A stretch of DNA of 64,000 bases from positions 17,065-81,064 of the forward strand of contig JAVIYP010000002.1 of assembly GCA_031323845.1 (NCBI GenBank). Direction: 5' to 3'. The number at the start of each line of letters is the position of its first letter. Position 1 is the first letter of the stretch. The position numbers were made by a program, and so were the translations under genes. The notes beneath the pieces were generated by a model. It was not told the origin of the DNA, made no database searches, and was given only the letters and a program-made list of their open reading frames with translations. Shown piece by piece: positions 1 to 64,000 of this stretch. Source of the DNA: Bacteroidales bacterium (lineage in GTDB: Bacteria; Bacteroidota; Bacteroidia; Bacteroidales; UBA7960).

Positions 1-2
1 TA

Positions 3-227
3 TATGTCGAAACCAGGGGCCAGACTGCTCAAAAGGTTCAGGAACTATTAACAAAGTATGGTTGTTCGGTCAGAACAAGACTGGGGCTGCATACACCGGA
101 TACAAACTCCTGCAAAAACTGTGGTCTCATCCTGCTGGAACTTACAGGTAATCCCGATGAATGCCTGCGGCTTGAAAATGAACTTTGGGCTCTCGAGGGT
201 GTTAAAGTACAGAAAATGGTCTTTTAG
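3..227 (+). CDS. 3' end of a gene cut by the window edge; small ACT-like regulator resembling the TM1266-type iron-only hydrogenase system regulator family (tentative)
   Basis: Frame 3 is open from the edge to TAG at 225-227: YVETRGQTAQKVQELLTKYGCSVRTRLGLH...LWALEGVKVQKMVF. The pattern V.ELL..YG...R.G......I.L.L.G....L...L..L.GV.V is recalled from that family. It is absent from the ORF track because no start codon lies in the window. Confidence 0.4.
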   Translation, partial: YVETRGQTAQKVQELLTKYGCSVRTRLGLHTPDTNSCKNCGLILLELTGNPDECLRLENELWALEGVKVQKMVF

Positions 228-250
228 ATACGGTTAAATAAATAACGTTA

Positions 251-658
251 ATGGCGAAACTTGTAAATTTTTCCGAGGCGGCCTCCCTGGCATTGCATGC
301 CATGGTCATTATTGCTAAGTCCGACAATCACGTAAATGTAAACAGTATTGCAAACGAGATGGGTGCTTCCAAAAACCATCTTGCCAAAGTACTGCAGCAA
401 TTGGTGAAGCACAACTATCTTAAATCAGTCCGCGGTCCGAATGGAGGCTTTATCCTGAGTAAACCGGCCGATCAAATCAGCGTCCTGGAAATCTACGAGT
501 CCATAGAAGGCAAAATTGAAACACCTGAGTGCCCGCTTGACCGGCAAATATGCCCCTTTAATAAATGCCTCATGAGTGGCCTGGTGACCGATGTATTGTT
601 GCAATTCAAGAAATACTTCGGTGAACAGAGCCTGGAAGATTTTGTAACGCGCACTTGA
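251..658 (+). CDS. Rrf2 family transcriptional regulator
   Basis: 135 aa. N-terminal winged HTH typical of Rrf2/IscR/NsrR (SIANEMGASKNHLAKVLQQLVKHNYLKSVRGPNGGF). Three Cys at C94/C101/C106. Confidence 0.85.
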   Translation: MAKLVNFSEAASLALHAMVIIAKSDNHVNVNSIANEMGASKNHLAKVLQQLVKHNYLKSVRGPNGGFILSKPADQISVLEIYESIEGKIETPECPLDRQICPFNKCLMSGLVTDVLLQFKKYFGEQSLEDFVTRT

Positions 659-693
659 TACAATGCCTGGCTGCCGGTAATGAACCTGCCCCT

Positions 694-1518
694 ATGTATG
701 AATCTTTTTCAAATATTGATCAGATACTTATAGCCTTTGGCTTGACCTTATTCGCAGGTCTTTCAACCGGTATCGGCAGCGCCATTGCTTTTTTCACCAA
801 TCGAACCAGCACAAAATTCCTTTCCATTGCCCTGGGTTTCTCTGCAGGCGTCATGATCTATCTCTCTTTTGTTGAAATTTTCCCCAAAGCGCAGCAGATA
901 ATGCTTGCAGAAATGAACACACAGTCAAGTTATTTGCTGACGGTCGCAGCTTTTTTTTCGGGAATGCTTCTCATTGCCATTATCGACAGGATGGTACCGG
1001 CTTTTGAGAACCCTCATGAGCTGAAAAGGGTGGAGCAGATGGAGCATCCGGATCAAATAAAAAACAAAAAACTTTACAGGATGGGGGTCATGTCTGCTGT
1101 GGCCATTGCCATCCATAATTTTCCGGAGGGTTTGGCCACGTTTGTAGCAGCCATGCAGGATGTCAGACTTGGCCTCCCCATTGCCATAGCCATTGCCTTG
1201 CATAACATCCCCGAAGGCATTGCCATATCCGTACCCATTCACCAGGCTACCGGCAGCAGAAGAAAAGCCTTTAAATACTCCTTCCTCTCCGGTCTGGCAG
1301 AACCTTTGGGCGCAGTGTTCGGTTTTTTTATACTGATGCCTTTTATGAATGATATCGTTTTTGGATTTATGTTTGCCGCCGTTGCCGGAATTATGGTATT
1401 TATTTCCATAGATAACCTGCTGCCCGCAGCCCGCGAATACGGCGAGCCTCACCTAAGCCTGTATGGCCTGACTGCCGGAATGGCGGTAATGGCCGTGAGC
1501 CTTGTATTCTTTATGTGA
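694..1518 (+). CDS. zupT: ZIP family zinc/divalent metal transporter ZupT
   Basis: ZIP signatures HNFPEGLA and HNIPEGIA; multi-TM. The ORF-track start at 655 is a TTG overlapping the Rrf2 stop. The first in-frame ATG at 694 (MYESFSN) aligns with ZupT N-termini. Confidence 0.85.
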   Translation: MYESFSNIDQILIAFGLTLFAGLSTGIGSAIAFFTNRTSTKFLSIALGFSAGVMIYLSFVEIFPKAQQIMLAEMNTQSSYLLTVAAFFSGMLLIAIIDRMVPAFENPHELKRVEQMEHPDQIKNKKLYRMGVMSAVAIAIHNFPEGLATFVAAMQDVRLGLPIAIAIALHNIPEGIAISVPIHQATGSRRKAFKYSFLSGLAEPLGAVFGFFILMPFMNDIVFGFMFAAVAGIMVFISIDNLLPAAREYGEPHLSLYGLTAGMAVMAVSLVFFM

Positions 1519-1661
1519 TTTCCCTGAATGACCCGGCAAAAGCTGCCTTTGGCTGACTTCAACTATCATCCTGAAGCATTGTCAAGACGAACGTCTAATT
1601 GAGTTTAATGCTGCTCTCGTAATCACAGCCAATGTTAAGAAGTTCGTGTCTGTTGACCGTA

Positions 1662-2780
1662 TTATGGATACCTGACGATGAAACTGTCTATAAATCCCTG
1701 ATTTCTGAGGTTGTTGCGGAGAATCAGTGCCTCGTCCCGGGTATTGAGCTGCCCTATGATGATCTTATACAACCTCTGTCCGGTTTTTTCACATACCTCA
1801 ATAAATACAGGGTGCCCAAACCGGTACTGGTAATCCAATGCTGTTTCCTGTACTTTTCTGAATCTTGTATGTGTGGCAAGCTGAACACCAATGCCCCTTG
1901 GCTTATATGGTTGAAGATCAGTGTCATAAAACCCGGGCAACAGGTTTTTTAGCTTTGGAGTGTCCTCAACTTCTCTCTCAGCGTCTGTTACCGTCAACTT
2001 AAGCGAATCCGCGAGATCTAAAGGGATTCCGTTACTGATCAGAATTTCAGTTTCCAACGGAACAGAGGTGAGCATTTCCTCAGCTTTCTTCAGGTGATCC
2101 GCAGCTTCCTGTTCATCGCCGCTTTCCTGAAAGATCAGGCTCAAATAATATTGAATTACCGCATTGTCCCTGAATGTTTGTTCGGCAATCATAAGGTCAT
2201 CAACGGCTTGTTCTGCACTGCCTAGATAGTAAAAAGTCTTACCACGATACAAATGCACTTCAGCAAGCTTTGGCTTTAAGCGAAGACTTACGTCAAAATC
2301 CCTGAGTGCCTGATGATATTCTTCGAGATAATACAATACCCTGCCTCGCTGAAAGTAGCTGGCATATCCGGGATTGATGCGAACGGCTTCGTCCAGGTAG
2401 GGTAATGCCTTGTCATACCATCCCAGGTAAGTTTTGGTCAACCCGATTAAATAGCGGCTTTGTTTATGAAGCTGATGGTCGAGATCATCGGCCTGTAAAA
2501 AATCCTCCAGGGCTTCAGGATACTTTGCCAGTTCCAGCCGGGCCAGTCCCCTGTAAAGGTAAGCTTCTGCATAGAGGGAGTCCAGATCAAGAGCTAAGGT
2601 AAACAGAGACTCTGCCTCCGAAAAATTATTCAATACCCCTTTTCTGACACCTTCCGTAAACAGCTGCCTTACCTGACGGGCATCTGCTGATGCGGGCTGA
2701 GCATGCGCTATCAGACAGCAAAGCAGGAACAGCCCTGAAAGAAGAGCCCTTGTATTTTTTATGGAACGGGTAAACCTCAT
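1662..2780 (-). CDS. TPR repeat protein with C-terminal SPOR (peptidoglycan-binding) domain, secreted
   Basis: Signal peptide (LLCCLIAHAQ), several TPR-like helix pairs, and a C-terminal SPOR-like segment YKIIIGQLNTRDEALILRNNLRNQGFIDSFIV. Confidence 0.7.
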   Translation of the reverse strand: MRFTRSIKNTRALLSGLFLLCCLIAHAQPASADARQVRQLFTEGVRKGVLNNFSEAESLFTLALDLDSLYAEAYLYRGLARLELAKYPEALEDFLQADDLDHQLHKQSRYLIGLTKTYLGWYDKALPYLDEAVRINPGYASYFQRGRVLYYLEEYHQALRDFDVSLRLKPKLAEVHLYRGKTFYYLGSAEQAVDDLMIAEQTFRDNAVIQYYLSLIFQESGDEQEAADHLKKAEEMLTSVPLETEILISNGIPLDLADSLKLTVTDAEREVEDTPKLKNLLPGFYDTDLQPYKPRGIGVQLATHTRFRKVQETALDYQYRFGHPVFIEVCEKTGQRLYKIIIGQLNTRDEALILRNNLRNQGFIDSFIVRYP

Positions 2781-2817
2781 CGCTTATCCATCATATTAAT
2801 CTCTGCCGGATAACAAC

Positions 2818-3690
2818 TTACTGATTTTTTACGTATTTCGACACATAGTCCGCTGCTTTCCTGCTAAGAAGGCTAAGCAAAACGGATGCCATTTTGTTGT
2901 TGTATTTCCTGTTGTTAAACTCTTTTACCCATCGTATTCCCTGAACAGCATTGCTCAGGAAGACTTCTTCGGCTTTTTCGAGATCAGCGGGAGAAATCCT
3001 GTCTTCAATGATGTCCATTCCGTTTTCATGCATGATCTCAATGATAACGGCCCGCATTATACCTTCCACACATCCCTGGTTGAGTGAAGGTGTTCTGAAC
3101 ACACCGTTCTGGAAGATAAAGACATTAGAGGCGGTTGCCTCTGCGATCATACCTTCCTGGTTCAGCAGCAGGGCATCTCCAAAACCCAGGTTTCTCTTGT
3201 ACAGGCTTGCCAGCACATAGAGTTGCGCATTAATGCTTTTTGTCTGTGACAATTTATTCTGATGCTTCCGGATTTCATCGTAAAGAGTTAGGGTAATGCC
3301 TTTGTTGTTCAAAACAAAGGTTCCGGTTTCCAGGGCTTCTGATTCAATGAGCAGTGAGGCCTGGTTTGAATAGGGGGTATAGTAACCACCCTCATCCCGG
3401 AAGAGGGTGCACCTGATCCGTGCTGCACCGCCTTCCTTATGGTTTTCTCTGTACAACGCATTAACCTGGTCCTTAAACAATTCAACAGACCAGCCGGTGC
3501 CGGGGTTCATCTGCAATACCGAAGCTCCTTGCGTCAGACGGCGGTAGTGGTGTTCTGCCCATAACATAACACTGTCATGGACCCTGATTGTTTCAAAAAG
3601 CCCATCACCATAACGGAATGCCCTGTTGGAGGCTGAAAGACAAAACTTATCCCGGTGAATAAGGTTGCCGTTATATGAGAGCATAACCAT
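2818..3690 (-). CDS. Aminotransferase class IV (aminodeoxychorismate lyase / PabC-like)
   Basis: 290 aa. Fold-type IV PLP enzyme pattern (FRYGDGLFET; EATASNVF; GCVEGIMR). Confidence 0.7.
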   Translation of the reverse strand: MVMLSYNGNLIHRDKFCLSASNRAFRYGDGLFETIRVHDSVMLWAEHHYRRLTQGASVLQMNPGTGWSVELFKDQVNALYRENHKEGGAARIRCTLFRDEGGYYTPYSNQASLLIESEALETGTFVLNNKGITLTLYDEIRKHQNKLSQTKSINAQLYVLASLYKRNLGFGDALLLNQEGMIAEATASNVFIFQNGVFRTPSLNQGCVEGIMRAVIIEIMHENGMDIIEDRISPADLEKAEEVFLSNAVQGIRWVKEFNNRKYNNKMASVLLSLLSRKAADYVSKYVKNQ

Positions 3691-5295
3691 CTAAAACAAT
3701 AAACTCATCTGTTCAAAAGTATCACCTTCAATAAGCTCAATGGCTTTCAGATAAGCATCATCAAGCTGCATAAAAACCTGTGTAAATGCCGAAAAATCGA
3801 ATAAATTACGAGCAATTAGTGCTTTTAGCTGGTTTTTGAGCACCAAAAGACTTTCTTCGGTTTCCTCTTCAGGATACAGATCGTGGGCGGCAGCGTAATC
3901 GTAGAGTTTTTGCAGCAATGCATCATCCACGTTGAAGGCTGCAAGGAAGTGGTCAACATCAGGATATTCCTGTGCCAGCGTTGTCCGGTTGCGGTTGGTA
4001 TATTCTATGCCAAAGTTGTTCAGGATGCCTCTTCGCTGCATTCGTGCAAAAAAATCGGAAACTCTGTTGGTGTCAAGCGGGATAAAGAAGTCCGGCATGA
4101 TACCACCGCCACCAAAAACGGCTCTCTTGTTGTTTTTGGTATAAAATTTAAGAGAATCCGGAAAGCTTATCACATCCGGGTTAACCAGTTCACCTGATGA
4201 CAGTCTTTCGGCAAGATCCCTGTAATATTTTTCTGCTCCTTCGTCGTAAGGTTTCTGGATGTTTCTGCCTGTAGGTGTGTGATAAGCGGCTGTTGTCAGC
4301 CGTATGGCAGAACCGTCGGGGAGTTCAAAGGGACGTTGTACCAGACCTTTTCCAAATGTACGCCTGCCAACCAACAGACCTCTGTCCCAGTCCTGTACGG
4401 CACCGGCCACGATCTCACTGGCAGAGGCACTGCCCTCATTGATGAGCACTACCAGCTTTCCTGTTTTGAACGTACCGCGGAAGGTACTTTTGAATTCCTG
4501 CCGGGGCGCCGCATGGCCCTCAGTGTACACGATCATTTTGTCCCGGTCAAGAAACTGGTCTGCCAGATCAATGGCTACATCGAGATAGCCTCCGGAATTA
4601 TAGTTCAGGTCGAGGATAAGGTGTTGCATTCCCTGGCTCCTGAGGTCTCTCATTGCTTCCTGGAACTCCCGCATGGTGGTCCTGGAAAAACGGTTCAATT
4701 TGATATAACCGATTTCCGGAGTAGCCATAAAAGCAGCATCCAGTGAATGTATGGGTATACGGTCGCGCGTTATGGTAAAATCAAGCAGATTTTTTGATCC
4801 GGCACGAAAGATACTCACTTCAACCTGTGAGCCTCTTTCACCCCGGAGCCTGTCCTGTACGTACTGATTGGTTATCTGGCTCCCATGCGATACTTCTCCG
4901 TCAATCTTGACGATCTTATCGCCCGGCATTAATCCCACCTTTTCTGATGGCCCGCCCGGTATTGGACTGACAACAATAATGGTGTCGTTGATGAGGTTAA
5001 ATTGTATGCCAATGCCTTCGAAGCTCCCTTCAAGGGGCTCGTTGGCCCTCCGCAACTCGTCAGCCGAAAGATACACACTGTGCGGATCCAGCGCTTTGAG
5101 CATTCCTCGAATGGCATCTTCAACCAGCGTTTCATCGTCAAGTTCTTCTATATAGGCAAATTCAATGAACTGGAGTGCCCTTTGCAATTTCTCCATTTGA
5201 CTCTGACGCACTTGTGCATGCCCCACATCAGGCATGATAAAACATGCCGCAACCAAAAATGCAATCCAAAATTTTAACATAGCAAGAATTCTCAT
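3691..5295 (-). CDS. S41 family carboxyl-terminal processing peptidase
   Basis: PDZ segment (GGPSEKVGLMPGDKIVKIDG) plus S41 catalytic region (LINEGSASASEIVAGA; FGKGLVQ). The signal peptide begins at the internal Met (MRILAMLKFWIAFLVAAC), so the start is moved from 5346 to 5295. Confidence 0.85.
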   Translation of the reverse strand: MRILAMLKFWIAFLVAACFIMPDVGHAQVRQSQMEKLQRALQFIEFAYIEELDDETLVEDAIRGMLKALDPHSVYLSADELRRANEPLEGSFEGIGIQFNLINDTIIVVSPIPGGPSEKVGLMPGDKIVKIDGEVSHGSQITNQYVQDRLRGERGSQVEVSIFRAGSKNLLDFTITRDRIPIHSLDAAFMATPEIGYIKLNRFSRTTMREFQEAMRDLRSQGMQHLILDLNYNSGGYLDVAIDLADQFLDRDKMIVYTEGHAAPRQEFKSTFRGTFKTGKLVVLINEGSASASEIVAGAVQDWDRGLLVGRRTFGKGLVQRPFELPDGSAIRLTTAAYHTPTGRNIQKPYDEGAEKYYRDLAERLSSGELVNPDVISFPDSLKFYTKNNKRAVFGGGGIMPDFFIPLDTNRVSDFFARMQRRGILNNFGIEYTNRNRTTLAQEYPDVDHFLAAFNVDDALLQKLYDYAAAHDLYPEEETEESLLVLKNQLKALIARNLFDFSAFTQVFMQLDDAYLKAIELIEGDTFEQMSLLF

Positions 5296-5445
5296 CAGAT
5301 CCGGTAAATAAACGTTAACAAAAAACATGTAATCAGCAACAGTCAATCCTTGAACCTTGATCCCTGTTTACCCTGTAATCACAAAAATAGTGCCTTATGC
5401 AGCACGCTGCCGGGATATCATACAAAGATAATAAAAAAATGCGGG

Positions 5446-5877
5446 CTAAGCCTCTCTGTCCATTTCTCTTTGCTGGTCTTTCTGCTTCAGGGTGTCTCTT
5501 TTGTCGTAGAGCTTTTTTCCTTTGGCCAGGGCGATCTCCAGTTTTGCCAGACCTTTTTCATTAATAAACAGTCTTGTGGGTACCAGCGTAAAACCTTTCT
5601 CATCAAGTTTGCCTTTTAACTTGCGAAGTTCCCGGGCTGTAAGTAGTATTTTCCGGTCTCGCTTTGGCTCATGGTTGTTGTAGGTTCCATACACATAAGC
5701 AGCGATATGCATGTTTCTTACATAGAGTTCATTACCTGTGAAGGAGCAATAAGACTCCTTTAGGCTGGCTTTTCCGGCCCGGATCGACTTGATTTCGGTA
5801 CCCGTGAGCACCAGGCCTGCAGAAAAAACCTCCAGCAGAAAATACTCAAACGCGGCTTTTTTATTCTTAATTTCCAT
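5446..5877 (-). CDS. smpB: SsrA-binding protein SmpB
   Basis: EIKNKKAAFEYFL...GTEIKSIR...LLLHKRE-like core. Full-length SmpB from the Met at 5877. Confidence 0.9.
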   Translation of the reverse strand: MEIKNKKAAFEYFLLEVFSAGLVLTGTEIKSIRAGKASLKESYCSFTGNELYVRNMHIAAYVYGTYNNHEPKRDRKILLTARELRKLKGKLDEKGFTLVPTRLFINEKGLAKLEIALAKGKKLYDKRDTLKQKDQQREMDREA

Positions 5878-5923
5878 GTTACCAGCCCTTAACCAGTGCA
5901 CATCAGTGTGCTGTGAGCACCTG

Positions 5924-5931
5924 CAAAGATA
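5924..5931 (-). promoter_or_regulatory. Bacteroidetes-type -7 promoter box (TATCTTTG) upstream of smpB
   Basis: Perfect TAnnTTTG on the minus strand, 47 nt upstream of the smpB ATG. Confidence 0.4.
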
Positions 5932-6014
5932 GAAAAAACAAGGCGTTTCCTCATAATTAATCCCTTCATTAAACTTATCAGGGAAATAAATGTTGCACTA
6001 TTTGTAAAAAAATA

Positions 6015-6022
6015 TACTTTTG
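6015..6022 (+). promoter_or_regulatory. -7 promoter box (TACTTTTG) upstream of the DUF2795 gene
   Basis: Perfect TAnnTTTG, 25 nt upstream of the ATG at 6047. It overlaps the TTG start proposed by the ORF track, which argues for the ATG. Confidence 0.45.
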
Positions 6023-6046
6023 CAAAAAAATAAAACCATTACGCAT

Positions 6047-6268
6047 ATGTATTGGACCTTAGAACTTGCATCCAAACTGGAAGACGCGCCCTGGCCCGCC
6101 ACAAAGGAAGAGCTTATTGATTACGCCCTTCGTTCGGGAGCGCCGATGGAAGTCATTGAAAACCTTCAGGAGATTGAAGACGAAGGGGATGTTTATGAAA
6201 GCATTGAGGACATCTGGCCGGACTATCCGACCAAAGACGACTTTTTCTTTCACGAAGATGAATATTGA
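6047..6268 (+). CDS. DUF2795 domain-containing small protein
   Basis: YWTLELASKLEDAPWPATKEELIDYALRSGAPMEVIENLQEI matches the DUF2795 pattern (WPATK..L...A...GAP..V...L). Confidence 0.7.
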   Translation: MYWTLELASKLEDAPWPATKEELIDYALRSGAPMEVIENLQEIEDEGDVYESIEDIWPDYPTKDDFFFHEDEY

Positions 6269-6292
6269 CGATCTCCTGACCCCACTGCATAC

Positions 6293-6318
6293 AAAACCGG
6301 CTGATGGCCGGTTTTTTT
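6293..6318 (+). terminator. Rho-independent terminator after the DUF2795 gene
   Basis: aaaaCCGGC-tgatg-GCCGGttttttt: GC stem with A/T extension followed by a T7 run. Confidence 0.7.
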
Positions 6319-6371
6319 GTGGTCTGGGGAATTCCTGCACAGGCCATAACTCCATTGTCAGCATATTTGAT

Positions 6372-6379
6372 TAACTTTG
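6372..6379 (+). promoter_or_regulatory. -7 promoter box (TAACTTTG) upstream of secA
   Basis: Perfect TAnnTTTG, 23 nt upstream of the secA ATG. Confidence 0.45.
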
Positions 6380-6401
6380 TGTCCCTAAAAAGTAAGGCAT
6401 C

Positions 6402-9686
<3,285 letters not shown>

Positions 9687-9703
9687 TCCATAAACATCAG
9701 ACT

Positions 9704-10111
9704 ATGTTTACTTATGAAACTCAATTGCGCGTAAGGTACGCGGAAACCGATCAGATGGGTTTTGTCTATTATGGCAACTACCCGCAGTATTATGAAGTAG
9801 GCAGGGCAGATGCCATGCGACAACTCGGAACTACTTATAAGGATATGGAAGAAAGAGGCGTTGTAATGCCCATCGTGGATATGCACATCAAGTATATCCG
9901 CCCTGCACGCTATGATGATCTGTTAACCATCCGGACCACAGTTCCGGAACTGCCGCGTTCGCGCATGCATTTTGATTATGAAGTGTATAATCAGGAGGGT
10001 GTTTTGCTGAACAAAGGTTATACCGTTCTGGCCTTTTTGAATAAATCGAACGGAAAACCTTGTCCGGCGCCTGACTGGTTCCTTGAAAGGTTGCAGGCAG
10101 TCCGGGGTTAA
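9704..10111 (+). CDS. Acyl-CoA thioesterase, 4HBT/YbgC family
   Basis: RVRYAETDQMGFVYYGNY hotdog-fold signature. The start is moved to the ATG at 9704, because the ORF-track start at 9629 lies inside secA. Confidence 0.8.
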   Translation: MFTYETQLRVRYAETDQMGFVYYGNYPQYYEVGRADAMRQLGTTYKDMEERGVVMPIVDMHIKYIRPARYDDLLTIRTTVPELPRSRMHFDYEVYNQEGVLLNKGYTVLAFLNKSNGKPCPAPDWFLERLQAVRG

Positions 10112-10186
10112 TCTTTTTCCTGGGATCGCCACAGATCCCGGACGTATGTTGTTCAATCAATTTTATGTTAATAATACAATACCGTT

Positions 10187-10579
10187 ATGCGAAATATGAA
10201 AATTATTCTTGGTGAGAATCAGCGTGTTGATGCGCTTTATAAGGGCTTTACCATAAAAACTGACCAGCCGGTCAAAGCCGGAGGCGACGAAACTGCTCCT
10301 TCGCCCTTTGATCTGTTTTTAGCCTCCATTGGCACTTGTGCCGGTTATTATGTGCAGGCCTTTTGCAGACAAAGAAAAATCTCTACCGAAGGTATTTCCC
10401 TCGAACAGGTGATGCATGTTGATGAAAATACCAGGATGATAGGAGAAATAGAGATAAAGATATACCTGCCAGAGGGTTTCCCTGAAGCCTATAAAGCTTC
10501 CGTGGTGAAAGCCGCTGAAGCCTGTGCCGTGAAAAAACACATCAGTATGGCCCCGGAATTTGTTGTCCGCATTGGATAA
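10187..10579 (+). CDS. OsmC family protein
   Basis: 130 aa. OsmC/Ohr-like pattern (APSPFDLFLASIGTCAG; AEACAVKKH). Confidence 0.75.
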   Translation: MRNMKIILGENQRVDALYKGFTIKTDQPVKAGGDETAPSPFDLFLASIGTCAGYYVQAFCRQRKISTEGISLEQVMHVDENTRMIGEIEIKIYLPEGFPEAYKASVVKAAEACAVKKHISMAPEFVVRIG

Positions 10580-10720
10580 CAACAGCGCTGTCTTGTCCTG
10601 AAATAGGTTTACACATTTTGTAAACAAAAATCAGGATTATGAGATACAAATTAAACATGTTAACAGATGATGAAAAACTGGCAGCTGTTCTTGCTAAAAG
10701 CCAAAGGCCAAAAGTAGATT

Positions 10721-10787
10721 AAGTGAAAAATGAAAAGAGAAAAGTGAAGAAAAAGGGAAAAGTGAAGAAAAAGGGAAAAGTGAAGAA
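10721..10787 (+). repeat. Purine-rich tandem repeat, 18-nt unit AAAGTGAAGAAAAAGGGA x2.6 preceded by a degenerate copy
   Basis: Units at 10741-10758 and 10759-10776 are identical, with a partial third at 10777-10787. The GTGAAGA core is the complement of the TCTTCAC core of the next array. Confidence 0.9.
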
Positions 10788-10805
10788 TATCTGTAATATG
10801 GCAAA

Positions 10806-10866
10806 TCTTCACATTTGCACATCTTCACATCTTCACATTTGCACATCTGACCTCTGACCTCTGACA
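10806..10866 (+). repeat. 8-nt/7-nt period array: CTTCACAT TTGCACAT CTTCACAT CTTCACAT TTGCACAT CTGACCT CTGACCT CTGACAT
   Basis: Read directly from the sequence. Positions 10823-10848 are identical to 11511-11536. Confidence 0.9.
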
Positions 10867-10919
10867 TCCAATCAGCATCTTAGACATAAACACAAAACAC
10901 AGACGATTAACCACATACG

Positions 10920-10927
10920 CAAATATA
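10920..10927 (-). promoter_or_regulatory. Minus-oriented perfect -7 box (TATATTTG) located 5 nt upstream of the plus-strand ATG at 10933
   Basis: CAAATATA on the plus strand, lying within a 40-nt block that is 78% identical to 11562-11601. It points into the repeat array. Confidence 0.35.
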
Positions 10928-10932
10928 AACAG

Positions 10933-11289
10933 ATGAAAACACTGGTTTTAGGTGCAAGCCCCAATCCTATGCGGTACTCACACAAAGCTGTTAAACAGCT
11001 CAGGGCTCATAACATAGAAGTAGTCGCTATCGGGAAAAGGGAAACAACCATCGAAGACGTACCGGTGATTACAGGTAAACCGCAGATAGAGCAGTTACAT
11101 ACGGTAACCTTATATTTGAACGCTTCGAACCAGGAAGAATACCTGGATTATATTATTTCACAAAAACCCAAACGTATTATTTTCAATCCGGGAACCTATA
11201 ATTTTAAACTGGAAGAGCTTGCAGAGCGAGAAGGGATTACCACCGTATCGGATTGCACCCTGATCATGCTCGCATCGGATGACTATTAA
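10933..11289 (+). CDS. CoA-binding domain protein (YccU-like)
   Basis: 118 aa. MKTLVLGASPNPMRYSHKAVKQL...VVAIG is typical of small CoA_binding_2 proteins. Confidence 0.75.
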   Translation: MKTLVLGASPNPMRYSHKAVKQLRAHNIEVVAIGKRETTIEDVPVITGKPQIEQLHTVTLYLNASNQEEYLDYIISQKPKRIIFNPGTYNFKLEELAEREGITTVSDCTLIMLASDDY

Positions 11290-11493
11290 CCTGGTTTTTA
11301 AATGCATTGCGGTGAAATGCCCTTGTAGAAGATCACGGTTATCCGGAAATGGAGATGATGACATACAAGATAATAATTGTGGTAGCTCGAAGGAAATAAA
11401 AAGAGAAACATGGCTGTTAGCTCTTGGCAGAACGCTTTAAAAATTAAACAAATAAACACATCAACAATAAACAATTTAACAACACTTTAAAAT

Positions 11494-11541
11494 CAGACAT
11501 CTGCACATTTTTCACATCTTCACATTTGCACATCTGCACAT
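11494..11541 (+). repeat. Second copy of the YTKCACAT array: CAGACAT CTGCACAT TTTTCACAT CTTCACAT TTGCACAT CTGCACAT
   Basis: Read directly. It shares a 26-nt perfect core (TTCACATCTTCACATTTGCACATCTG) with 10823-10848. Confidence 0.9.
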
Positions 11542-11593
11542 CTGTTCGGTAACTGAAGTGAAAATTCAAAACGCAGGCAATCAATTACATATG

Positions 11594-11601
11594 CAAATAT
11601 A
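11594..11601 (-). promoter_or_regulatory. Minus-oriented perfect -7 box (TATATTTG) located 5 nt upstream of the plus-strand ATG at 11607
   Basis: Same geometry and same surrounding sequence (CATAYGCAAATATAAAC) as at 10920-10927. Confidence 0.35.
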
Positions 11602-11606
11602 AACCA

Positions 11607-12785
11607 ATGAAAAAAGAAATAGGATTTAATTCAAAACTGATTCATGCTGGTATGTTTGATGATCAGTTTGGCAGCGCTACGGTTCCCATTTATCAGACGA
11701 GCACGTTTAAATTTAAGAATGCAGATCATGGTGCAGCTTGTTTCGCGGGCGAATCAGACGGTTATATCTATACACGGATCAATAACCCAACCATTGATGC
11801 GTTGGAAAAACTGGTGTCGAGCCTGGAAAACGGGTACAGGGGTATTGCCTGCAGTTCAGGAATGGGTGCGGTAAATACCATTTACAATGCCCTTCTTAAG
11901 CAGGGAGATCATATGGTCAGCACGGCAGCCGTATACGGACCCTCACGAGTAGTGATGGAAAAACACTACAGCAGGTTTGGCATTGAGTCAAGCTATGTTG
12001 ATACAGGAAATCTTGAAGAGATCAGGAAGGCCATCAAGCCCAACACGCGCATGCTCTATATTGAAACGCCTGCAAACCCGACCATGGACATCACCGATCT
12101 TGAAGGTGTGGTGGAGATTGCCCGCGAGCATGGACTGATCACTGTTTCAGACAACACGTTCTGCAGCCCATACCTGCAAAAACCACTCGATTATGGGTTT
12201 GACATCGTTTTTCATTCGATTACTAAATTTTTGAACGGGCATGCGGATATTGTCGGTGGCATAATCGTTTGCAGGGAAAAAAAGATCCATGACATTATCA
12301 GGCCGGTGATGGTAACTATGGGTTGCAATATGGATCCTCATCAGGCGTATATGGTTATCCGGGGCCTGAAGACCCTGGCGTTGCGCATGGAGAGGTCGCA
12401 GGAAAATGCCATGCAGATAGCTCGTTTTCTGGAAGAGCATACCAAGGTTGCGTGGGTCAGATATCCAGGGCTTCCTTCGCACCCGCAATACGAATTGGCC
12501 AGAAAACAGATGAGTGGCCCGGGTGGAATGATCAGCTTCGAACTGAAAGGAGGCATCCGTGCGGGTAAAGTGCTGATGGATAACGTAAGATTCTGTATTT
12601 TAGCTGTTTCTCTCGGCGGAGTTGAATCACTGATTCAACATCCTGCCTCGATGACTCATTCCAAAATGAGCCGGGAGGCCAGGGAAAGCTCCGGAATAAC
12701 GGATGGATTGGTCAGGTTTTCTGTTGGAATTGAAAATGTTGAGGATATTATTGAGGACCTTTCAGAGGCGCTGGACAAAGTGTAG
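11607..12785 (+). CDS. PLP-dependent Cys/Met-metabolism enzyme, most likely methionine gamma-lyase
   Basis: 392 aa. Trans-sulfuration family with the PLP-lysine motif HSITKFLNGHAD and the C-terminal VRFSVGIE motif. Substrate assignment is not certain. Confidence 0.8.
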   Translation: MKKEIGFNSKLIHAGMFDDQFGSATVPIYQTSTFKFKNADHGAACFAGESDGYIYTRINNPTIDALEKLVSSLENGYRGIACSSGMGAVNTIYNALLKQGDHMVSTAAVYGPSRVVMEKHYSRFGIESSYVDTGNLEEIRKAIKPNTRMLYIETPANPTMDITDLEGVVEIAREHGLITVSDNTFCSPYLQKPLDYGFDIVFHSITKFLNGHADIVGGIIVCREKKIHDIIRPVMVTMGCNMDPHQAYMVIRGLKTLALRMERSQENAMQIARFLEEHTKVAWVRYPGLPSHPQYELARKQMSGPGGMISFELKGGIRAGKVLMDNVRFCILAVSLGGVESLIQHPASMTHSKMSREARESSGITDGLVRFSVGIENVEDIIEDLSEALDKV

Positions 12786-12859
12786 CGTTTTCTCTTACGC
12801 TCAAATCAAAACAACATCCGAACATACAGAGAATACTTCAAAAACCTTTAAATTATTTC

Positions 12860-12867
12860 TATTTTTG
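12860..12867 (+). promoter_or_regulatory. -7 promoter box (TATTTTTG) upstream of the DUF349 gene
   Basis: Perfect TAnnTTTG, 137 nt upstream of the ATG at 13004. This implies a long leader containing a 15-codon uORF and a hairpin. Confidence 0.35.
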
Positions 12868-13003
12868 CAAAATAGTTAATCACGTTAAATAAAACTATTG
12901 TATAAGCATCATGCCGGAATGCATTCAGGCAGTCACACTCCACAAGGAGTGTTTGTAATACGAAGTCATCCTTCTGAACTTTAATTAGTAAAATTTCTTT
13001 CTG

Positions 13004-15211
13004 ATGAAAAACAATGATGAAATGAATCCCCGGCCCGGGCAAACTGAAGGCTCAGCAGGGGAGGGGCACCTGGCCAAAGATAGGGCCGAACTCGAAAAGA
13101 TGAGTGAAAAGACCGCAGATGAAGGTCAACCGGATCAAAAACCTGAGGGTGAAGACCTCATGGAAGAGCCTGCCGCAGCGCAGCCTTCCGGAGACCCGGA
13201 TCCCGAACCGGTGGTAGCGGCAAAGCCGGACGAACATCAAGAACCCTCCGAAGAACAACCTGCGGAAGACACAGAAGCATCTGCACCAGAGGAATTACCG
13301 GAAGAACCACCCGTGAAAACTTCTGAAGAAAAGCCGGAAGTAACAGAAGAACCGGCCACAGGCGCTGTTGAAGAAACCCTAGTGACTGCTGAGGCAGGAA
13401 CTGAGGGTGAGGCCACCCCGGATGACAGTGCAAGTCCATCAACGGAACAAGCACCTCAGCAGGAAGAGGAATCGGAAGATTCTGAAACACTTACAGAGAA
13501 ATATGGTGCCATGAACCGTGATTCGCTCGTGGTTACCCTGGAAGCCCTTGTCGAGCACGATGACGTCAATTACATCAGGAAACATATAGGTTTTATAAAG
13601 GTAGCCTACCGCAAACTGCTTCGGGAGGAAAACCTGGCGGCCTATGAGCAGAAACTGTCGAAGGATAAAGCGGATGCTGCAGAAGAAGAACTGCCCGCAG
13701 ACCCTCTTACCGAACGATTTGAACAGGCATTTTCCGTTTATAAGCAAAAAAAATCGACCTGGGATAAGGCACAGGAGCAGGAAATGCACGATAACCTTGG
13801 CATCAAGGAAGCCATCCTGGAAGATCTGCGTCAACTGATAGAGTCAGAGGAAGAGCTTAAGAAAACGTATGACCAGTTCAATGAACTTCAGGAACGGTGG
13901 CGCGCTGTAGGTCCGGTTCCTCGCGGATCCAAAGCCACCCTCTGGAACAATTATCATTTTCTGGTTGAAAAGTTTTTCGACAAGGTCATGATAAACAAAG
14001 AACTGAAGGATCTTGATCTTAAGAAAAACCTGGAAGCAAAAACTCATTTATGCGAAAAGGCTGAAGAGTTACTGCTCGACACTTCGATCACCCGGTCGTT
14101 TCAGCAGCTGCAAAAATTACATGAAGCCTGGAAGGAAACCGGTCCGGTTCCAAAAGATAAAAAAGATGAAATATGGGAGCGCTTCAGAGCGGCTACAGAA
14201 AAGCTCAACAAGCGCCGGCAGGAGCATTATGACAGCCTGAAGGAAGAACAAAACAAAAACTACGCAGCCAAGCTTGTATTGTGCGAAAAAGCCGAGGAAT
14301 TGCTGTCGGCTGTCCCTGAAACACCTCGCCAGTGGCAGCAAAAAACAGAAAAGATCAACGAGCTGTTTAACGTATGGAAAACCATAGGTTATGCACCCAA
14401 AAAAGTGAACAACGAAATCTGGAATCGTTTCAGAGGCGCCCTGGATGCTTTCTTCGCAAGTAAGAAAGAGTACTTCAAACAATTCAAAGACAAGCAAAGG
14501 GATAACTACAACCAGAAACTGAACCTGTGTTTACAGGCTGAAGCCCTTAAAGAAAGCGAGGACTGGAAAACCACTACAGAAGCGTTGATTAACCTTCAGA
14601 ACGAATGGAAAAAGATTGGCCCGGTTCCGGCAAAATTTTCCGACAAGATATGGAAGCGATTTCGTCAGGCATGTGACCACTTCTTTCATAAAAAAGCGGA
14701 TCATTTTTCGAATGTTGGCGATAAGCAGCAACAAAATCTGAAAGATAAACTTGCGCTGATCGAGCAGATCAATACCTTTGATTATTCAGAGGACAATAAG
14801 GAAAACCTGGAAGTATTGAAAGAGTTTCAGCGTAAATGGATGGAAATCGGTCATGTACCCCTCAAGCATAAGGAAAAACTGCAGGCTGAATTCAGAAAGG
14901 CCATTGATCATCAGTTTGATGTACTGAACATAAGCAAGAAAGTTAAAAGTACGCTTTCGTTCAGAACGAAAATTGAGAATATTAAGAACATTCAGAACGC
15001 GGACGCCATTATTCAAAAGGAGAGGAACTTTATCTCCAACAGGATCAGGACGCTTGAGTCTGATATAAAGGTACTTGAAAACAATATAGGCTTTTTTGCT
15101 TCATCAAAAAAAGCGGATCTTCTCAAGGCCGAATTTGAGGAAAAGATTGAAAATTCGCGGAATGAGATTGCTTTGCTGAAGGAAAAGATGAAAATTCTCA
15201 GGGAATCCTGA
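13004..15211 (+). CDS. DUF349 domain-containing protein with acidic Pro/Glu-rich N-terminal region
   Basis: 735 aa. At least 5 repeats of the DUF349 pattern (W..IGPVP......W.RF...) and about 165 aa of low-complexity E/P/A/T N-terminus. Confidence 0.85.
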   Translation: MKNNDEMNPRPGQTEGSAGEGHLAKDRAELEKMSEKTADEGQPDQKPEGEDLMEEPAAAQPSGDPDPEPVVAAKPDEHQEPSEEQPAEDTEASAPEELPEEPPVKTSEEKPEVTEEPATGAVEETLVTAEAGTEGEATPDDSASPSTEQAPQQEEESEDSETLTEKYGAMNRDSLVVTLEALVEHDDVNYIRKHIGFIKVAYRKLLREENLAAYEQKLSKDKADAAEEELPADPLTERFEQAFSVYKQKKSTWDKAQEQEMHDNLGIKEAILEDLRQLIESEEELKKTYDQFNELQERWRAVGPVPRGSKATLWNNYHFLVEKFFDKVMINKELKDLDLKKNLEAKTHLCEKAEELLLDTSITRSFQQLQKLHEAWKETGPVPKDKKDEIWERFRAATEKLNKRRQEHYDSLKEEQNKNYAAKLVLCEKAEELLSAVPETPRQWQQKTEKINELFNVWKTIGYAPKKVNNEIWNRFRGALDAFFASKKEYFKQFKDKQRDNYNQKLNLCLQAEALKESEDWKTTTEALINLQNEWKKIGPVPAKFSDKIWKRFRQACDHFFHKKADHFSNVGDKQQQNLKDKLALIEQINTFDYSEDNKENLEVLKEFQRKWMEIGHVPLKHKEKLQAEFRKAIDHQFDVLNISKKVKSTLSFRTKIENIKNIQNADAIIQKERNFISNRIRTLESDIKVLENNIGFFASSKKADLLKAEFEEKIENSRNEIALLKEKMKILRES

Positions 15212-15222
15212 TGACAAAATTG

Positions 15223-15230
15223 TATCTTTG
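15223..15230 (+). promoter_or_regulatory. -7 promoter box (TATCTTTG) upstream of the OMP gene
   Basis: Perfect TAnnTTTG, 31 nt upstream of the ATG at 15261. It lies at the ORF-track start 15228, which supports the later start. Confidence 0.45.
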
Positions 15231-15260
15231 AAAGATAAACCTATCCAAAAAACCTTTATC

Positions 15261-15902
15261 ATGAAAAAAAAGATTTTGTTTTCACTGACCATAATCTTAA
15301 TCCTGATTAGTTCACAGCTTCATGCCCTGGGCTTTGGTATAAAAGGGGGGCTTAACTTTTCTTCGCTTCCTTCGGCCACTGAATTAACGCTGCCGGACGG
15401 TGCCAATCTTGAAGCACTCCCGGATTCTTATACCGGGTTTCATGTAGGCGTTGTAGGGCATTTTTCACTGTTGAACATCTTTTTGCAACCGGAAATACTG
15501 TATACCCAGACAGGTCAGGAAATGAGGGTTTCACCAGAAATAATGCTTGGTCAGGACCCTGAATTCTTTACACACAAGTACAGTCATCTGACCGTCCCTG
15601 TAATCGCAGGATTGAAATTTGGTCCTTTGCAGATCGGTGCGGGTCCTGTTGCATCTTTCATGCTCGATAACAAGCTTGGCACAAGCGAACTGGCTGAAGG
15701 TGTGGATTTTGACTACAATAAAGCTTCCTTCGGTTTTCAGGCGATGGCCGGTATCAAACTCGGAAACTTGCTCCTGGATTTAAAATATGAAGGCAGCCTC
15801 AGTAAGATAGGTGACGGTATTAGCGTTGGTGCGGATACCGATCTTTCTTTTGATACCAGACCGCGTCAGTTCATTATCAGTGTTGGTTTTCTCATTTTCT
15901 GA
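15261..15902 (+). CDS. Outer membrane beta-barrel protein (porin family)
   Basis: Signal peptide MKKKILFSLTIILILISSQLHA, alternating amphipathic strands, and a C-terminal aromatic residue (…SVGFLIF). Confidence 0.75.
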   Translation: MKKKILFSLTIILILISSQLHALGFGIKGGLNFSSLPSATELTLPDGANLEALPDSYTGFHVGVVGHFSLLNIFLQPEILYTQTGQEMRVSPEIMLGQDPEFFTHKYSHLTVPVIAGLKFGPLQIGAGPVASFMLDNKLGTSELAEGVDFDYNKASFGFQAMAGIKLGNLLLDLKYEGSLSKIGDGISVGADTDLSFDTRPRQFIISVGFLIF

Positions 15903-15920
15903 CCCAACATACTGTGAAGT

Positions 15921-17141
15921 TTACCTGAAGCTGATGGCCCTGACAGGAGAAATCCTGGTCACCACATAAGATGGAATGATCAGCATGGCCATGGCGGTGA
16001 TGAATGTGCCTGCGTTAAGCAGCAGGACATGGCTCAATTTCAGATTGATCGGCACTTCTGAAACATAATAGGATTCAGGGGAGAGGCTAATAACCCCGAA
16101 TTGTTGCTGAACCAGGCATAGTAAAATGCCGGCAAGATTACCCCAGAATAATCCTCTTGAGATCAGCATTCCTGAATGATATAGGAATACCCTTCGGATC
16201 AGCAGGTTTGATCCGCCCACGGCCTTTAAGATACCGATTGCGTTGGTTTTTTCCAATACCGTTATGAGCAGTGTGGTCACCATATTGATCCCTGCAACCA
16301 TGATCATCAGTACGATGATGACATACACATTCATATCGAGCAGGGCAAGCCAGTCAAAAATCTGCGGGTACAAACTCATGATGCTTTTTGCGTCCAGGTG
16401 ATAAGGCAGCATTCCGAGGACTTCCTGTTCAATGTTCGCAATATTTTCAACATCTGATACCAGGATTTCAAAACCTCCGATCTGATCGTCGTTCCAGTCG
16501 TTCAATCGCTGTATGTGTCTGATGTCTCCGAGAATAAACAGGCGGTCGAGTTCTTCCAGTCCGGTGTCATAGATGCCGGCAAGGTTCAGGCGTCTGATGC
16601 GGGGAGGGTCCTGTATAAAATAAAGAAACACGTCATCGCCGGGAGAAAGCTTTAAACGATTGGCAATCAGTCTTGAAACGATGACTTCTTCCGAACGGAG
16701 CGTATCCGGGATCCTGAGCATCCTGCCTTCTGTGATCTTATCCTGAAAAAAAGCCTTGTCGAAATCCGGACCAATGCCTTTGAGGATGACACCATGTATA
16801 TCGTCATCCGTTTTAATGATGCCGGGCTTGGTGGCAAACATCTGTATGTGCCTGATGCCTTCAATGTGCTTCAACTCAGATAAAAATGCCTGGTTTTTGC
16901 TGATGGGCACCGCTTCGAAAGATACGTTGTAATCGTAATTGGTGATCTGAATGTGTCCGCCGAACCCAATGACCTTGTTGCGAATTTCATTTTGAAAACC
17001 GGTCACTACTGCCATAGAGATGATCATCACGGCAAGTCCTAGCGAAATGCTCAGGATGGCAATTTTCTTGATCAGACCGGTAAATTCATTGCCGAAGCCG
17101 GCCGATCCTATGCGTTTTGCTATGAAGAGAGGGGTGTTCAA
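15921..17141 (-). CDS. ABC transporter permease, LolC/E (FtsX-like) family
   Basis: 406 aa. N-terminal TM, MacB-like periplasmic domain, and a C-terminal FtsX 3-TM bundle. The only available start is a TTG at 17141. Confidence 0.8.
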   Translation of the reverse strand: MNTPLFIAKRIGSAGFGNEFTGLIKKIAILSISLGLAVMIISMAVVTGFQNEIRNKVIGFGGHIQITNYDYNVSFEAVPISKNQAFLSELKHIEGIRHIQMFATKPGIIKTDDDIHGVILKGIGPDFDKAFFQDKITEGRMLRIPDTLRSEEVIVSRLIANRLKLSPGDDVFLYFIQDPPRIRRLNLAGIYDTGLEELDRLFILGDIRHIQRLNDWNDDQIGGFEILVSDVENIANIEQEVLGMLPYHLDAKSIMSLYPQIFDWLALLDMNVYVIIVLMIMVAGINMVTTLLITVLEKTNAIGILKAVGGSNLLIRRVFLYHSGMLISRGLFWGNLAGILLCLVQQQFGVISLSPESYYVSEVPINLKLSHVLLLNAGTFITAMAMLIIPSYVVTRISPVRAISFR

Positions 17142-17160
17142 GATGCCTGTTTTTTGAAAT

Positions 17161-17168
17161 CAAAAGTA
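17161..17168 (-). promoter_or_regulatory. -7 promoter box (TACTTTTG) upstream of the LolC/E-like gene
   Basis: Perfect TAnnTTTG on the minus strand, 20 nt upstream of the TTG start. Confidence 0.4.
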
Positions 17169-17174
17169 GCATTT

Positions 17175-19769
17175 TTAACGGAATCTGAACACCGGCTCCT
17201 CATCTTTAAGGTCAATGAAAACATGCTTTTTGTCGTTCAGGTTTCCCGCCAGCATTTCCATCGAAAGTTTGTTCAGCAAATTACGCTGTATCACCCTTTT
17301 TACGGGTCTTGCTCCGAACAGGGGATCATAACCGGCTTCAGCAATCCAGTCAATGGCTTCCTGACTTACTTCCAGGGTCAGTCCGTTTTCTCTGAGCATG
17401 GAGCTCAGCCGCTTTGTTTGAAGCCGCACAACACCCCGGATCTCTTCACGGGTAAGCGGTTTAAACATGATGACCTCGTCGATTCGGTTAAGAAACTCGG
17501 GTCTGATGCTTTTCTTAAGAAGCGTGAGCAGTTCACTCCTGGTTTGTTCAAAAACTTCATCGCGGTTATTATCGGTTGCACCGGCCATCCTTTCCTGAAT
17601 GACAGAGGAGCCGATGTTTGATGTCATGATAATGATGGTATTCCTGAAGTCAGCCGTGCGCCCTTTGTTGTCCGTCAGCCTGCCGTCTTCCAGAACCTGG
17701 AGCAGGATGTTGAAGACGTCGGGGTGTGCCTTCTCAATTTCATCAAGCAGGACCACGGCATAGGGTTTTCTTCGGACCGACTCGGTAAGCTGGCCGCTTT
17801 CTTCATAGCCTACATAACCGGGAGGAGCACCTATTAACCTGCTCACCGTATGCCTTTCCTGGTATTCCGACATATCTATGCGGACCATCGCGTTTTCGTC
17901 GTTAAACAGGAATTCTGCCAGCGCCTTGGCCAGTTCGGTTTTTCCGACTCCGGTGGTTCCCAGAAATATGAATGAACCCACGGGTCTTTTTGGATCCTGA
18001 AGGCCGGCTCTGCTTCGTCTGATGGCATCAGAAACAGCCGTTATGGCTTCATCCTGGCCAACAATGCGTTTGTGTAATTCATTTTCGAGCGAAAGAAGCT
18101 TTTCCCGTTCACTTTGCAGCATTCGGCTGACAGGTATGCCGGTCCACCTGGAAACTACATCGGCAATATCTTCAGCATCAACTTCTTCCTTGATCAGTGG
18201 CGATTCTGCCTGCAGGTTCTGTAAACCCGAATGCAGTTCCTGAAGCTTTTGTTCGGCTTCCTTTATCCGGCCATAGCGAAGCTCTGCCACTTTGCCAAAA
18301 TCGCCGCTGCGCTCAGCCTGCTCAGCCTCAAAACGGTATTGCTCTATGGCAGCTTTTTGTTGCTGTATCTCGTCCACCACGGCTTTTTCATTCATCCACC
18401 TGGCCTTGATCTTGTTTTTTTCTTCCTGAAGGTTGGCAAGTTCCTTATTGAGTTCTTTCAGGCGCACTTCATCCTTTTCCCTTTTAATGGCCTCCCGTTC
18501 AATTTCAAGCTGCCTGATCCTTCTTTCAGCCTCATCCAGCTCTTCCGGCACAGAGTTCATTTCCAGGCGAAGTTTGGAGGCCGCTTCATCAATAAGGTCA
18601 ATGGCCTTGTCGGGAAGAAAACGATCGGAAATGTAACGATGGGAGAGGTCAACAGCAGCAACAATGGCTTCATCCTTGATACGTACCTGGTGATGCGTTT
18701 CATAACGTTCTTTCAGACCTCTTAAAATACTTATGGCGTCGGTCTTTCCCGGTTCATCAACAACTACGGTCTGAAAGCGGCGTTCCAATGCCTTGTCTTT
18801 CTCAAAATAGCGCTGATATTCCTTCAGCGTTGTTGCACCAATCGCCCTCAGTTCGCCCCGGGCCAGAGCCGGTTTAAGGATGTTTGCGGCATCCATGGCC
18901 CCTTCTCCGGCAGCACCTGCACCTACCAGGGTGTGTATCTCATCAATAAAAAGGACATACTCGCCATCCGAAGAAACCACCTCCTTTACCACCGCCTTGA
19001 TGCGTTCCTCGAATTCACCCTTGTATTTGGCCCCGGCAATCAGGGCACCCATATCCAGCGAAAAAATCTTTTTTGACTTGAGGTTCTCCGGTACATCACC
19101 GTTGATAATTCGATGAGCCAGACCCTCGGCAATGGCTGTTTTACCCACACCGGGCTCGCCGATGAGTATGGGGTTGTTTTTGGTACGCCGCGAAAGAATC
19201 TGCAAAATCCTTCGGATCTCATCATCACGCCCGATTACCGGGTCAAGCTTCCCTGATAAAGCCATATCGTTAAGGTCAATGGCGTATTTATTCAACGCAT
19301 TGAAGCGTTCTTCAGCTGTCTGACTGTCAACACGTGACCCTTTTCGAAGCTCCCTGATAGCTTCTTTCAGGTTTTTCTCGGATAACCCACTGTCTTTCAT
19401 TAGTCCGGATATATCGTCTGAACCGGTTACCAGGGCCAGCAGGAGGTGCTCAATGGAAACAAATTCGTCACCGAAATCTTTCAGTTTGCCCATGGCTCGC
19501 TGCAGACTTCGCTTGCAAGAGTCCGACAGGTATGACTCGCCACCCGAAACTTTCGGATAGCGTTCAATGATCCTGTCAAGAGCCTGGGTGAGGACGTGCA
19601 GTGGCACGTTGTTTTTCTTGAGCAGAAAGGGTGCAACGTTGTCATCCACCGCCAGAATGCCTTTGAGCAAATGACCGTTTTCAATGGCCTGGTGGCCATA
19701 TCCGGCAGCAATCTCCTGTGCTTTTTGCAAGGCTTCCTGTGTTTTTATGGTTAATTTATCAAAATGCAT
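17175..19769 (-). CDS. clpB: ATP-dependent chaperone ClpB
   Basis: 864 aa. Two AAA+ modules (GEPGVGKTAIAEGLA; LGTTGVGKTELAKALA) separated by a long coiled-coil middle domain. Confidence 0.95.
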   Translation of the reverse strand: MHFDKLTIKTQEALQKAQEIAAGYGHQAIENGHLLKGILAVDDNVAPFLLKKNNVPLHVLTQALDRIIERYPKVSGGESYLSDSCKRSLQRAMGKLKDFGDEFVSIEHLLLALVTGSDDISGLMKDSGLSEKNLKEAIRELRKGSRVDSQTAEERFNALNKYAIDLNDMALSGKLDPVIGRDDEIRRILQILSRRTKNNPILIGEPGVGKTAIAEGLAHRIINGDVPENLKSKKIFSLDMGALIAGAKYKGEFEERIKAVVKEVVSSDGEYVLFIDEIHTLVGAGAAGEGAMDAANILKPALARGELRAIGATTLKEYQRYFEKDKALERRFQTVVVDEPGKTDAISILRGLKERYETHHQVRIKDEAIVAAVDLSHRYISDRFLPDKAIDLIDEAASKLRLEMNSVPEELDEAERRIRQLEIEREAIKREKDEVRLKELNKELANLQEEKNKIKARWMNEKAVVDEIQQQKAAIEQYRFEAEQAERSGDFGKVAELRYGRIKEAEQKLQELHSGLQNLQAESPLIKEEVDAEDIADVVSRWTGIPVSRMLQSEREKLLSLENELHKRIVGQDEAITAVSDAIRRSRAGLQDPKRPVGSFIFLGTTGVGKTELAKALAEFLFNDENAMVRIDMSEYQERHTVSRLIGAPPGYVGYEESGQLTESVRRKPYAVVLLDEIEKAHPDVFNILLQVLEDGRLTDNKGRTADFRNTIIIMTSNIGSSVIQERMAGATDNNRDEVFEQTRSELLTLLKKSIRPEFLNRIDEVIMFKPLTREEIRGVVRLQTKRLSSMLRENGLTLEVSQEAIDWIAEAGYDPLFGARPVKRVIQRNLLNKLSMEMLAGNLNDKKHVFIDLKDEEPVFRFR

Positions 19770-19849
19770 GGTATCGTCCGTTTTTTTAGAAACCCTGAGG
19801 TGTTCTTGTAACGACAGGGCTCCTTAGTAAAACATTATCTCATAAAACA

Positions 19850-19865
19850 CCGGATCAAACTCCGG
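19850..19865 (-). terminator. Weak hairpin downstream of rimM (CCGGA-gtttga-TCCGG followed by TGTTTT on the minus strand)
   Basis: 5-bp stem only. Its position is consistent with the end of the rpsP-rimM unit. Confidence 0.3.
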
Positions 19866-19958
19866 GCCAACCTGCGAGGGTCAAACAATACTGCGACAAA
19901 ATGACACCCTTCGGCCGGAGAGACCGTGGATGTTGGCCGACATGCTGACAGTCAAGAG

Positions 19959-20486
19959 TTAAAGATATAAGTCAATTAAACCGGCAGGAGGGTTCAGCAC
20001 CATGCTTTTCTCAGTGTGGTTCGTCCGTATGATCATATCCTGGTTGGCGGGAATCAGGATTTCCCTGTCTCCCGCCATGATACGGAATACCGGATTGTCA
20101 GGATATTCAATAATGGCATCAACAATGCCAAGAAATTTATTATCGGGAAGAAAGACCTTGTAGTTTAGGCAGCTCCGCATTTTTTCCGACCGCCTTTTTT
20201 CTGCAGGAATACGAGAGAGCGGAAGGTATAATTCTCTCTCACATAAATGACGAGCCTTGCCGTCATCAGTAACGTCCTCAAACCTGATCACCGCTTCTTT
20301 TTCTTTGCGTCGGACCGTAAGTTCTTCAATAAAAAAAGGAACCAGTTTCCCTTCAATCAGAACGAAAACTGCTTCCTTTTCTTTCAGGAGTGCTGTGTCT
20401 TCTGATGCCAATAGCACCACCACATCACCTTCAAAACCTGTTGTTTTTGAAATATAACCCAGATAATAAGAGTCTTCGGTTTTCAT
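19959..20486 (-). CDS. rimM: 16S rRNA processing protein RimM
   Basis: 175 aa. RimM N-terminal beta-barrel (GYISKTTGFEGDV) plus PRC barrel, directly downstream of rpsP. Confidence 0.85.
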   Translation of the reverse strand: MKTEDSYYLGYISKTTGFEGDVVVLLASEDTALLKEKEAVFVLIEGKLVPFFIEELTVRRKEKEAVIRFEDVTDDGKARHLCERELYLPLSRIPAEKRRSEKMRSCLNYKVFLPDNKFLGIVDAIIEYPDNPVFRIMAGDREILIPANQDMIIRTNHTEKSMVLNPPAGLIDLYL

Positions 20487-20512
20487 CTTATTGGGTTATT
20501 GTAATCAGGAGC

Positions 20513-21181
20513 TTACTCGGCTTTATCTGCCGGCTTATCCTGTTCTTCGGTGTTCTCCGGCTCTTCAGCTTTTTCCGGCTCTTCCGGCTTATCTTGCGCT
20601 TCGGCTACCTGATCTGGTTTTTCTTCCGTTGCGGCTTCCTCTTCTGCAGTGGCTTCCGTGGCTTCTGCAACAGCACCTTCTTCAGCCTCTTCCGCGAGTT
20701 TTTCTTCGACCTTCAGATTTTCTTTTGCACGTTTTTTTGCAAGTTCAGCAGCGCGGGCTTCATTTACCTTGCGTTCTTCTTCGAGGACCAATTTTGCTTT
20801 TTCCTTTTTGGAAAGCATGTCATCTTTTTTCGCCTGCTCTACTTTCTCTTGCTTTTCCTTGAGCCATGCCTGGAATTTTACTTCCGCCTGCTCTTCTGTC
20901 ATAGCTCCTTTTTTAACGCCTTTCAGCAGGTGATGCTTAAGCATTACGCCCTGGTTCGAGAGTATGCTGCGCGCAGTATCTGTGGGTTGAGCCCCTGTTT
21001 GCACCCAGTAAAGTGAGCGTTCAAAATTAATTGAAATGGTAGAGGGGTGCGTCATGGGGTTATAAGTGCCAAGTTTCTCAATGAATCTTCCGTCCCGGGG
21101 TGCACGACCATCCGCTACTACCAAGTGATAAAAAGGTTGTCCCTTTTTACCGTGTCTCTGTAGTCTGATCTTTGTTGGCAT
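20513..21181 (-). CDS. rpsP: 30S ribosomal protein S16 with a long Lys/Glu/Ala-rich C-terminal extension
   Basis: N-terminus [42 protein letters not shown] is canonical S16. About 130 additional low-complexity residues follow. Confidence 0.93.
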
Positions 21182-21332
21182 TGTTGTTTGTTTTAATGAT
21201 AATAATTAATAACGTGTTTTTTTGAGGGTGCAAATATCGTTCTTTTTTCTTGAATAAAAAAATAAAACTGACCGAAAATCAGGTTTGGGATAAGAAGTTT
21301 TTCCCTAATTTTATTGTTTAAAAAACCTGTTC

Positions 21333-24300
21333 ATGACAATTCCCGACTTCACTCATTTACACGTACATACGCAATATTCTATTCTGGATGGAGCTTCGGC
21401 CATAGAACCTCTTATCAGAAAAGCTGCCGAAGATGGCATGAAGGCACTTGCCATTACCGACCACGGAAATATGTACGGAGTTCTTGAGTTTATCAATACT
21501 GCTGTACACCATAAAGTCAAGCCTATTATTGGTTGTGAGATGTATGTTACTGATGGCAGCCGGTTTGAGCGGAAGGGCAGGGAAGACAGGAGCGGCTATC
21601 ATATGATCTTGCTCGCTAAAAACCTGCAGGGTTACAAAAACCTCTCACGTTTATGCTCACTGGGTTACCTTGAGGGCTTTTACTATACTCCTCGCATTGA
21701 TAAGGAGTTGTTATTCAGGTATCATGAGGGTCTCATTGCCACATCGGCCTGTTTGGGAGGCGAGATCCCGCAAACCATCATGAACAAAGGAGAGGAGGCT
21801 GCCGAGCTGATTCTTGAACAATACCTGGATGTCTTTGGTGATGATTTTTACCTGGAGCTGCAGCGGCACGGGCTTGAAGAGCAGGAGCCTGTGAACCGGT
21901 CGCTGATCCGTATGGCCGGTAAGTTTAACGTTCCCCTGATCGCTTCGAACGATGTCCACTACATCAATGCCGAAGATGCCAGGGCGCACGACATCCTGAT
22001 CTGTCTGCAGACGGGTCGTGACCTGGACGACAATACCAGGATGCGCTATTCGGGGCAGGAATACCTGAAGACCCGCAAAGAAATGGCCGACCTGTTTTCG
22101 GACGTTCCGGAGGCACTTTCGGGCACCATGGCGATTGCTGATAAAATTGAGGAATATTCGATCAGGGCAAAGCAGGTCATGCTGCCCAACTTCCCGCTGG
22201 CCGAAGGTTTTGAATCGGAGGATGATTACCTGAGGCATCTCAGCTACCAGGGAGCGGCGAAACGTTATCCCAAAATAACGGAGGAAATCAGCGAACGGCT
22301 CGACTATGAGCTAAAGGTGATCAAGGAGATGGGGTTTGCCGGCTATTTTCTGATTGTGCAGGACTTTATCAACGAAGCACGCCAGCTGGGCGTTGCCGTC
22401 GGACCCGGAAGGGGCAGTGCTGCCGGATCGGCCATAGCCTACTGCACCGGCATTACCGACATTGACCCCATAAAATACAACCTGCTTTTTGAACGCTTTC
22501 TGAATCCGGAAAGGATCTCTATGCCGGATATTGATATTGATTTTGATGATGAAGGACGTGAAAAAGTCATACAATATGTGATAGACAAATATGGCCGTGA
22601 TAAGGTCGCACAGATTGTGACTTTTGGCACTATGGCCGCCCGTTCAAGCATCCGCGATGTTGCCAGGGTCCTTAAGCTGCCCCTGCCGGAGGCCGACAGG
22701 CTGGCCAAACTGGTGCCGGAACGTCCCGGTGTTTCGCTTAAAGATGCATACAAGGAAATACCCGAGTTGAACCAGGCCCTGACACAAGGTTCACCGGAAG
22801 TCAGGGAAACCCTTGAACTGGCCAGGAGTCTCGAAGGTTCTTGCCGGCAAACAGGTGTGCACGCCTGCGGTGTAATCATCGGGCCGACAAACCTGGTGGA
22901 TTGCCTTCCGCTCAGCACTCAAAAAGATACCGACCTTCCGGTAACTCAATATGAAGGAAAAAACGTTGAGTCGGTGGGCATGCTGAAGATGGACTTTCTT
23001 GGTCTCAAAACCCTGTCCATCATTAAAGAAACGCTCCGGAACATAGAAAAGAGGTATGGCAGCAAGATTGACATCGACAACATTCCGCTGGATGACGAAA
23101 ACACCTATGCCCTGTATCAAAGGGGAGACACCGTTGGTACGTTTCAGTTCGAATCGCAGGGAATGCGCGAATACCTGAAGGAGTTGAAACCTTCCAACAT
23201 CGAAGACCTCATTGCCATGAATGCCCTCTACCGGCCAGGACCCATGGGCTTTATCCCGCTGTATATCAAGCGCAAACACGGGCAGCAACCGGTCGAATAC
23301 CCGCACCCCTGGCTGGAAGAAATTCTGAAACCCACCTACGGCATCATGGTTTACCAGGAGCAAATCATGGAAGCAGCCAGGATCATGGCCGGATTTACAC
23401 TGGGAAATGCGGATATCCTGAGAAGGGCTATGGGTAAGAAGAAAAAGCAGGAGATGGATCACCAGAAAGCTCACTTTGTTGAAGGGGCCATTAGCAAAGG
23501 CATCAAGAAAGGAACCGCCGAAAAGATTTTTGAAGTCATTCAACGCTTTGCTGAATACGGCTTTAACCGTTCACACTCAGCAGCATATTCTGTGGTTGCT
23601 TACAGAACTGCCTATCTTAAGGCCAATTATACCCCTGAGTTTATGGCCGCTGTGCTTACACACAACTTCAGCGATATCAAAAAGATCACCCAAATGATGG
23701 AAGAGTGCCAGCGCCAGCAAATTCCGGTGCTTGGCCCTGATGTCAACGAAAGTACCTTCAACTTTGTGGTTAATGATAAAGGGGAAATCCGTTTCGGGCT
23801 GGGTGCCATAAAAGGCGTTGGAGAGGGTGCCGTTGAAAATATTGTAGAAGAACGCGAAACCAATGGTCCTTTCAAAAACATCTTTGACTTTGCCAAACGG
23901 GTTAACCTGCGAAGCGTAAATAAAAAGGTCTTTGAATCGCTGGCAAAAGCAGGTGCATTTGATTGTTTTGCAGGATGTCACCGCGCCCAGTTTTTTTATA
24001 CTGAGGATAATGGAGCCAGCACCTTTATTGATAAGATCATCAGGCATACCAACAATGTGCTGGCACGCGAAAATACGTCGCAAATGAACTTGTTTGAGGA
24101 CACTGCAGAGGTCGTTCTTCCCGACCCTGAATTACCCCAGTGCACTCCCTGGAGCGTCATAGAAGTGCTTCAGCAGGAAAAAGAAGTAACGGGGATGTAT
24201 ATTTCCGGTCATCCGCTCGACAATTACAAAATACACATCAAGAGCTATTGCAATACAGCAATTGGTGAACTGAGAAACCTGCATGCTTTGGGTAACAAAG

Positions 24301-24797
24301 AACTGGTCTTTGCAGGCATCATAAGCAATGCCGTGCATAAATACACCAAAAACGGCAGTCCCTATGCCAGCTTTCAGATTGAAGACTATTCAGACTCTTA
24401 TCAGCTGTTTCTTTTTGCAGAAGATTATCTGAAATTCAAACACTTTCTTGAGTCACAAAATGGGGTGATGATCAGGGCGAACCTGCAGGTCAACAGACGC
24501 AATCCGGCCCAGCTCGACATACGAATCAAAAGCATCAGCCTGTTAAGTGAACTGGTGGACCTGAAAAGCGCAGAGCTTTTGCTGCAAATACCGGTAGCCG
24601 ATGTTGACGAAAAGTTTGTAAGCATCATGCACAAGCTGGCCAAAAAGCACAAAGGGAAAGCACGCCTGAAAATATCACTGCTGGATTCACTGGAACATTT
24701 TTCAGTGGATATGTTTTCGCGCAACACAAAAGTTGAAGCCGTAAGCTTTTTAAAAGAATTTTTGAAATATTACAATGTGGGATATCGTTTAAATTGA
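21333..24797 (+). CDS. dnaE: DNA polymerase III alpha subunit
   Basis: 1154 aa. PHP domain (FTHLHVHTQYSILDGA), polymerase core (MPDIDIDF) and an OB-fold C-terminus. Confidence 0.97.
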   Translation: MTIPDFTHLHVHTQYSILDGASAIEPLIRKAAEDGMKALAITDHGNMYGVLEFINTAVHHKVKPIIGCEMYVTDGSRFERKGREDRSGYHMILLAKNLQGYKNLSRLCSLGYLEGFYYTPRIDKELLFRYHEGLIATSACLGGEIPQTIMNKGEEAAELILEQYLDVFGDDFYLELQRHGLEEQEPVNRSLIRMAGKFNVPLIASNDVHYINAEDARAHDILICLQTGRDLDDNTRMRYSGQEYLKTRKEMADLFSDVPEALSGTMAIADKIEEYSIRAKQVMLPNFPLAEGFESEDDYLRHLSYQGAAKRYPKITEEISERLDYELKVIKEMGFAGYFLIVQDFINEARQLGVAVGPGRGSAAGSAIAYCTGITDIDPIKYNLLFERFLNPERISMPDIDIDFDDEGREKVIQYVIDKYGRDKVAQIVTFGTMAARSSIRDVARVLKLPLPEADRLAKLVPERPGVSLKDAYKEIPELNQALTQGSPEVRETLELARSLEGSCRQTGVHACGVIIGPTNLVDCLPLSTQKDTDLPVTQYEGKNVESVGMLKMDFLGLKTLSIIKETLRNIEKRYGSKIDIDNIPLDDENTYALYQRGDTVGTFQFESQGMREYLKELKPSNIEDLIAMNALYRPGPMGFIPLYIKRKHGQQPVEYPHPWLEEILKPTYGIMVYQEQIMEAARIMAGFTLGNADILRRAMGKKKKQEMDHQKAHFVEGAISKGIKKGTAEKIFEVIQRFAEYGFNRSHSAAYSVVAYRTAYLKANYTPEFMAAVLTHNFSDIKKITQMMEECQRQQIPVLGPDVNESTFNFVVNDKGEIRFGLGAIKGVGEGAVENIVEERETNGPFKNIFDFAKRVNLRSVNKKVFESLAKAGAFDCFAGCHRAQFFYTEDNGASTFIDKIIRHTNNVLARENTSQMNLFEDTAEVVLPDPELPQCTPWSVIEVLQQEKEVTGMYISGHPLDNYKIHIKSYCNTAIGELRNLHALGNKELVFAGIISNAVHKYTKNGSPYASFQIEDYSDSYQLFLFAEDYLKFKHFLESQNGVMIRANLQVNRRNPAQLDIRIKSISLLSELVDLKSAELLLQIPVADVDEKFVSIMHKLAKKHKGKARLKISLLDSLEHFSVDMFSRNTKVEAVSFLKEFLKYYNVGYRLN

Positions 24798-24871
24798 TGA
24801 TTATAATCATGACCATATCCACAAAAAAATGATACTTTTATATTCTTATTTTCAATTTAAATTTTGAAACT

Positions 24872-25189
24872 ATGGCAATGGAATTTACCGATTCGAATTT
24901 TGAAGAACTCGTTGTGAAATCAGACAAGCCTGTATTGGTTGACTTTTGGGCAGAATGGTGCGGTCCCTGCCGCATGGTGGCGCCTATTGTTTCTGAGATT
25001 TCCCAGGAATACGATGGCAGGGTGGTGGTAGGAAAGTGCGACGTCGACAGCAACCCTGATGTGGCCATGAAATATGGTATCCGCAACATTCCGACCATTC
25101 TGTTTTTTAAGGATGGAGAAATTGTGGATAAGCAGGTTGGTGCTGTCCCAAAATCCGTGCTGACGGATAAACTTGACAACTTGTTGTAG
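24872..25189 (+). CDS. trxA: Thioredoxin
   Basis: 105 aa with the WCGPC active site. Confidence 0.95.
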   Translation: MAMEFTDSNFEELVVKSDKPVLVDFWAEWCGPCRMVAPIVSEISQEYDGRVVVGKCDVDSNPDVAMKYGIRNIPTILFFKDGEIVDKQVGAVPKSVLTDKLDNLL

Positions 25190-25234
25190 TTTTTAGATGT
25201 CGGTGACCTTGTCGCTGCAAAAACCATAGTTCTT

Positions 25235-26170
25235 TTGATTAAACAAATTGATCCTGAAGTGCCGGGTCGCTTTGGCAACCTCGACTTCCTGGCCCGTCAG
25301 GTTGTAGAGGGTTTTATTACCGGCATGCATAAAAGTCCTTTTCACGGCTTTTCCGTTGAATTTGCCGAACACAGGATATACAACCCCGGGGAAAGCACCA
25401 GGCATATTGACTGGAAATTATTCGCCAGGACAGAAAAACTCTTTGTAAAACGATATGAAGAGGAAACGAATCTTCGTTGCCAGATCGTTATTGATACTTC
25501 TTCTTCCATGCATTTCAGGGGAGCCGGCCGCGACACAGCCGGAACTTCCTCAAAACTCGACTTTTCCATAGAGTGCGCCGCCGCTCTTATTTATCTGCTC
25601 AGAAAACAAAGAGATGCCGTGGGGCTGAGCCTCCTCTCCGATAAAACCGAGCTTCATACGGAGGCTAAGTCAAGCAGCGTCCATTATAAAATGCTTTATA
25701 CGCATCTTGATAAAATCTACAAAAAAAAGCAGCAGGCGCTCAATGTCACTACCAATACATCCGGGTTGCTGCATTTACTTGCCGAGAAGATACACAAGCG
25801 GTCGCTGGTGGTCATTTTTTCCGATATGATGGACAATCAGGCAAGTCCTGATGCCTTATTTTCAGCCCTTCAGCACCTTAAACATAACAAGCACGAGGTA
25901 ATCCTCTTCCATGTATATGAAAGGGAGCAGGAGCGGGATCTTTCATACAAAAGCAGGCCTTTCCGTTTTATTGATATGGAGACCGGAAAAAGTCTTCGTT
26001 TAAACCCTGCTGACATCAAGGATAAGTATGTGCAGAGCATGGCTGATTATTTCCATAATCTGCGCCTGAAATGTATGCAATATAAAATTGACTTTGTTCC
26101 CGGAGAAATCAATGAAGGCTATGAAAAAGTACTGATGGGTTTTCTCGTTAAGCGTGCCAAGCTCTATTAA
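25235..26170 (+). CDS. DUF58 domain-containing protein (second, orphan copy)
   Basis: HKSPFHGFSVEFAEHRIYNPGESTRHIDWKLFAR...VIDTSSSM parallels the DUF58 at 50282-51160. The only start that retains the conserved N-terminus is a TTG at 25235. Confidence 0.8.
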   Translation: MIKQIDPEVPGRFGNLDFLARQVVEGFITGMHKSPFHGFSVEFAEHRIYNPGESTRHIDWKLFARTEKLFVKRYEEETNLRCQIVIDTSSSMHFRGAGRDTAGTSSKLDFSIECAAALIYLLRKQRDAVGLSLLSDKTELHTEAKSSSVHYKMLYTHLDKIYKKKQQALNVTTNTSGLLHLLAEKIHKRSLVVIFSDMMDNQASPDALFSALQHLKHNKHEVILFHVYEREQERDLSYKSRPFRFIDMETGKSLRLNPADIKDKYVQSMADYFHNLRLKCMQYKIDFVPGEINEGYEKVLMGFLVKRAKLY

Positions 26171-26191
26171 CCGCCATCAAAAAAAAGAATT

Positions 26192-27142
26192 ATGGAACAT
26201 CCTGCCTTCCTTAACGTATTACCGCTGGTATACGCCCTTGGGCTTATTGTGGCTGCCTTGTTGATTTTGTGGGTCATCAGCCTGATATTTTTTCAGCGGC
26301 AAAGAGCGCGTGCCAGGCGGAAGATGCACAAAATGCTTGGTTTGATGACGATAAAAAACTCTCATGAGATCAAAGCTCTGAAAGAAAATGAGGAAAAGCT
26401 CAAAAACATCATTGACCTTATGAATGAAGGGTTAATACTCACTGGGCCTGATCATCAAATCATTTATGTGAACAAATGCGCATGTGGTCAACTCAAGCGA
26501 GGCGAGCAGGATATTCTTGGGAAAAAAATGTCAGCTTTTGCCGTTGGTCATCCGGAAGCTGCCAGGCTTGATGAGCTTCAGCAAAAAGCGCGCTCCGGGG
26601 CTACTTTCAGAGAAGAGTTTCATATGGTACGCGGTGATCAGGAGCTGTTCTGGGCCAGTCTTAGCTTTTCATTTCCCAGGGCATTGAAAGGCTTGAAAAA
26701 AGGGGCCATTATCGTGATGACAGAGGTTACTCAGCACATCCTGACGGAAGAAAAAATGAGGAAACTTACCAACAATCTTGTGCAAAAGGTACGTCAGCTT
26801 GATTGTGTATTTGACATGCAGCAAATGCTAAGTGAGACAGGCTCCGACAGTGATGCGGCGATTCGCAAAGCGTTAAAGATCATACCGCGCGGACTGCGGT
26901 ATGAAAGAGACATGCGTGTTGAGATTGTTTATCATAAAAAGGTTTATCAGTCACACGGGTACCAGCAGACCCAGTGGATCCACAAAACACCGATGAAATC
27001 CGGCCAATACCAGGTAGGACATATTGCTGTGAGTTATGTCGGTCCTCCGCCACCGAGGCACAGTCAGCCCTTTAAGATAGGAGAGAAGGTGTTGCTGAGA
27101 AACCTGGCCGACAAGCTGGTGAAAACCCTTGAAGCGGTTTAG
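26192..27142 (+). CDS. Membrane-anchored PAS-domain sensor protein without a recognisable output domain
   Basis: One N-terminal TM, a PAS-like segment (LKNIIDLMNEGLILTGPDHQIIYVNKCACGQL...) and a C-terminal GAF-like region. No HisKA/HATPase, GGDEF or HTH motif was seen. Confidence 0.6.
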   Translation: MEHPAFLNVLPLVYALGLIVAALLILWVISLIFFQRQRARARRKMHKMLGLMTIKNSHEIKALKENEEKLKNIIDLMNEGLILTGPDHQIIYVNKCACGQLKRGEQDILGKKMSAFAVGHPEAARLDELQQKARSGATFREEFHMVRGDQELFWASLSFSFPRALKGLKKGAIIVMTEVTQHILTEEKMRKLTNNLVQKVRQLDCVFDMQQMLSETGSDSDAAIRKALKIIPRGLRYERDMRVEIVYHKKVYQSHGYQQTQWIHKTPMKSGQYQVGHIAVSYVGPPPPRHSQPFKIGEKVLLRNLADKLVKTLEAV

Positions 27143-27180
27143 TGTTCCGTAGCCTGCCGTATTGGCTGTAATCAGGATTA

Positions 27181-28425
27181 TTACAGCACATTGACAATCT
27201 TGCCGGTTGCATATTCACCTTTATCCAGCTTTTCTTTAACCTTTGAGAAGGCTTCCAGCGTATATTCCACGTCTTCGAGTGTATGCATGGCTGTAGGGAT
27301 GAGTCTCAGTATGATCATGCCTTTTGGAATCACGGGGTAGGCCACGACGGAACAGAAGATATTAAAGTTTTCTCTGAGATCGTGCGTAAGGTTAGTCCCT
27401 TCGGGGGTGTCGCCGCTTAGGACTACCGGGGTAACAGGCGATTCGGTAAGACCGATGTTGAAGCCCCGTTTTACCAGTCCGTTTTGCAGGGCCCTGGTTA
27501 TGGTCCAAAGCTTTTCACGCAGTCCGGGATTATTGCGCATAAGTTCGAGGCGCTTCAGTGCTCCGGCCACAATGGGCATGGGCAGCGATTTTGCGTAGAT
27601 CTGGCTGCGCATATTGTACATAAGATAGGTGATCACTTCTTTTGGGCCGGCTACGAAAGCGCCGATAGAAGCCACAGCTTTGGCGAACGTTCCGAAGAAA
27701 ACATCGATTTCGTCCTGAACACCAAGATGTTCACCCGTGCCTGCGCCTGTTTTACCCATGGTACCGAAGCCGTGGGCATCGTCAACCAGCAGGCGGAAGT
27801 TAAATTCCTTTTTCATGGCAGCGATCTTGTCGAGCTTGCCAAGGTCGCCCGACATGCCAAAAACGCCTTCCGTGATCACCAGGATACCGCCACCGGTCTT
27901 ATCAGCCAGTATGCGGGCCCGTTCCAGCTGTTTCCGCAGGCTTTCCATGTTGTTATGCGGATATACAAACCGTTTCCCCAGGTGCATGCGTAACCCGTCA
28001 ATGATACAGGCGTGCGACTCTGAATCATAAACAACCACATCGTTTCTGTCAAGAAGGGCATCAATGATGGATACCATACCCTGATAGCCGTAATTCAGCA
28101 GGTAGGCTGACTCTTTGCCGACAAAGGCGGCCAATTCGTTTTCCAACTGCTCATGAAGATCCGTTTGTCCCGACATCATCCGGGCTCCCATAGGCAATGC
28201 CATGCCATATTGAGCGGTTGCACGGGTATCGGCTTCACGCACTTCAGGGTGGTTGGCGAGACCGAGGTAATTATTCAGACTCCAGACAAGACGCTCTTTC
28301 CCCTGAAATACCATTCTGTTGGAGATTTCTCCTTCGAGCTTGGGGAAGGTAAAGTAACCGTGGACCTGACTGGCATATTGACCCAGCGGGCCCAGTTTAT
28401 TGGTGGCTTTATTAAAGATATCCAT
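27181..28425 (-). CDS. Alpha-oxoamine synthase family PLP enzyme (serine palmitoyltransferase / KBL / BioF-like)
   Basis: 414 aa. Fold-type I; DDAHGFG and the PLP-lysine context GTFAKAVASIGAF. Confidence 0.8.
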   Translation of the reverse strand: MDIFNKATNKLGPLGQYASQVHGYFTFPKLEGEISNRMVFQGKERLVWSLNNYLGLANHPEVREADTRATAQYGMALPMGARMMSGQTDLHEQLENELAAFVGKESAYLLNYGYQGMVSIIDALLDRNDVVVYDSESHACIIDGLRMHLGKRFVYPHNNMESLRKQLERARILADKTGGGILVITEGVFGMSGDLGKLDKIAAMKKEFNFRLLVDDAHGFGTMGKTGAGTGEHLGVQDEIDVFFGTFAKAVASIGAFVAGPKEVITYLMYNMRSQIYAKSLPMPIVAGALKRLELMRNNPGLREKLWTITRALQNGLVKRGFNIGLTESPVTPVVLSGDTPEGTNLTHDLRENFNIFCSVVAYPVIPKGMIILRLIPTAMHTLEDVEYTLEAFSKVKEKLDKGEYATGKIVNVL

Positions 28426-28450
28426 AAACGGTGCTATTAATAATCAGGAG

Positions 28451-28458
28451 CAAATTTA
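28451..28458 (-). promoter_or_regulatory. -7 promoter box (TAAATTTG) upstream of the oxoamine synthase gene
   Basis: Perfect TAnnTTTG on the minus strand, 26 nt upstream of the ATG. It overlaps the uvrB stop codon. Confidence 0.4.
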
Positions 28459-30483
28459 CATGAATTTTTCTTTAAACACTTTTTCCAGTGCATACATTTC
28501 GTCCCTGTACCTCGCCGCTTCGATAAAATCAAGCTCTTTGGCGGCTTTTTCCATTTGTCTGCGGCTTTGGTTTATTGCTTTGCGCAGTTGATCCCTGCTC
28601 ATGTACTGCACCACAGGGTCTGCGGCAATATCAACGAATTCTTTCTCCCGGTAAACTTTTGGCTTACCCGGCCTGTCCACAACACTGGTCTGGCCATGAA
28701 TGGCTTCAACCGATTTCATGATCTGTGCCGGGGTGATGTTGTGCTCCTCGTTGTACTTCAGCTGCTTTTCTCTTTTTCTGTTGGTTTCGTCTATGGCAGC
28801 CTGCATAGATCTGGTGATGCGGTCAGCATACATGATCACCTTGCTGTTGATGTTTCTGGCTGCCCTGCCTGCAGTTTGTATCAGCGATCTTTCTGAACGA
28901 AGAAAGCCTTCATTGTCAGCATCCAGAATGGCTACCAGCGATACCTCCGGCAGATCCAGACCCTCACGGAGCAAGTTTACACCGATCAGCACATCAAAAT
29001 TGCCAAGCCTTAAATCCCGGAGAATCTCAACCCTTTCAAGTGTGTCTACCTCAGAATGAATATACTGACACCTTATGCCGGCTTTGGCCAGGTATTTTGT
29101 CAGTTCTTCCGCCATTCGTTTTGTCAGCGTGGTAACCAGCACCCGTTCCGTGGCCATGGTTCTTTGGTTGATTTCTTCGAGCAGGTCATCCACCTGATTG
29201 ATGACGGGCCTGACCTCAATGGGAGGTTCAAGCAGGCCTGTTGGCCTGATCAGCTGTTCCACAACCACACCTTCGCTTTGTTTTAACTCATAATCTGCAG
29301 GTGTTGCGCTGATAAAGATCACCTGGTTCATCAGCGATTCGAACTCGGCAAACTTAAGAGGTCTGTTGTCCAGGGCGGCAGGAAGGCGGAAACCATAGTC
29401 TACGAGGTTCTTTTTCCTTGAGAAATCACCTCCATACATTGCGTGGACCTGGGATATGGTAACATGGCTTTCATCAACAACCATAAGATAGTCCTCAGGA
29501 AAATAATCCAGCAGGCAGAAAGGCCTGGAACCCGGTTTGCGGCCATCAAAGTATCTCGAGTAGTTCTCTATACCGGGGCAATAACCCAGTTCGCGCATCA
29601 TTTCCATGTCGTAGTTGACGCGGTCTTCCAGCCTGCTTGCTTCCATCTCTTTACCCTGGTTGCGAAGAAAAGCTGATTGCTCCACAAGATCATCCTGGAT
29701 TTCCCTGATGGCGGCATTCATGCGCTCCTGAGAGGTCACAAAAATATTGGCGGGATAAATGGTAAGGTGATTGTAACGTTCAAAGGTCTTTCCGCTTTGC
29801 GGATTAAATGATTCAAGGCTTTCAATTTCATCACCCCAGAACGTGATGCGGTAGCCCACGTCGGCATAGGCCGGAAACACATCAACCGTGTCGCCCTGTA
29901 CCCTGAACGTGCCTCTTTTGAATTCAAGCCCTGAGCGGCTGTACAGACTGCCTACCAGGCGGTGTAACAGCTTATTGCGGCTGACCACCAGTCCTTCCGC
30001 AAGCTGTATGATGTTTTCATGGAAATCATCCGGGTTACCGATGCCGTAAATACAGGAAACAGAGCTCACCACGATGACGTCCCTGCGGCCCGACAACAAA
30101 GCACTTGAGGCGCTTAACCTGAGTTTTTCGATTTCATCATTGACAGACAGATCCTTCTCAATATAGGTGTTGGTGGTAGGTAAGTAAGCTTCGGGCTGAT
30201 AATAGTCGTAATAGGAAACGAAATACTCAACGGCGTTTTCAGGAAAAAAACTTTTAAACTCACCATACAGCTGGGCAGCCAGGGTTTTGTTGTGGCTCAG
30301 CACGAGTGTTGGCCGCTGCACCTGTTCAATGACGTTGGCCACGGTAAACGTTTTTCCTGAACCGGTAACACCAAGCAGCGTCTGGAAGGGAACGCCGTCT
30401 TTGATCCCGCGTGTAAGCTGTTCAATGGCATCCGGCTGGTCGCCGGTAGGGGTGAAGTCGGATATAAGCTTAAACAGAGCCAT
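28456..30483 (-). CDS. uvrB: Excinuclease ABC subunit B
   Basis: 675 aa. Walker A GVTGSGKTFTVA, helicase motifs, and a C-terminal UVR domain (FIEAARYRDEMYALE). Confidence 0.97.
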   Translation of the reverse strand: MALFKLISDFTPTGDQPDAIEQLTRGIKDGVPFQTLLGVTGSGKTFTVANVIEQVQRPTLVLSHNKTLAAQLYGEFKSFFPENAVEYFVSYYDYYQPEAYLPTTNTYIEKDLSVNDEIEKLRLSASSALLSGRRDVIVVSSVSCIYGIGNPDDFHENIIQLAEGLVVSRNKLLHRLVGSLYSRSGLEFKRGTFRVQGDTVDVFPAYADVGYRITFWGDEIESLESFNPQSGKTFERYNHLTIYPANIFVTSQERMNAAIREIQDDLVEQSAFLRNQGKEMEASRLEDRVNYDMEMMRELGYCPGIENYSRYFDGRKPGSRPFCLLDYFPEDYLMVVDESHVTISQVHAMYGGDFSRKKNLVDYGFRLPAALDNRPLKFAEFESLMNQVIFISATPADYELKQSEGVVVEQLIRPTGLLEPPIEVRPVINQVDDLLEEINQRTMATERVLVTTLTKRMAEELTKYLAKAGIRCQYIHSEVDTLERVEILRDLRLGNFDVLIGVNLLREGLDLPEVSLVAILDADNEGFLRSERSLIQTAGRAARNINSKVIMYADRITRSMQAAIDETNRKREKQLKYNEEHNITPAQIMKSVEAIHGQTSVVDRPGKPKVYREKEFVDIAADPVVQYMSRDQLRKAINQSRRQMEKAAKELDFIEAARYRDEMYALEKVFKEKFM

Positions 30484-30551
30484 ACAATGATTCCCTGATA
30501 ACTAATTCGGAACAGCAGCCGGGACAAACCGGGAATGCCCTCGGTGGCCGG

Positions 30552-31445
30552 TTATTTGTTACCTGCTTTAAACAGTAATTCTTTTTCTTCTTTGGTGAGG
30601 CTTTCATAACCGCTTTTTGAGATTTTGTCAAGGATAATGTCAATCTTTTCCTGTTTTTCGGCCCGTTGCCTGTTGTATTCAACATCATCAACAGGTCTTT
30701 CACGGGTGTATTCCACCCTGAAGCGGGGCTTTTTGCTGAATAATCTTGTGATTTTTCCAAGATAAAAAGAAAGCACAAGCGCAGGGTCTTTACCTTTAAT
30801 CAGCAACCTGGCATAAATGTATCCCCAGAGGGCGCCCCCAAGGTGAGCGAGGTGTCCTCCCGGATTGCCCTTGTCAATGCTCAGGACATCAAGAACAACA
30901 AAAAAGATGGCAATATACTTGAGTTTAATCCTTCCGAAAAGCAGCAAAGGAAGATGATAGTTTGGCATATAGGCGGCTACGGCGATAAAAATGGCCAGTA
31001 CTGATGCGGATGCACCGATGGCAACGGAATAGGCCACAACTTCACTGAATGCAGGAAAAACATTAAAAGAAACGATGTAGAAAAGGGCTCCCGTCAGTCC
31101 GCCCAGCAGATAAGTCACCGTTAAGCGATCGGCCCCGATAAAGTCGGTAAACAGCCTGCCGCCGACATACAGCACGATCATATTGAAGAGTATGTGCAGA
31201 AAGTCGAAGTGGAGAAACATATAGCTGATCAGCGTCCATGGCCGGTGAAGAACGACATGGATGTTGCTGGACACCCCGAGCCATTCACTCATAATGCGGC
31301 CCGTATTGTCAACATTCCAAAGATAAAAAATGACCCTGATCAGGCTCAGAACAATGAATATCAGAACGTTTATTCCTATAAGCCTGGACAGCACGCTGCC
31401 GCGTGAAAAAAAGGTTCTTATTTCGTGCAAAAAAGAGTTTTGCAT
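30552..31445 (-). CDS. Rhomboid family intramembrane serine protease with C-terminal cytoplasmic extension
   Basis: Six TM; catalytic-type GASAS and HLAHLGGALWG motifs; a 70-aa charged tail ending in SGYESLTKEEKELLFKAGNK. Confidence 0.8.
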   Translation of the reverse strand: MQNSFLHEIRTFFSRGSVLSRLIGINVLIFIVLSLIRVIFYLWNVDNTGRIMSEWLGVSSNIHVVLHRPWTLISYMFLHFDFLHILFNMIVLYVGGRLFTDFIGADRLTVTYLLGGLTGALFYIVSFNVFPAFSEVVAYSVAIGASASVLAIFIAVAAYMPNYHLPLLLFGRIKLKYIAIFFVVLDVLSIDKGNPGGHLAHLGGALWGYIYARLLIKGKDPALVLSFYLGKITRLFSKKPRFRVEYTRERPVDDVEYNRQRAEKQEKIDIILDKISKSGYESLTKEEKELLFKAGNK

Positions 31446-31469
31446 AGCCGGAATATTAGGAACAGGGAG

Positions 31470-32219
31470 TTAGTAATAGATCATTCTCCTGCGTCGCCAG
31501 TATCTGATGAGCAGAAATCCGAACAGCATTCCGCCAAGATGCGCAAAATGGGCGATGTTGCCGTCAGAGGTAATACCGAAATAGAGTTCTAGCGCGCCGT
31601 AACCCATAACAAAGTATTTTGCTTTCACCGGTATGGCGAAGAAAAGATAGATGTAACTGTTTGGAAAAAACATGCCAAAGGCAAGCAGGATGCCAAAAAC
31701 TGCGCCTGAGGCCCCAACGGTCGGAATGAAGTATCTGCTCAGGTAGGCAATCATAGTGCTTTCAGATGCCCCCTGGATGATCCTGTAGCTGCCAGTGTTT
31801 ATATAATGTTTGAGATCTGCTGCACTGTAGCCGGCTGCCAGAAGCTCCGACCGTAAGCTGAGCGCCTCCAGGTAGTTGACGCCGAGGTGCAGGAAGGCAG
31901 CACCAAAACCGGTTATCAGGTAGTAGATAAGAAAGCGCCTGGAGCCCATAAGGTTTTCAATAGCCGAGCCAAACATCCACAAGGCAAACATGTTGAAGAA
32001 GATATGCGAGAAGTTCGCATGCATAAACATGTGGCTAACAAACTGGTAAGGCTCAAAATCGGGCGAACCCGGCATGTGCAAACCCAGTACCTTGATCAGG
32101 TTGATCTGAAACGCCCCTCCCAGCGATAAGGTTGCAAGGAAAAACAACCCATTGATTATGAGAAGGTTTTTAACAACCAATGGCATTAAATTAAAGCCTC
32201 CGACTCTATATTGCATCAT
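31470..32219 (-). CDS. Rhomboid family intramembrane serine protease
   Basis: GASGAVFG serine motif, HLGGMLFG histidine motif, and HMFMHANFSHIFFNM. Confidence 0.85.
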   Translation of the reverse strand: MMQYRVGGFNLMPLVVKNLLIINGLFFLATLSLGGAFQINLIKVLGLHMPGSPDFEPYQFVSHMFMHANFSHIFFNMFALWMFGSAIENLMGSRRFLIYYLITGFGAAFLHLGVNYLEALSLRSELLAAGYSAADLKHYINTGSYRIIQGASESTMIAYLSRYFIPTVGASGAVFGILLAFGMFFPNSYIYLFFAIPVKAKYFVMGYGALELYFGITSDGNIAHFAHLGGMLFGFLLIRYWRRRRMIYY

Positions 32220-32318
32220 AATTAAACCATTTACAAGTAAACGAACAGTTGTTGCTGAAAAAAGTTTAGCCGTCCACCGGACTGGCTATAACGGCTGGAC
32301 AAAAATACGATTAAAAAC

Positions 32319-34166
32319 TTACTTGAATCGTGCCGCTAATTCCTCATTGGAAATAATGCTCAGAATGGTTTTACCTGCCGGAGACTGCTGAGGCATCTTG
32401 CAGGCGAATAAGCTGTCGGCAATGGAAGCCATTTCTTCCTGGGTCAGCATCTTGCCCGGCTTGATGGCCAGCTTCCGGGCCATAGACCGCAACACATTAG
32501 TGCGTGAATCGGCTTTCAGTTCAAGACGGTTTTTCTGATATTGCTCTATGACGCCTTCGATAACCTCCTGCAGCGAATCATCTTCCGTTAAATCGACCGG
32601 AATGGCATCAATAACAAAATGATTAGCACTTAACTCATTTATGCTGAATCCAATGCCCTTGATATCTTCAATTATTTCTTTAAGTATTTCGGATTCATGC
32701 TCATTGAGTCGTACGTTTTCGGGAAAGAGCAGTTGTTGTGAAGCCATATGGCGGTTTTCGAAAAGAATGGTGTACTTTTCAAACAGGATCCTTTCATGAG
32801 CTCTTTGCTGGTCAATGATCATCAACCCGGATTTTACCGGGGTAAGGATGTACTGATTATGCAGCTGAAAAAACTTTTTCTCGCCATTGTCCTGCAGCGA
32901 TTCATTCCAGTCGGGACTGATAATTACTTGTTTCCCTGATGCTTCCTCTTTTATTGGGGGAAGGTCAGCATCGGTTGGGAATAGTTTTTCCCATTGTTTT
33001 GGATTGATGCGGCTGCTAAGATCGCCAAAAGGTTGTCCGGTGCTTTTTTCCCGGCCCTGGTTAAAGGGATTGAAATCCGGATTGATTTGTATGGAAGGCG
33101 AGGACGGTTTCCGGTATTTTTGGGTTTCAGGAATATCAAAGGAGTTTTCCCTGTCAAAGTCCAGGCTGGGTGTGGCGTTATGGCTTGCCAGTGCCATTTT
33201 TACAGCCGACCTTACCACCTGGTATATATACCTTTCGTCCTGGAATTTAATTTCTGTTTTTGTAGGATGAACGTTCACATCAATTTGTTCGGGCGATGTT
33301 TCAAGAAAAAGGAAAAAGCTGGGGAATGCATCTTCGGGAATCAGGTCATGAAACGCTTGTTCCACGGCATGATTCAGATAGGCTGAACGGATATAGCGTT
33401 TGTTGACGAACAGAAATTGCTCGCCCCGTACTTTTCTGGCGTACTGGGGTTTGCCCACAAAGCCGTCAATCCTTACCAGTTGCGTTTCTTCGGAAACCGG
33501 TATCAGTCGCTGGTTATAATTGCTCCCAAAAAGATGGATGAGGCGTTGTTTGGCATTTCCCTTGTTTAGCTGGTGGGTTAGCTGGTTGTTTTGGTAAAAC
33601 TGAAAGGCGATGTCAGGGTAGGCAATGGCAAGTCTTTGAAATTCAGTCAGAATATGCCTTTTCTCAATATTGTCGGATTTCAAAAAATTCCTTCTGGCAG
33701 GAGTGTTGAAAAACAGGTTTTTAACGGCTACTGATGTTCCTTTGGTGCAGTTACAGGGGGATTGTGAGATAAGCCGTGCAGCTTCCATAACCACTTCACT
33801 GCCCAGCTGTTCATCAACGGTGCGGGTTTTTAGTTCAACCTTGGCAATTGCAGCGATGGATGCCAGTGCCTCACCTCTGAAACCCATGGTGCGAATGGCA
33901 AACAGGTCGCTTGCCTGTTCAATTTTTGAGGTTGCATGTCTTTCGAAACAGAGCCTGGCATCGGTTTCCGACATTCCTTTACCGTCATCAACCACCTGGA
34001 TCAGGGTTTTGCCGGCATCCTTAATGATCAGCTGGATGTTCTGCGCACCTGCATCAACCGCATTTTCAAGCAGCTCCTTAACTGCCGAAGCCGGTCGTTG
34101 TATCACTTCTCCCGCTGCAATCTGATTGGCAACGGCATCAGGTAAAAGTTTAATTACATCTGTCAT
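32319..34166 (-). CDS. mutL: DNA mismatch repair protein MutL
   Basis: 615 aa. GHKL ATPase N-terminus (IAAGEVIQRPASAVKELLENAVDAGA; DDGKGM; GFRGEAL) and a MutL C-terminal dimerisation domain. Confidence 0.95.
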   Translation of the reverse strand: MTDVIKLLPDAVANQIAAGEVIQRPASAVKELLENAVDAGAQNIQLIIKDAGKTLIQVVDDGKGMSETDARLCFERHATSKIEQASDLFAIRTMGFRGEALASIAAIAKVELKTRTVDEQLGSEVVMEAARLISQSPCNCTKGTSVAVKNLFFNTPARRNFLKSDNIEKRHILTEFQRLAIAYPDIAFQFYQNNQLTHQLNKGNAKQRLIHLFGSNYNQRLIPVSEETQLVRIDGFVGKPQYARKVRGEQFLFVNKRYIRSAYLNHAVEQAFHDLIPEDAFPSFFLFLETSPEQIDVNVHPTKTEIKFQDERYIYQVVRSAVKMALASHNATPSLDFDRENSFDIPETQKYRKPSSPSIQINPDFNPFNQGREKSTGQPFGDLSSRINPKQWEKLFPTDADLPPIKEEASGKQVIISPDWNESLQDNGEKKFFQLHNQYILTPVKSGLMIIDQQRAHERILFEKYTILFENRHMASQQLLFPENVRLNEHESEILKEIIEDIKGIGFSINELSANHFVIDAIPVDLTEDDSLQEVIEGVIEQYQKNRLELKADSRTNVLRSMARKLAIKPGKMLTQEEMASIADSLFACKMPQQSPAGKTILSIISNEELAARFK

Positions 34167-34198
34167 AGCCTTGCTCTAAACCCTTAACATCCTCACGT

Positions 34199-34465
34199 TC
34201 ACAAATAAAAAATCAGGTACAGCAACATAAACATCACAACAAGGATGATGATAAGCCTTTGGTTTGAGGCTTTCCTGCTTCTCGCGCCTGCAGTGCGCTT
34301 CCAACGTAAATTCAGCCTGTCTCGTAATGCGCTGGCGTAGTGTTCCGGATCATCATCACTGATGGTTTTTTCGCGCTCCTCTCTTTCTTCTTTCTTCTTA
34401 TCGTAATATACCGGACGATAATTAAACTTTTTGTTTTTCGGTATTTTGAAAAATGTGAGTGCCAT
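34199..34465 (-). CDS. Small tail-anchored membrane protein, function unknown
   Basis: 88 aa. Charged N-terminus (YYDKKKEEREEREK) and a single C-terminal TM (LIIILVVMFMLLYLIFYL). A perfect promoter box lies 32 nt upstream, and the gene sits 32 nt from mutL. Confidence 0.55.
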   Translation of the reverse strand: MALTFFKIPKNKKFNYRPVYYDKKKEEREEREKTISDDDPEHYASALRDRLNLRWKRTAGARSRKASNQRLIIILVVMFMLLYLIFYL

Positions 34466-34496
34466 GGGAAAAAGTGATTGTGTGTGCCTCTTCCTG

Positions 34497-34504
34497 CAAA
34501 ATTA
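34497..34504 (-). promoter_or_regulatory. -7 promoter box (TAATTTTG) upstream of the small protein-mutL unit
   Basis: Perfect TAnnTTTG on the minus strand, 32 nt upstream of the ATG at 34465. Confidence 0.45.
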
Positions 34505-34533
34505 CTCAATATCTGCCGAAATGCCAAGCATCG

Positions 34534-34563
34534 AAAAAACCCTTTCCCGCTGAGGAAAGGGTT
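34534..34563 (-). terminator. Rho-independent terminator after the DUF6580 gene
   Basis: 10-bp perfect stem AACCCTTTCC/GGAAAGGGTT with a 6-nt loop, followed by a T-run on the minus strand (TTTTTT). Confidence 0.75.
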
Positions 34564-34590
34564 CGTTTAAGGTACTATAAGACAATGTTT

Positions 34591-35115
34591 TCAGGCAGTT
34601 TTCAGCGAAGGCACCCATTGTTGTACGAGATAGAAGCCTCCGAAAAAGACGGTGTTGTAAAACAGGTCGCCCAGTAAGCTTGTGTGAAAAAATGGGATGG
34701 CCATGGTATAAGACGTCATCAGTCCCTGGAATGTGTTGGGATAGACCGGTACGGCTAACCATACGGCGGCATTGGTAATCAGAAAAAACAACACTGACCC
34801 TGCTATTGATCCGCCCAGAATATAGGGTATCCTGATGTTGTTACGCATCAGGGTGCCGAGCAATACGACCAGGGCAAAACTCAGGTATACGGGTAGCATC
34901 AGGTGGTGGAAACCGAGGAACAGATCGCTGATAAACAAGGCGGCCAGTGGTATGAGAAAGGCTGACAGGCGTTTGCCAAAATGTGCACCACCAAACAAGG
35001 CTGCTGCTGCAACAGGAGTAAAATTAGGATAATGAGGCACAAGCCGCATCAGTGCTGCAAAAATGATAATGCCTGTAATGACCAATAGTCTGGGTGTGAT
35101 CCATTTCCAGTTCAT
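34591..35115 (-). CDS. DUF6580 family putative transporter component
   Basis: Five or six TM; MNWKWITPRLLVITGIIIFAALMRLVPHYPNFTPVAAAALFGG is typical of the family. The start is set at ATG 35115, supported by the promoter box at 35149. Confidence 0.7.
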   Translation of the reverse strand: MNWKWITPRLLVITGIIIFAALMRLVPHYPNFTPVAAAALFGGAHFGKRLSAFLIPLAALFISDLFLGFHHLMLPVYLSFALVVLLGTLMRNNIRIPYILGGSIAGSVLFFLITNAAVWLAVPVYPNTFQGLMTSYTMAIPFFHTSLLGDLFYNTVFFGGFYLVQQWVPSLKTA

Positions 35116-35148
35116 AATGTTGGTATTAATGAGTTGAAGATTGTTAGG

Positions 35149-35156
35149 CAAAAGTA
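35149..35156 (-). promoter_or_regulatory. -7 promoter box (TACTTTTG) upstream of the DUF6580 gene
   Basis: Perfect TAnnTTTG on the minus strand, 34 nt upstream of the ATG at 35115. Confidence 0.45.
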
Positions 35157-35334
35157 TAAAATCCTTTTTACTTATAACATCCGTGTCTGAAAAATGTTTT
35201 GCACCGGCTGTGTTCTCACGGACCATGAGCTTCCATCAAAAAATAAGAAAAAAGAAGCTGCCTGTTTTTAAACCTTTTGGGTTACCGGCTATCAAACGAG
35301 TGAAAACAAATTATTCACATCTTAATCATACCTT

Positions 35335-35856
35335 ATGAAAACCAGGAATATTTTAGCAGCTTTTTTTGTGCTTACCATGATGTTCTCGTTTGAATCCATG
35401 GCTCAGCGTGGTGGTCGGTTTACGTCCCCTTCAAACCAACCGAGGTTCAACGAACGCCCTGCCGGCAGATTTGAAGCTCAGGCAGGACCCAGAACAGAAT
35501 ATTGCTATCTGGCTCTGGAATTATCGGAAGAGCAGCTGGCTTCATTCCGTGAGCTTCGTCTTGCTCATGCGGAGAAACGGACATCTCACCAGGCCAGGAT
35601 GGATGAGTTGCGCAGCCGTAAACGCACTTTGATGCTGCAAGCCGAGCCTGACCGCGCTGCTATCAACACTATTATTGATGAAATGACCAACCTTCAGAAT
35701 GCCAAGATGAAAGAGCGGGTAAACCACAGGCAGGCCATTAGAAGCATGCTCACCGATGATCAGCGGATAATGTTTGACAGCCGTCAGATGTATCGCCAGG
35801 GTGGGCGGGGTCAATCCGGCGGGCCTCATGGAAGACCAGGCATGCGGCGGTGGTAA
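35335..35856 (+). CDS. Periplasmic Spy/CpxP-family protein (LTxxQ-type)
   Basis: Signal peptide and helical repeats with LSEEQLASFRELR and LTDDQRIMFD motifs. Confidence 0.7.
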   Translation: MKTRNILAAFFVLTMMFSFESMAQRGGRFTSPSNQPRFNERPAGRFEAQAGPRTEYCYLALELSEEQLASFRELRLAHAEKRTSHQARMDELRSRKRTLMLQAEPDRAAINTIIDEMTNLQNAKMKERVNHRQAIRSMLTDDQRIMFDSRQMYRQGGRGQSGGPHGRPGMRRW

Positions 35857-35870
35857 ACTTATTGTTTTAG

Positions 35871-37364
35871 TTAATTCAAACCTGCCCGGTAAAGTTCGTC
35901 AGCTTTGCCGGGTTTTTTTGTAAACCTGCTCACGACAATGCTTACGATGAGTGCAGCGGTAAAACCGGGGATCAGCTCATAGATAAATCCGGCCAGCAAG
36001 GGTATTCTTGTCCACACGATCACCGTGACAGCTCCGGTGATCATCCCCGCGATGATGCCTGTCCTGCTGCTTCCTTTCCAGAACAACGCCAGGATGGAGG
36101 CCGGCCCGAATGCGGCACCCAAACCTGCCCAGGCAAAGAGCACAAGCCAGAACACCAGCTTTTCGGCCACCAAACCAAGAAGGAGTGCCAGAAGCACCAG
36201 GAGAACCACAAACACCCGGCTTAACATCACCAGTTTTTTCTGAGGCACTTCCTGCTTCTTGTGCAACAGCTTTTCGTAAATGTCCCTGACCAGGGCGGAC
36301 GCAGCCACAAGCAGCTGGCTGTCGGCCGTTGACATAATGGCGGCAAATATACTGGCGATGATGATCCCGAACATAATGGGATGAAGAAGTTGTCCGGCCA
36401 GCAGAGGATAAAGGTTCTCCGGGTCACCTCCGGGAAGCAGGCTTGCATCATGGAAATACAACCTGCCGGCCATGCCGGTGATTATTGCACCGGCTCCCAT
36501 AAGTACATTGGCCGCCGTGCCTACCAGGGCCACCATTTTTAACCTTGCTGCATTTTTTATGGACATATACCTGGCAATGATATGCGGATTACCGGGTGAC
36601 CCAAGGCCGATGCCAAGAAATCCTATGAGAACCCCCGCGGAAAGGGCCAGAGGATTGAAGAAGCTACCCTGATCCAGGCTGCCGGCTAACGCATAAAACT
36701 CACTGAATCCGCCAAGGCCGCTGATTGCAATGACAGGCAGAACAAGAAGGGCAATAATCATAAATAAGCCCTGAATGGTATCGGTAAGGCTTACAGCCAG
36801 AAATCCGCCGATCATGGTATAGAACAATACAATTACCGTAGTAAGTAAAATTCCCTGCGTCTCCGTCAGGTTGAAACTTGACTGAAAAGCTTTGCCGCCG
36901 GCGACAAACTGTGCCGATACGTAAGCGATCATAAAAATGATTATGATACTGACCACCACCGCCCTCAGTCTTCCGTTGTGATCTCCGAAACGTTCGGCAA
37001 AAAAGTCGGGCAGGGTTATGCAATCGTACCTTTCGCTGAAGCGCCGGATGCGCGGGGCATAAAAGAAAAAGAGAAAAAATTCAACAAGCGTGTACCCCAG
37101 AACAGCCCAAACCGCAGAAAACCCAATGGTAAATGACATGCCCGTAACGCCAAGCAGAAGCCAGGCACTCCGGCCGCTGACCACAGCCGAAAGCGCTACG
37201 ACAAGCATGCTCATTTTGCGGCCGCCAATAAAAAAATTGGAAATGCCTTTTGACGAAAACCTGGCCGCATAAATCCCGATGGCAATGATCATAACCAGAT
37301 AAGCTATAAAAGACCATACGGCAATATGATCAACGTCGAGTATCAGGTTTTGAATTTCATCCAT
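35871..37364 (-). CDS. Sodium:solute symporter (SSS) family transporter
   Basis: 497 aa, about 13 TM, with an SSS-type N-terminal region (GGRKMSMLVVALSAVVSGRSAWLLLG). Confidence 0.8.
   Translation of the reverse strand: MDEIQNLILDVDHIAVWSFIAYLVMIIAIGIYAARFSSKGISNFFIGGRKMSMLVVALSAVVSGRSAWLLLGVTGMSFTIGFSAVWAVLGYTLVEFFLFFFYAPRIRRFSERYDCITLPDFFAERFGDHNGRLRAVVVSIIIIFMIAYVSAQFVAGGKAFQSSFNLTETQGILLTTVIVLFYTMIGGFLAVSLTDTIQGLFMIIALLVLPVIAISGLGGFSEFYALAGSLDQGSFFNPLALSAGVLIGFLGIGLGSPGNPHIIARYMSIKNAARLKMVALVGTAANVLMGAGAIITGMAGRLYFHDASLLPGGDPENLYPLLAGQLLHPIMFGIIIASIFAAIMSTADSQLLVAASALVRDIYEKLLHKKQEVPQKKLVMLSRVFVVLLVLLALLLGLVAEKLVFWLVLFAWAGLGAAFGPASILALFWKGSSRTGIIAGMITGAVTVIVWTRIPLLAGFIYELIPGFTAALIVSIVVSRFTKKPGKADELYRAGLN
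35885..35919 (+). terminator. Rho-independent terminator of the Spy-like gene, embedded in the 3' coding end of the convergent symporter gene
   Basis: CCCGGTAAAG-ttcgtcag-CTTTGCCGGG (one G-U pair) followed by T7. Confidence 0.7.
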
Positions 37365-37417
37365 AAGAATCTTACATTAACCGGCTCGTCGTGCAAAGTA
37401 AATAAATATGGAGTTTA

Positions 37418-38323
37418 TTACCACAAAAAAAACAGGGTAACTCCGCAGATACTGATGATTGCGCCCAACATCTCCCAGCTGCTGACTTTATGTTTGTAGA
37501 GAAAGTAAGTGGCCGGCAGAATGAGGATGGGTGAGATCGACATGAGGGTTGAGGCAATTCCGGCCGCTGTATGTTTGACTGCGATCAGCGACAGGGAAAC
37601 ACCGGCAAAAGGGCCAAGCACGGCTCCGATCAGAATTATTTTCAGGGCTTTGGTGTTTTTTAGCGCCTTGTTTACGGCAAGCCACTTTCTGAAGAAATGC
37701 ACGACGATGGTAAACCCCACAATGCCAGCCATTACCCTGATCTGGTTTGCTGAAATGGCATCATAATCTCCCATGCCGTATTTGCTCAGTACCAGGCCTG
37801 TTCCCTGGCCTATGGTTCCCATCAGGGCATAAAAAAGACCCAGGGGCGAAACGGACTCCAAAACATTTTCCTGCTGCGATTTTTTTTGTCTTTTCTGCAC
37901 GATGACCATAGCTATTCCTGCAATGGTCAGCAACATGGCAAATAAATGGATCAGCGCCAGACGCTCTCCCAGCATCAGCCAGCCGGCAAAAGCCGCTACA
38001 GGAGGAACCAGTGTCATGACCAGAAGCGTCAATCTGGATCCTATTACGGTGAATGCCTTAAAAAGAAATAAATCACCCACGACAAAGCCGATAAGCCCTG
38101 AAAGTGCCAGCCATTGCCAGTTAAAGACAGTGGCGTCCATAGGGAGAAACATACCGCGTCTGAACCAGGAAAACAGGCTTATCAACACAAGCGCCATCAC
38201 CAGCCTGATGATGTTTACGGGTACACTGCCCACTTTTCTGCTGGCGGCCTCAAAAGCAATGGCCGTGGCTGTCCAGCAGACGGCTGTAAGCAAAGCGGCC
38301 AGTTCGCCAATACGTGCTTCCAT
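37418..38323 (-). CDS. DMT superfamily (EamA-like) transporter
   Basis: 301 aa, 10 TM, duplicated EamA halves. Confidence 0.75.
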   Translation of the reverse strand: MEARIGELAALLTAVCWTATAIAFEAASRKVGSVPVNIIRLVMALVLISLFSWFRRGMFLPMDATVFNWQWLALSGLIGFVVGDLFLFKAFTVIGSRLTLLVMTLVPPVAAFAGWLMLGERLALIHLFAMLLTIAGIAMVIVQKRQKKSQQENVLESVSPLGLFYALMGTIGQGTGLVLSKYGMGDYDAISANQIRVMAGIVGFTIVVHFFRKWLAVNKALKNTKALKIILIGAVLGPFAGVSLSLIAVKHTAAGIASTLMSISPILILPATYFLYKHKVSSWEMLGAIISICGVTLFFLW

Positions 38324-38345
38324 ACAACAATAGAATGATAAGCGG

Positions 38346-38353
38346 CAAAGTTA
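38346..38353 (-). promoter_or_regulatory. -7 promoter box (TAACTTTG) upstream of the DMT transporter gene
   Basis: Perfect TAnnTTTG on the minus strand, 23 nt upstream of the ATG at 38323. Confidence 0.45.
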
Positions 38354-38454
38354 CAAGAAAATAAAGTGGAGCATGTGAGTGATATTAAATCTTAATACAG
38401 TAAGAAAAAAAAATCGTAATTTCGCAACTCAAATACCATTAAACACAAAACCAA

Positions 38455-38940
38455 ATGAAAAGCTATTATTTATTTTTGATTGCAGGCCTTTTGCTTGCTG
38501 CATGCAGTGGCCAGGTAAAGGAGCAGCATGATGGTGAAATCCGCACCTACACCATAGAGGAGCTTGCCGGTGATGCCTTGAATTTTGACGGTCATACCGT
38601 GCGTTTTGAGGGCGTGATCAGCCATATTTGCAAGCATAGCGGTGACAAAATGCGTATGCTTCAACCCGATAACGATGCGTTCAGCATGCAGGTTATGCTG
38701 GGTGACCTTATGAACAATTTCAGCGTAGAAGACGAAGGACGCGAAGTTGTCGTATCGGGAATCTTAAGAACCGTTGTCTTGAATATGGACGAACTGGAAG
38801 ACCATGATCATGACGGACACGAACATGAAGAAGGGCATGACTGTGATTCCACAACGGAAGCAGTAAGGAGAATGGCAGAAAAGGGCATAGATCCTGATAT
38901 CCGGCCTTACGTTGAGCTGCTTGCCTTTGAGAAAAAGTAA
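38455..38940 (+). CDS. Lipoprotein with a His/Asp/Glu-rich putative metal-binding segment
   Basis: Lipobox LLLAAC-SG and the segment ELEDHDHDGHEHEEGHDCD (6 His in 15 aa). No family recognised. Confidence 0.55.
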   Translation: MKSYYLFLIAGLLLAACSGQVKEQHDGEIRTYTIEELAGDALNFDGHTVRFEGVISHICKHSGDKMRMLQPDNDAFSMQVMLGDLMNNFSVEDEGREVVVSGILRTVVLNMDELEDHDHDGHEHEEGHDCDSTTEAVRRMAEKGIDPDIRPYVELLAFEKK

Positions 38941-38952
38941 CACAAGACTTTG

Positions 38953-38987
38953 AAAACTGCCGGAGGCTTTCTTCCGGCAGTTTTTTT
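38953..38987 (+). terminator. Rho-independent terminator after the His-rich lipoprotein gene
   Basis: AAAACTGCCGGA-ggctttct-TCCGGCAGTTTT followed by T7. Confidence 0.75.
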
Positions 38988-39009
38988 ATGCAGAGCATTG
39001 TGCGTCAAA

Positions 39010-39570
39010 ATGAAAATCCGAAAAATAAACAGGGCCATCCACCGCGATCTGGGGTATTTCTTTTTTGGGATGTGCATTATTTATGGGTTATCGGGTATTG
39101 CCCTGAACCACAGGCACCACTGGAACCCGAATTACATCATAACACAAAAGAGTTATGTCCTGGAACTGCCGGCGCCGGATCTTTCTGACAACCGTGACCA
39201 GGCCATCCACTTTCTTCGACAAATAGACCGTCAGGATGAATTCCGCACGGTGCTCAGAAGTGGCGATAATTTGCGCATTTTTGTGAGAAACGGCAGTGTG
39301 ACGGTGAATGTATATTCGGGCAGGGCTGAGCTAGAGACCATAAGACCGAGGCCGGTGTTCAGACAGGTTAATTTCTTGCACTACAATAACCCCCGCAGGC
39401 TCTGGACATGGTTTGCTGATGCTTATGCCGCAGCGCTGATCATTATGGCCTTTACGGGATTGTTTATTCTGAAAGGCAAGAATGGAATAACCCGCCGTGG
39501 TGCATGGCTGACGGGCGCAGGCATTATCATTCCCCTGGTGTTACTGTTTTATTATCTTAACGGATCCTGA
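39010..39570 (+). CDS. PepSY-associated TM helix domain protein
   Basis: MKIRKINRAIHRDLGYFFFGMCIIYGLSGIALNHRHHW plus a C-terminal TM pair, typical of PepSY_TM proteins. The ORF-track start at 38950 lies inside the terminator. Confidence 0.7.
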   Translation: MKIRKINRAIHRDLGYFFFGMCIIYGLSGIALNHRHHWNPNYIITQKSYVLELPAPDLSDNRDQAIHFLRQIDRQDEFRTVLRSGDNLRIFVRNGSVTVNVYSGRAELETIRPRPVFRQVNFLHYNNPRRLWTWFADAYAAALIIMAFTGLFILKGKNGITRRGAWLTGAGIIIPLVLLFYYLNGS

Positions 39571-39578
39571 TTCCCCGC

Positions 39579-40190
39579 TCATTGTTCCAGGCCACTTAAT
39601 GCTGCAATTTCGTTCAATGTGCTGAAGATCTCTCTTGCCATGCTACGCGGAAGAGCCGATAAGCCCAGATAGTCCTTACGCACTTTGTTTAACAGATGCA
39701 TGCCGGGCTTTTCACCGGTCATCGCAGCATAAATTAAGGTGGAAACTGCCGTGCGCATCGGATTGGCTTTCATGCGGCGGGTGTTTTTGGAATGCCTGGA
39801 AGGATGTATGTGGATATAATATTCCTCTGTATCATCGCCCTGGCGCAATGTCCATTCTGAATCATCAGAAATGCTAACCTGCCAGTAAAGATGAGTGGAC
39901 CTTTCTATCCACTGCAGGTAAGCGTCTTTTTCATAAACATCGAAGTTCTTTAACTGCTGAGTAATATCTGCGGCAATATCCCGGGTTGAAAGACTTCCTG
40001 TGTAGATATCAAACTGCGACTCGCCCAGCATTTTCAGCTTGGCCACAAATAAGGGAAACAGTTCAACGGGTTTGTTAGCCCACCGCCTTATCTGATCAAT
40101 GAGAAACCATTGGTGATGCTTCCATCCGTTGAGCATCACCGGGGCCTCGGTGCAGCTTTTGCTTTTCAATATGTTCGACGGTGCATTCAT
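39579..40190 (-). CDS. Hypothetical protein, no recognisable domain
   Basis: 203-aa ORF. A perfect promoter box lies 16 nt upstream. No TM or signal peptide seen. Confidence 0.55.
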   Translation of the reverse strand: MNAPSNILKSKSCTEAPVMLNGWKHHQWFLIDQIRRWANKPVELFPLFVAKLKMLGESQFDIYTGSLSTRDIAADITQQLKNFDVYEKDAYLQWIERSTHLYWQVSISDDSEWTLRQGDDTEEYYIHIHPSRHSKNTRRMKANPMRTAVSTLIYAAMTGEKPGMHLLNKVRKDYLGLSALPRSMAREIFSTLNEIAALSGLEQ

Positions 40191-40205
40191 AAGCTTTTAT
40201 CATTA

Positions 40206-40213
40206 CAAAGATA
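40206..40213 (-). promoter_or_regulatory. -7 promoter box (TATCTTTG) upstream of the hypothetical gene
   Basis: Perfect TAnnTTTG on the minus strand, 16 nt upstream of the ATG at 40190. Confidence 0.4.
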
Positions 40214-40225
40214 AAGCATTATGCT

Positions 40226-40264
40226 AAAAAGCCATGATTAATGTTAATGAAATGGCTTTTTTTT
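40226..40264. other. Terminator-like hairpin in a divergent intergenic region
   Basis: AAAAAGCCAT-(16 nt loop containing TTAATG TTAATG)-ATGGCTTTTT plus a T-run. It is symmetric A/T-flanked, so it could act on either strand. Confidence 0.5.
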
Positions 40265-40341
40265 CGGACATTTGCAATCAGGTTTCCTGATACCGGAACT
40301 GAATTGCAAAACACTGATTGAATTCATAAATCCTCATTTTT

Positions 40342-41187
40342 ATGTCTGAACTAAATGAATTAAAAAGAATAGCCACACAGGTACGCCGCGATATTTTGCG
40401 CATGGTGTACGGGGCACAATCAGGCCACCCGGGTGGTCCGCTGGGTTGTGCTGATTTGCTGACGGCTTTGTTTTTTCATGAACTTAAACATAAGTCTTCT
40501 GATTTTTCTATGGATGGGAACGGAGAAGACTTATTCTTTCTTTCCAATGGTCATTTGTCGGCCGGATGGTACAGTGTCCTGGCCCGCAGCGGCTATTTTA
40601 AGGTTTCTGAACTGGCTACTTTCAGGCGTATTGACTCACGCTTGCAGGGCCATCCGGCAACCCATGAGGGCTTGCCCGGGGTTCGCGTTGCCAGCGGCTC
40701 GCTGGGGCAGGGGTTGAGTGTTGCCTGTGGTGCAGCGCTCAGTAAAAAGCTTAACAACGATCCACGGCTGGTCTATTGCCTGATGGGCGACGGCGAGCAG
40801 CAGGAAGGCCAGATATGGGAAGCAGCCATGTTTGCTGCCGGAAGAAAGATCGACAACCTTATCGGCATCGTCGATTATAATGGTCAGCAAATTGACGGAC
40901 CGGTTGATGAAATCATGCCCCTGGGCGATCTTAAAGCAAAATGGGAGGCTTTTGGATGGAAGGTGCTGGAAATGAATGGAAACATCATGGAAGAAGTGTT
41001 GGAGACACTGAAAAAAGCACAGTCATTGTGTGGAAAGCAAGTACCGGTAATGATCCTCATGCGTACCGAAATGGGTTTTGGTGTGGACTTTATGATGGGA
41101 ACTCACGAATGGCACGGCAAACCACCAAATGACGAGCAGTTTGAACGCGCCATGTCAAATTTTGAGGAAACCCTGGGCGACTATTAA
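40342..41187 (+). CDS. Transketolase, N-terminal (TPP-binding) subunit
   Basis: 281 aa. GHPGGPLGCADL, LSNGH and GSLGQGLSVACG motifs of split transketolase. Confidence 0.9.
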   Translation: MSELNELKRIATQVRRDILRMVYGAQSGHPGGPLGCADLLTALFFHELKHKSSDFSMDGNGEDLFFLSNGHLSAGWYSVLARSGYFKVSELATFRRIDSRLQGHPATHEGLPGVRVASGSLGQGLSVACGAALSKKLNNDPRLVYCLMGDGEQQEGQIWEAAMFAAGRKIDNLIGIVDYNGQQIDGPVDEIMPLGDLKAKWEAFGWKVLEMNGNIMEEVLETLKKAQSLCGKQVPVMILMRTEMGFGVDFMMGTHEWHGKPPNDEQFERAMSNFEETLGDY

Positions 41188-41339
41188 AGCGGCGGCCAAT
41201 CCGTTTACCCTGCCTTAATGGTTTGCGGAAAAAGGCACGGACCAGGTCTTCAATGCTGCACCTGACCACTAGCATGCCTGCTTTTAAGTAAAAACGACGT
41301 TTGGAAACATCGCAATATGTTAAAAATAAGGAACAGAAA

Positions 41340-42293
41340 ATGAAAGAATACAGTTTTTTGGAAAAAAAAGATACACGCAGTGGATTTGGCGCCGGTTTGC
41401 TGGCCCTCGGAGAAATGAACCCGGATGTGGTCGCCTTGTGCGCCGACCTGACCGGTTCGATGGTAATGAACCATTTCAAACAGAAGTTTCCCGAACGTTT
41501 TTTCCAGGTTGGTATTGCGGAGGCCAATATGATGGGCATTGCCGCCGGATTAACCATTGGGGGCAAAATCCCCTTTACAGGCACCTTTGCCAACTTCAGC
41601 ACCGGAAGGGTATATGACCAGATCAGGCAATCCATTGCCTATTCGCATAAAAATGTCAAGATATGCGCTTCTCACGCAGGTATTACCCTGGGCGAAGATG
41701 GTGCAACGCACCAGATGCTCGAAGATATTGGAATGATGCGCATGCTGCCGAATATGTGTGTTGTCGTTCCCTGTGATCATAACCAGACCCGTGCGGCAAC
41801 CCTTGCCGTTGCCCGGCACGAAGGCCCCGTTTATCTGCGCTTTGGCCGTCCCAAGGTGCCAAACTTCACCCCGGCTGATGCTGACTTTGAGATCGGTAAA
41901 AATATCGTGCTTAATGAGGGTGGAGATGTCAGTATCTTTGCCTGCGGACATATGGTCTGGGAGGCGCTCGAAGCAGGTAAAGAACTATATGCCAGGGGAA
42001 TATTTGCGGATATTATAAATGTTCATACGATTAAACCTTTGGACGAAACCGGCGTCATACAATCGGTAGCAAAAACCGGTTGTGCAGTTACGGCCGAAGA
42101 ACACCAGGTGAATGGTGGCCTGGGAGATGTAATTGCACAGTTTCTGGCAAAAAAGCATCCGGCACCGGTTGAAATGGTTGCCGTAAATGACAGGTTTGGC
42201 GAAAGCGGTAAACCGCATGATCTTATGAAAAAATACGGCCTTACTTCAACCGATATTGTTCATGCTGCATTAAGAGCAATCAAACGAAAGTAG
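41340..42293 (+). CDS. Transketolase, C-terminal (pyrimidine-binding) subunit
   Basis: [26 protein letters not shown]; [17 protein letters not shown]. Start taken at ATG 41340 (MKEYSF). Confidence 0.9.
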
Positions 42294-42309
42294 GCGAATC
42301 TCAACAGGC

Positions 42310-42855
42310 ATGCAACACTATTCGGATGATGAATTATTGAAGCTTTTTTTTGATGGCGATAATCCGAACTATGCCTTCAACCTCATCGTCAGGAAGCACC
42401 AGGAAGCCGTTTACTGGCACGTCAGGCGACTGGTGATCAGTCACGAAGATGCCAATGATATCGTTCAGGAGGTGTTTTTAAAGGCCTGGAAAGCCCTGCC
42501 CGCCTTCAGGGGAGATGCTGCCTTGTTTACCTGGCTTTATCGCATTGCCACCAACGAAAGTCTCTCTTTCCTGAAAAAGAAAAAAAGACGGGCATTGATC
42601 TCCTTGCGCGATGCTGACAAGCAACTTGAAGAAACCCTGGAAGCAGATGTCTATTACCAAGGCTCGGATATCCAGAAAAAAATCCAGAAAGCCATCCTGA
42701 AACTTCCTGAAAAACAAAGGGCAGTCTTTAACCTGAGGTATTATGACGAAATGAAGTACGAAGATATGGCCGAAGTTCTCAGCACTACGGTGGGTGCGCT
42801 GAAAGCTTCATACCACCATGCCGTAAAGAAAATTGAGAAATACATCATGGCCTGA
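42310..42855 (+). CDS. ECF-type RNA polymerase sigma-70 factor
   Basis: 181 aa. Region 2 (DANDIVQEVFLKAW) and region 4 (LPEKQRAVFNLRYYDEMKYEDMAEVL). Confidence 0.9.
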   Translation: MQHYSDDELLKLFFDGDNPNYAFNLIVRKHQEAVYWHVRRLVISHEDANDIVQEVFLKAWKALPAFRGDAALFTWLYRIATNESLSFLKKKKRRALISLRDADKQLEETLEADVYYQGSDIQKKIQKAILKLPEKQRAVFNLRYYDEMKYEDMAEVLSTTVGALKASYHHAVKKIEKYIMA

Positions 42856-42904
42856 TTAAACCAACCGGTAAAGCAACCATCTAAACTATAAGCACAGTAA
42901 AACA

Positions 42905-43429
42905 ATGGGTGATAAAGAAAAATACAGTGAAACAGCCAGGGAGCTCAAGCAAATGAACAGCAGGCTCGGCGACCACCAGGATGATTCCGGGTTTCGCGTG
43001 CCGGCTTCTTATTTCGATGAGCTGCCTCAAACCATCGGAGAAAGGATCCGGCAACAGCAGGAAATACCCGCCAGCAGCTTCCCGTGGCTATCTTACAAAA
43101 GACTCATACCCCTGGTGGCCGGAGTGCTGCTGCTTGGAGCGCTTATGTTTAGCCTGCTTTTGACAGACAGTACTGAACGCTATGATGACTTTTATGCCAT
43201 GGAGCAACACATCGAGCAGGAGCTGTTTGCCCTGTATCCCGGCTATGAGCGCGAATTCTATTATGAGGTAATCATGGATTCTGACATCACCAGTGACGAT
43301 ATTCTTTTTGAATTAGAATTTGGTATCTTTGATTATTCAGAGGATTATGAAGACCTTCTGGAGCTTATGTTTGAGAATGCCGGTTATTATGGTATTGACA
43401 GCCGGTATCTTCTTTCTTATTTAGATTAG
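42905..43429 (+). CDS. Single-pass membrane protein, putative anti-sigma factor (by position only)
   Basis: 174 aa with one TM (LIPLVAGVLLLGALMFSLLL), immediately downstream of the ECF sigma gene. Confidence 0.4.
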   Translation: MGDKEKYSETARELKQMNSRLGDHQDDSGFRVPASYFDELPQTIGERIRQQQEIPASSFPWLSYKRLIPLVAGVLLLGALMFSLLLTDSTERYDDFYAMEQHIEQELFALYPGYEREFYYEVIMDSDITSDDILFELEFGIFDYSEDYEDLLELMFENAGYYGIDSRYLLSYLD

Positions 43430-43454
43430 TGAATGAATTTTGAATGAAATCAAT

Positions 43455-43940
43455 ATGAAACGTATACTGATTTTTGCCCTGATCATTTTTCCAGCTGCGC
43501 TTCTTTTTTCGCAGCCAGGCCAAAGGCAGGCCATGACTCCCGGCGATAGCAGGAGAGAGGCCATTGAGGCCCGGAAAATATCATACCTCACAAAAATGCT
43601 GGAGCTAACGCCCGCTGAAGCCAAAGCATTCTGGCCTATATACAACGAATATAACCGCAAGGTCGAAGAACTGGCAACCATCAGCCGTACCCGTCGCGAA
43701 AACATTGAGGAAATTGCAGCCTTAAGCGAAGAAGAAGCCCGGCGCCTGGTGGAACAAGACCTGGAGCATTTTGAAACTGCAGCTGCACTACGCAGGGAGT
43801 ATACAGAAAGAATGCTGGAAGTAATATCGATTAAAAAGGTAGCCATCCTTTTCGAGGCAGAGCGAAGCTTCAACCGCATGCTTTTCAGGGAAGCGCAGAG
43901 GCGCCACCGTCCTGACGGCAGGGGCTTCCGGGGAGAGTAA
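43455..43940 (+). CDS. Secreted helical protein with a Spy/CpxP-like LTP motif, third gene of the ECF module
   Basis: Signal peptide MKRILIFALIIFPAALLFSQ and LELTPAEAKAFWPIYNEYNRK. Confidence 0.5.
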   Translation: MKRILIFALIIFPAALLFSQPGQRQAMTPGDSRREAIEARKISYLTKMLELTPAEAKAFWPIYNEYNRKVEELATISRTRRENIEEIAALSEEEARRLVEQDLEHFETAAALRREYTERMLEVISIKKVAILFEAERSFNRMLFREAQRRHRPDGRGFRGE

Positions 43941-43941
43941 C

Positions 43942-44706
43942 TCAGATGACCTCCAAAGCAGTTTTCCTGATCCAGCCGGTATTGCCGTTGGGCAGTTTTA
44001 CCTCGAACCAGTCCTGAAGCTCCGTGGTGATCAGCACGGTGGTCCCTTCATGAAGAGCAAACAAATCAACACCCCGCTCACTTGGTGCGCTTTTGGCCGT
44101 TATTCGCGGAGCCATGATAACAGCCTCCTGCCTGACATGGTTCAGGTAGTATTGCCGGTTGACCGAATATAATGCGGCCAGCGAAGCGAACAGCAGGACC
44201 ATTCCCACAGTGAAAAACAACTTCTTCAGGAAGGTCTTTCCGGCCACGAAAAACAGACCGGTGCAGATCGCCAGGGCAATAACCAGGACTACCAGTGTTT
44301 TTGCCCATCCATCCACACTTTGCAACCGGATAAACTGGTCACGCCACTCAAGAAAAAACAATTGAGGCAAGTGCTCAAAGTTGTCAATGATTTCAGCCCT
44401 GGCCAGTCTCAGGTTATGCTGTATGGCTGCATCATTCGGACTAAGACGACGTGCCCTTTCATAGTTGAGAATGGCTTTTCCGTGCTGTCCTGTCTGGTAA
44501 TAGGCATTCCCCAGGTTATAATACAGTGCTGCCGACTCCCACTGCATCCCGCGAATTGACTCATAGAGCTCAATTGCCTCATAATACGTTTCATTCATGT
44601 AAGCCTGGTTGGCTTTCTCCATTAGTATGCCCGGGTTGTCGCCATATGCCGCAAAGGCCATGAAAACAGCCAACAGCCCGCTTATATGTGTGGTCGTTAA
44701 TCTCAT
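43942..44706 (-). CDS. batE: BatE-like TPR plus SH3b domain protein
   Basis: TPR repeats, 2 TM, and a C-terminal SH3-like end (WFEVKLPNGNTGWIRKTALEVI). Last gene of the Bat operon; ATGA overlap with batD. Confidence 0.75.
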   Translation of the reverse strand: MRLTTTHISGLLAVFMAFAAYGDNPGILMEKANQAYMNETYYEAIELYESIRGMQWESAALYYNLGNAYYQTGQHGKAILNYERARRLSPNDAAIQHNLRLARAEIIDNFEHLPQLFFLEWRDQFIRLQSVDGWAKTLVVLVIALAICTGLFFVAGKTFLKKLFFTVGMVLLFASLAALYSVNRQYYLNHVRQEAVIMAPRITAKSAPSERGVDLFALHEGTTVLITTELQDWFEVKLPNGNTGWIRKTALEVI

Positions 44707-46556
44707 AGCCTGTCTGCTGACTGTTTACGCAATTCCTTTTCAAGTGTTATGATGGTGTCCATGGCGGTCTGGTAGGTTTCCTGCATCGGGTTTTCAAGGC
44801 TGGAAGGCGCGAAACGTGCAAACTCGCATTCTTCAAGACTCTTCAGGAACTTTTCCGCCAGCGCTGCTGCCACTTTTTTCTCCCTGAATATTGCGGCAAC
44901 CTGCTCCTTGTTTAATTGTGCGGGAGGGATGTTCAGCTTGTCGGAAATATACCCCCATAAGGTCCTGAAAATCTCATCATAGAACTCTTTTTGCCTGCCT
45001 TCCTGCATAAACCGGTAGGCCTGTTTCAGTCTTTTCCGTGCCACCTTCCTGGCTTTTTTTGTTCGCAGCATGGCTGTATTCCTGTGTTCCTTCAATCGCT
45101 TTCTGTACATCATCAAAAAAATAAGGAGCAGGACAAATGGACTTGTTATGAGGATGTAAAAACCGGTGCTTTTAAAAAACAAGGTTTCTGTCACTCTCCA
45201 GTTGCCTGTATGTAATTTGATGAAGCGGATATCTTCGGCGAACATTCTGGAATCGGCACGCAACGACCTGTCACGGGTATAAAGATCTGCCTCGCCGCTG
45301 ACATTTAGTATGAAAGGTCCGGCGGTTTGCATTACGTATTGTCCCTTTTTGGGATCAAAATAGCTGAACCGCACCGCTGGTATTTCAGCAGGACCCGCTG
45401 ACCGGGGTATGACAAGGTAGTCAAAAAGCCGGCTGCCGCTTATTCCGCTTAAGCTTACTTCAATGTCCTCTTCTATACGCGGATCAAATACTTCCAGGTG
45501 CCGTGGAAACTGGATATTGGGTGGTTCCAGCATCCTTATGTTTCCGGTACCACTGATGCTGATGATAAAATTACTTGCATCGTTAATGTCAAGTTCATCC
45601 GGGCGTAGCCAGGCTTGCAGTTCGTAGCTGCCGACCGCGCCGTTAAATTCCGGTGGCCTGTTTTGTGCTGGCAAAGGCTGCACTTCAACGGTGAGGGCAT
45701 TGGAGTGTACTCTGTGCTGTACGGTCTGGAAGCTGTCAAACCGGCTGCCCCCGAAAAACTCGTCAAATATACTGCCACGCCGCTGTGGTTGAGGCCTCCG
45801 TACCCGTACACCCATGTCAACCGCCAGGGGATTTATCCTGAGCTCTCCGGAATGCTGGGGAAACAAAGCTACACGTCTGATCTCCGCCACACGATAACTG
45901 ACTCCGTTGACGATCTCGCTGGTAACCTGTGTCTGACGGCCGCTGAGGGTTTCAGACCAGAACCCCTGGTAGGAGGGAAGACCATCAATGGTGTAGCTGG
46001 TGATGTCAAGCCGCGTGTAAAGCAGATAAGTGACGATGATCTGTTCTCCCCGGAAAGGTGTTTTGTTGTCGACTTTGGCTCGTATAAAAATGTCTTCAGG
46101 GCCGGGTATTTCCATGTGTTCGGGAGTTTGCGGGGCAGCCCGGGGATCAGATGAGGGAGGCGGTGATGCCCTGCGTTGCGTAACCCTTATGTGGTGTGGT
46201 CCGGCCTTGTAGCTTTCTCCCCCAACCACTACCGTGGCACCATCAATCACAAACTCACCTTCTTCATGAGCTTCCAGGATATAGGTGTAACTGACAGTAT
46301 GTGTCGTGGTTACCTGCCTGTTCACGATCTGGGTAGAGCTGCTGCTCGACTGGCTTGGCCCGGAAACAATGCGGAAATCACCCATGGAGGGGGGGGTGAA
46401 TTGATCGGGCCTGGCATTTACACTGAAGACCATATGAAAACGTTCGCCTGCAGCAACTTCAGCAGGCGCCGAAACCGTTAACGATATGTCGTTTGCCGTG
46501 GCTTTCGGCCCTGCAAGAACCAGGAAAAGAATCCATATAAGCATGCTATGTTTCAT
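44703..46556 (-). CDS. batD: BatD family (oxygen tolerance) protein
   Basis: 617 aa. Signal peptide, large extracytoplasmic region, TM near residue 470, cytoplasmic tail. Size and architecture are typical of BatD. Confidence 0.75.
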   Translation of the reverse strand: MKHSMLIWILFLVLAGPKATANDISLTVSAPAEVAAGERFHMVFSVNARPDQFTPPSMGDFRIVSGPSQSSSSSTQIVNRQVTTTHTVSYTYILEAHEEGEFVIDGATVVVGGESYKAGPHHIRVTQRRASPPPSSDPRAAPQTPEHMEIPGPEDIFIRAKVDNKTPFRGEQIIVTYLLYTRLDITSYTIDGLPSYQGFWSETLSGRQTQVTSEIVNGVSYRVAEIRRVALFPQHSGELRINPLAVDMGVRVRRPQPQRRGSIFDEFFGGSRFDSFQTVQHRVHSNALTVEVQPLPAQNRPPEFNGAVGSYELQAWLRPDELDINDASNFIISISGTGNIRMLEPPNIQFPRHLEVFDPRIEEDIEVSLSGISGSRLFDYLVIPRSAGPAEIPAVRFSYFDPKKGQYVMQTAGPFILNVSGEADLYTRDRSLRADSRMFAEDIRFIKLHTGNWRVTETLFFKSTGFYILITSPFVLLLIFLMMYRKRLKEHRNTAMLRTKKARKVARKRLKQAYRFMQEGRQKEFYDEIFRTLWGYISDKLNIPPAQLNKEQVAAIFREKKVAAALAEKFLKSLEECEFARFAPSSLENPMQETYQTAMDTIITLEKELRKQSADRL

Positions 46557-46569
46557 ACGCTGTTGTTGC

Positions 46570-47277
46570 TTACCAGTCTCTGCGGGGTCTCACCGCAGGC
46601 TGTTCCTCTTCTTCACGGTTTATTTCTTCCTGTATCTTCTGCTCCTGCTGTCGCAATGCTTCCAGTATACGCTCGGCGTCCTCCGGTGAAAGCTGATCCG
46701 GTCGCGGAGGAGTGCTGTCTCCGGGCTGCGGCTCCTGCTGACCGTCATCCGGACTGGCAGCCGGTTCATGATCCGTGTCGTTCTGCTCATCCTGGTCATC
46801 GCCATCTTCACCGTTTTGCGGTGAATCATCGGGTGGCAATTCATCAAGAAGCTGAAGTGCATAGGCAAGGTTGTAACGTGTATCGTCATCCATCGGAGCC
46901 AGCCTCAGGGCCTGCTTGTATGCTTCAATGCTTTCAGCAATGTTTCCGGACTTCAGTAATGAGTTTCCGAGGTTGTGCCAGGCTTCCGCCTGTTTCGCTT
47001 CATCAGGAAGCATACCCGTTAGCCCCTGATATATTTCTGCAGCTTCTTCCAGGCGTCCCTGGCGGTACAGGGCATTACCCAGATTGTATAAGGCAGCCCT
47101 GTTGCCGGGGTCCGTTTCCAGAACCTGCCGGTATGTTGCTTCCGCCTCAATAAAACGCTCTTTTTCAAAATACCTGTTGCCCTGCCTTATGAGTTGACGG
47201 TCATTGGCGGCAGACATCACGAATGTGTTTATCAGCAGCAGGAAAACAAATAAAATACACTTTTTCATGAGACACAT
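46570..47277 (-). CDS. batC: BatC-like TPR protein with acidic C-terminal tail
   Basis: Signal or anchor sequence, 3-4 TPRs, and a D/E/P-rich tail. Confidence 0.7.
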   Translation of the reverse strand: MCLMKKCILFVFLLLINTFVMSAANDRQLIRQGNRYFEKERFIEAEATYRQVLETDPGNRAALYNLGNALYRQGRLEEAAEIYQGLTGMLPDEAKQAEAWHNLGNSLLKSGNIAESIEAYKQALRLAPMDDDTRYNLAYALQLLDELPPDDSPQNGEDGDDQDEQNDTDHEPAASPDDGQQEPQPGDSTPPRPDQLSPEDAERILEALRQQEQKIQEEINREEEEQPAVRPRRDW

Positions 47278-47294
47278 GCTCTCCTAATAAAACA

Positions 47295-48323
47295 TTAGCC
47301 AAAGATTTTTATTTTACCCAGGTATTTGTTTTTTCTTTCCGAAACCAGCACTTCAGCAATCAGCAAAAATAAGGCAAGTGCTGCAAAATAGTAGTAACGG
47401 CTTTCATAGTCTGCAAAATGCATGGTGTTGTATTCTTCTTTCTCCATTGTTCGGATGGCTTCCAGGATATCGTCGAGCGACATATCCGGGCCTGTTCCAT
47501 GCCTGAAGATACCCCCGGTAGCCTCAGCAATTTCTCTTAATGTGGCCTCATCATAACGACTGATAACGGTATTGCCCTGTGCGTCTCTCAGGAAGCCGGT
47601 CATCTGGTTGTTTTCTATGAGCGGTATGGGTGCGCCCTCACGGCTGCCGATCCCCACGGTATGGATCACAACACCCTGCTGACCGGCCCTGGCGGCAGCT
47701 GCCCAGGGATCATCGTCGTGGCTTTCGCCATCGCTGATAAGAATGATGATCCTGTTGTGCCGTTCATGCTCACGGAAGGCAAGCAAAGACCTGTCAATGG
47801 CTTTTTCCAGAGACGTGCCCTGCACCGATACGCTGTTGGTGCTGATGGTGCGCAACAGCATTTTAGCCGCAGCGAAATCGTGAGTCAGCGGTACCTGAAG
47901 GTGAGCAGTTCCGGCAAACACTACCAGACCGAAGCGATCCTGCTCTAACTGGTCAATCAACCGGTTAACTGCCAGTTTAGCCCTTTCAAGCCGGTCAGGC
48001 CGTACGTCCTGGGCCAGCATGCTTCGGCTTACATCCAAAGCGACAACGATATCTATACCTTCCAGCCTGCCTTCCTCCAGCCGGCTGCCGGTCTGAGGAT
48101 CTGTCACTGCCATAATGCAGGCAGCGATGCCCAGGATGAACAGGAAAAACTTAAACCATGGCCTGGATGCCGAAACAGCGGGGTGCATCTGAGCCACCAC
48201 CTCCTCGCGGCCAAAACGCCGGAGAGCTAGTTGTCGAAGGTGCCGGAATACCAGAAATACCAGGACCAACAGAGGTATGGCAAAAAAAAGGTAAAAGAAT
48301 TCCGGATGTTCGAAACGAATCAT
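47295..48323 (-). CDS. batB: BatB, VWA domain membrane protein
   Basis: N-terminal 2 TM and a VWA MIDAS motif (VALDVSRSM). Confidence 0.85.
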   Translation of the reverse strand: MIRFEHPEFFYLFFAIPLLVLVFLVFRHLRQLALRRFGREEVVAQMHPAVSASRPWFKFFLFILGIAACIMAVTDPQTGSRLEEGRLEGIDIVVALDVSRSMLAQDVRPDRLERAKLAVNRLIDQLEQDRFGLVVFAGTAHLQVPLTHDFAAAKMLLRTISTNSVSVQGTSLEKAIDRSLLAFREHERHNRIIILISDGESHDDDPWAAAARAGQQGVVIHTVGIGSREGAPIPLIENNQMTGFLRDAQGNTVISRYDEATLREIAEATGGIFRHGTGPDMSLDDILEAIRTMEKEEYNTMHFADYESRYYYFAALALFLLIAEVLVSERKNKYLGKIKIFG

Positions 48324-48333
48324 GACTGAAATA

Positions 48334-49335
48334 TTAAGGTATCGTTCTTAACCATAAATGTTTTAAAAGAAACTCCATACCCGCTAAACCGAGCGCAAGC
48401 AGGAGTAAAATCATAAACTCATCATTATAGGTTGTAAACTCGACAACATCAATGGTTGTTCGTTCAAGCTGGTCTATTTCAGTATATACATTTTCAAGGG
48501 CCCCCTGACTGTCAGCCCAGTAGTATTTACCTCCTGTCATGTCGGCAATGGCTTGCAGCAGTTCTTCGTCAACCGGGATTTCAACATCACGGTATTGAAC
48601 GCCATAAGGTGTCGGAAAAGGGTAGGGGACATACCCGCTGCTGCCAACACCTATGGTATACACCCTGATGTCGTATAGTGCAGCAATCTCTGCAGCAGTG
48701 AGTGGATCAATCAGTCCTGTATTGTTGATGCCATCGGTCAGCAATACGATTACACGGCTGACAGCATCGCTGTCGCGCAAACGATTGATGGCTGTTGCCA
48801 GCCCGTCACCAATGGCTGTTCCGTCTTCTACCATACCGGTAGTAACGCCAGAGGCTAGCCGTTTCAACAGGGCATGATCAGTGGTGAGCGGAACCAGGGT
48901 AAAGCTCTGGCCACTGAAAACCGTCATACCGATCCTGTCGTTCGGGCGTTTCCCGATAAATTCCATAGCCGTAATTTTTGCTGCCTCCATACGATTTGGC
49001 CTGAAATCTTCCGCAAGCATTGACCCTGAGATATCGAGTGCAATCATGATGTCGATGCCTTCGACTGTAACATCACGTGTACCTGTGGTGCTCTGAGGTC
49101 GCGCCAGTCCCAAAATAAGCAGGGCAACTGCAAACATTCTGAAAACAAAAGGAAGGTGAATCAAGCGCAAACGCAAGGTTTTTCTGACATCACGGATAAA
49201 CGCATCATGAACAAACCGAATGTCAGGAGTTCTTTCCCTGTGCCTCCAGCTATACCACGCCGTAAGCACCGGGATAATTGCCAGCAACAACAGCATCAAA
49301 GGCCTCGCAAATACTATGTCGGAAAACAAACTCAT
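48334..49335 (-). CDS. batA: BatA, VWA domain membrane protein
   Basis: N-terminal 2 TM, VWA MIDAS motif (IALDISGSM) and a C-terminal TM. Confidence 0.85.
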   Translation of the reverse strand: MSLFSDIVFARPLMLLLLAIIPVLTAWYSWRHRERTPDIRFVHDAFIRDVRKTLRLRLIHLPFVFRMFAVALLILGLARPQSTTGTRDVTVEGIDIMIALDISGSMLAEDFRPNRMEAAKITAMEFIGKRPNDRIGMTVFSGQSFTLVPLTTDHALLKRLASGVTTGMVEDGTAIGDGLATAINRLRDSDAVSRVIVLLTDGINNTGLIDPLTAAEIAALYDIRVYTIGVGSSGYVPYPFPTPYGVQYRDVEIPVDEELLQAIADMTGGKYYWADSQGALENVYTEIDQLERTTIDVVEFTTYNDEFMILLLLALGLAGMEFLLKHLWLRTIP

Positions 49336-50270
49336 TCAACGTTCCTTTCTTGTGGTATGGTTGTTTTTATGAAATCCATAGCATCTTCCATGGTCCGCAC
49401 ATGTTCCTGATCTTCAGGCCTGAACTTTGCAAATTTGACTAAATCGGCTGTCAAAAGTATGTCACGAACCAAAGCGATCGTGCTATCTTCAGTCAGAGAT
49501 GAGGGCAAGATATTCATGATCTCAGTCGTGCTCATCTCTATTGCCTGAATATGAAAGCGCTTTGATATGTATTTCCGAAGGATCATGGTCAGTTCACTGT
49601 AATACTGCTTGATGTGTCCCTGTTGCCATAACTCTTTTCGGTTCAGCATTTCAAGGCTTGACAGGGCTGCAATGTGTGCAGGTACCTCCGGTTTATCCCA
49701 TAGTTCAACCTGCTTTTCGGGTTTTTTCTTCTTCTTCAGATAGTTGACAACGAAATACACCATCGCAGCCAGAATCATTAAAGCAAGCACGTAGGGTAAA
49801 AAATCACGCCAGGAATAGGGAATGCGGAACAGAGGCTTTATGTCTTTAATGTCCTGTTCAAGATCAACATCAACGCCTTTTACCTGCAAAAGCCTTGCGG
49901 TGCTTTCCAGGAAAACCGTGTCGTTTTCAAGGATATGTTTAAAGCTTAATGGTGGGAGGGGGATAAAGGCTTCCTTCCAGGCTGTGACAGTGTGTACCTG
50001 TTTAGCTATCAATGTGTTTTCCGTTCTTGCAATGGTGTCGACCTGCCCAAAACGAATGATTTCAATATCGTGAGATTCAATTTCTGAAGCATCCGGCCAA
50101 ACAAGAACACCTCCAACAGGCACTTCAACTTGCAAAGTGAGCACTGAAGGATGGCCTATCAAAATGGTTTCAGGTTCAAAACCAACCTCCACTTGCCTGC
50201 TATGTTCCTCTGCAGCAAAGGTTTGCAAGCTAAGCATCAATAAGGCCATATGTATGAAAAATGCTCTCAT
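49332..50270 (-). CDS. Bat operon membrane protein of unknown function (position 3 of the operon)
   Basis: Signal peptide MRAFFIHMALLMLSLQTFA (start moved to ATG 50270), one mid-protein TM, and an ATGA overlap with batA. Confidence 0.65.
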   Translation of the reverse strand: MRAFFIHMALLMLSLQTFAAEEHSRQVEVGFEPETILIGHPSVLTLQVEVPVGGVLVWPDASEIESHDIEIIRFGQVDTIARTENTLIAKQVHTVTAWKEAFIPLPPLSFKHILENDTVFLESTARLLQVKGVDVDLEQDIKDIKPLFRIPYSWRDFLPYVLALMILAAMVYFVVNYLKKKKKPEKQVELWDKPEVPAHIAALSSLEMLNRKELWQQGHIKQYYSELTMILRKYISKRFHIQAIEMSTTEIMNILPSSLTEDSTIALVRDILLTADLVKFAKFRPEDQEHVRTMEDAMDFIKTTIPQERNVE

Positions 50271-50281
50271 ATTATTGATAA

Positions 50282-51160
50282 TCAATGCTTTAACTGACTT
50301 CTTTTTTTAAATAATCGCATCAGTGGAGGAATGTAGTCTGTGTGAGTCGGAATAACAACGCTGTCCACGCCGGCTTTGGCAAAGGCAGCCTGCATGTATA
50401 TTTTTTGTTGCTGATTATAGTCCGAAATCTTTTGCCTGATGTCTTTTCCTGAGCTATCCAGCCAGTAGGCCCGACCGGTTTCAGCATCCCTGAGCTTAAT
50501 CAGTCCCAGGTTTGGAAGTTCTGTTTCCCGGTTGTCAAAAACACGTAGGCAAATGATGTCATGCTTTCGGGCAACGATGCTCAGGGCTTCTGCATAGGCC
50601 GTGTCCTGAAAATCGGAGATCAGAAAAGCAACGGACCTTTTTTTGATTACATTTCTGAAATACTTTAGCGCATTTGCAATGTCGGTTTTTTTGTGAAGGG
50701 GTTTGAAATCAATCAACTCCCTTATAATTCTGAGAATGTGCGCCGTACCTTTTTTGGGTGGTATAAACTTTTCAATCTGGTCGCTGAAAAAAATTACGCC
50801 GACTTTATCATTGTTATTGATGGCCGAAAAGGAAAGTACGGCTGCAATTTCTGTGATTACCTGTTCTTTTATCCTGCCGGAAGCACCAAATTCATTTGAA
50901 CCGCTGATATCAATCAGCAGCATTACGGTTAATTCACGTTCCTCCTCAAATACCTTTACATAGGGATGATTGAACCGCGCTGTTACGTTCCAGTCAATGT
51001 TTCTGATGTCGTCGCCAAAGTAATACTCACGCACTTCGGTAAATGCCATACCACGCCCTTTGAAAGCACTGTGATAATGACCCGTAAACAGCTGGTTCGA
51101 AATGCCACGGGTCTTTATTTCAATTTTTCGTACTTTTTTGATCAGTTCGGTGGTATCCAT
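50282..51160 (-). CDS. DUF58 domain-containing protein (MoxR-associated)
   Basis: HYHSAFKGRGMAFTEVREYYFGDDIRNIDWNVTAR...LIDISGS. Confidence 0.85.
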   Translation of the reverse strand: MDTTELIKKVRKIEIKTRGISNQLFTGHYHSAFKGRGMAFTEVREYYFGDDIRNIDWNVTARFNHPYVKVFEEERELTVMLLIDISGSNEFGASGRIKEQVITEIAAVLSFSAINNNDKVGVIFFSDQIEKFIPPKKGTAHILRIIRELIDFKPLHKKTDIANALKYFRNVIKKRSVAFLISDFQDTAYAEALSIVARKHDIICLRVFDNRETELPNLGLIKLRDAETGRAYWLDSSGKDIRQKISDYNQQQKIYMQAAFAKAGVDSVVIPTHTDYIPPLMRLFKKRSQLKH

Positions 51161-51236
51161 AGCTCATTCGCTCATTTGCCGGTTACATAGAGCACGGTCT
51201 GTTGTACATGTGCTTCATTCAATACAAATCAAGCCT

Positions 51237-52220
51237 TTAAGGAACTTCAACCGTATTGAGGATGTTGTTGATGATTTCTTCAGCAGTAATATTTTCAGCT
51301 TCAGCTTCATAGGTAAGCCCTATGCGATGCCTGAGCACATCATGGCATACCGCCCTGATGTCTTCGGGAATTACATACCCTCTCTGAAGTATGAAAGCAT
51401 AGGCTTTTGCCGCCAGTGCCAGGTTGATGCTTGCTCTCGGCGAACCTCCATAGCTGATCAGCGGGGCCAGGTCGGCAAGTTTATACTGATCCGGGTAGCG
51501 TGTTGCAAACACGATATCGGTAATGTAGTTTTCAATTTTTTCGTCCAGGTACACCTGCCTGACAACCTGCCTGGCCTTAATGATGTCTTTGGGTTCAAGA
51601 ACGGTTGATGTTTCCGGAAAAATTTCCTCCATATTCTGACGTAAGATCAGTTTTTCTTCTTCGCGTGTAGGATATCCTATAAGTACTTTCATCATAAAGC
51701 GGTCAACCTGGGCTTCGGGCAGGGGATAGGTGCCTTCCTGCTCCAGGGGGTTTTCCGTGGCGAGCACCAGGAAGGGTTCGTCGAGAACAAAACTATGATC
51801 GCCAATGGTAACCTGGCGTTCCTGCATGGCTTCCAGTAAGGCGCTCTGTACTTTTGCCGGTGACCTGTTGATTTCATCAGCAAGGATAAAATTGGCAAAT
51901 ACAGGGCCCTTGCGCACCAGGAATTCTTCGGTTTTCTGGCTGTAAATCATAGTGCCTATAAGGTCGGCAGGCAGCAGGTCAGGTGTAAACTGAATGCGAC
52001 TGAACCTGGCTTTGATAGTTTTAGCCAATGATTTAATAGCCAGCGTTTTAGCAAGCCCTGGAACTCCTTCCAGCAAAATATGTCCATTGGCCAGTAAGCC
52101 GATCAGCAGCCTGTCTACCATGGCTTTCTGTCCAACGATAACCTTTTGCATTTCGTCATTAAGCACTTTTACAAACAGGCTTTCCTGTTGTATGCGTTCA
52201 TTCAGTTCTCTTATGTCCAT
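51237..52220 (-). CDS. moxR: MoxR family AAA+ ATPase
   Basis: 327 aa. Walker A LEGVPGLAKT, Walker B ILADEINR and a MoxR C-terminal lid. Confidence 0.92.
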   Translation of the reverse strand: MDIRELNERIQQESLFVKVLNDEMQKVIVGQKAMVDRLLIGLLANGHILLEGVPGLAKTLAIKSLAKTIKARFSRIQFTPDLLPADLIGTMIYSQKTEEFLVRKGPVFANFILADEINRSPAKVQSALLEAMQERQVTIGDHSFVLDEPFLVLATENPLEQEGTYPLPEAQVDRFMMKVLIGYPTREEEKLILRQNMEEIFPETSTVLEPKDIIKARQVVRQVYLDEKIENYITDIVFATRYPDQYKLADLAPLISYGGSPRASINLALAAKAYAFILQRGYVIPEDIRAVCHDVLRHRIGLTYEAEAENITAEEIINNILNTVEVP

Positions 52221-52258
52221 GATGAAGAAAATGTTTATAAAACATCGTTTTTATAAGG

Positions 52259-52266
52259 CAAAAATA
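52259..52266 (-). promoter_or_regulatory. -7 promoter box (TATTTTTG) upstream of the moxR-bat operon
   Basis: Perfect TAnnTTTG on the minus strand, 39 nt upstream of the moxR ATG. Confidence 0.45.
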
Positions 52267-52402
52267 TAGTCTGAAGCATTACCAAAAACAGTGATGTCGG
52301 TTAAAAAATGTTAAAAGACTGATATACAGCGTGTTAAAAGATAAAATTAATAATTGATTCCGTGCTTGAGCAATAATTTTTCCTTGTGTAGGCAAACTAC
52401 AT

Positions 52403-52410
52403 TAAATTTG
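52403..52410 (+). promoter_or_regulatory. -7 promoter box (TAAATTTG) upstream of the FkbM methyltransferase gene
   Basis: Perfect TAnnTTTG, 33 nt upstream of the ATG at 52443. Confidence 0.45.
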
Positions 52411-52442
52411 CATGGAAAAAATAAGGGCGTATCTAAGTCGAA

Positions 52443-53174
52443 ATGGCAAAACATCCTATAAAAAAAATCGTAAAGCGTTGTTTATCAAGTGCTGGTATTG
52501 CATTGACAAAAAACATGCATTACGATCGTCTTACACATCTGTTAATGAAAAGGGTGTTGAGTGATAAGTCCTGCTGTATTGATGTCGGATCGCATGACGG
52601 TGAGATGCTCGACCGTATGCTGTCGCTGGCACCAGAGGGCGTTCACTTTGCATTTGAGCCGATACCTGTGTTGTATGCATCGCTTCACCAGCAATACGGG
52701 AGTCGTGTACAGGTTTATCCTTATGCCTTATCTGATGTGTCGGGAACCAACGTCTTTCATTACGCGAGAAAAGCTCCGGCATACAGTGGATTAAAGAAAC
52801 GAGCCTATGCGGTTCATGAGCCCGATGTTGTTGAAATAGAAGTAGAAACAAGAAGACTGGATGCGCTGATTCCTGAATCGGTTCATATAGATTTTATAAA
52901 AATTGATGTTGAGGGAGCCGAGTTTCTCGTATTCCGGGGAGCCGAAAAACTTTTGAAACGTTGCAAACCCGTTGTTGTTTTTGAATTTGGTTTGGGAGCC
53001 AGTGATTTTTACCAGACACAGCCTGCAGACATTTATCATTTTCTTAGTGACAAGGCAGGACTTAACATATCACTGCTGGATGATTTCCTTTCAGGAAACG
53101 AACCTTTAAGCCTGGAACAGTTTGCAGGTAATTACCATCAGAAGCTGGAGTATTATTTTGTAGCCCATCCTTAA
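52443..53174 (+). CDS. FkbM family methyltransferase
   Basis: 243 aa. IDVGSHDGE SAM-binding loop and the FIKIDVEGAE motif. Confidence 0.8.
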   Translation: MAKHPIKKIVKRCLSSAGIALTKNMHYDRLTHLLMKRVLSDKSCCIDVGSHDGEMLDRMLSLAPEGVHFAFEPIPVLYASLHQQYGSRVQVYPYALSDVSGTNVFHYARKAPAYSGLKKRAYAVHEPDVVEIEVETRRLDALIPESVHIDFIKIDVEGAEFLVFRGAEKLLKRCKPVVVFEFGLGASDFYQTQPADIYHFLSDKAGLNISLLDDFLSGNEPLSLEQFAGNYHQKLEYYFVAHP

Positions 53175-53234
53175 AATTTTTTCAATACAAATGTTATATA
53201 ATTAATATTATGTTAAATAGAGGTTTTGTAAGAG

Positions 53235-53268
53235 GGGGAGTGCCACAATCAGACACTCCCCTGTTTAT
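53235..53268. terminator. Hairpin between convergent genes (GGGGAGTG-11 nt-CACTCCCC then TGTTTATT)
   Basis: 8-bp GC-rich stem with a modest T-rich tail on the plus strand. Confidence 0.45.
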
Positions 53269-53303
53269 TCTGTAATGTAATTACCTGTATTCAAACATAA
53301 ATA

Positions 53304-54518
53304 CTATTCTTCCGTGCCGTAAAACCTTTCATACAGCGGTCTGATCTCCTCCAGTTTGTCGGGCTGGTTGGTTCTGGCATAAAGTTCTACGAGCGAAATA
53401 ACTACGATTCGTAAATTGGGGTCATCATCATCGATCATTTCCATTGATTGCTCAAGATAAGGCTGGGCTTCGAGCCAGGCATCCCTGAACATTTTTTCAT
53501 CTTCCTCATACTGACGGAAGTCATGAGTTTCACGAAGCCGCTCTTCCGCCTCTTCGAAAATCCGGATACCCCTGTTAAAATATAGAACGCCAAGGTTATA
53601 GACGGCATCAAAATAATCTGGATTCAACTCTATGGCCTTTTCGTAAGCTTTGACAGCCTCATTAAAGGCAAACAGACGTTCTTCATCGGTATAGGTTGTA
53701 TCCTGGGCCATCTTATCATAATTAGCGCCAAACGCGAAATATAGGCTCGGGTTGTCCGGGTCTCTTTCGATGGCAATATTCAGGATGGCTTCAGCTTGCT
53801 CTATATCTCCTGTAAAGATATGGATGTTGGCCTCTGTAAAAATGAGATCCAGATCTTCTGGATAAACTTCACGTCCGAACTGAATATATTCGGTAGCCTG
53901 CAAGGTGTCGCCAAGTGTCATGGAAATATTGGCCAGGGACGAATATATAAACGGCTGATCGTACCTGAGTTCTTTCAGGTCAAGATACCACCCTTTTGCT
54001 CTTTCCAGGTCACGGCCCAATTCGGCCGACAAAGCAGCATTGTAAAGGGTTGTCGTATCAACGGCATCAAAGAACAGGTTTATTTCATAGGCCCTGAAAA
54101 AGTTGTCGGCAGCCTTAATCCATTGTTCTTGGTTGTAATAATCCACACCTTCGTTAAAGACAAGCTCGGAAAGCAGCAGCATAGCTTGCTGAATTTCAAG
54201 ATAAAAAACATTATTCTCATCGAATTCCTGTACTTTCTGGAGGGCTTCGTCAGCAACACCGATGGGATTGTCCGAAAGCTTCCTGTATTCAGGTTTTTCA
54301 CTCACTGCAATGGCCAGGTGCAATTGAGCTTTGAGCATCCAGAACTCCGGATCGCTGAACACACTTTCATGTTCTTTTGCCGCTTCGAGGTGTTCTTTTG
54401 CTTCATCCAGGACTTCACGGCCTAACTGTCGATTGGCACGCCGCAACTCTCTTGACTGAGAGTAAAGTACTGAAGATGAGAGTATTAATATCAGTGATAA
54501 AGTTAGCAAGCGTTTCAT
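53304..54518 (-). CDS. TPR repeat protein, secreted
   Basis: 404 aa. Signal peptide and multiple TPR units (AIELNPDYFDAVYNLGVLYFNRG). Confidence 0.75.
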   Translation of the reverse strand: MKRLLTLSLILILSSSVLYSQSRELRRANRQLGREVLDEAKEHLEAAKEHESVFSDPEFWMLKAQLHLAIAVSEKPEYRKLSDNPIGVADEALQKVQEFDENNVFYLEIQQAMLLLSELVFNEGVDYYNQEQWIKAADNFFRAYEINLFFDAVDTTTLYNAALSAELGRDLERAKGWYLDLKELRYDQPFIYSSLANISMTLGDTLQATEYIQFGREVYPEDLDLIFTEANIHIFTGDIEQAEAILNIAIERDPDNPSLYFAFGANYDKMAQDTTYTDEERLFAFNEAVKAYEKAIELNPDYFDAVYNLGVLYFNRGIRIFEEAEERLRETHDFRQYEEDEKMFRDAWLEAQPYLEQSMEMIDDDDPNLRIVVISLVELYARTNQPDKLEEIRPLYERFYGTEE

Positions 54519-54574
54519 TTTTCTTTATTTTGAGGGTTAATATGAATGTAATTCAAAATACTGACTAATTATGA

Positions 54575-54582
54575 CAAAAATA
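54575..54582 (-). promoter_or_regulatory. -7 promoter box (TATTTTTG) upstream of the TPR gene
   Basis: Perfect TAnnTTTG on the minus strand, 57 nt upstream of the ATG at 54518. Confidence 0.35.
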
Positions 54583-54631
54583 GGAATAATTTAATACAAA
54601 ACAAGGCTATGCGTAATTTATGTCCTTATCC

Positions 54632-57169
54632 TTATGGCTGGGGTTCGTTATCCGGAGTGGAAGCAGGAGCATCTTCTTCATGCTCTGATGGCAAAACATC
54701 GTCAATTTCGGCGCCGTTGCTGCCGTTTAGGGCTTTCTCCTGTACTTTGGTCACAGCCGCTATCTTATCCCCTTCTTTCAAAGAAATAAGTTTAACACCC
54801 TGTGTGGCTCTTCCCATTTCTCTTAACTCATCAACGGGTACCCTGATGGTAATGCCTGATTTGTTGATGATCATGAGATGGTCGTTGTCATTCACGTTGA
54901 CCATGGCGATCAGTGGACCTGTTTTGTCAGTGATGTTTAGCGTTTTAACGCCTTTACCGCCCCTGTTGGTAATGCGGTATTCCTCCAGGATTGATCTTTT
55001 TCCATAACCGTTCTCACTGACAACGAGTATGCTGCTAAGCGTATCAGTTACACACACCATTCCAACTACTTCATCCTGTTCATCAGCCAGGCTTATGCCT
55101 TTTACACCGGCGGCGTTACGGCCCATGGCTCTTACTTTGCTTTCGTTGAACCTGATGGCTTTACCGCTGCGCAATCCGATCAGGATCTCATTGTTTCCGT
55201 TGGTCAGTGAGGCTTCCAGCAGTTCATCATCTTCCCTGATGTTGATGGCGATGATGCCGTTGGCTCTTGGCCGGCTGTATGCGGCCAGGTTTGTCTTTTT
55301 AATCACACCTTTCTGTGTGCACAGGATAATAAAATTATTGTTGATGTATTCCTGATCCGTAAGGTCTTTTACATTCACAAAGGCTTTGATTTTATCGTCT
55401 GAAGGAATGTTGATCAGGTTCTGGATGGCCCTGCCTTTTGATGTTTTGGTGCCTTCAGGAATTTCAAACACACGCATCCAGAAGCACTTGCCTTTTTCCG
55501 TAAAGAAAAGGAGGTAATTATGGTTGGTTGCTGCAAACAGATACTCCACGAAATCGTCATCACGGGTGACCGAGCCTCTTGAGCCGCGTCCTCCCCTGCC
55601 CTGCAGGCGAAACTCCGACAACAGGGTACGCTTAATATATCCGAGATGAGAAATCGTAATCACCACATCCTCATCAGGTATGGTGTCTTCAATTCTGAAG
55701 TCGTTGGCCGTGTATTCTATCTCAGAGCGTGTTTTGTCGCCGTATTTCTGTTTCACCTCCTGGAGTTCTTCTATTATGATGTTCATTCTCAATGAAATAT
55801 CATCTAAAACAGACTTCAGGTGTTCAATCCTGGCAAGCAACTCCTGGTATTCGTTCTGGATTTTGTCTCTCTCCAGTCCTGTCAGTCGCTGAAGGCGCAT
55901 GTCGAGAATGGCACGGGCCTGTATTTCTGTAAGCCCGAATCTTTCTATGAGGCCTGATTTTGCCTCATCGGGTGTTTGTGAGGCCCTGATAAGCGCAATG
56001 ACCTCGTCGATGTTATCCAGTGCAATCAGGAGTCCTTCAAGTATATGAGCACGTTTTTCCGCTTCCTGCAGTTCGTATTGCGTCCGGCGGGTTACGACCT
56101 CATGGCGGTGATCCACATAATGCCTGATGAGTTCCTTAAGGTTCAGCAACATTGGTCTACCGTTAACCAGGGCAATGTTGTTTACGTTAAACGAAGATTG
56201 CAGGGCGGTGTGCTGGTAGAGCAGGTTAAGGACTACATTAGGCACGGCGTCTTTGCGAAGTTCATAAACGATGCGCATTCCTTTCCTGTCAGATTCATCG
56301 CGGATATCTGTAATGCCTTCAATTTTTTTATCATTTACCAGGTCGGCTGTTTTTTTGATCATTTCGGCTTTATTGACCTGGTATGGGACAGAGGTGGCCA
56401 CGATGGCTTCTTTGCCGTTGTCGAGTACTTCGAGGTTTGTTTCTCCCCTGACCACAATTCTGCCTCTTCCGGTGTGGTAGGCATCCCTGACGCCCTCATA
56501 ACCGTAGATCAAGCCGCCTGTTGGAAAATCGGGAGCTTTGATGTATTGCATCAATTCGTCAATACTGATGTCGTTATTGCCGATGTAGGCAATGATGCCG
56601 TCCACCACTTCATTTAAATTGTGCGGGGGCATGTTGGTAGCCATACCGACGGCTATTCCTGAAGATCCATTGACAAGCAGATTCGGAATTTTTGCCGGCA
56701 GCACGGAGGGCTCCTTCAGGGTATCATCAAAGTTCAACTGGAAGTCGACGGTGTCCTTGTCAATATCGGCCAGCATTTCTTCGGTGATCTTTTGCATCCG
56801 GGCTTCGGTGTAACGCATGGCGGCCGGGCTGTCGCCGTCAATACTGCCGTAGTTTCCCTGGCCGTCAACCAGGGGGTAGCGCAACGACCAGTCCTGGGCC
56901 ATCCTTACCATGGCGTCATAAACGGAACTATCGCCATGCGGGTGGTACTTACCCAGCACCTCCCCCACTATCCTTGCTGATTTTTTAAACGGCCTGTTAC
57001 TTAATACGCCCAGATCGTGCATGCCAAACAATACACGGCGATGAACCGGCTTGAGTCCGTCACGGACATCAGGTAACGCCCTCGAGACAATTACAGACAT
57101 GGCATAATCAATGTATGCCGTCTTCATTTGCTCTTCAATATCAACCTTTAAAATTCGCACTTCCGACAT
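54632..57169 (-). CDS. gyrA: DNA gyrase subunit A
   Basis: [28 protein letters not shown]; the active-site region AAMRYTE; a C-terminal beta-pinwheel and acidic tail. The start is moved to the Met at 57169 (MSEVRILKV). Confidence 0.97.
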
Positions 57170-57370
57170 CTGAAAACCAATAATTTTATGAAAAAATAAC
57201 GAGATTGAAAAAACATACGAAAATACGCATTTTTTGCTTATCAAAAGCCAAGTTTTTCAAAGCTTTCACATTTTATTTTCCAACATTTGCCGTTAATAAT
57301 TGTTAATCATTTGTACTTGGTTTTAGCATTTTGATTAATATTGTAGAAATATATATAGTAGCTGTTAGTT

Positions 57371-59941
57371 ATGGAAGCAAAATTTTCGCCGGTTGTTAAG
57401 GATGTGATCACCTATAGCCGTGAAGAAGCATTGAGAAACGGCAACAATTACATAGGGATTGAGCATTTCCTGCTGGGACTTATCAGGGAGGGAGAAAACC
57501 TGGCTGTTCAGATTTTGACTCAATTAGGTGTTGACCTGAAGCAGTTGAAGCACACCATTGAAAAAACCATAAAAGGTGACCTGCCGGTTAACCGAAGTGT
57601 TGAGAACATCCCTCTTGTAAAGCAGGCTGAGCGTGTTTTGAAGATCACCTATCTCGAAGCCAAGCTGTTTAACAGCGAATTGATTGGTGCGGAGCATTTG
57701 TTGTTGTCGATACTCAAGGATACGGAAAATCTTGCCACGCGCTTGTTGAATCAGCAAGGTGTTGATTATGAACTGATAAGAGATCAGGTGAAGCATGTTC
57801 AAAGTGGTTTTGAAGATACACCCAGGAAGGATGTTCGTGATGAGCTTTCTCAAAGCGATGATGATGATACTTCGGAAGGTGGAGGATTTGGAGGCGGCAT
57901 GAAAAAGTCATCCGAAAAATCGAGTACACCCGTGCTTGACAATTTCGGACGTGACCTCACCCGTGCTGCCGAGGAAGACAGGCTGGATCCTGTTGTGGGG
58001 CGTGAACGGGAGTTGGAACGCATTGCCCAGATCCTTTCCAGGCGTAAGAAAAACAACCCTATCCTCATTGGTGAGCCCGGAGTTGGCAAATCGGCTATTG
58101 CAGAAGGTCTTGCGCTGCGTATCGTGCAGAGAAGAGTATCCCGTGCCTTGTTTAACAAACGCATTGTTACGCTTGATCTGGCTTCGCTTGTTGCCGGCAC
58201 AAAATACCGCGGTCAGTTCGAAGAACGAATGAAAGCCCTGCTCAACGAGCTGGAGAAGAACCCCCAGGTCATTCTGTTTATTGATGAATTGCATACCATT
58301 GTGGGTGCCGGAGGTGCATCTGGTTCGCTGGATGCCTCCAATATGTTCAAACCTGCACTGGCCCGGGGAGAAATACAATGCATCGGGGCAACTACCATGG
58401 ATGAATACCGTCAGCATATTGAGAAAGACGGTGCCCTTGAACGCCGCTTTCAGAAAATCATCATTGACCCCACGTCTGCTGAGGAAACCATGGAGATTCT
58501 CAATAATATCAAATCCAAATACGAAGACCATCACCTGGTCAGATATTCGGATGAAGCCATTAAGGCCTGTGTGTATCTGACTGACCGGTATGTTAGTGAC
58601 CGCTACCTGCCCGATAAGGCAATTGATGCCCTGGATGAAGCCGGTTCACGCGTTCACATTACCAACATCAGGGTTCCTGAAGAAATTATCAACATAGAAG
58701 CCAGCATTGACAACGTCCGTGAAGAGAAAACCAGGGCGATAAAAAGCCAGAAGTATGAGCAGGCGGCAAAATTCCGCGACCAGGAAAGAGAGCTCATTGA
58801 AAAGCTCGAGGAGGAAAAAAGAAGGTGGGAAAAGGAATCTCAGCTGCACAGGGAGATCGTGAGCGAACAGAATGTTTCGGAGGTGGTCTCTATGATGACA
58901 GGAGTACCCGTTCAGCGTATAGCCCTGAATGAGGGCGAACGGCTCATCAGTATGGAAAAAGACCTGGAAAAAAGCGTTGTCGGTCAAAGTGAAGCAATCA
59001 GGAAGATAGTGAAAAGCATACGGCGCAATCGTGCCGGATTGAAAGACCCGTCCAAGCCGATCGGTTCGTTTATTTTCCTTGGACCAACCGGTGTTGGTAA
59101 AACGCATCTGGCCAAAGTTCTTTCGCACCACTTGTTCGACTCCGACGATGCCATCATCAGGATCGACATGAGCGAGTATATGGAAAAATTTGCCGTGAGT
59201 CGCCTGGTTGGAGCGCCTCCCGGATATGTTGGCTATGAAGAGGGCGGGCAGCTCACTGAAAAAGTTCGCAGAAAACCATATTCCGTCCTTTTGCTGGATG
59301 AGATTGAAAAAGCGCACCCGGATGTCTTTCATCTGCTTTTGCAGATGCTTGACGACGGACAGCTTACCGACAGCCTGGGCCGTCGTGTTGACTTCAAAAA
59401 TACCATCATCATCATGACCTCCAACATCGGGTCAAGGCAGCTTAAGGATTTTGGCATGGGCGTTGGTTTCAATACCCCGGCCCGGCAGGCTGCATCTAAA
59501 GAATATACCCAGAGTGTGATAGAAAATGCGCTGAAAAAAACCTTTGCCCCGGAGTTTCTTAACCGCGTTGATGATGTGGTGATCTTCGACGCTCTTCAGA
59601 AAGAACATATCTTCCAGATCATTGACATTGAACTTAAAAGGCTCTTTAAAAGAGTTGACGACCTTGGATACCAGATCAAACTTACGGATGCGGCCAAGGA
59701 GTTCATTGCCGAAAAAGGCTGGGATCCCAGCTTTGGTGCCAGACCGTTGAAACGTGCGATCCAAAAGTACCTGGAAGACCCCCTTGCTGAAGAAATCATC
59801 AGGAGCAAAGTTGCTGAAGGTGATGTTATCGAAGTTGACTATAAGACAGATGACGAAGAAATATCCATCAAGGTGAAAGCGGCCAAAAACAAAAAGAAGG
59901 CGGCATCTTCAGAGGAAAAAATGGCGGAGGGTAATGAATGA
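57371..59941 (+). CDS. clpC: ATP-dependent Clp protease ATP-binding subunit ClpC-type
   Basis: 856 aa. Two Clp_N repeats, two AAA+ modules, and a short UVR-like linker ([22 protein letters not shown]). Confidence 0.92.
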
Positions 59942-59979
59942 CAGCCTGCTGAAACAGGTCAGTCTCCCCTTATAAAATT

Positions 59980-60022
59980 AACGTCCGGTTAACCTTCATT
60001 AAATGAATGCTAACCGGACGTT
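59980..60022. terminator. Bidirectional terminator between clpC and the acyl-CoA dehydrogenase gene
   Basis: Perfect 12-bp stem AACGTCCGGTTA/TAACCGGACGTT with a 19-nt loop. A T-run follows on the minus strand (TTTTATAA). Confidence 0.7.
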
Positions 60023-60039
60023 GCTGTTATTCTATGTAC

Positions 60040-61824
60040 CTAAAACTTATACGTGTTGTCGGCAATCAGTTTGGCTGCAATGCGTCTGCGGGCTTCCTTA
60101 ACGTTAAGCCCTTTTAAGCCGGTGAGCTTATGCATGGCAGTCATGATGCGTAAGGCTTCGTTCTCTTCAACGCAGGAATAAACAGCATCCATGGCCCACT
60201 TCCTTACCTTACTGATCGTATCATAAACAAAAACATCAAGCATATCCCTGTAAACGCCGATGTCTTCACCTTTCATGGGCGCTATCTTTTCCACCCTGAG
60301 TGCAAGCGACTCGGCAATGTACAGTTCAGAAATCATGTCGGCAATGTTGTTCATCACCTCTTGTTCGCTTACAAGCTTTCTGCCAAAGGTTGTGGAAGCG
60401 ACATGCATAGACAGAAGAATTACTTTTTTAAGGTTCTTCAGCATTTGCATTTTTTCCTGGTGGTAGCTTTCTTCTTTCTGATGACCATCGCTGATGCTGT
60501 CCAGGTTTTCAAACAACTTCTTTGCTTCACCGAAAAGGTCGTATTCCCCTTTCATCGAGCGTTTCATGGCTGTGTCGACCACCAGCAGGCGGTTGATTTC
60601 GTTAGTGCCTTCAAAAATACGGTTTATGCGGGAGTCGCGGTACCCTCTTTCCACATTCATTTCGGCTGAATAACCCATACCTCCATGGATCTGAACAGCT
60701 TCATCGACAACAAAATCGAGCATTTCGGATCCGTACACCTTTAATATGGCATCTTCCACAGCATAATGGCTGATGGCATCAATGGAGCCTCTGCCAATAT
60801 CGCAATCTTCAATACCCTTGAACCGTTCCATAAGGTCGTCAATATCCTTGCTTACGCGATAAATGGCAGATTCATGGGCGAACGTCCGTATGACCATCTC
60901 GGCAAGTTTGTGCTGTATGGCTCCAAAAGTAGCGATATATGCACCAAACTGTTTGCGCTCGTTGGCATATTTTACCGAATCGGTAATGGCCTTTTTGGCA
61001 GCACCGATAACGTTGGCACCCAGTTTCATCCTTCCCATGTGGAGTATGCTGAGAGCGATCCTGAATCCTTCTCCCCTGGCACCCAGGAGGTTTTCAACGG
61101 GAACTTTGACATCGTTATAATATATCTGCGCCGTTGAAGATCCTTTGATGCCCATCTTGTGTTCATCAGGACCGATAACTAAACCCGGAAGGTCGGAGTC
61201 GACAATAAAAGCACTGAGTATCCTGTCGTTGTCAATTTTTGCAAAAACGACCTGGGTGTCGCAAAATCCGGCGTTGGTGATCCACATCTTTTGTCCGTTG
61301 AGGATGTAATGCTTGCCGTCTTCAGACAGTTTGGCGGTGGATTTTCCGGAGTTTGCATCGCTGCCGGCACCTGGTTCAGTAAGGCAGTAGGCGCCCAGCA
61401 GTTCGCCTGTGGCGAGCCTGGTGACGTACCTCTGGCGCTGATCTTCGTTGCCATAATACATGATCGGTAAGGTTCCTATTCCGCAATGTGCCATAAAGGC
61501 CACAGAGAACGAATAACCAGCCCCTATCGTCTCTGCAGCAAGCATTTGCGTGACAAACGACTGTCCAAATCCACCGTACTCCTCCGGAATGGAAATACCC
61601 ATCAGTCCCAATTCACCTGATTTTTTCAGAATCTCCTTCATCAGACCACGGTCACCTTTATCAAGATCATCAAGGCGTGGAAGCACTTCGGCTTCCAGAA
61701 AATCTTCACAGGTTTGCGCAATCATTTGCTGTTCCTCGTTATACTCTTCCGGAACAAATACATCCTTGGTTTCTACTTCGCGAACAAGGAATTCACCACT
61801 TTTCAGGTATTTCTTTTTCTCCAT
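60040..61824 (-). CDS. Acyl-CoA dehydrogenase family protein (long form)
   Basis: 594 aa. ACAD N, middle and C-terminal domains (CLTEPGAGSD; IHGGMGY; FEGTNEI) plus about 170 aa of C-terminal extension. Confidence 0.88.
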   Translation of the reverse strand: MEKKKYLKSGEFLVREVETKDVFVPEEYNEEQQMIAQTCEDFLEAEVLPRLDDLDKGDRGLMKEILKKSGELGLMGISIPEEYGGFGQSFVTQMLAAETIGAGYSFSVAFMAHCGIGTLPIMYYGNEDQRQRYVTRLATGELLGAYCLTEPGAGSDANSGKSTAKLSEDGKHYILNGQKMWITNAGFCDTQVVFAKIDNDRILSAFIVDSDLPGLVIGPDEHKMGIKGSSTAQIYYNDVKVPVENLLGARGEGFRIALSILHMGRMKLGANVIGAAKKAITDSVKYANERKQFGAYIATFGAIQHKLAEMVIRTFAHESAIYRVSKDIDDLMERFKGIEDCDIGRGSIDAISHYAVEDAILKVYGSEMLDFVVDEAVQIHGGMGYSAEMNVERGYRDSRINRIFEGTNEINRLLVVDTAMKRSMKGEYDLFGEAKKLFENLDSISDGHQKEESYHQEKMQMLKNLKKVILLSMHVASTTFGRKLVSEQEVMNNIADMISELYIAESLALRVEKIAPMKGEDIGVYRDMLDVFVYDTISKVRKWAMDAVYSCVEENEALRIMTAMHKLTGLKGLNVKEARRRIAAKLIADNTYKF

Positions 61825-61844
61825 TTTTTTTCCGATTTATAGAT

Positions 61845-62642
61845 TCATATGCCCAGTGAGAGGGCTATTAATTCAGCGATATCATAGTTCTTTATTTCAT
61901 GCTCACGGTTTTTGTACTTGATGCCGTCTGTCATCATTGTCATACAGAAAGGACATGCGGTGGCAATAACTTCCGGTTGTACTCTCAGCGCTTCTTCCGT
62001 CCGTTCGATAAAAACTTCCTTGTCGCCTTTTTCGGCTTCTTTGAAGTACTGCCCCCCTCCGGCTCCGCAGCATAAAGCAAAATATCTGTTTCGCTCCATC
62101 TCGATGAGCTGCCCCCTGAGCGAAGTCAGAACCCTGCGCGGGGATTCAAGGATTTCGTTAGCCCTGCCCAGATAACACGGATCGTGATAAGTAATGCGCA
62201 CGCCTTCAAAGCGTTTGGTGTCAGGTTTAAGAGCACCGGTGGCGATGGCATCATCGAGAAAGTCAACATAACTTATCACCTCATAATGACCTCCAAGTTC
62301 AGGGTATTCATTTTTGAAAACATTATAGCAGTGAGGACAGATGGTGATGATTTTACTGACTTCATATGCATTGAACAGTTCTATGAGCTGCAGGGCCTGC
62401 ATCTGGAAGAGCATTTCGTTACCGGCACGCCGGGCAGGATCGCCGGTGCAGCTTTCTTCTTTCCCGAGAACGGCATAACTGGTTTCCAGGTGATTCAGAA
62501 TAGAGGCAAAGGCACGGGTCACCTTCTTGTACCTGTCGTCGAAAGCGCCGGCGCAACCCACCCAGAACAGGTATTCGGCCTTTTCGCCCCTGGCCGCTAA
62601 ATCGGCCATTACGGGGATGCTGATGGTTTCTTTTGTTGACAT
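61845..62642 (-). CDS. CCG-domain (HdrD/GlpC-like) Fe-S subunit
   Basis: 265 aa with two cysteine-rich CCG-type domains: VGCAG...ICPHC and ALCCGAGGG...ACPFC. Confidence 0.8.
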   Translation of the reverse strand: MSTKETISIPVMADLAARGEKAEYLFWVGCAGAFDDRYKKVTRAFASILNHLETSYAVLGKEESCTGDPARRAGNEMLFQMQALQLIELFNAYEVSKIITICPHCYNVFKNEYPELGGHYEVISYVDFLDDAIATGALKPDTKRFEGVRITYHDPCYLGRANEILESPRRVLTSLRGQLIEMERNRYFALCCGAGGGQYFKEAEKGDKEVFIERTEEALRVQPEVIATACPFCMTMMTDGIKYKNREHEIKNYDIAELIALSLGI

Positions 62643-62661
62643 GAAATTGATTTACATTCGA

Positions 62662-63969
62662 TTATCCGGCCCATTGCATCCGGTCTTCATTTGAGAACTG
62701 CCAGGGCGCCCCGTTATTCTCTATGTTTGAGAAAGCTGCATTGAGCTCTCCGGGAGCCGCAGCCTTTTCCATCACCAGGTAACGCCGCAGCTCAAGAATC
62801 ACAGCCAGTGGGTCGATATTGACCGGGCATTCCTGAACGCATGCATTACACGTGGTGCAGGCCCATAATTCCTCATCGCTGATGCGGTCAAACAGGCTTT
62901 GGCCATCATCTGCGCCCTTTCCGTTCTTTTTAACGTTCTTGCCAATTTCTTCTATTCTATCCCTTACATCCATAACTATCTTCCTGGGCGAAAGCTTTTT
63001 ACCAGTTATATTTGCAGGACAACTTGAAGTGCATCGGCCACACTCGGTGCAGGTATAGGCATCCATAAGCTGTTTCCAGTTAAGGTCGGTGGCGTCTTTT
63101 GCCCCGAACTGCCCGATGTCATCTGCCGGCGGAGCTTCACTTGCGGCAGTTGCCATTTCGGGATTCAGCATCATTTTGATCTCATTGGTAATGCCGGGCA
63201 TGTTGTCCATCTTGCCCAAAGGTCCCAGTTTCCCGAAATAAACGTTTGGAAACGAAAGAAAAACGTGCAGATGTTTTGAATAGGGAATATAATTTAGAAA
63301 TATAAGCACTCCAATGATGTGAAACCACCAGCCGGCGCGTTCAAGAGCAATCAGGGAACTGTCGCTCAATCCCGAAAACCAGCCGTGCATCAGATCGCTG
63401 ATCAGAAAAGCACCCATGGCGGGGTAATATGCATCGCCCCTTGCCTGGAGTAAGCCGTCAGCTGCATTCATCACAAGTATGGAAGACATAAGCAGGATCT
63501 CGGTTACCAGGATGATGTTGGCATCGGATCGCGGCCATGTGGTCATTTCCCGGTTCCAGAAACGGCGCAATCGGATCATGTTTCTTCTCACAAGAAAAAT
63601 CACACAAGCCAGAATGACCAGTACGGCAAATATTTCGAATATGGAGATCAGCACAGGATAGATGCTTCCGAGAAAGGCCAGTATGCGATGTGTCCCGAAA
63701 ATGCCGTCAATAAGAATTTCCAGCATTTCTATGTTGATGACGATAAAACCAACATAGACGAAAATGTGCATGATGGCCGAGATAGGCCGGGAGGTCATTT
63801 TGGATTGCCCAATGGCAACCAGGAGCATGTTCTTCCAGCGCTGGCTTTTGTTGTCGTCAATCCGGATCTTTTTGCCCATTTTGATGTTTTGGGAGATCCG
63901 GCGGATATTTTTAGTGAACAGCAGGGCTGCTGCAATCAGGAGCAGGCTGAAAATAAAATTTGAGATCAT
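62662..63969 (-). CDS. Membrane Fe-S protein: N-terminal multi-TM (cytochrome b-like) domain plus 2x[4Fe-4S] ferredoxin domain
   Basis: 435 aa. About 5 TM with conserved His residues (IMHIFVY; WWFHIIG; KHLHVF), then CTECGRCTSSCP and CTTCNACVQECP. Confidence 0.8.
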   Translation of the reverse strand: MISNFIFSLLLIAAALLFTKNIRRISQNIKMGKKIRIDDNKSQRWKNMLLVAIGQSKMTSRPISAIMHIFVYVGFIVINIEMLEILIDGIFGTHRILAFLGSIYPVLISIFEIFAVLVILACVIFLVRRNMIRLRRFWNREMTTWPRSDANIILVTEILLMSSILVMNAADGLLQARGDAYYPAMGAFLISDLMHGWFSGLSDSSLIALERAGWWFHIIGVLIFLNYIPYSKHLHVFLSFPNVYFGKLGPLGKMDNMPGITNEIKMMLNPEMATAASEAPPADDIGQFGAKDATDLNWKQLMDAYTCTECGRCTSSCPANITGKKLSPRKIVMDVRDRIEEIGKNVKKNGKGADDGQSLFDRISDEELWACTTCNACVQECPVNIDPLAVILELRRYLVMEKAAAPGELNAAFSNIENNGAPWQFSNEDRMQWAG

Positions 63970-64000
63970 GTGTATAAACCCTTATGATGATTTCGATTCC

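Follow-up and report, generated by a model that had tools for sequence, protein, structure and literature searches.

Tandem octamer repeats and a probable duplicated leader segment upstream of two neighbouring genes in a Bacteroidales genome

Two upstream regions of common origin

Two neighbouring genes in the window, that is, the whole 64-kb stretch of DNA analysed here, have upstream regions which are, judging by their sequences, paralogous and derived from one duplicated piece. The explanation that we favour, with a probability of about 60%, combines hypervariable simple-sequence repeats with a local duplication that would have given both genes the same G-poor, unstructured leader, whose function we infer. 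The first gene (10933..11289, plus strand; ATG at 10933) encodes a CoA-binding protein (CoA_binding_2; Pfam PF13380, E = 4e-23), and a 100% identical protein is recorded from a Bacteroidales MAG. The second (11607..12785, plus strand; ATG at 11607) encodes a Cys/Met-metabolism PLP enzyme resembling methionine gamma-lyase (MGL; Pfam PF01053, E = 6.5e-152). They are preceded by the OsmC-to-CoA-binding intergenic region (10580..10932, plus strand; 353 nt) and the CoA-binding-to-MGL intergenic region (11290..11606, plus strand; 317 nt), respectively, both of which are expanded relative to orthologous spacers.

The original prediction that these spacers share an element is borne out by alignment. 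Gapped local alignment pairs 10811-10939 with 11497-11613 at a score of 46, against 12.5 +/- 1.7 (maximum 21) for whole-segment alignment of 300 dinucleotide shuffles, and the proximal block alone, with the arrays excluded, scores 30 against 9.1 +/- 1.6. Since these scores lie far above those of the shuffles, the resemblance of the two segments reflects homology rather than chance. The two segments share an identical 26-mer (10824-10849 and 11511-11536), for which 0 matches are expected in shuffles; its identity had been noticed earlier, with the first copy placed one position off at 10823-10848. Closer to the genes, the proximal A-rich leader blocks, copy 1 at 10888..10939 and copy 2 at 11562..11613 (both plus strand), run into the start codons of the CoA-binding and MGL genes and are 79% identical over 52 nt, ungapped, ending in ATGAAAA; an identity of 31/40 given previously for a 40-nt block was obtained again on recounting from the alignment. 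With 3 mismatches allowed, the core of the block, CATAYGCAAATATAAAC, occurs in the 64-kb window only at 10914-10930 and 11588-11604. Neither the core nor the 26-mer has a third copy in the window, and both are absent from all 165 fetched loci. A metagenome scan for an array together with GCAAATATAAAC gave 6 matches, every one unrelated on inspection, and BLAST of the window against at least 116 array-bearing loci found no sequence in common.

Tandem repeats and lineage-specific expansion of the spacers

Arrays of 8-nt YTKCACAT units had been described in both spacers, and TRF agrees, placing octamer array 1, (YTKCACAT)x5, at 10801..10849 and octamer array 2, (YTKCACAT)x5-6, at 11497..11544 (both plus strand, each with the 26-mer inside) with period 8/16, 5.5-5.9 copies and 80-86% matches. 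Five exact units span 10807-10846 in array 1, and five span 11501-11541 in array 2, with one 9-nt step. Both arrays are in forward orientation, 83 nt (array 1) and 62 nt (array 2) from the ATG, distances exceeding those of many arrays in other genomes. As an 8-mer, YTKCACAT is not enriched, with 18 matches across the 64-kb window against 13.3 expected; its unusual aspect here is tandem clustering rather than frequency.

The same spacers hold other arrays, all on the plus strand, which the earlier note did not mention. A purine-rich 18-nt x3 array, AAAAGGGAAAAGTGAAGA, lies at 10733..10787 (TRF score 103, 97% matches), and its GTGAAGA is complementary to TCTTCAC of octamer array 1. The heptamer array TCTGACC x3 at 10846..10865 (TRF, 100% matches) is found in copy 1 only; it accounts for the indel between the copies and shows as a 13-nt gap in alignments. 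TRF also calls a G-free octamer array, TAAACAAA x5, at 11445..11482. The other intergenic regions of the 64-kb window hold no comparable arrays, in accord with the earlier remark that nothing else there is alike. A 57-aa repetitive minus-strand ORF at 10694-10867 was rejected as a by-product of the repeats. The heptamer TAACTGA occurs once in the region, at 11550-11556.

In five related genomes, the gene string SecA-thioesterase-OsmC-CoA-binding-MGL is compact, with spacers of 16-70 nt. The CoA-binding-to-MGL spacer is 26-36 nt in L117, L122, L123, L125 and L126 and 317 nt here, and the spacer before the CoA-binding gene is 16-70 nt in L122, L123, L125 and L126 and 353 nt here; among relatives with the same upstream gene, the orthologous OsmC-to-CoA-binding spacer ranges from 16 to 108 nt. 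The compact spacers of the five relatives therefore mark those of 353 and 317 nt as lineage-specific expansions. The relatives' orthologous spacers, mostly of 16-70 nt, contain neither the shared leader block nor the composite cassette of arrays and boxes, and absence from relatives was an outcome that the original prediction itself had named as speaking against the cassette. One other relative, L121, has expanded spacers (108 nt before the CoA-binding gene and 153 nt before MGL), which are filled with unrelated 5-9-nt arrays; L121 additionally has related G-free arrays immediately ahead of two neighbouring start codons. In L117, L118 and L119, from a related species, the protein is identical and so are the unique flanks, but the array copy numbers differ, a comparison between samples that concerns other arrays at the orthologous locus; by extension from these, the window's own two octamer arrays would also vary in copy number.

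These observations suggest the following history. The ancestral string SecA-thioesterase-OsmC-CoA-binding-MGL would have been compact and was probably co-transcribed. Both spacers would then have gained, in this lineage, A-rich low-complexity DNA consisting largely of 7-, 8- and 18-nt tandem repeats, with octamer arrays that would lengthen and shorten through replication slippage. A piece of ~117-129 nt, comprising an array, the G-poor leader and the gene-start ATGAAAA, would have been duplicated recently; the homology is plain from the alignment, and from it we infer the mechanism and direction, local ectopic duplication or gene conversion being most likely.

Promoter-like boxes

The primary-sigma promoter of Bacteroidota, as known from Bacteroides and Flavobacterium, has TTTG at -33, about 19-21 nt upstream, and TAnnTTTG at -7. 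Each copy has a minus-strand match to this -7 consensus, TATATTTG, separated from the ATG by 5 nt (10920..10927 in copy 1, 11594..11601 in copy 2), precisely as first reported, and plus-strand CACATTTG boxes, with one mismatch to TAnnTTTG, occur at 10810, 10834 and 11521; the box claimed within the 26-mer is found in both copies. The facing boxes are 65-78 nt apart, or 102 nt if measured from the first plus-strand box, and not about 80-90 nt as had been stated.

Three readings had been built on this layout. A shared duplicated promoter plus leader comes close to the explanation favoured here, at least in its leader part, but a cis-antisense RNA and a transcriptional-interference switch find no support. 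For the latter two, the plus-strand box of the array and the minus-strand box beside the ATG would have to be facing promoters acting on both genes. The perfect minus-strand TATATTTG stands 5 nt from both ATGs, so that the same geometry appears twice, but it is present in both copies because of the duplication, by descent rather than by independent retention, and is absent from all relatives. The box is also common, with 57 TAnnTTTG sites in the 64-kb window against 44.7 expected, so that finding one within an A/T-rich block of 40 nt is unremarkable; read on the plus strand, its bases form the A-rich sequence that leads into the start codon. Downstream of neither TATATTTG box is there a supported minus-strand gene, the nearby minus-strand ORFs being short and within the repeats. 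Neither copy has a TTTG 17-23 nt upstream of the minus-strand box; the TTTG-N17-23-TAnnTTTG composite is absent from the whole 64-kb window, so the missing -33 partner carries only weak weight. Facing promoters are, in our judgement, highly improbable at this locus.

A promoter on the plus strand deserves separate consideration. The shared piece could carry each gene's promoter, the array supplying -7-like CACATTTG boxes, and selection could have favoured its duplication for bringing back MGL transcription once inserted DNA had split the operon. CACATTTG is one position off TAnnTTTG in both copies, and no perfect plus-strand TAnnTTTG box occurs in either spacer. Moreover, a hairpin just 3' of the OsmC stop codon (10596..10636, plus strand; an inverted repeat with 18-nt arms, 78% complementary), present in both the MFE and centroid folds, suggests that the CoA-binding gene may need its own promoter; the consensus scan called no terminator at this hairpin, which is possibly a weak terminator or a 3' stabiliser. 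However, the spacing from TTTG to the next box in the array is 16 nt rather than 19-21 nt, and the boxes stand 85-120 nt from the ATG, whereas in this genome the realistic-looking perfect boxes are mostly found 23-46 nt ahead of the start codon on the gene's own strand, a conserved example being the DUF349-gene promoter box at 12860-12867. Perfect same-strand boxes are found at most 120 nt upstream of 13 of the 51 gene starts. In related arrays elsewhere, units without TTTG are frequent, for example CACATCTT and CACATCTG, and a perfect TAnnTTTG lies between array and ATG in only 7 of 29 sense-upstream arrays, a strict consensus being too insensitive to place promoters relative to those 29. Sigma-70 promoter and intrinsic-terminator scans of 10000-12000 gave counts near shuffle level, with none in the shared pieces. 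We consider a duplicated promoter unlikely, and the promoter-like boxes on both strands are most likely incidental consensus matches.

Composition and structure of the leaders

The OsmC-to-CoA-binding region consists of two halves of different composition: the distal one (10580-10800) is purine-rich with G above C (G 0.217, C 0.109), and the proximal 132 nt (10801-10932) are G-poor and C-rich (G 0.091, C 0.295). From -40 to +20 around the start codon, predicted MFE and A content are -2.0 kcal/mol and 0.53 for the CoA-binding gene and -1.2 kcal/mol and 0.50 for MGL, the medians over 51 starts being -5.5 kcal/mol and 0.33. Translation initiation in Bacteroidota proceeds largely without Shine-Dalgarno pairing. 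In the favoured explanation, the shared piece would be transcribed as the 5' leader of each gene and would supply an A-rich, G-poor, almost structure-free initiation region, a property on which Bacteroidota rely where Shine-Dalgarno pairing is lacking. Array length would drift harmlessly, or may tune expression. The data are accounted for about equally well by a neutral origin of the shared piece that leaves expression unaffected and by the translation-leader role. A putative leader peptide, ATGCAAATATAA at 11591-11602, was rejected; it is a 3-codon ORF of copy 2 only.

The same composition could instead serve control at the RNA level, the C-rich array or leader acting as a Rho loading site, or a hairpin between distal and proximal arrays setting segmental mRNA stability as REP sequences do. 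Unstructured stretches of about 70-80 nt or more with C above G, the composition of a rut site, are present (C 0.295 and G 0.091 over the proximal 132 nt; C 0.236 and G 0.118 over 110 nt), with weak predicted structure. GTGAAGA x3 and TCTTCAC x3 are predicted to pair in three 7-bp helices, although this complementarity is only suggestive, at an estimated p of ~0.02-0.05. Phylum-wide, the C-rich strand runs toward the gene at start and stop codons, and many paired arrays elsewhere form long perfect stems right after stop codons. Folds in the window are, however, no better than shuffles, for 10715-10870 (z = -0.13) as for 11485-11610 (z = +0.79), and local alignment found no inverted partner of either octamer array above shuffle level within its own spacer. 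We regard such control as quite unlikely here. A REP/BIME-like extragenic palindrome was likewise rejected, the stability of both folds being no better than composition predicts. Rfam at gathering thresholds gave 0 matches in the whole window, and permissive E-values over 10500-11700 gave only sub-threshold chance matches.

A family of octamer arrays in Bacteroidota

By their sequence, the YTKCACAT arrays belong to an octanucleotide repeat family recurring in Bacteroidota non-coding DNA. At least 116 stretches match CACATYTKCACATYTKCACAT, against a chance expectation that we estimate at ~4, and the named loci are Bacteroidota in 70 of the 80 matches listed. Among the matches listed, these loci contain 452 arrays, periods 8 and 7 dominating, and CACAT-like arrays make up 14 of the 44 octamer arrays in unselected spacers. 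With genes delimited by a crude, greedy choice of ORFs of 100 aa or more, the median distance to a gene boundary is 16-54 nt on the 3' side of the CACAT strand, and distances on its 5' side are typically about 100-200 nt. The C>G skew is directed at the gene in 80 of the 96 CACAT-like arrays and in 46 of 67 others, and the arrays of the window agree. Among the matches listed, 29 of 107 arrays have an inverted partner 5' of them and 1 has its partner on the 3' side, paired arrays being almost always arranged as (ATGTGNAR)n ... (YTNCACAT)n. Furthermore, a ~95-165 nt element with a conserved core, whose inverted arms are CACAT arrays, is present in viral contigs and a Prevotella genome; it occurs at several loci, including L055, with the core in both orientations.

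This element raises the possibility that each spacer received a copy of a dispersed MITE- or REP-like element with octamer-array ends. The polarity of inverted partners (29:1) is consistent with it, and an abundance of MITEs in Bacteroidota and their phages has been reported (bioRxiv 10.1101/2024.01.18.576219). Nevertheless, neither spacer has the inverted CACAT arm that would correspond to MITE terminal inverted repeats, the homology extends through the start codon instead of ending at a terminus, no target-site duplication is seen, and no third copy turned up in the window, the 165 loci or the metagenome scan; a mobile origin is improbable.

Equally, the units might be sites for a DNA-binding or single-strand RNA-binding regulator of both genes. 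YTKCACAT does precede both, and its unit family is favoured phylum-wide among unselected octamer arrays. With an 8-bp period, however, one site and the next face different sides of the DNA helix, the units in orthologous spacers are quite different or missing, the genes beside such arrays elsewhere have no evident common theme, and arrays in either orientation relative to genes are seen. We give an array of binding sites hardly any credence. The locus was also rejected as a phase-variable contingency locus, its genes encoding a CoA-binding protein and a PLP enzyme and not surface or antigenic products.

For hypervariable repeats with local duplication, the explanation that we prefer, the locus itself is of limited import, its striking promoter geometry being most likely a by-product of the duplication. 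The octamer family, which extends across Bacteroidota classes and phage contigs, may merit a proper census. It is conceivable, although we rather doubt it, that CACATNTN arrays are more than slippage debris and make up a polar class of non-coding element found throughout the Bacteroidota; the accompanying 7/8-nt arrays may fall, more loosely, within this class. In its favour are the direction of the C-rich strand toward the neighbouring gene, the placing of arrays directly at stop codons or a short way ahead of start codons, and the 29:1 arrangement of inverted partners. Such a class could act on RNA in 3'-end formation, gene insulation, Rho loading or non-Shine-Dalgarno initiation, and could spread locally, as here, and on small palindromic elements that phages also carry. 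Transcript 3'-end signals in Bacteroidota are less well mapped than in model bacteria; with these less fully mapped 3' ends and non-Shine-Dalgarno initiation, boundary-constrained repeats are natural candidates for such signals. Gene-boundary arrays are hypervariable markers, too, and probably cause breaks in metagenome assemblies. Phylum-wide recurrence of one unit family, gene-boundary polarity and inverted pairing were not found described in the literature, and a literature search with the repeat strings returned eukaryotic primer sequences only.

Comparison with known systems

The boxes resemble the Bacteroidota sigma promoter in the 8-mer, for which there are perfect minus-strand matches and plus-strand matches with one mismatch, but differ from it in having no -33 element, no minus-strand gene, atypical distances and no conservation. 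As in MITE/REP elements (Correia, REP/BIME), CACAT arrays elsewhere are inverted arms round a short core, and the CACAT-armed elements of other Bacteroidota and phages are intergenic, often directly after stop codons; in contrast, the copies in the window are single-armed and coreless, with no dispersed copies in the data searched.

The original prediction knew of no described element with such a layout. This is only partly right, as the arrays resemble long simple-sequence repeats described upstream of start codons (PMC4679880). In the summary given there, long simple-sequence repeats with 5-11-nt units (Mrazek et al. 2007, via PMC4679880) include the cyanobacterial heptamer STRR arrays; they are head-to-tail, almost wholly intergenic, sporadic and thought to be due to polymerase slippage, with units whose length is not divisible by 3 excluded from coding sequence and with strain-to-strain differences in copy number. 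As far as this summary goes, the present arrays agree in being head-to-tail copies beyond chance in non-coding DNA between Pfam-supported genes; differences in copy number are seen for arrays at the orthologous locus of the relatives L117, L118 and L119. They differ from it in their dominant period of 8 instead of 7 and in that the CACATNTN family is phylum-wide, polar and often inverted-paired.

TAACTGA heptamer direct repeats, for which a role in translation was proposed, are found a few nt from the ATG upstream of start codons in Beggiatoaceae, Cyanobacteria and five Bacteroidetes (MacGregor 2015, PMC4679880). Like them, the arrays here are intergenic, forward and upstream of the starts of unrelated housekeeping genes, with other short repeats alongside, and close relatives have shorter, repeat-free spacers in the same gene neighbourhood. 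Unlike the TAACTGA and STRR heptamers, they have an 8-nt YTKCACAT unit and lie 62-83 nt from the ATG, and, unlike TAACTGA repeats, about half of the CACAT arrays across Bacteroidota abut stop codons, in the opposite orientation. A role in translation has been proposed for short direct repeats that precede start codons (PMC4679880; bioRxiv 10.1101/2022.06.06.494920), and in Nostoc PCC 7120 deletion of heptamer repeats close to the recF and recO promoters altered reporter output (bioRxiv 10.1101/2022.06.06.494920). Although the Nostoc repeats belong to another phylum and have another unit, they consist, like the present arrays, of short units placed contiguously in the vicinity of a promoter or start codon and, by analogy, provide the only experimental hint that we found that arrays of this kind may affect expression.

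Two Expanded Spacers in a Conserved Gene Order

The window carries genes for SecA, a thioesterase, OsmC, a CoA-binding protein (CoA_binding_2), a Cys/Met PLP enzyme (methionine gamma-lyase-like; MGL-like), and a DUF349 protein in this order, which is retained at loci with homologs of 70–77% identity. The CoA-binding protein has an identical entry from a Bacteroidales MAG, and its next homologs are at most 80% identical. The spacer between the CoA-binding and MGL-like genes is 317 nt long in the window, as against 26–36 nt in L117, L122, L123, L125, and L126 and 153 nt in L121, all of them loci with homologs of this gene cluster. The spacer before the CoA-binding gene is 353 nt long, compared with 16–70 nt in L122, L123, L125, and L126 and 108 nt in L121; in L117, a different upstream gene is followed by an array-filled spacer of 340 nt. 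Since the spacers are short in most relatives, the long ones in the window are derived, and on this comparison both have been expanded in a lineage-specific manner by repeat-rich DNA. Neither the A-rich block abutting the two start codons nor the CACAT arrays were found in any of the relatives compared. An imperfect hairpin with 18-nt arms, present in the centroid fold, lies at 10596–10636, 17 nt past the OsmC stop codon, and no T-run follows it.

Other short arrays, namely CACAC, TAAACTTC, TACCGATT, GAAGACR, 16 copies of GTTGAAGA, and TAAACTTT, occupy the spacers of L121 and L117. L121 contains two related G-free arrays: (TAACTTC/TAACATC)6 (4451–4495) directly precedes the start codon of OsmC and (TAAACTTC)3 (4968–4995) that of the CoA-binding gene, a layout at the starts of two neighboring genes of the cluster that parallels the duplicated arrays of the window with a different unit. 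Three contigs from different samples (L117 4640–5000, L118 186–546, and L119 1–271) agree fully in the encoded CoA-binding protein and in their unique flanks (100% identity), and yet the copy number of their TAAACTTT and GTTGAAGA arrays varies, as does the composition of the distal arrays. Copy number thus differs at a relative's locus for members of the repeat family despite identical flanks, and such arrays are therefore hypervariable. One contig of this set stops within an array, presumably where the assembly broke. Tandem repeats are also found in frame within the DUF349 genes of relatives, with units of 15 or 21 nt (L126 4946–5064, L127 4946–5316, L117 7301–7508, and L125 4861–5030); two otherwise similar contigs have 5.7 and 17.7 copies in genes recorded at 719 and 803 residues, both of which run past the end of the fetched locus.

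A Homologous Piece before Two Neighboring Genes

The regions upstream of the CoA-binding gene (copy 1, 10580–10932) and of the MGL-like gene (copy 2, 11290–11606) had been proposed to be paralogous, and local alignment bears this out. Gapped alignment of 10811–10939 with 11497–11613 scores 46 (dinucleotide shuffles, 12.5 ± 1.7), and the same segments without the arrays score 30 (shuffles, 9.1 ± 1.6). As these scores lie far above those of the shuffles, the two upstream pieces are homologous, over about 117–129 nt by this alignment. The 26-mer TTCACATCTTCACATTTGCACATCTG is identical in both copies, where shuffles expect none, and lies at 10824–10849, one nucleotide from the position first assigned to it, and at 11511–11536. 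The start-codon blocks (10888–10939 and 11562–11613) align without gaps at 79% identity over 52 nt and end in ATGAAAA; the 31/40 identity reported earlier for a 40-nt part was reproduced, and the core CATAYGCAAATATAAAC occurs in the window only in these two blocks, even when three mismatches are allowed.

Tandem Repeats Finder (TRF) places plus-strand octamer arrays of the CACATNTN type and of period 8/16 at 10801–10849 and 11497–11544, within which exact YTKCACAT units occur five times each on the plus strand (10807–10846 and 11501–11541), the second set with one 9-nt step. That these units form an array of regulator sites is the least probable of the readings considered. Two further arrays had escaped the original prediction, AAAAGGGAAAAGTGAAGA in three copies at 10733–10787 and TAAACAAA in five at 11445–11482, and the chief difference between the copies is a threefold TCTGACC array confined to copy 1. 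No arrays of such kind occur in the other spacers of the 64-kb window.

The cassette is most likely a product of intergenic simple-sequence repeats and local duplication. Local ectopic duplication or gene conversion would have placed the shared piece before both genes; the ATGAAAA found in both copies opens too many genes to indicate a direction of copying. The piece may then be transcribed as the leader of both genes. From −40 to +20, their starts have a minimum free energy of −2.0 (CoA-binding) and −1.2 kcal/mol (MGL-like) and an A content of 0.53 and 0.50, with medians of −5.5 kcal/mol and 0.33 for the 51 starts of the window; few of these starts have less predicted structure or more A. Initiation in Bacteroidota relies on open, A-rich regions instead of Shine-Dalgarno pairing, and the predicted openness of the two starts fits this style. 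An origin by purely neutral processes would fit the data about equally well. In both spacers, the distal half has more G than C and the proximal half is G-poor and C-rich; a Rho-loading or hairpin RNA element in such spacers is rather improbable.

Facing Boxes and a Probable Promoter for Comparison

The window contains 57 matches to the Bacteroidota −7 consensus TAnnTTTG, as against 44.7 expected, and the composite of this consensus with the −33 element (TTTG-N17–23-TAnnTTTG) is absent throughout. Perfect boxes of functional appearance in this genome lie on the strand of their own gene, mostly 23–46 nt from the ATG. The original prediction had two −7 boxes facing each other upstream of each gene. 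The minus-strand box, TATATTTG, lies 5 nt from each ATG with neither a −33 partner nor a minus-strand gene to serve; it is present in both copies through descent, and its bases are the A-rich CAAATATAAAC stretch that precedes each start codon on the plus strand. The plus-strand boxes (CACATTTG) have one mismatch to the consensus and lie 85–120 nt from the ATGs, and units in many CACAT-family arrays of other genomes lack TTTG. Nothing independent supports the facing geometry, and an antisense RNA driven by these boxes is very unlikely. If it existed, a change of TATATTTG to TATACCCG would have an effect; if the piece acts as a leader, only replacement of the block would.

The conserved spacer between the MGL-like and DUF349 genes (12786–13003) shows what a real promoter probably looks like in this lineage. 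It is conserved, leader included, in all relatives. It contains a −7 box, TATTTTTG (12860–12867), and GTCACAC...GTGT as an inverted repeat, and ACTTTAATTAGTAAC is invariant some 20 nt ahead of the ATG. The spacer looks like a promoter with a structured leader and has no Rfam match. A duplicated promoter in the two expanded spacers, with the plus-strand boxes as candidates, is unlikely. The repeats and the homology of the original prediction stand, and its interpretation is supported in part.

A Polar Octamer Family across Bacteroidota

A scan for CACATYTKCACATYTKCACAT through 596 Gb, with one genome per species, matched at least 116 stretches, where about four chance matches are expected by our estimate. 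Among the matches listed, Bacteroidota account for 70 of 80 named loci, with Chitinophagia, Sphingobacteriia, Flavobacteriia, Bacteroidia, and Cytophagia represented. Cultivable carriers among them include Chitinophaga agrisoli BN140078, Terrimonas ferruginea DSM 30193, Mucilaginibacter litoreus CCUG 61484, Cloacibacterium rupense, and Prevotellamassilia timonensis. TRF found 452 arrays in 0.9 Mb of these listed loci, 182 of period 8 and 66 of period 7, both far commoner than periods 6 and 9; heptamer units are highly diverse, unlike octamers, and CACAT-like units make up 14 of the 44 period-8/16 arrays in those spacers that lie over 600 nt away from the selecting match.

Gene boundaries rest on a crude, greedy choice of ORFs of 100 aa or more. 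Among the matches listed, the CACAT strand has a gene boundary close by on its 3′ side. In 44 arrays, this is a start codon on the same strand, at a median of about 50 nt; in 56, it is a stop codon of a gene in convergent orientation, at a median of 16 nt and often with a junction of exactly CACAT-TA. The spacer on the 5′ side is typically 100–200 nt. Of 107 listed arrays, 29 have an inverted ATGTG-type partner on the 5′ side and 1 has such a partner on the 3′ side, in each case within 400 nt (background, 15/1518 windows), which gives a recurrent layout of gene-(ATGTGNAR)n-center-(YTNCACAT)n-gene. In the same matches, the nearest gene lies in the direction of the C>G skew for 80 of 96 CACAT-like arrays and for 46 of 67 other arrays with units of 5–9 nt, and the spacers of the window follow this rule, with the C-rich side toward the gene. 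By unit and polarity, the arrays of the window belong to this recurrent repeat family. In L001–L116, the matched stretches, arrays of 7- and 8-nt units, CACAT and others, very often start no more than about 10 nt from a stop codon by the crude gene calls. In contigs labeled Christensenella sp. UBA1685 (L007, L023, L033, L056, L068, and L069), CACAT arrays are numerous, and a GC-rich hairpin module (GAGCGCGACGATTCAATCGTCGC-CCCCAT) stands before each of them; as the repeat content of these contigs looks Bacteroidota-like, the bin label may be wrong.

Thirty-two viral contigs also contain the octamer pattern, and several (L134, L135, L139, L142, L144, L153, and L140 at 1588–1750, 11675–11775, and 12177–12269), as well as L055, carry an element of 95–165 nt with CACAT arms around a conserved core, built as (ATGTGCAA)3–4, core (GGTCGCCTTTGTACGC...CATCATTCAATCATT), and (TTGCACAT)3–4. 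The core occurs in both orientations inside one viral contig and is common to a Prevotella genome. This build resembles a MITE- or REP-like element with octamer arrays as inverted arms; that the cassette of the window is itself a MITE-like insertion is improbable.

The locus itself is of modest interest; the polar family across the phylum, which rests on the matches listed and on crude gene calls, is the more interesting lead.

Comparison with Known Repeats

No paper with CACAT octamer strings and no description of their polarity were found in the literature searched. The closest described things include long simple sequence repeats with units of 5–11 nt and, in Nostoc, heptamer repeats close to the promoters of recF and recO, the removal of which affected the output of a reporter (bioRxiv 10.1101/2022.06.06.494920). 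Another close case is the heptamer TAACTGA, repeated ahead of start codons in Beggiatoaceae, Cyanobacteria, and a few Bacteroidetes, for which a role in translation has been proposed; in relatives, the spacers are shorter and repeat-free and the gene neighborhood is unchanged (PMC4679880). These shorter, repeat-free spacers in relatives are a likeness between the TAACTGA loci and the window.
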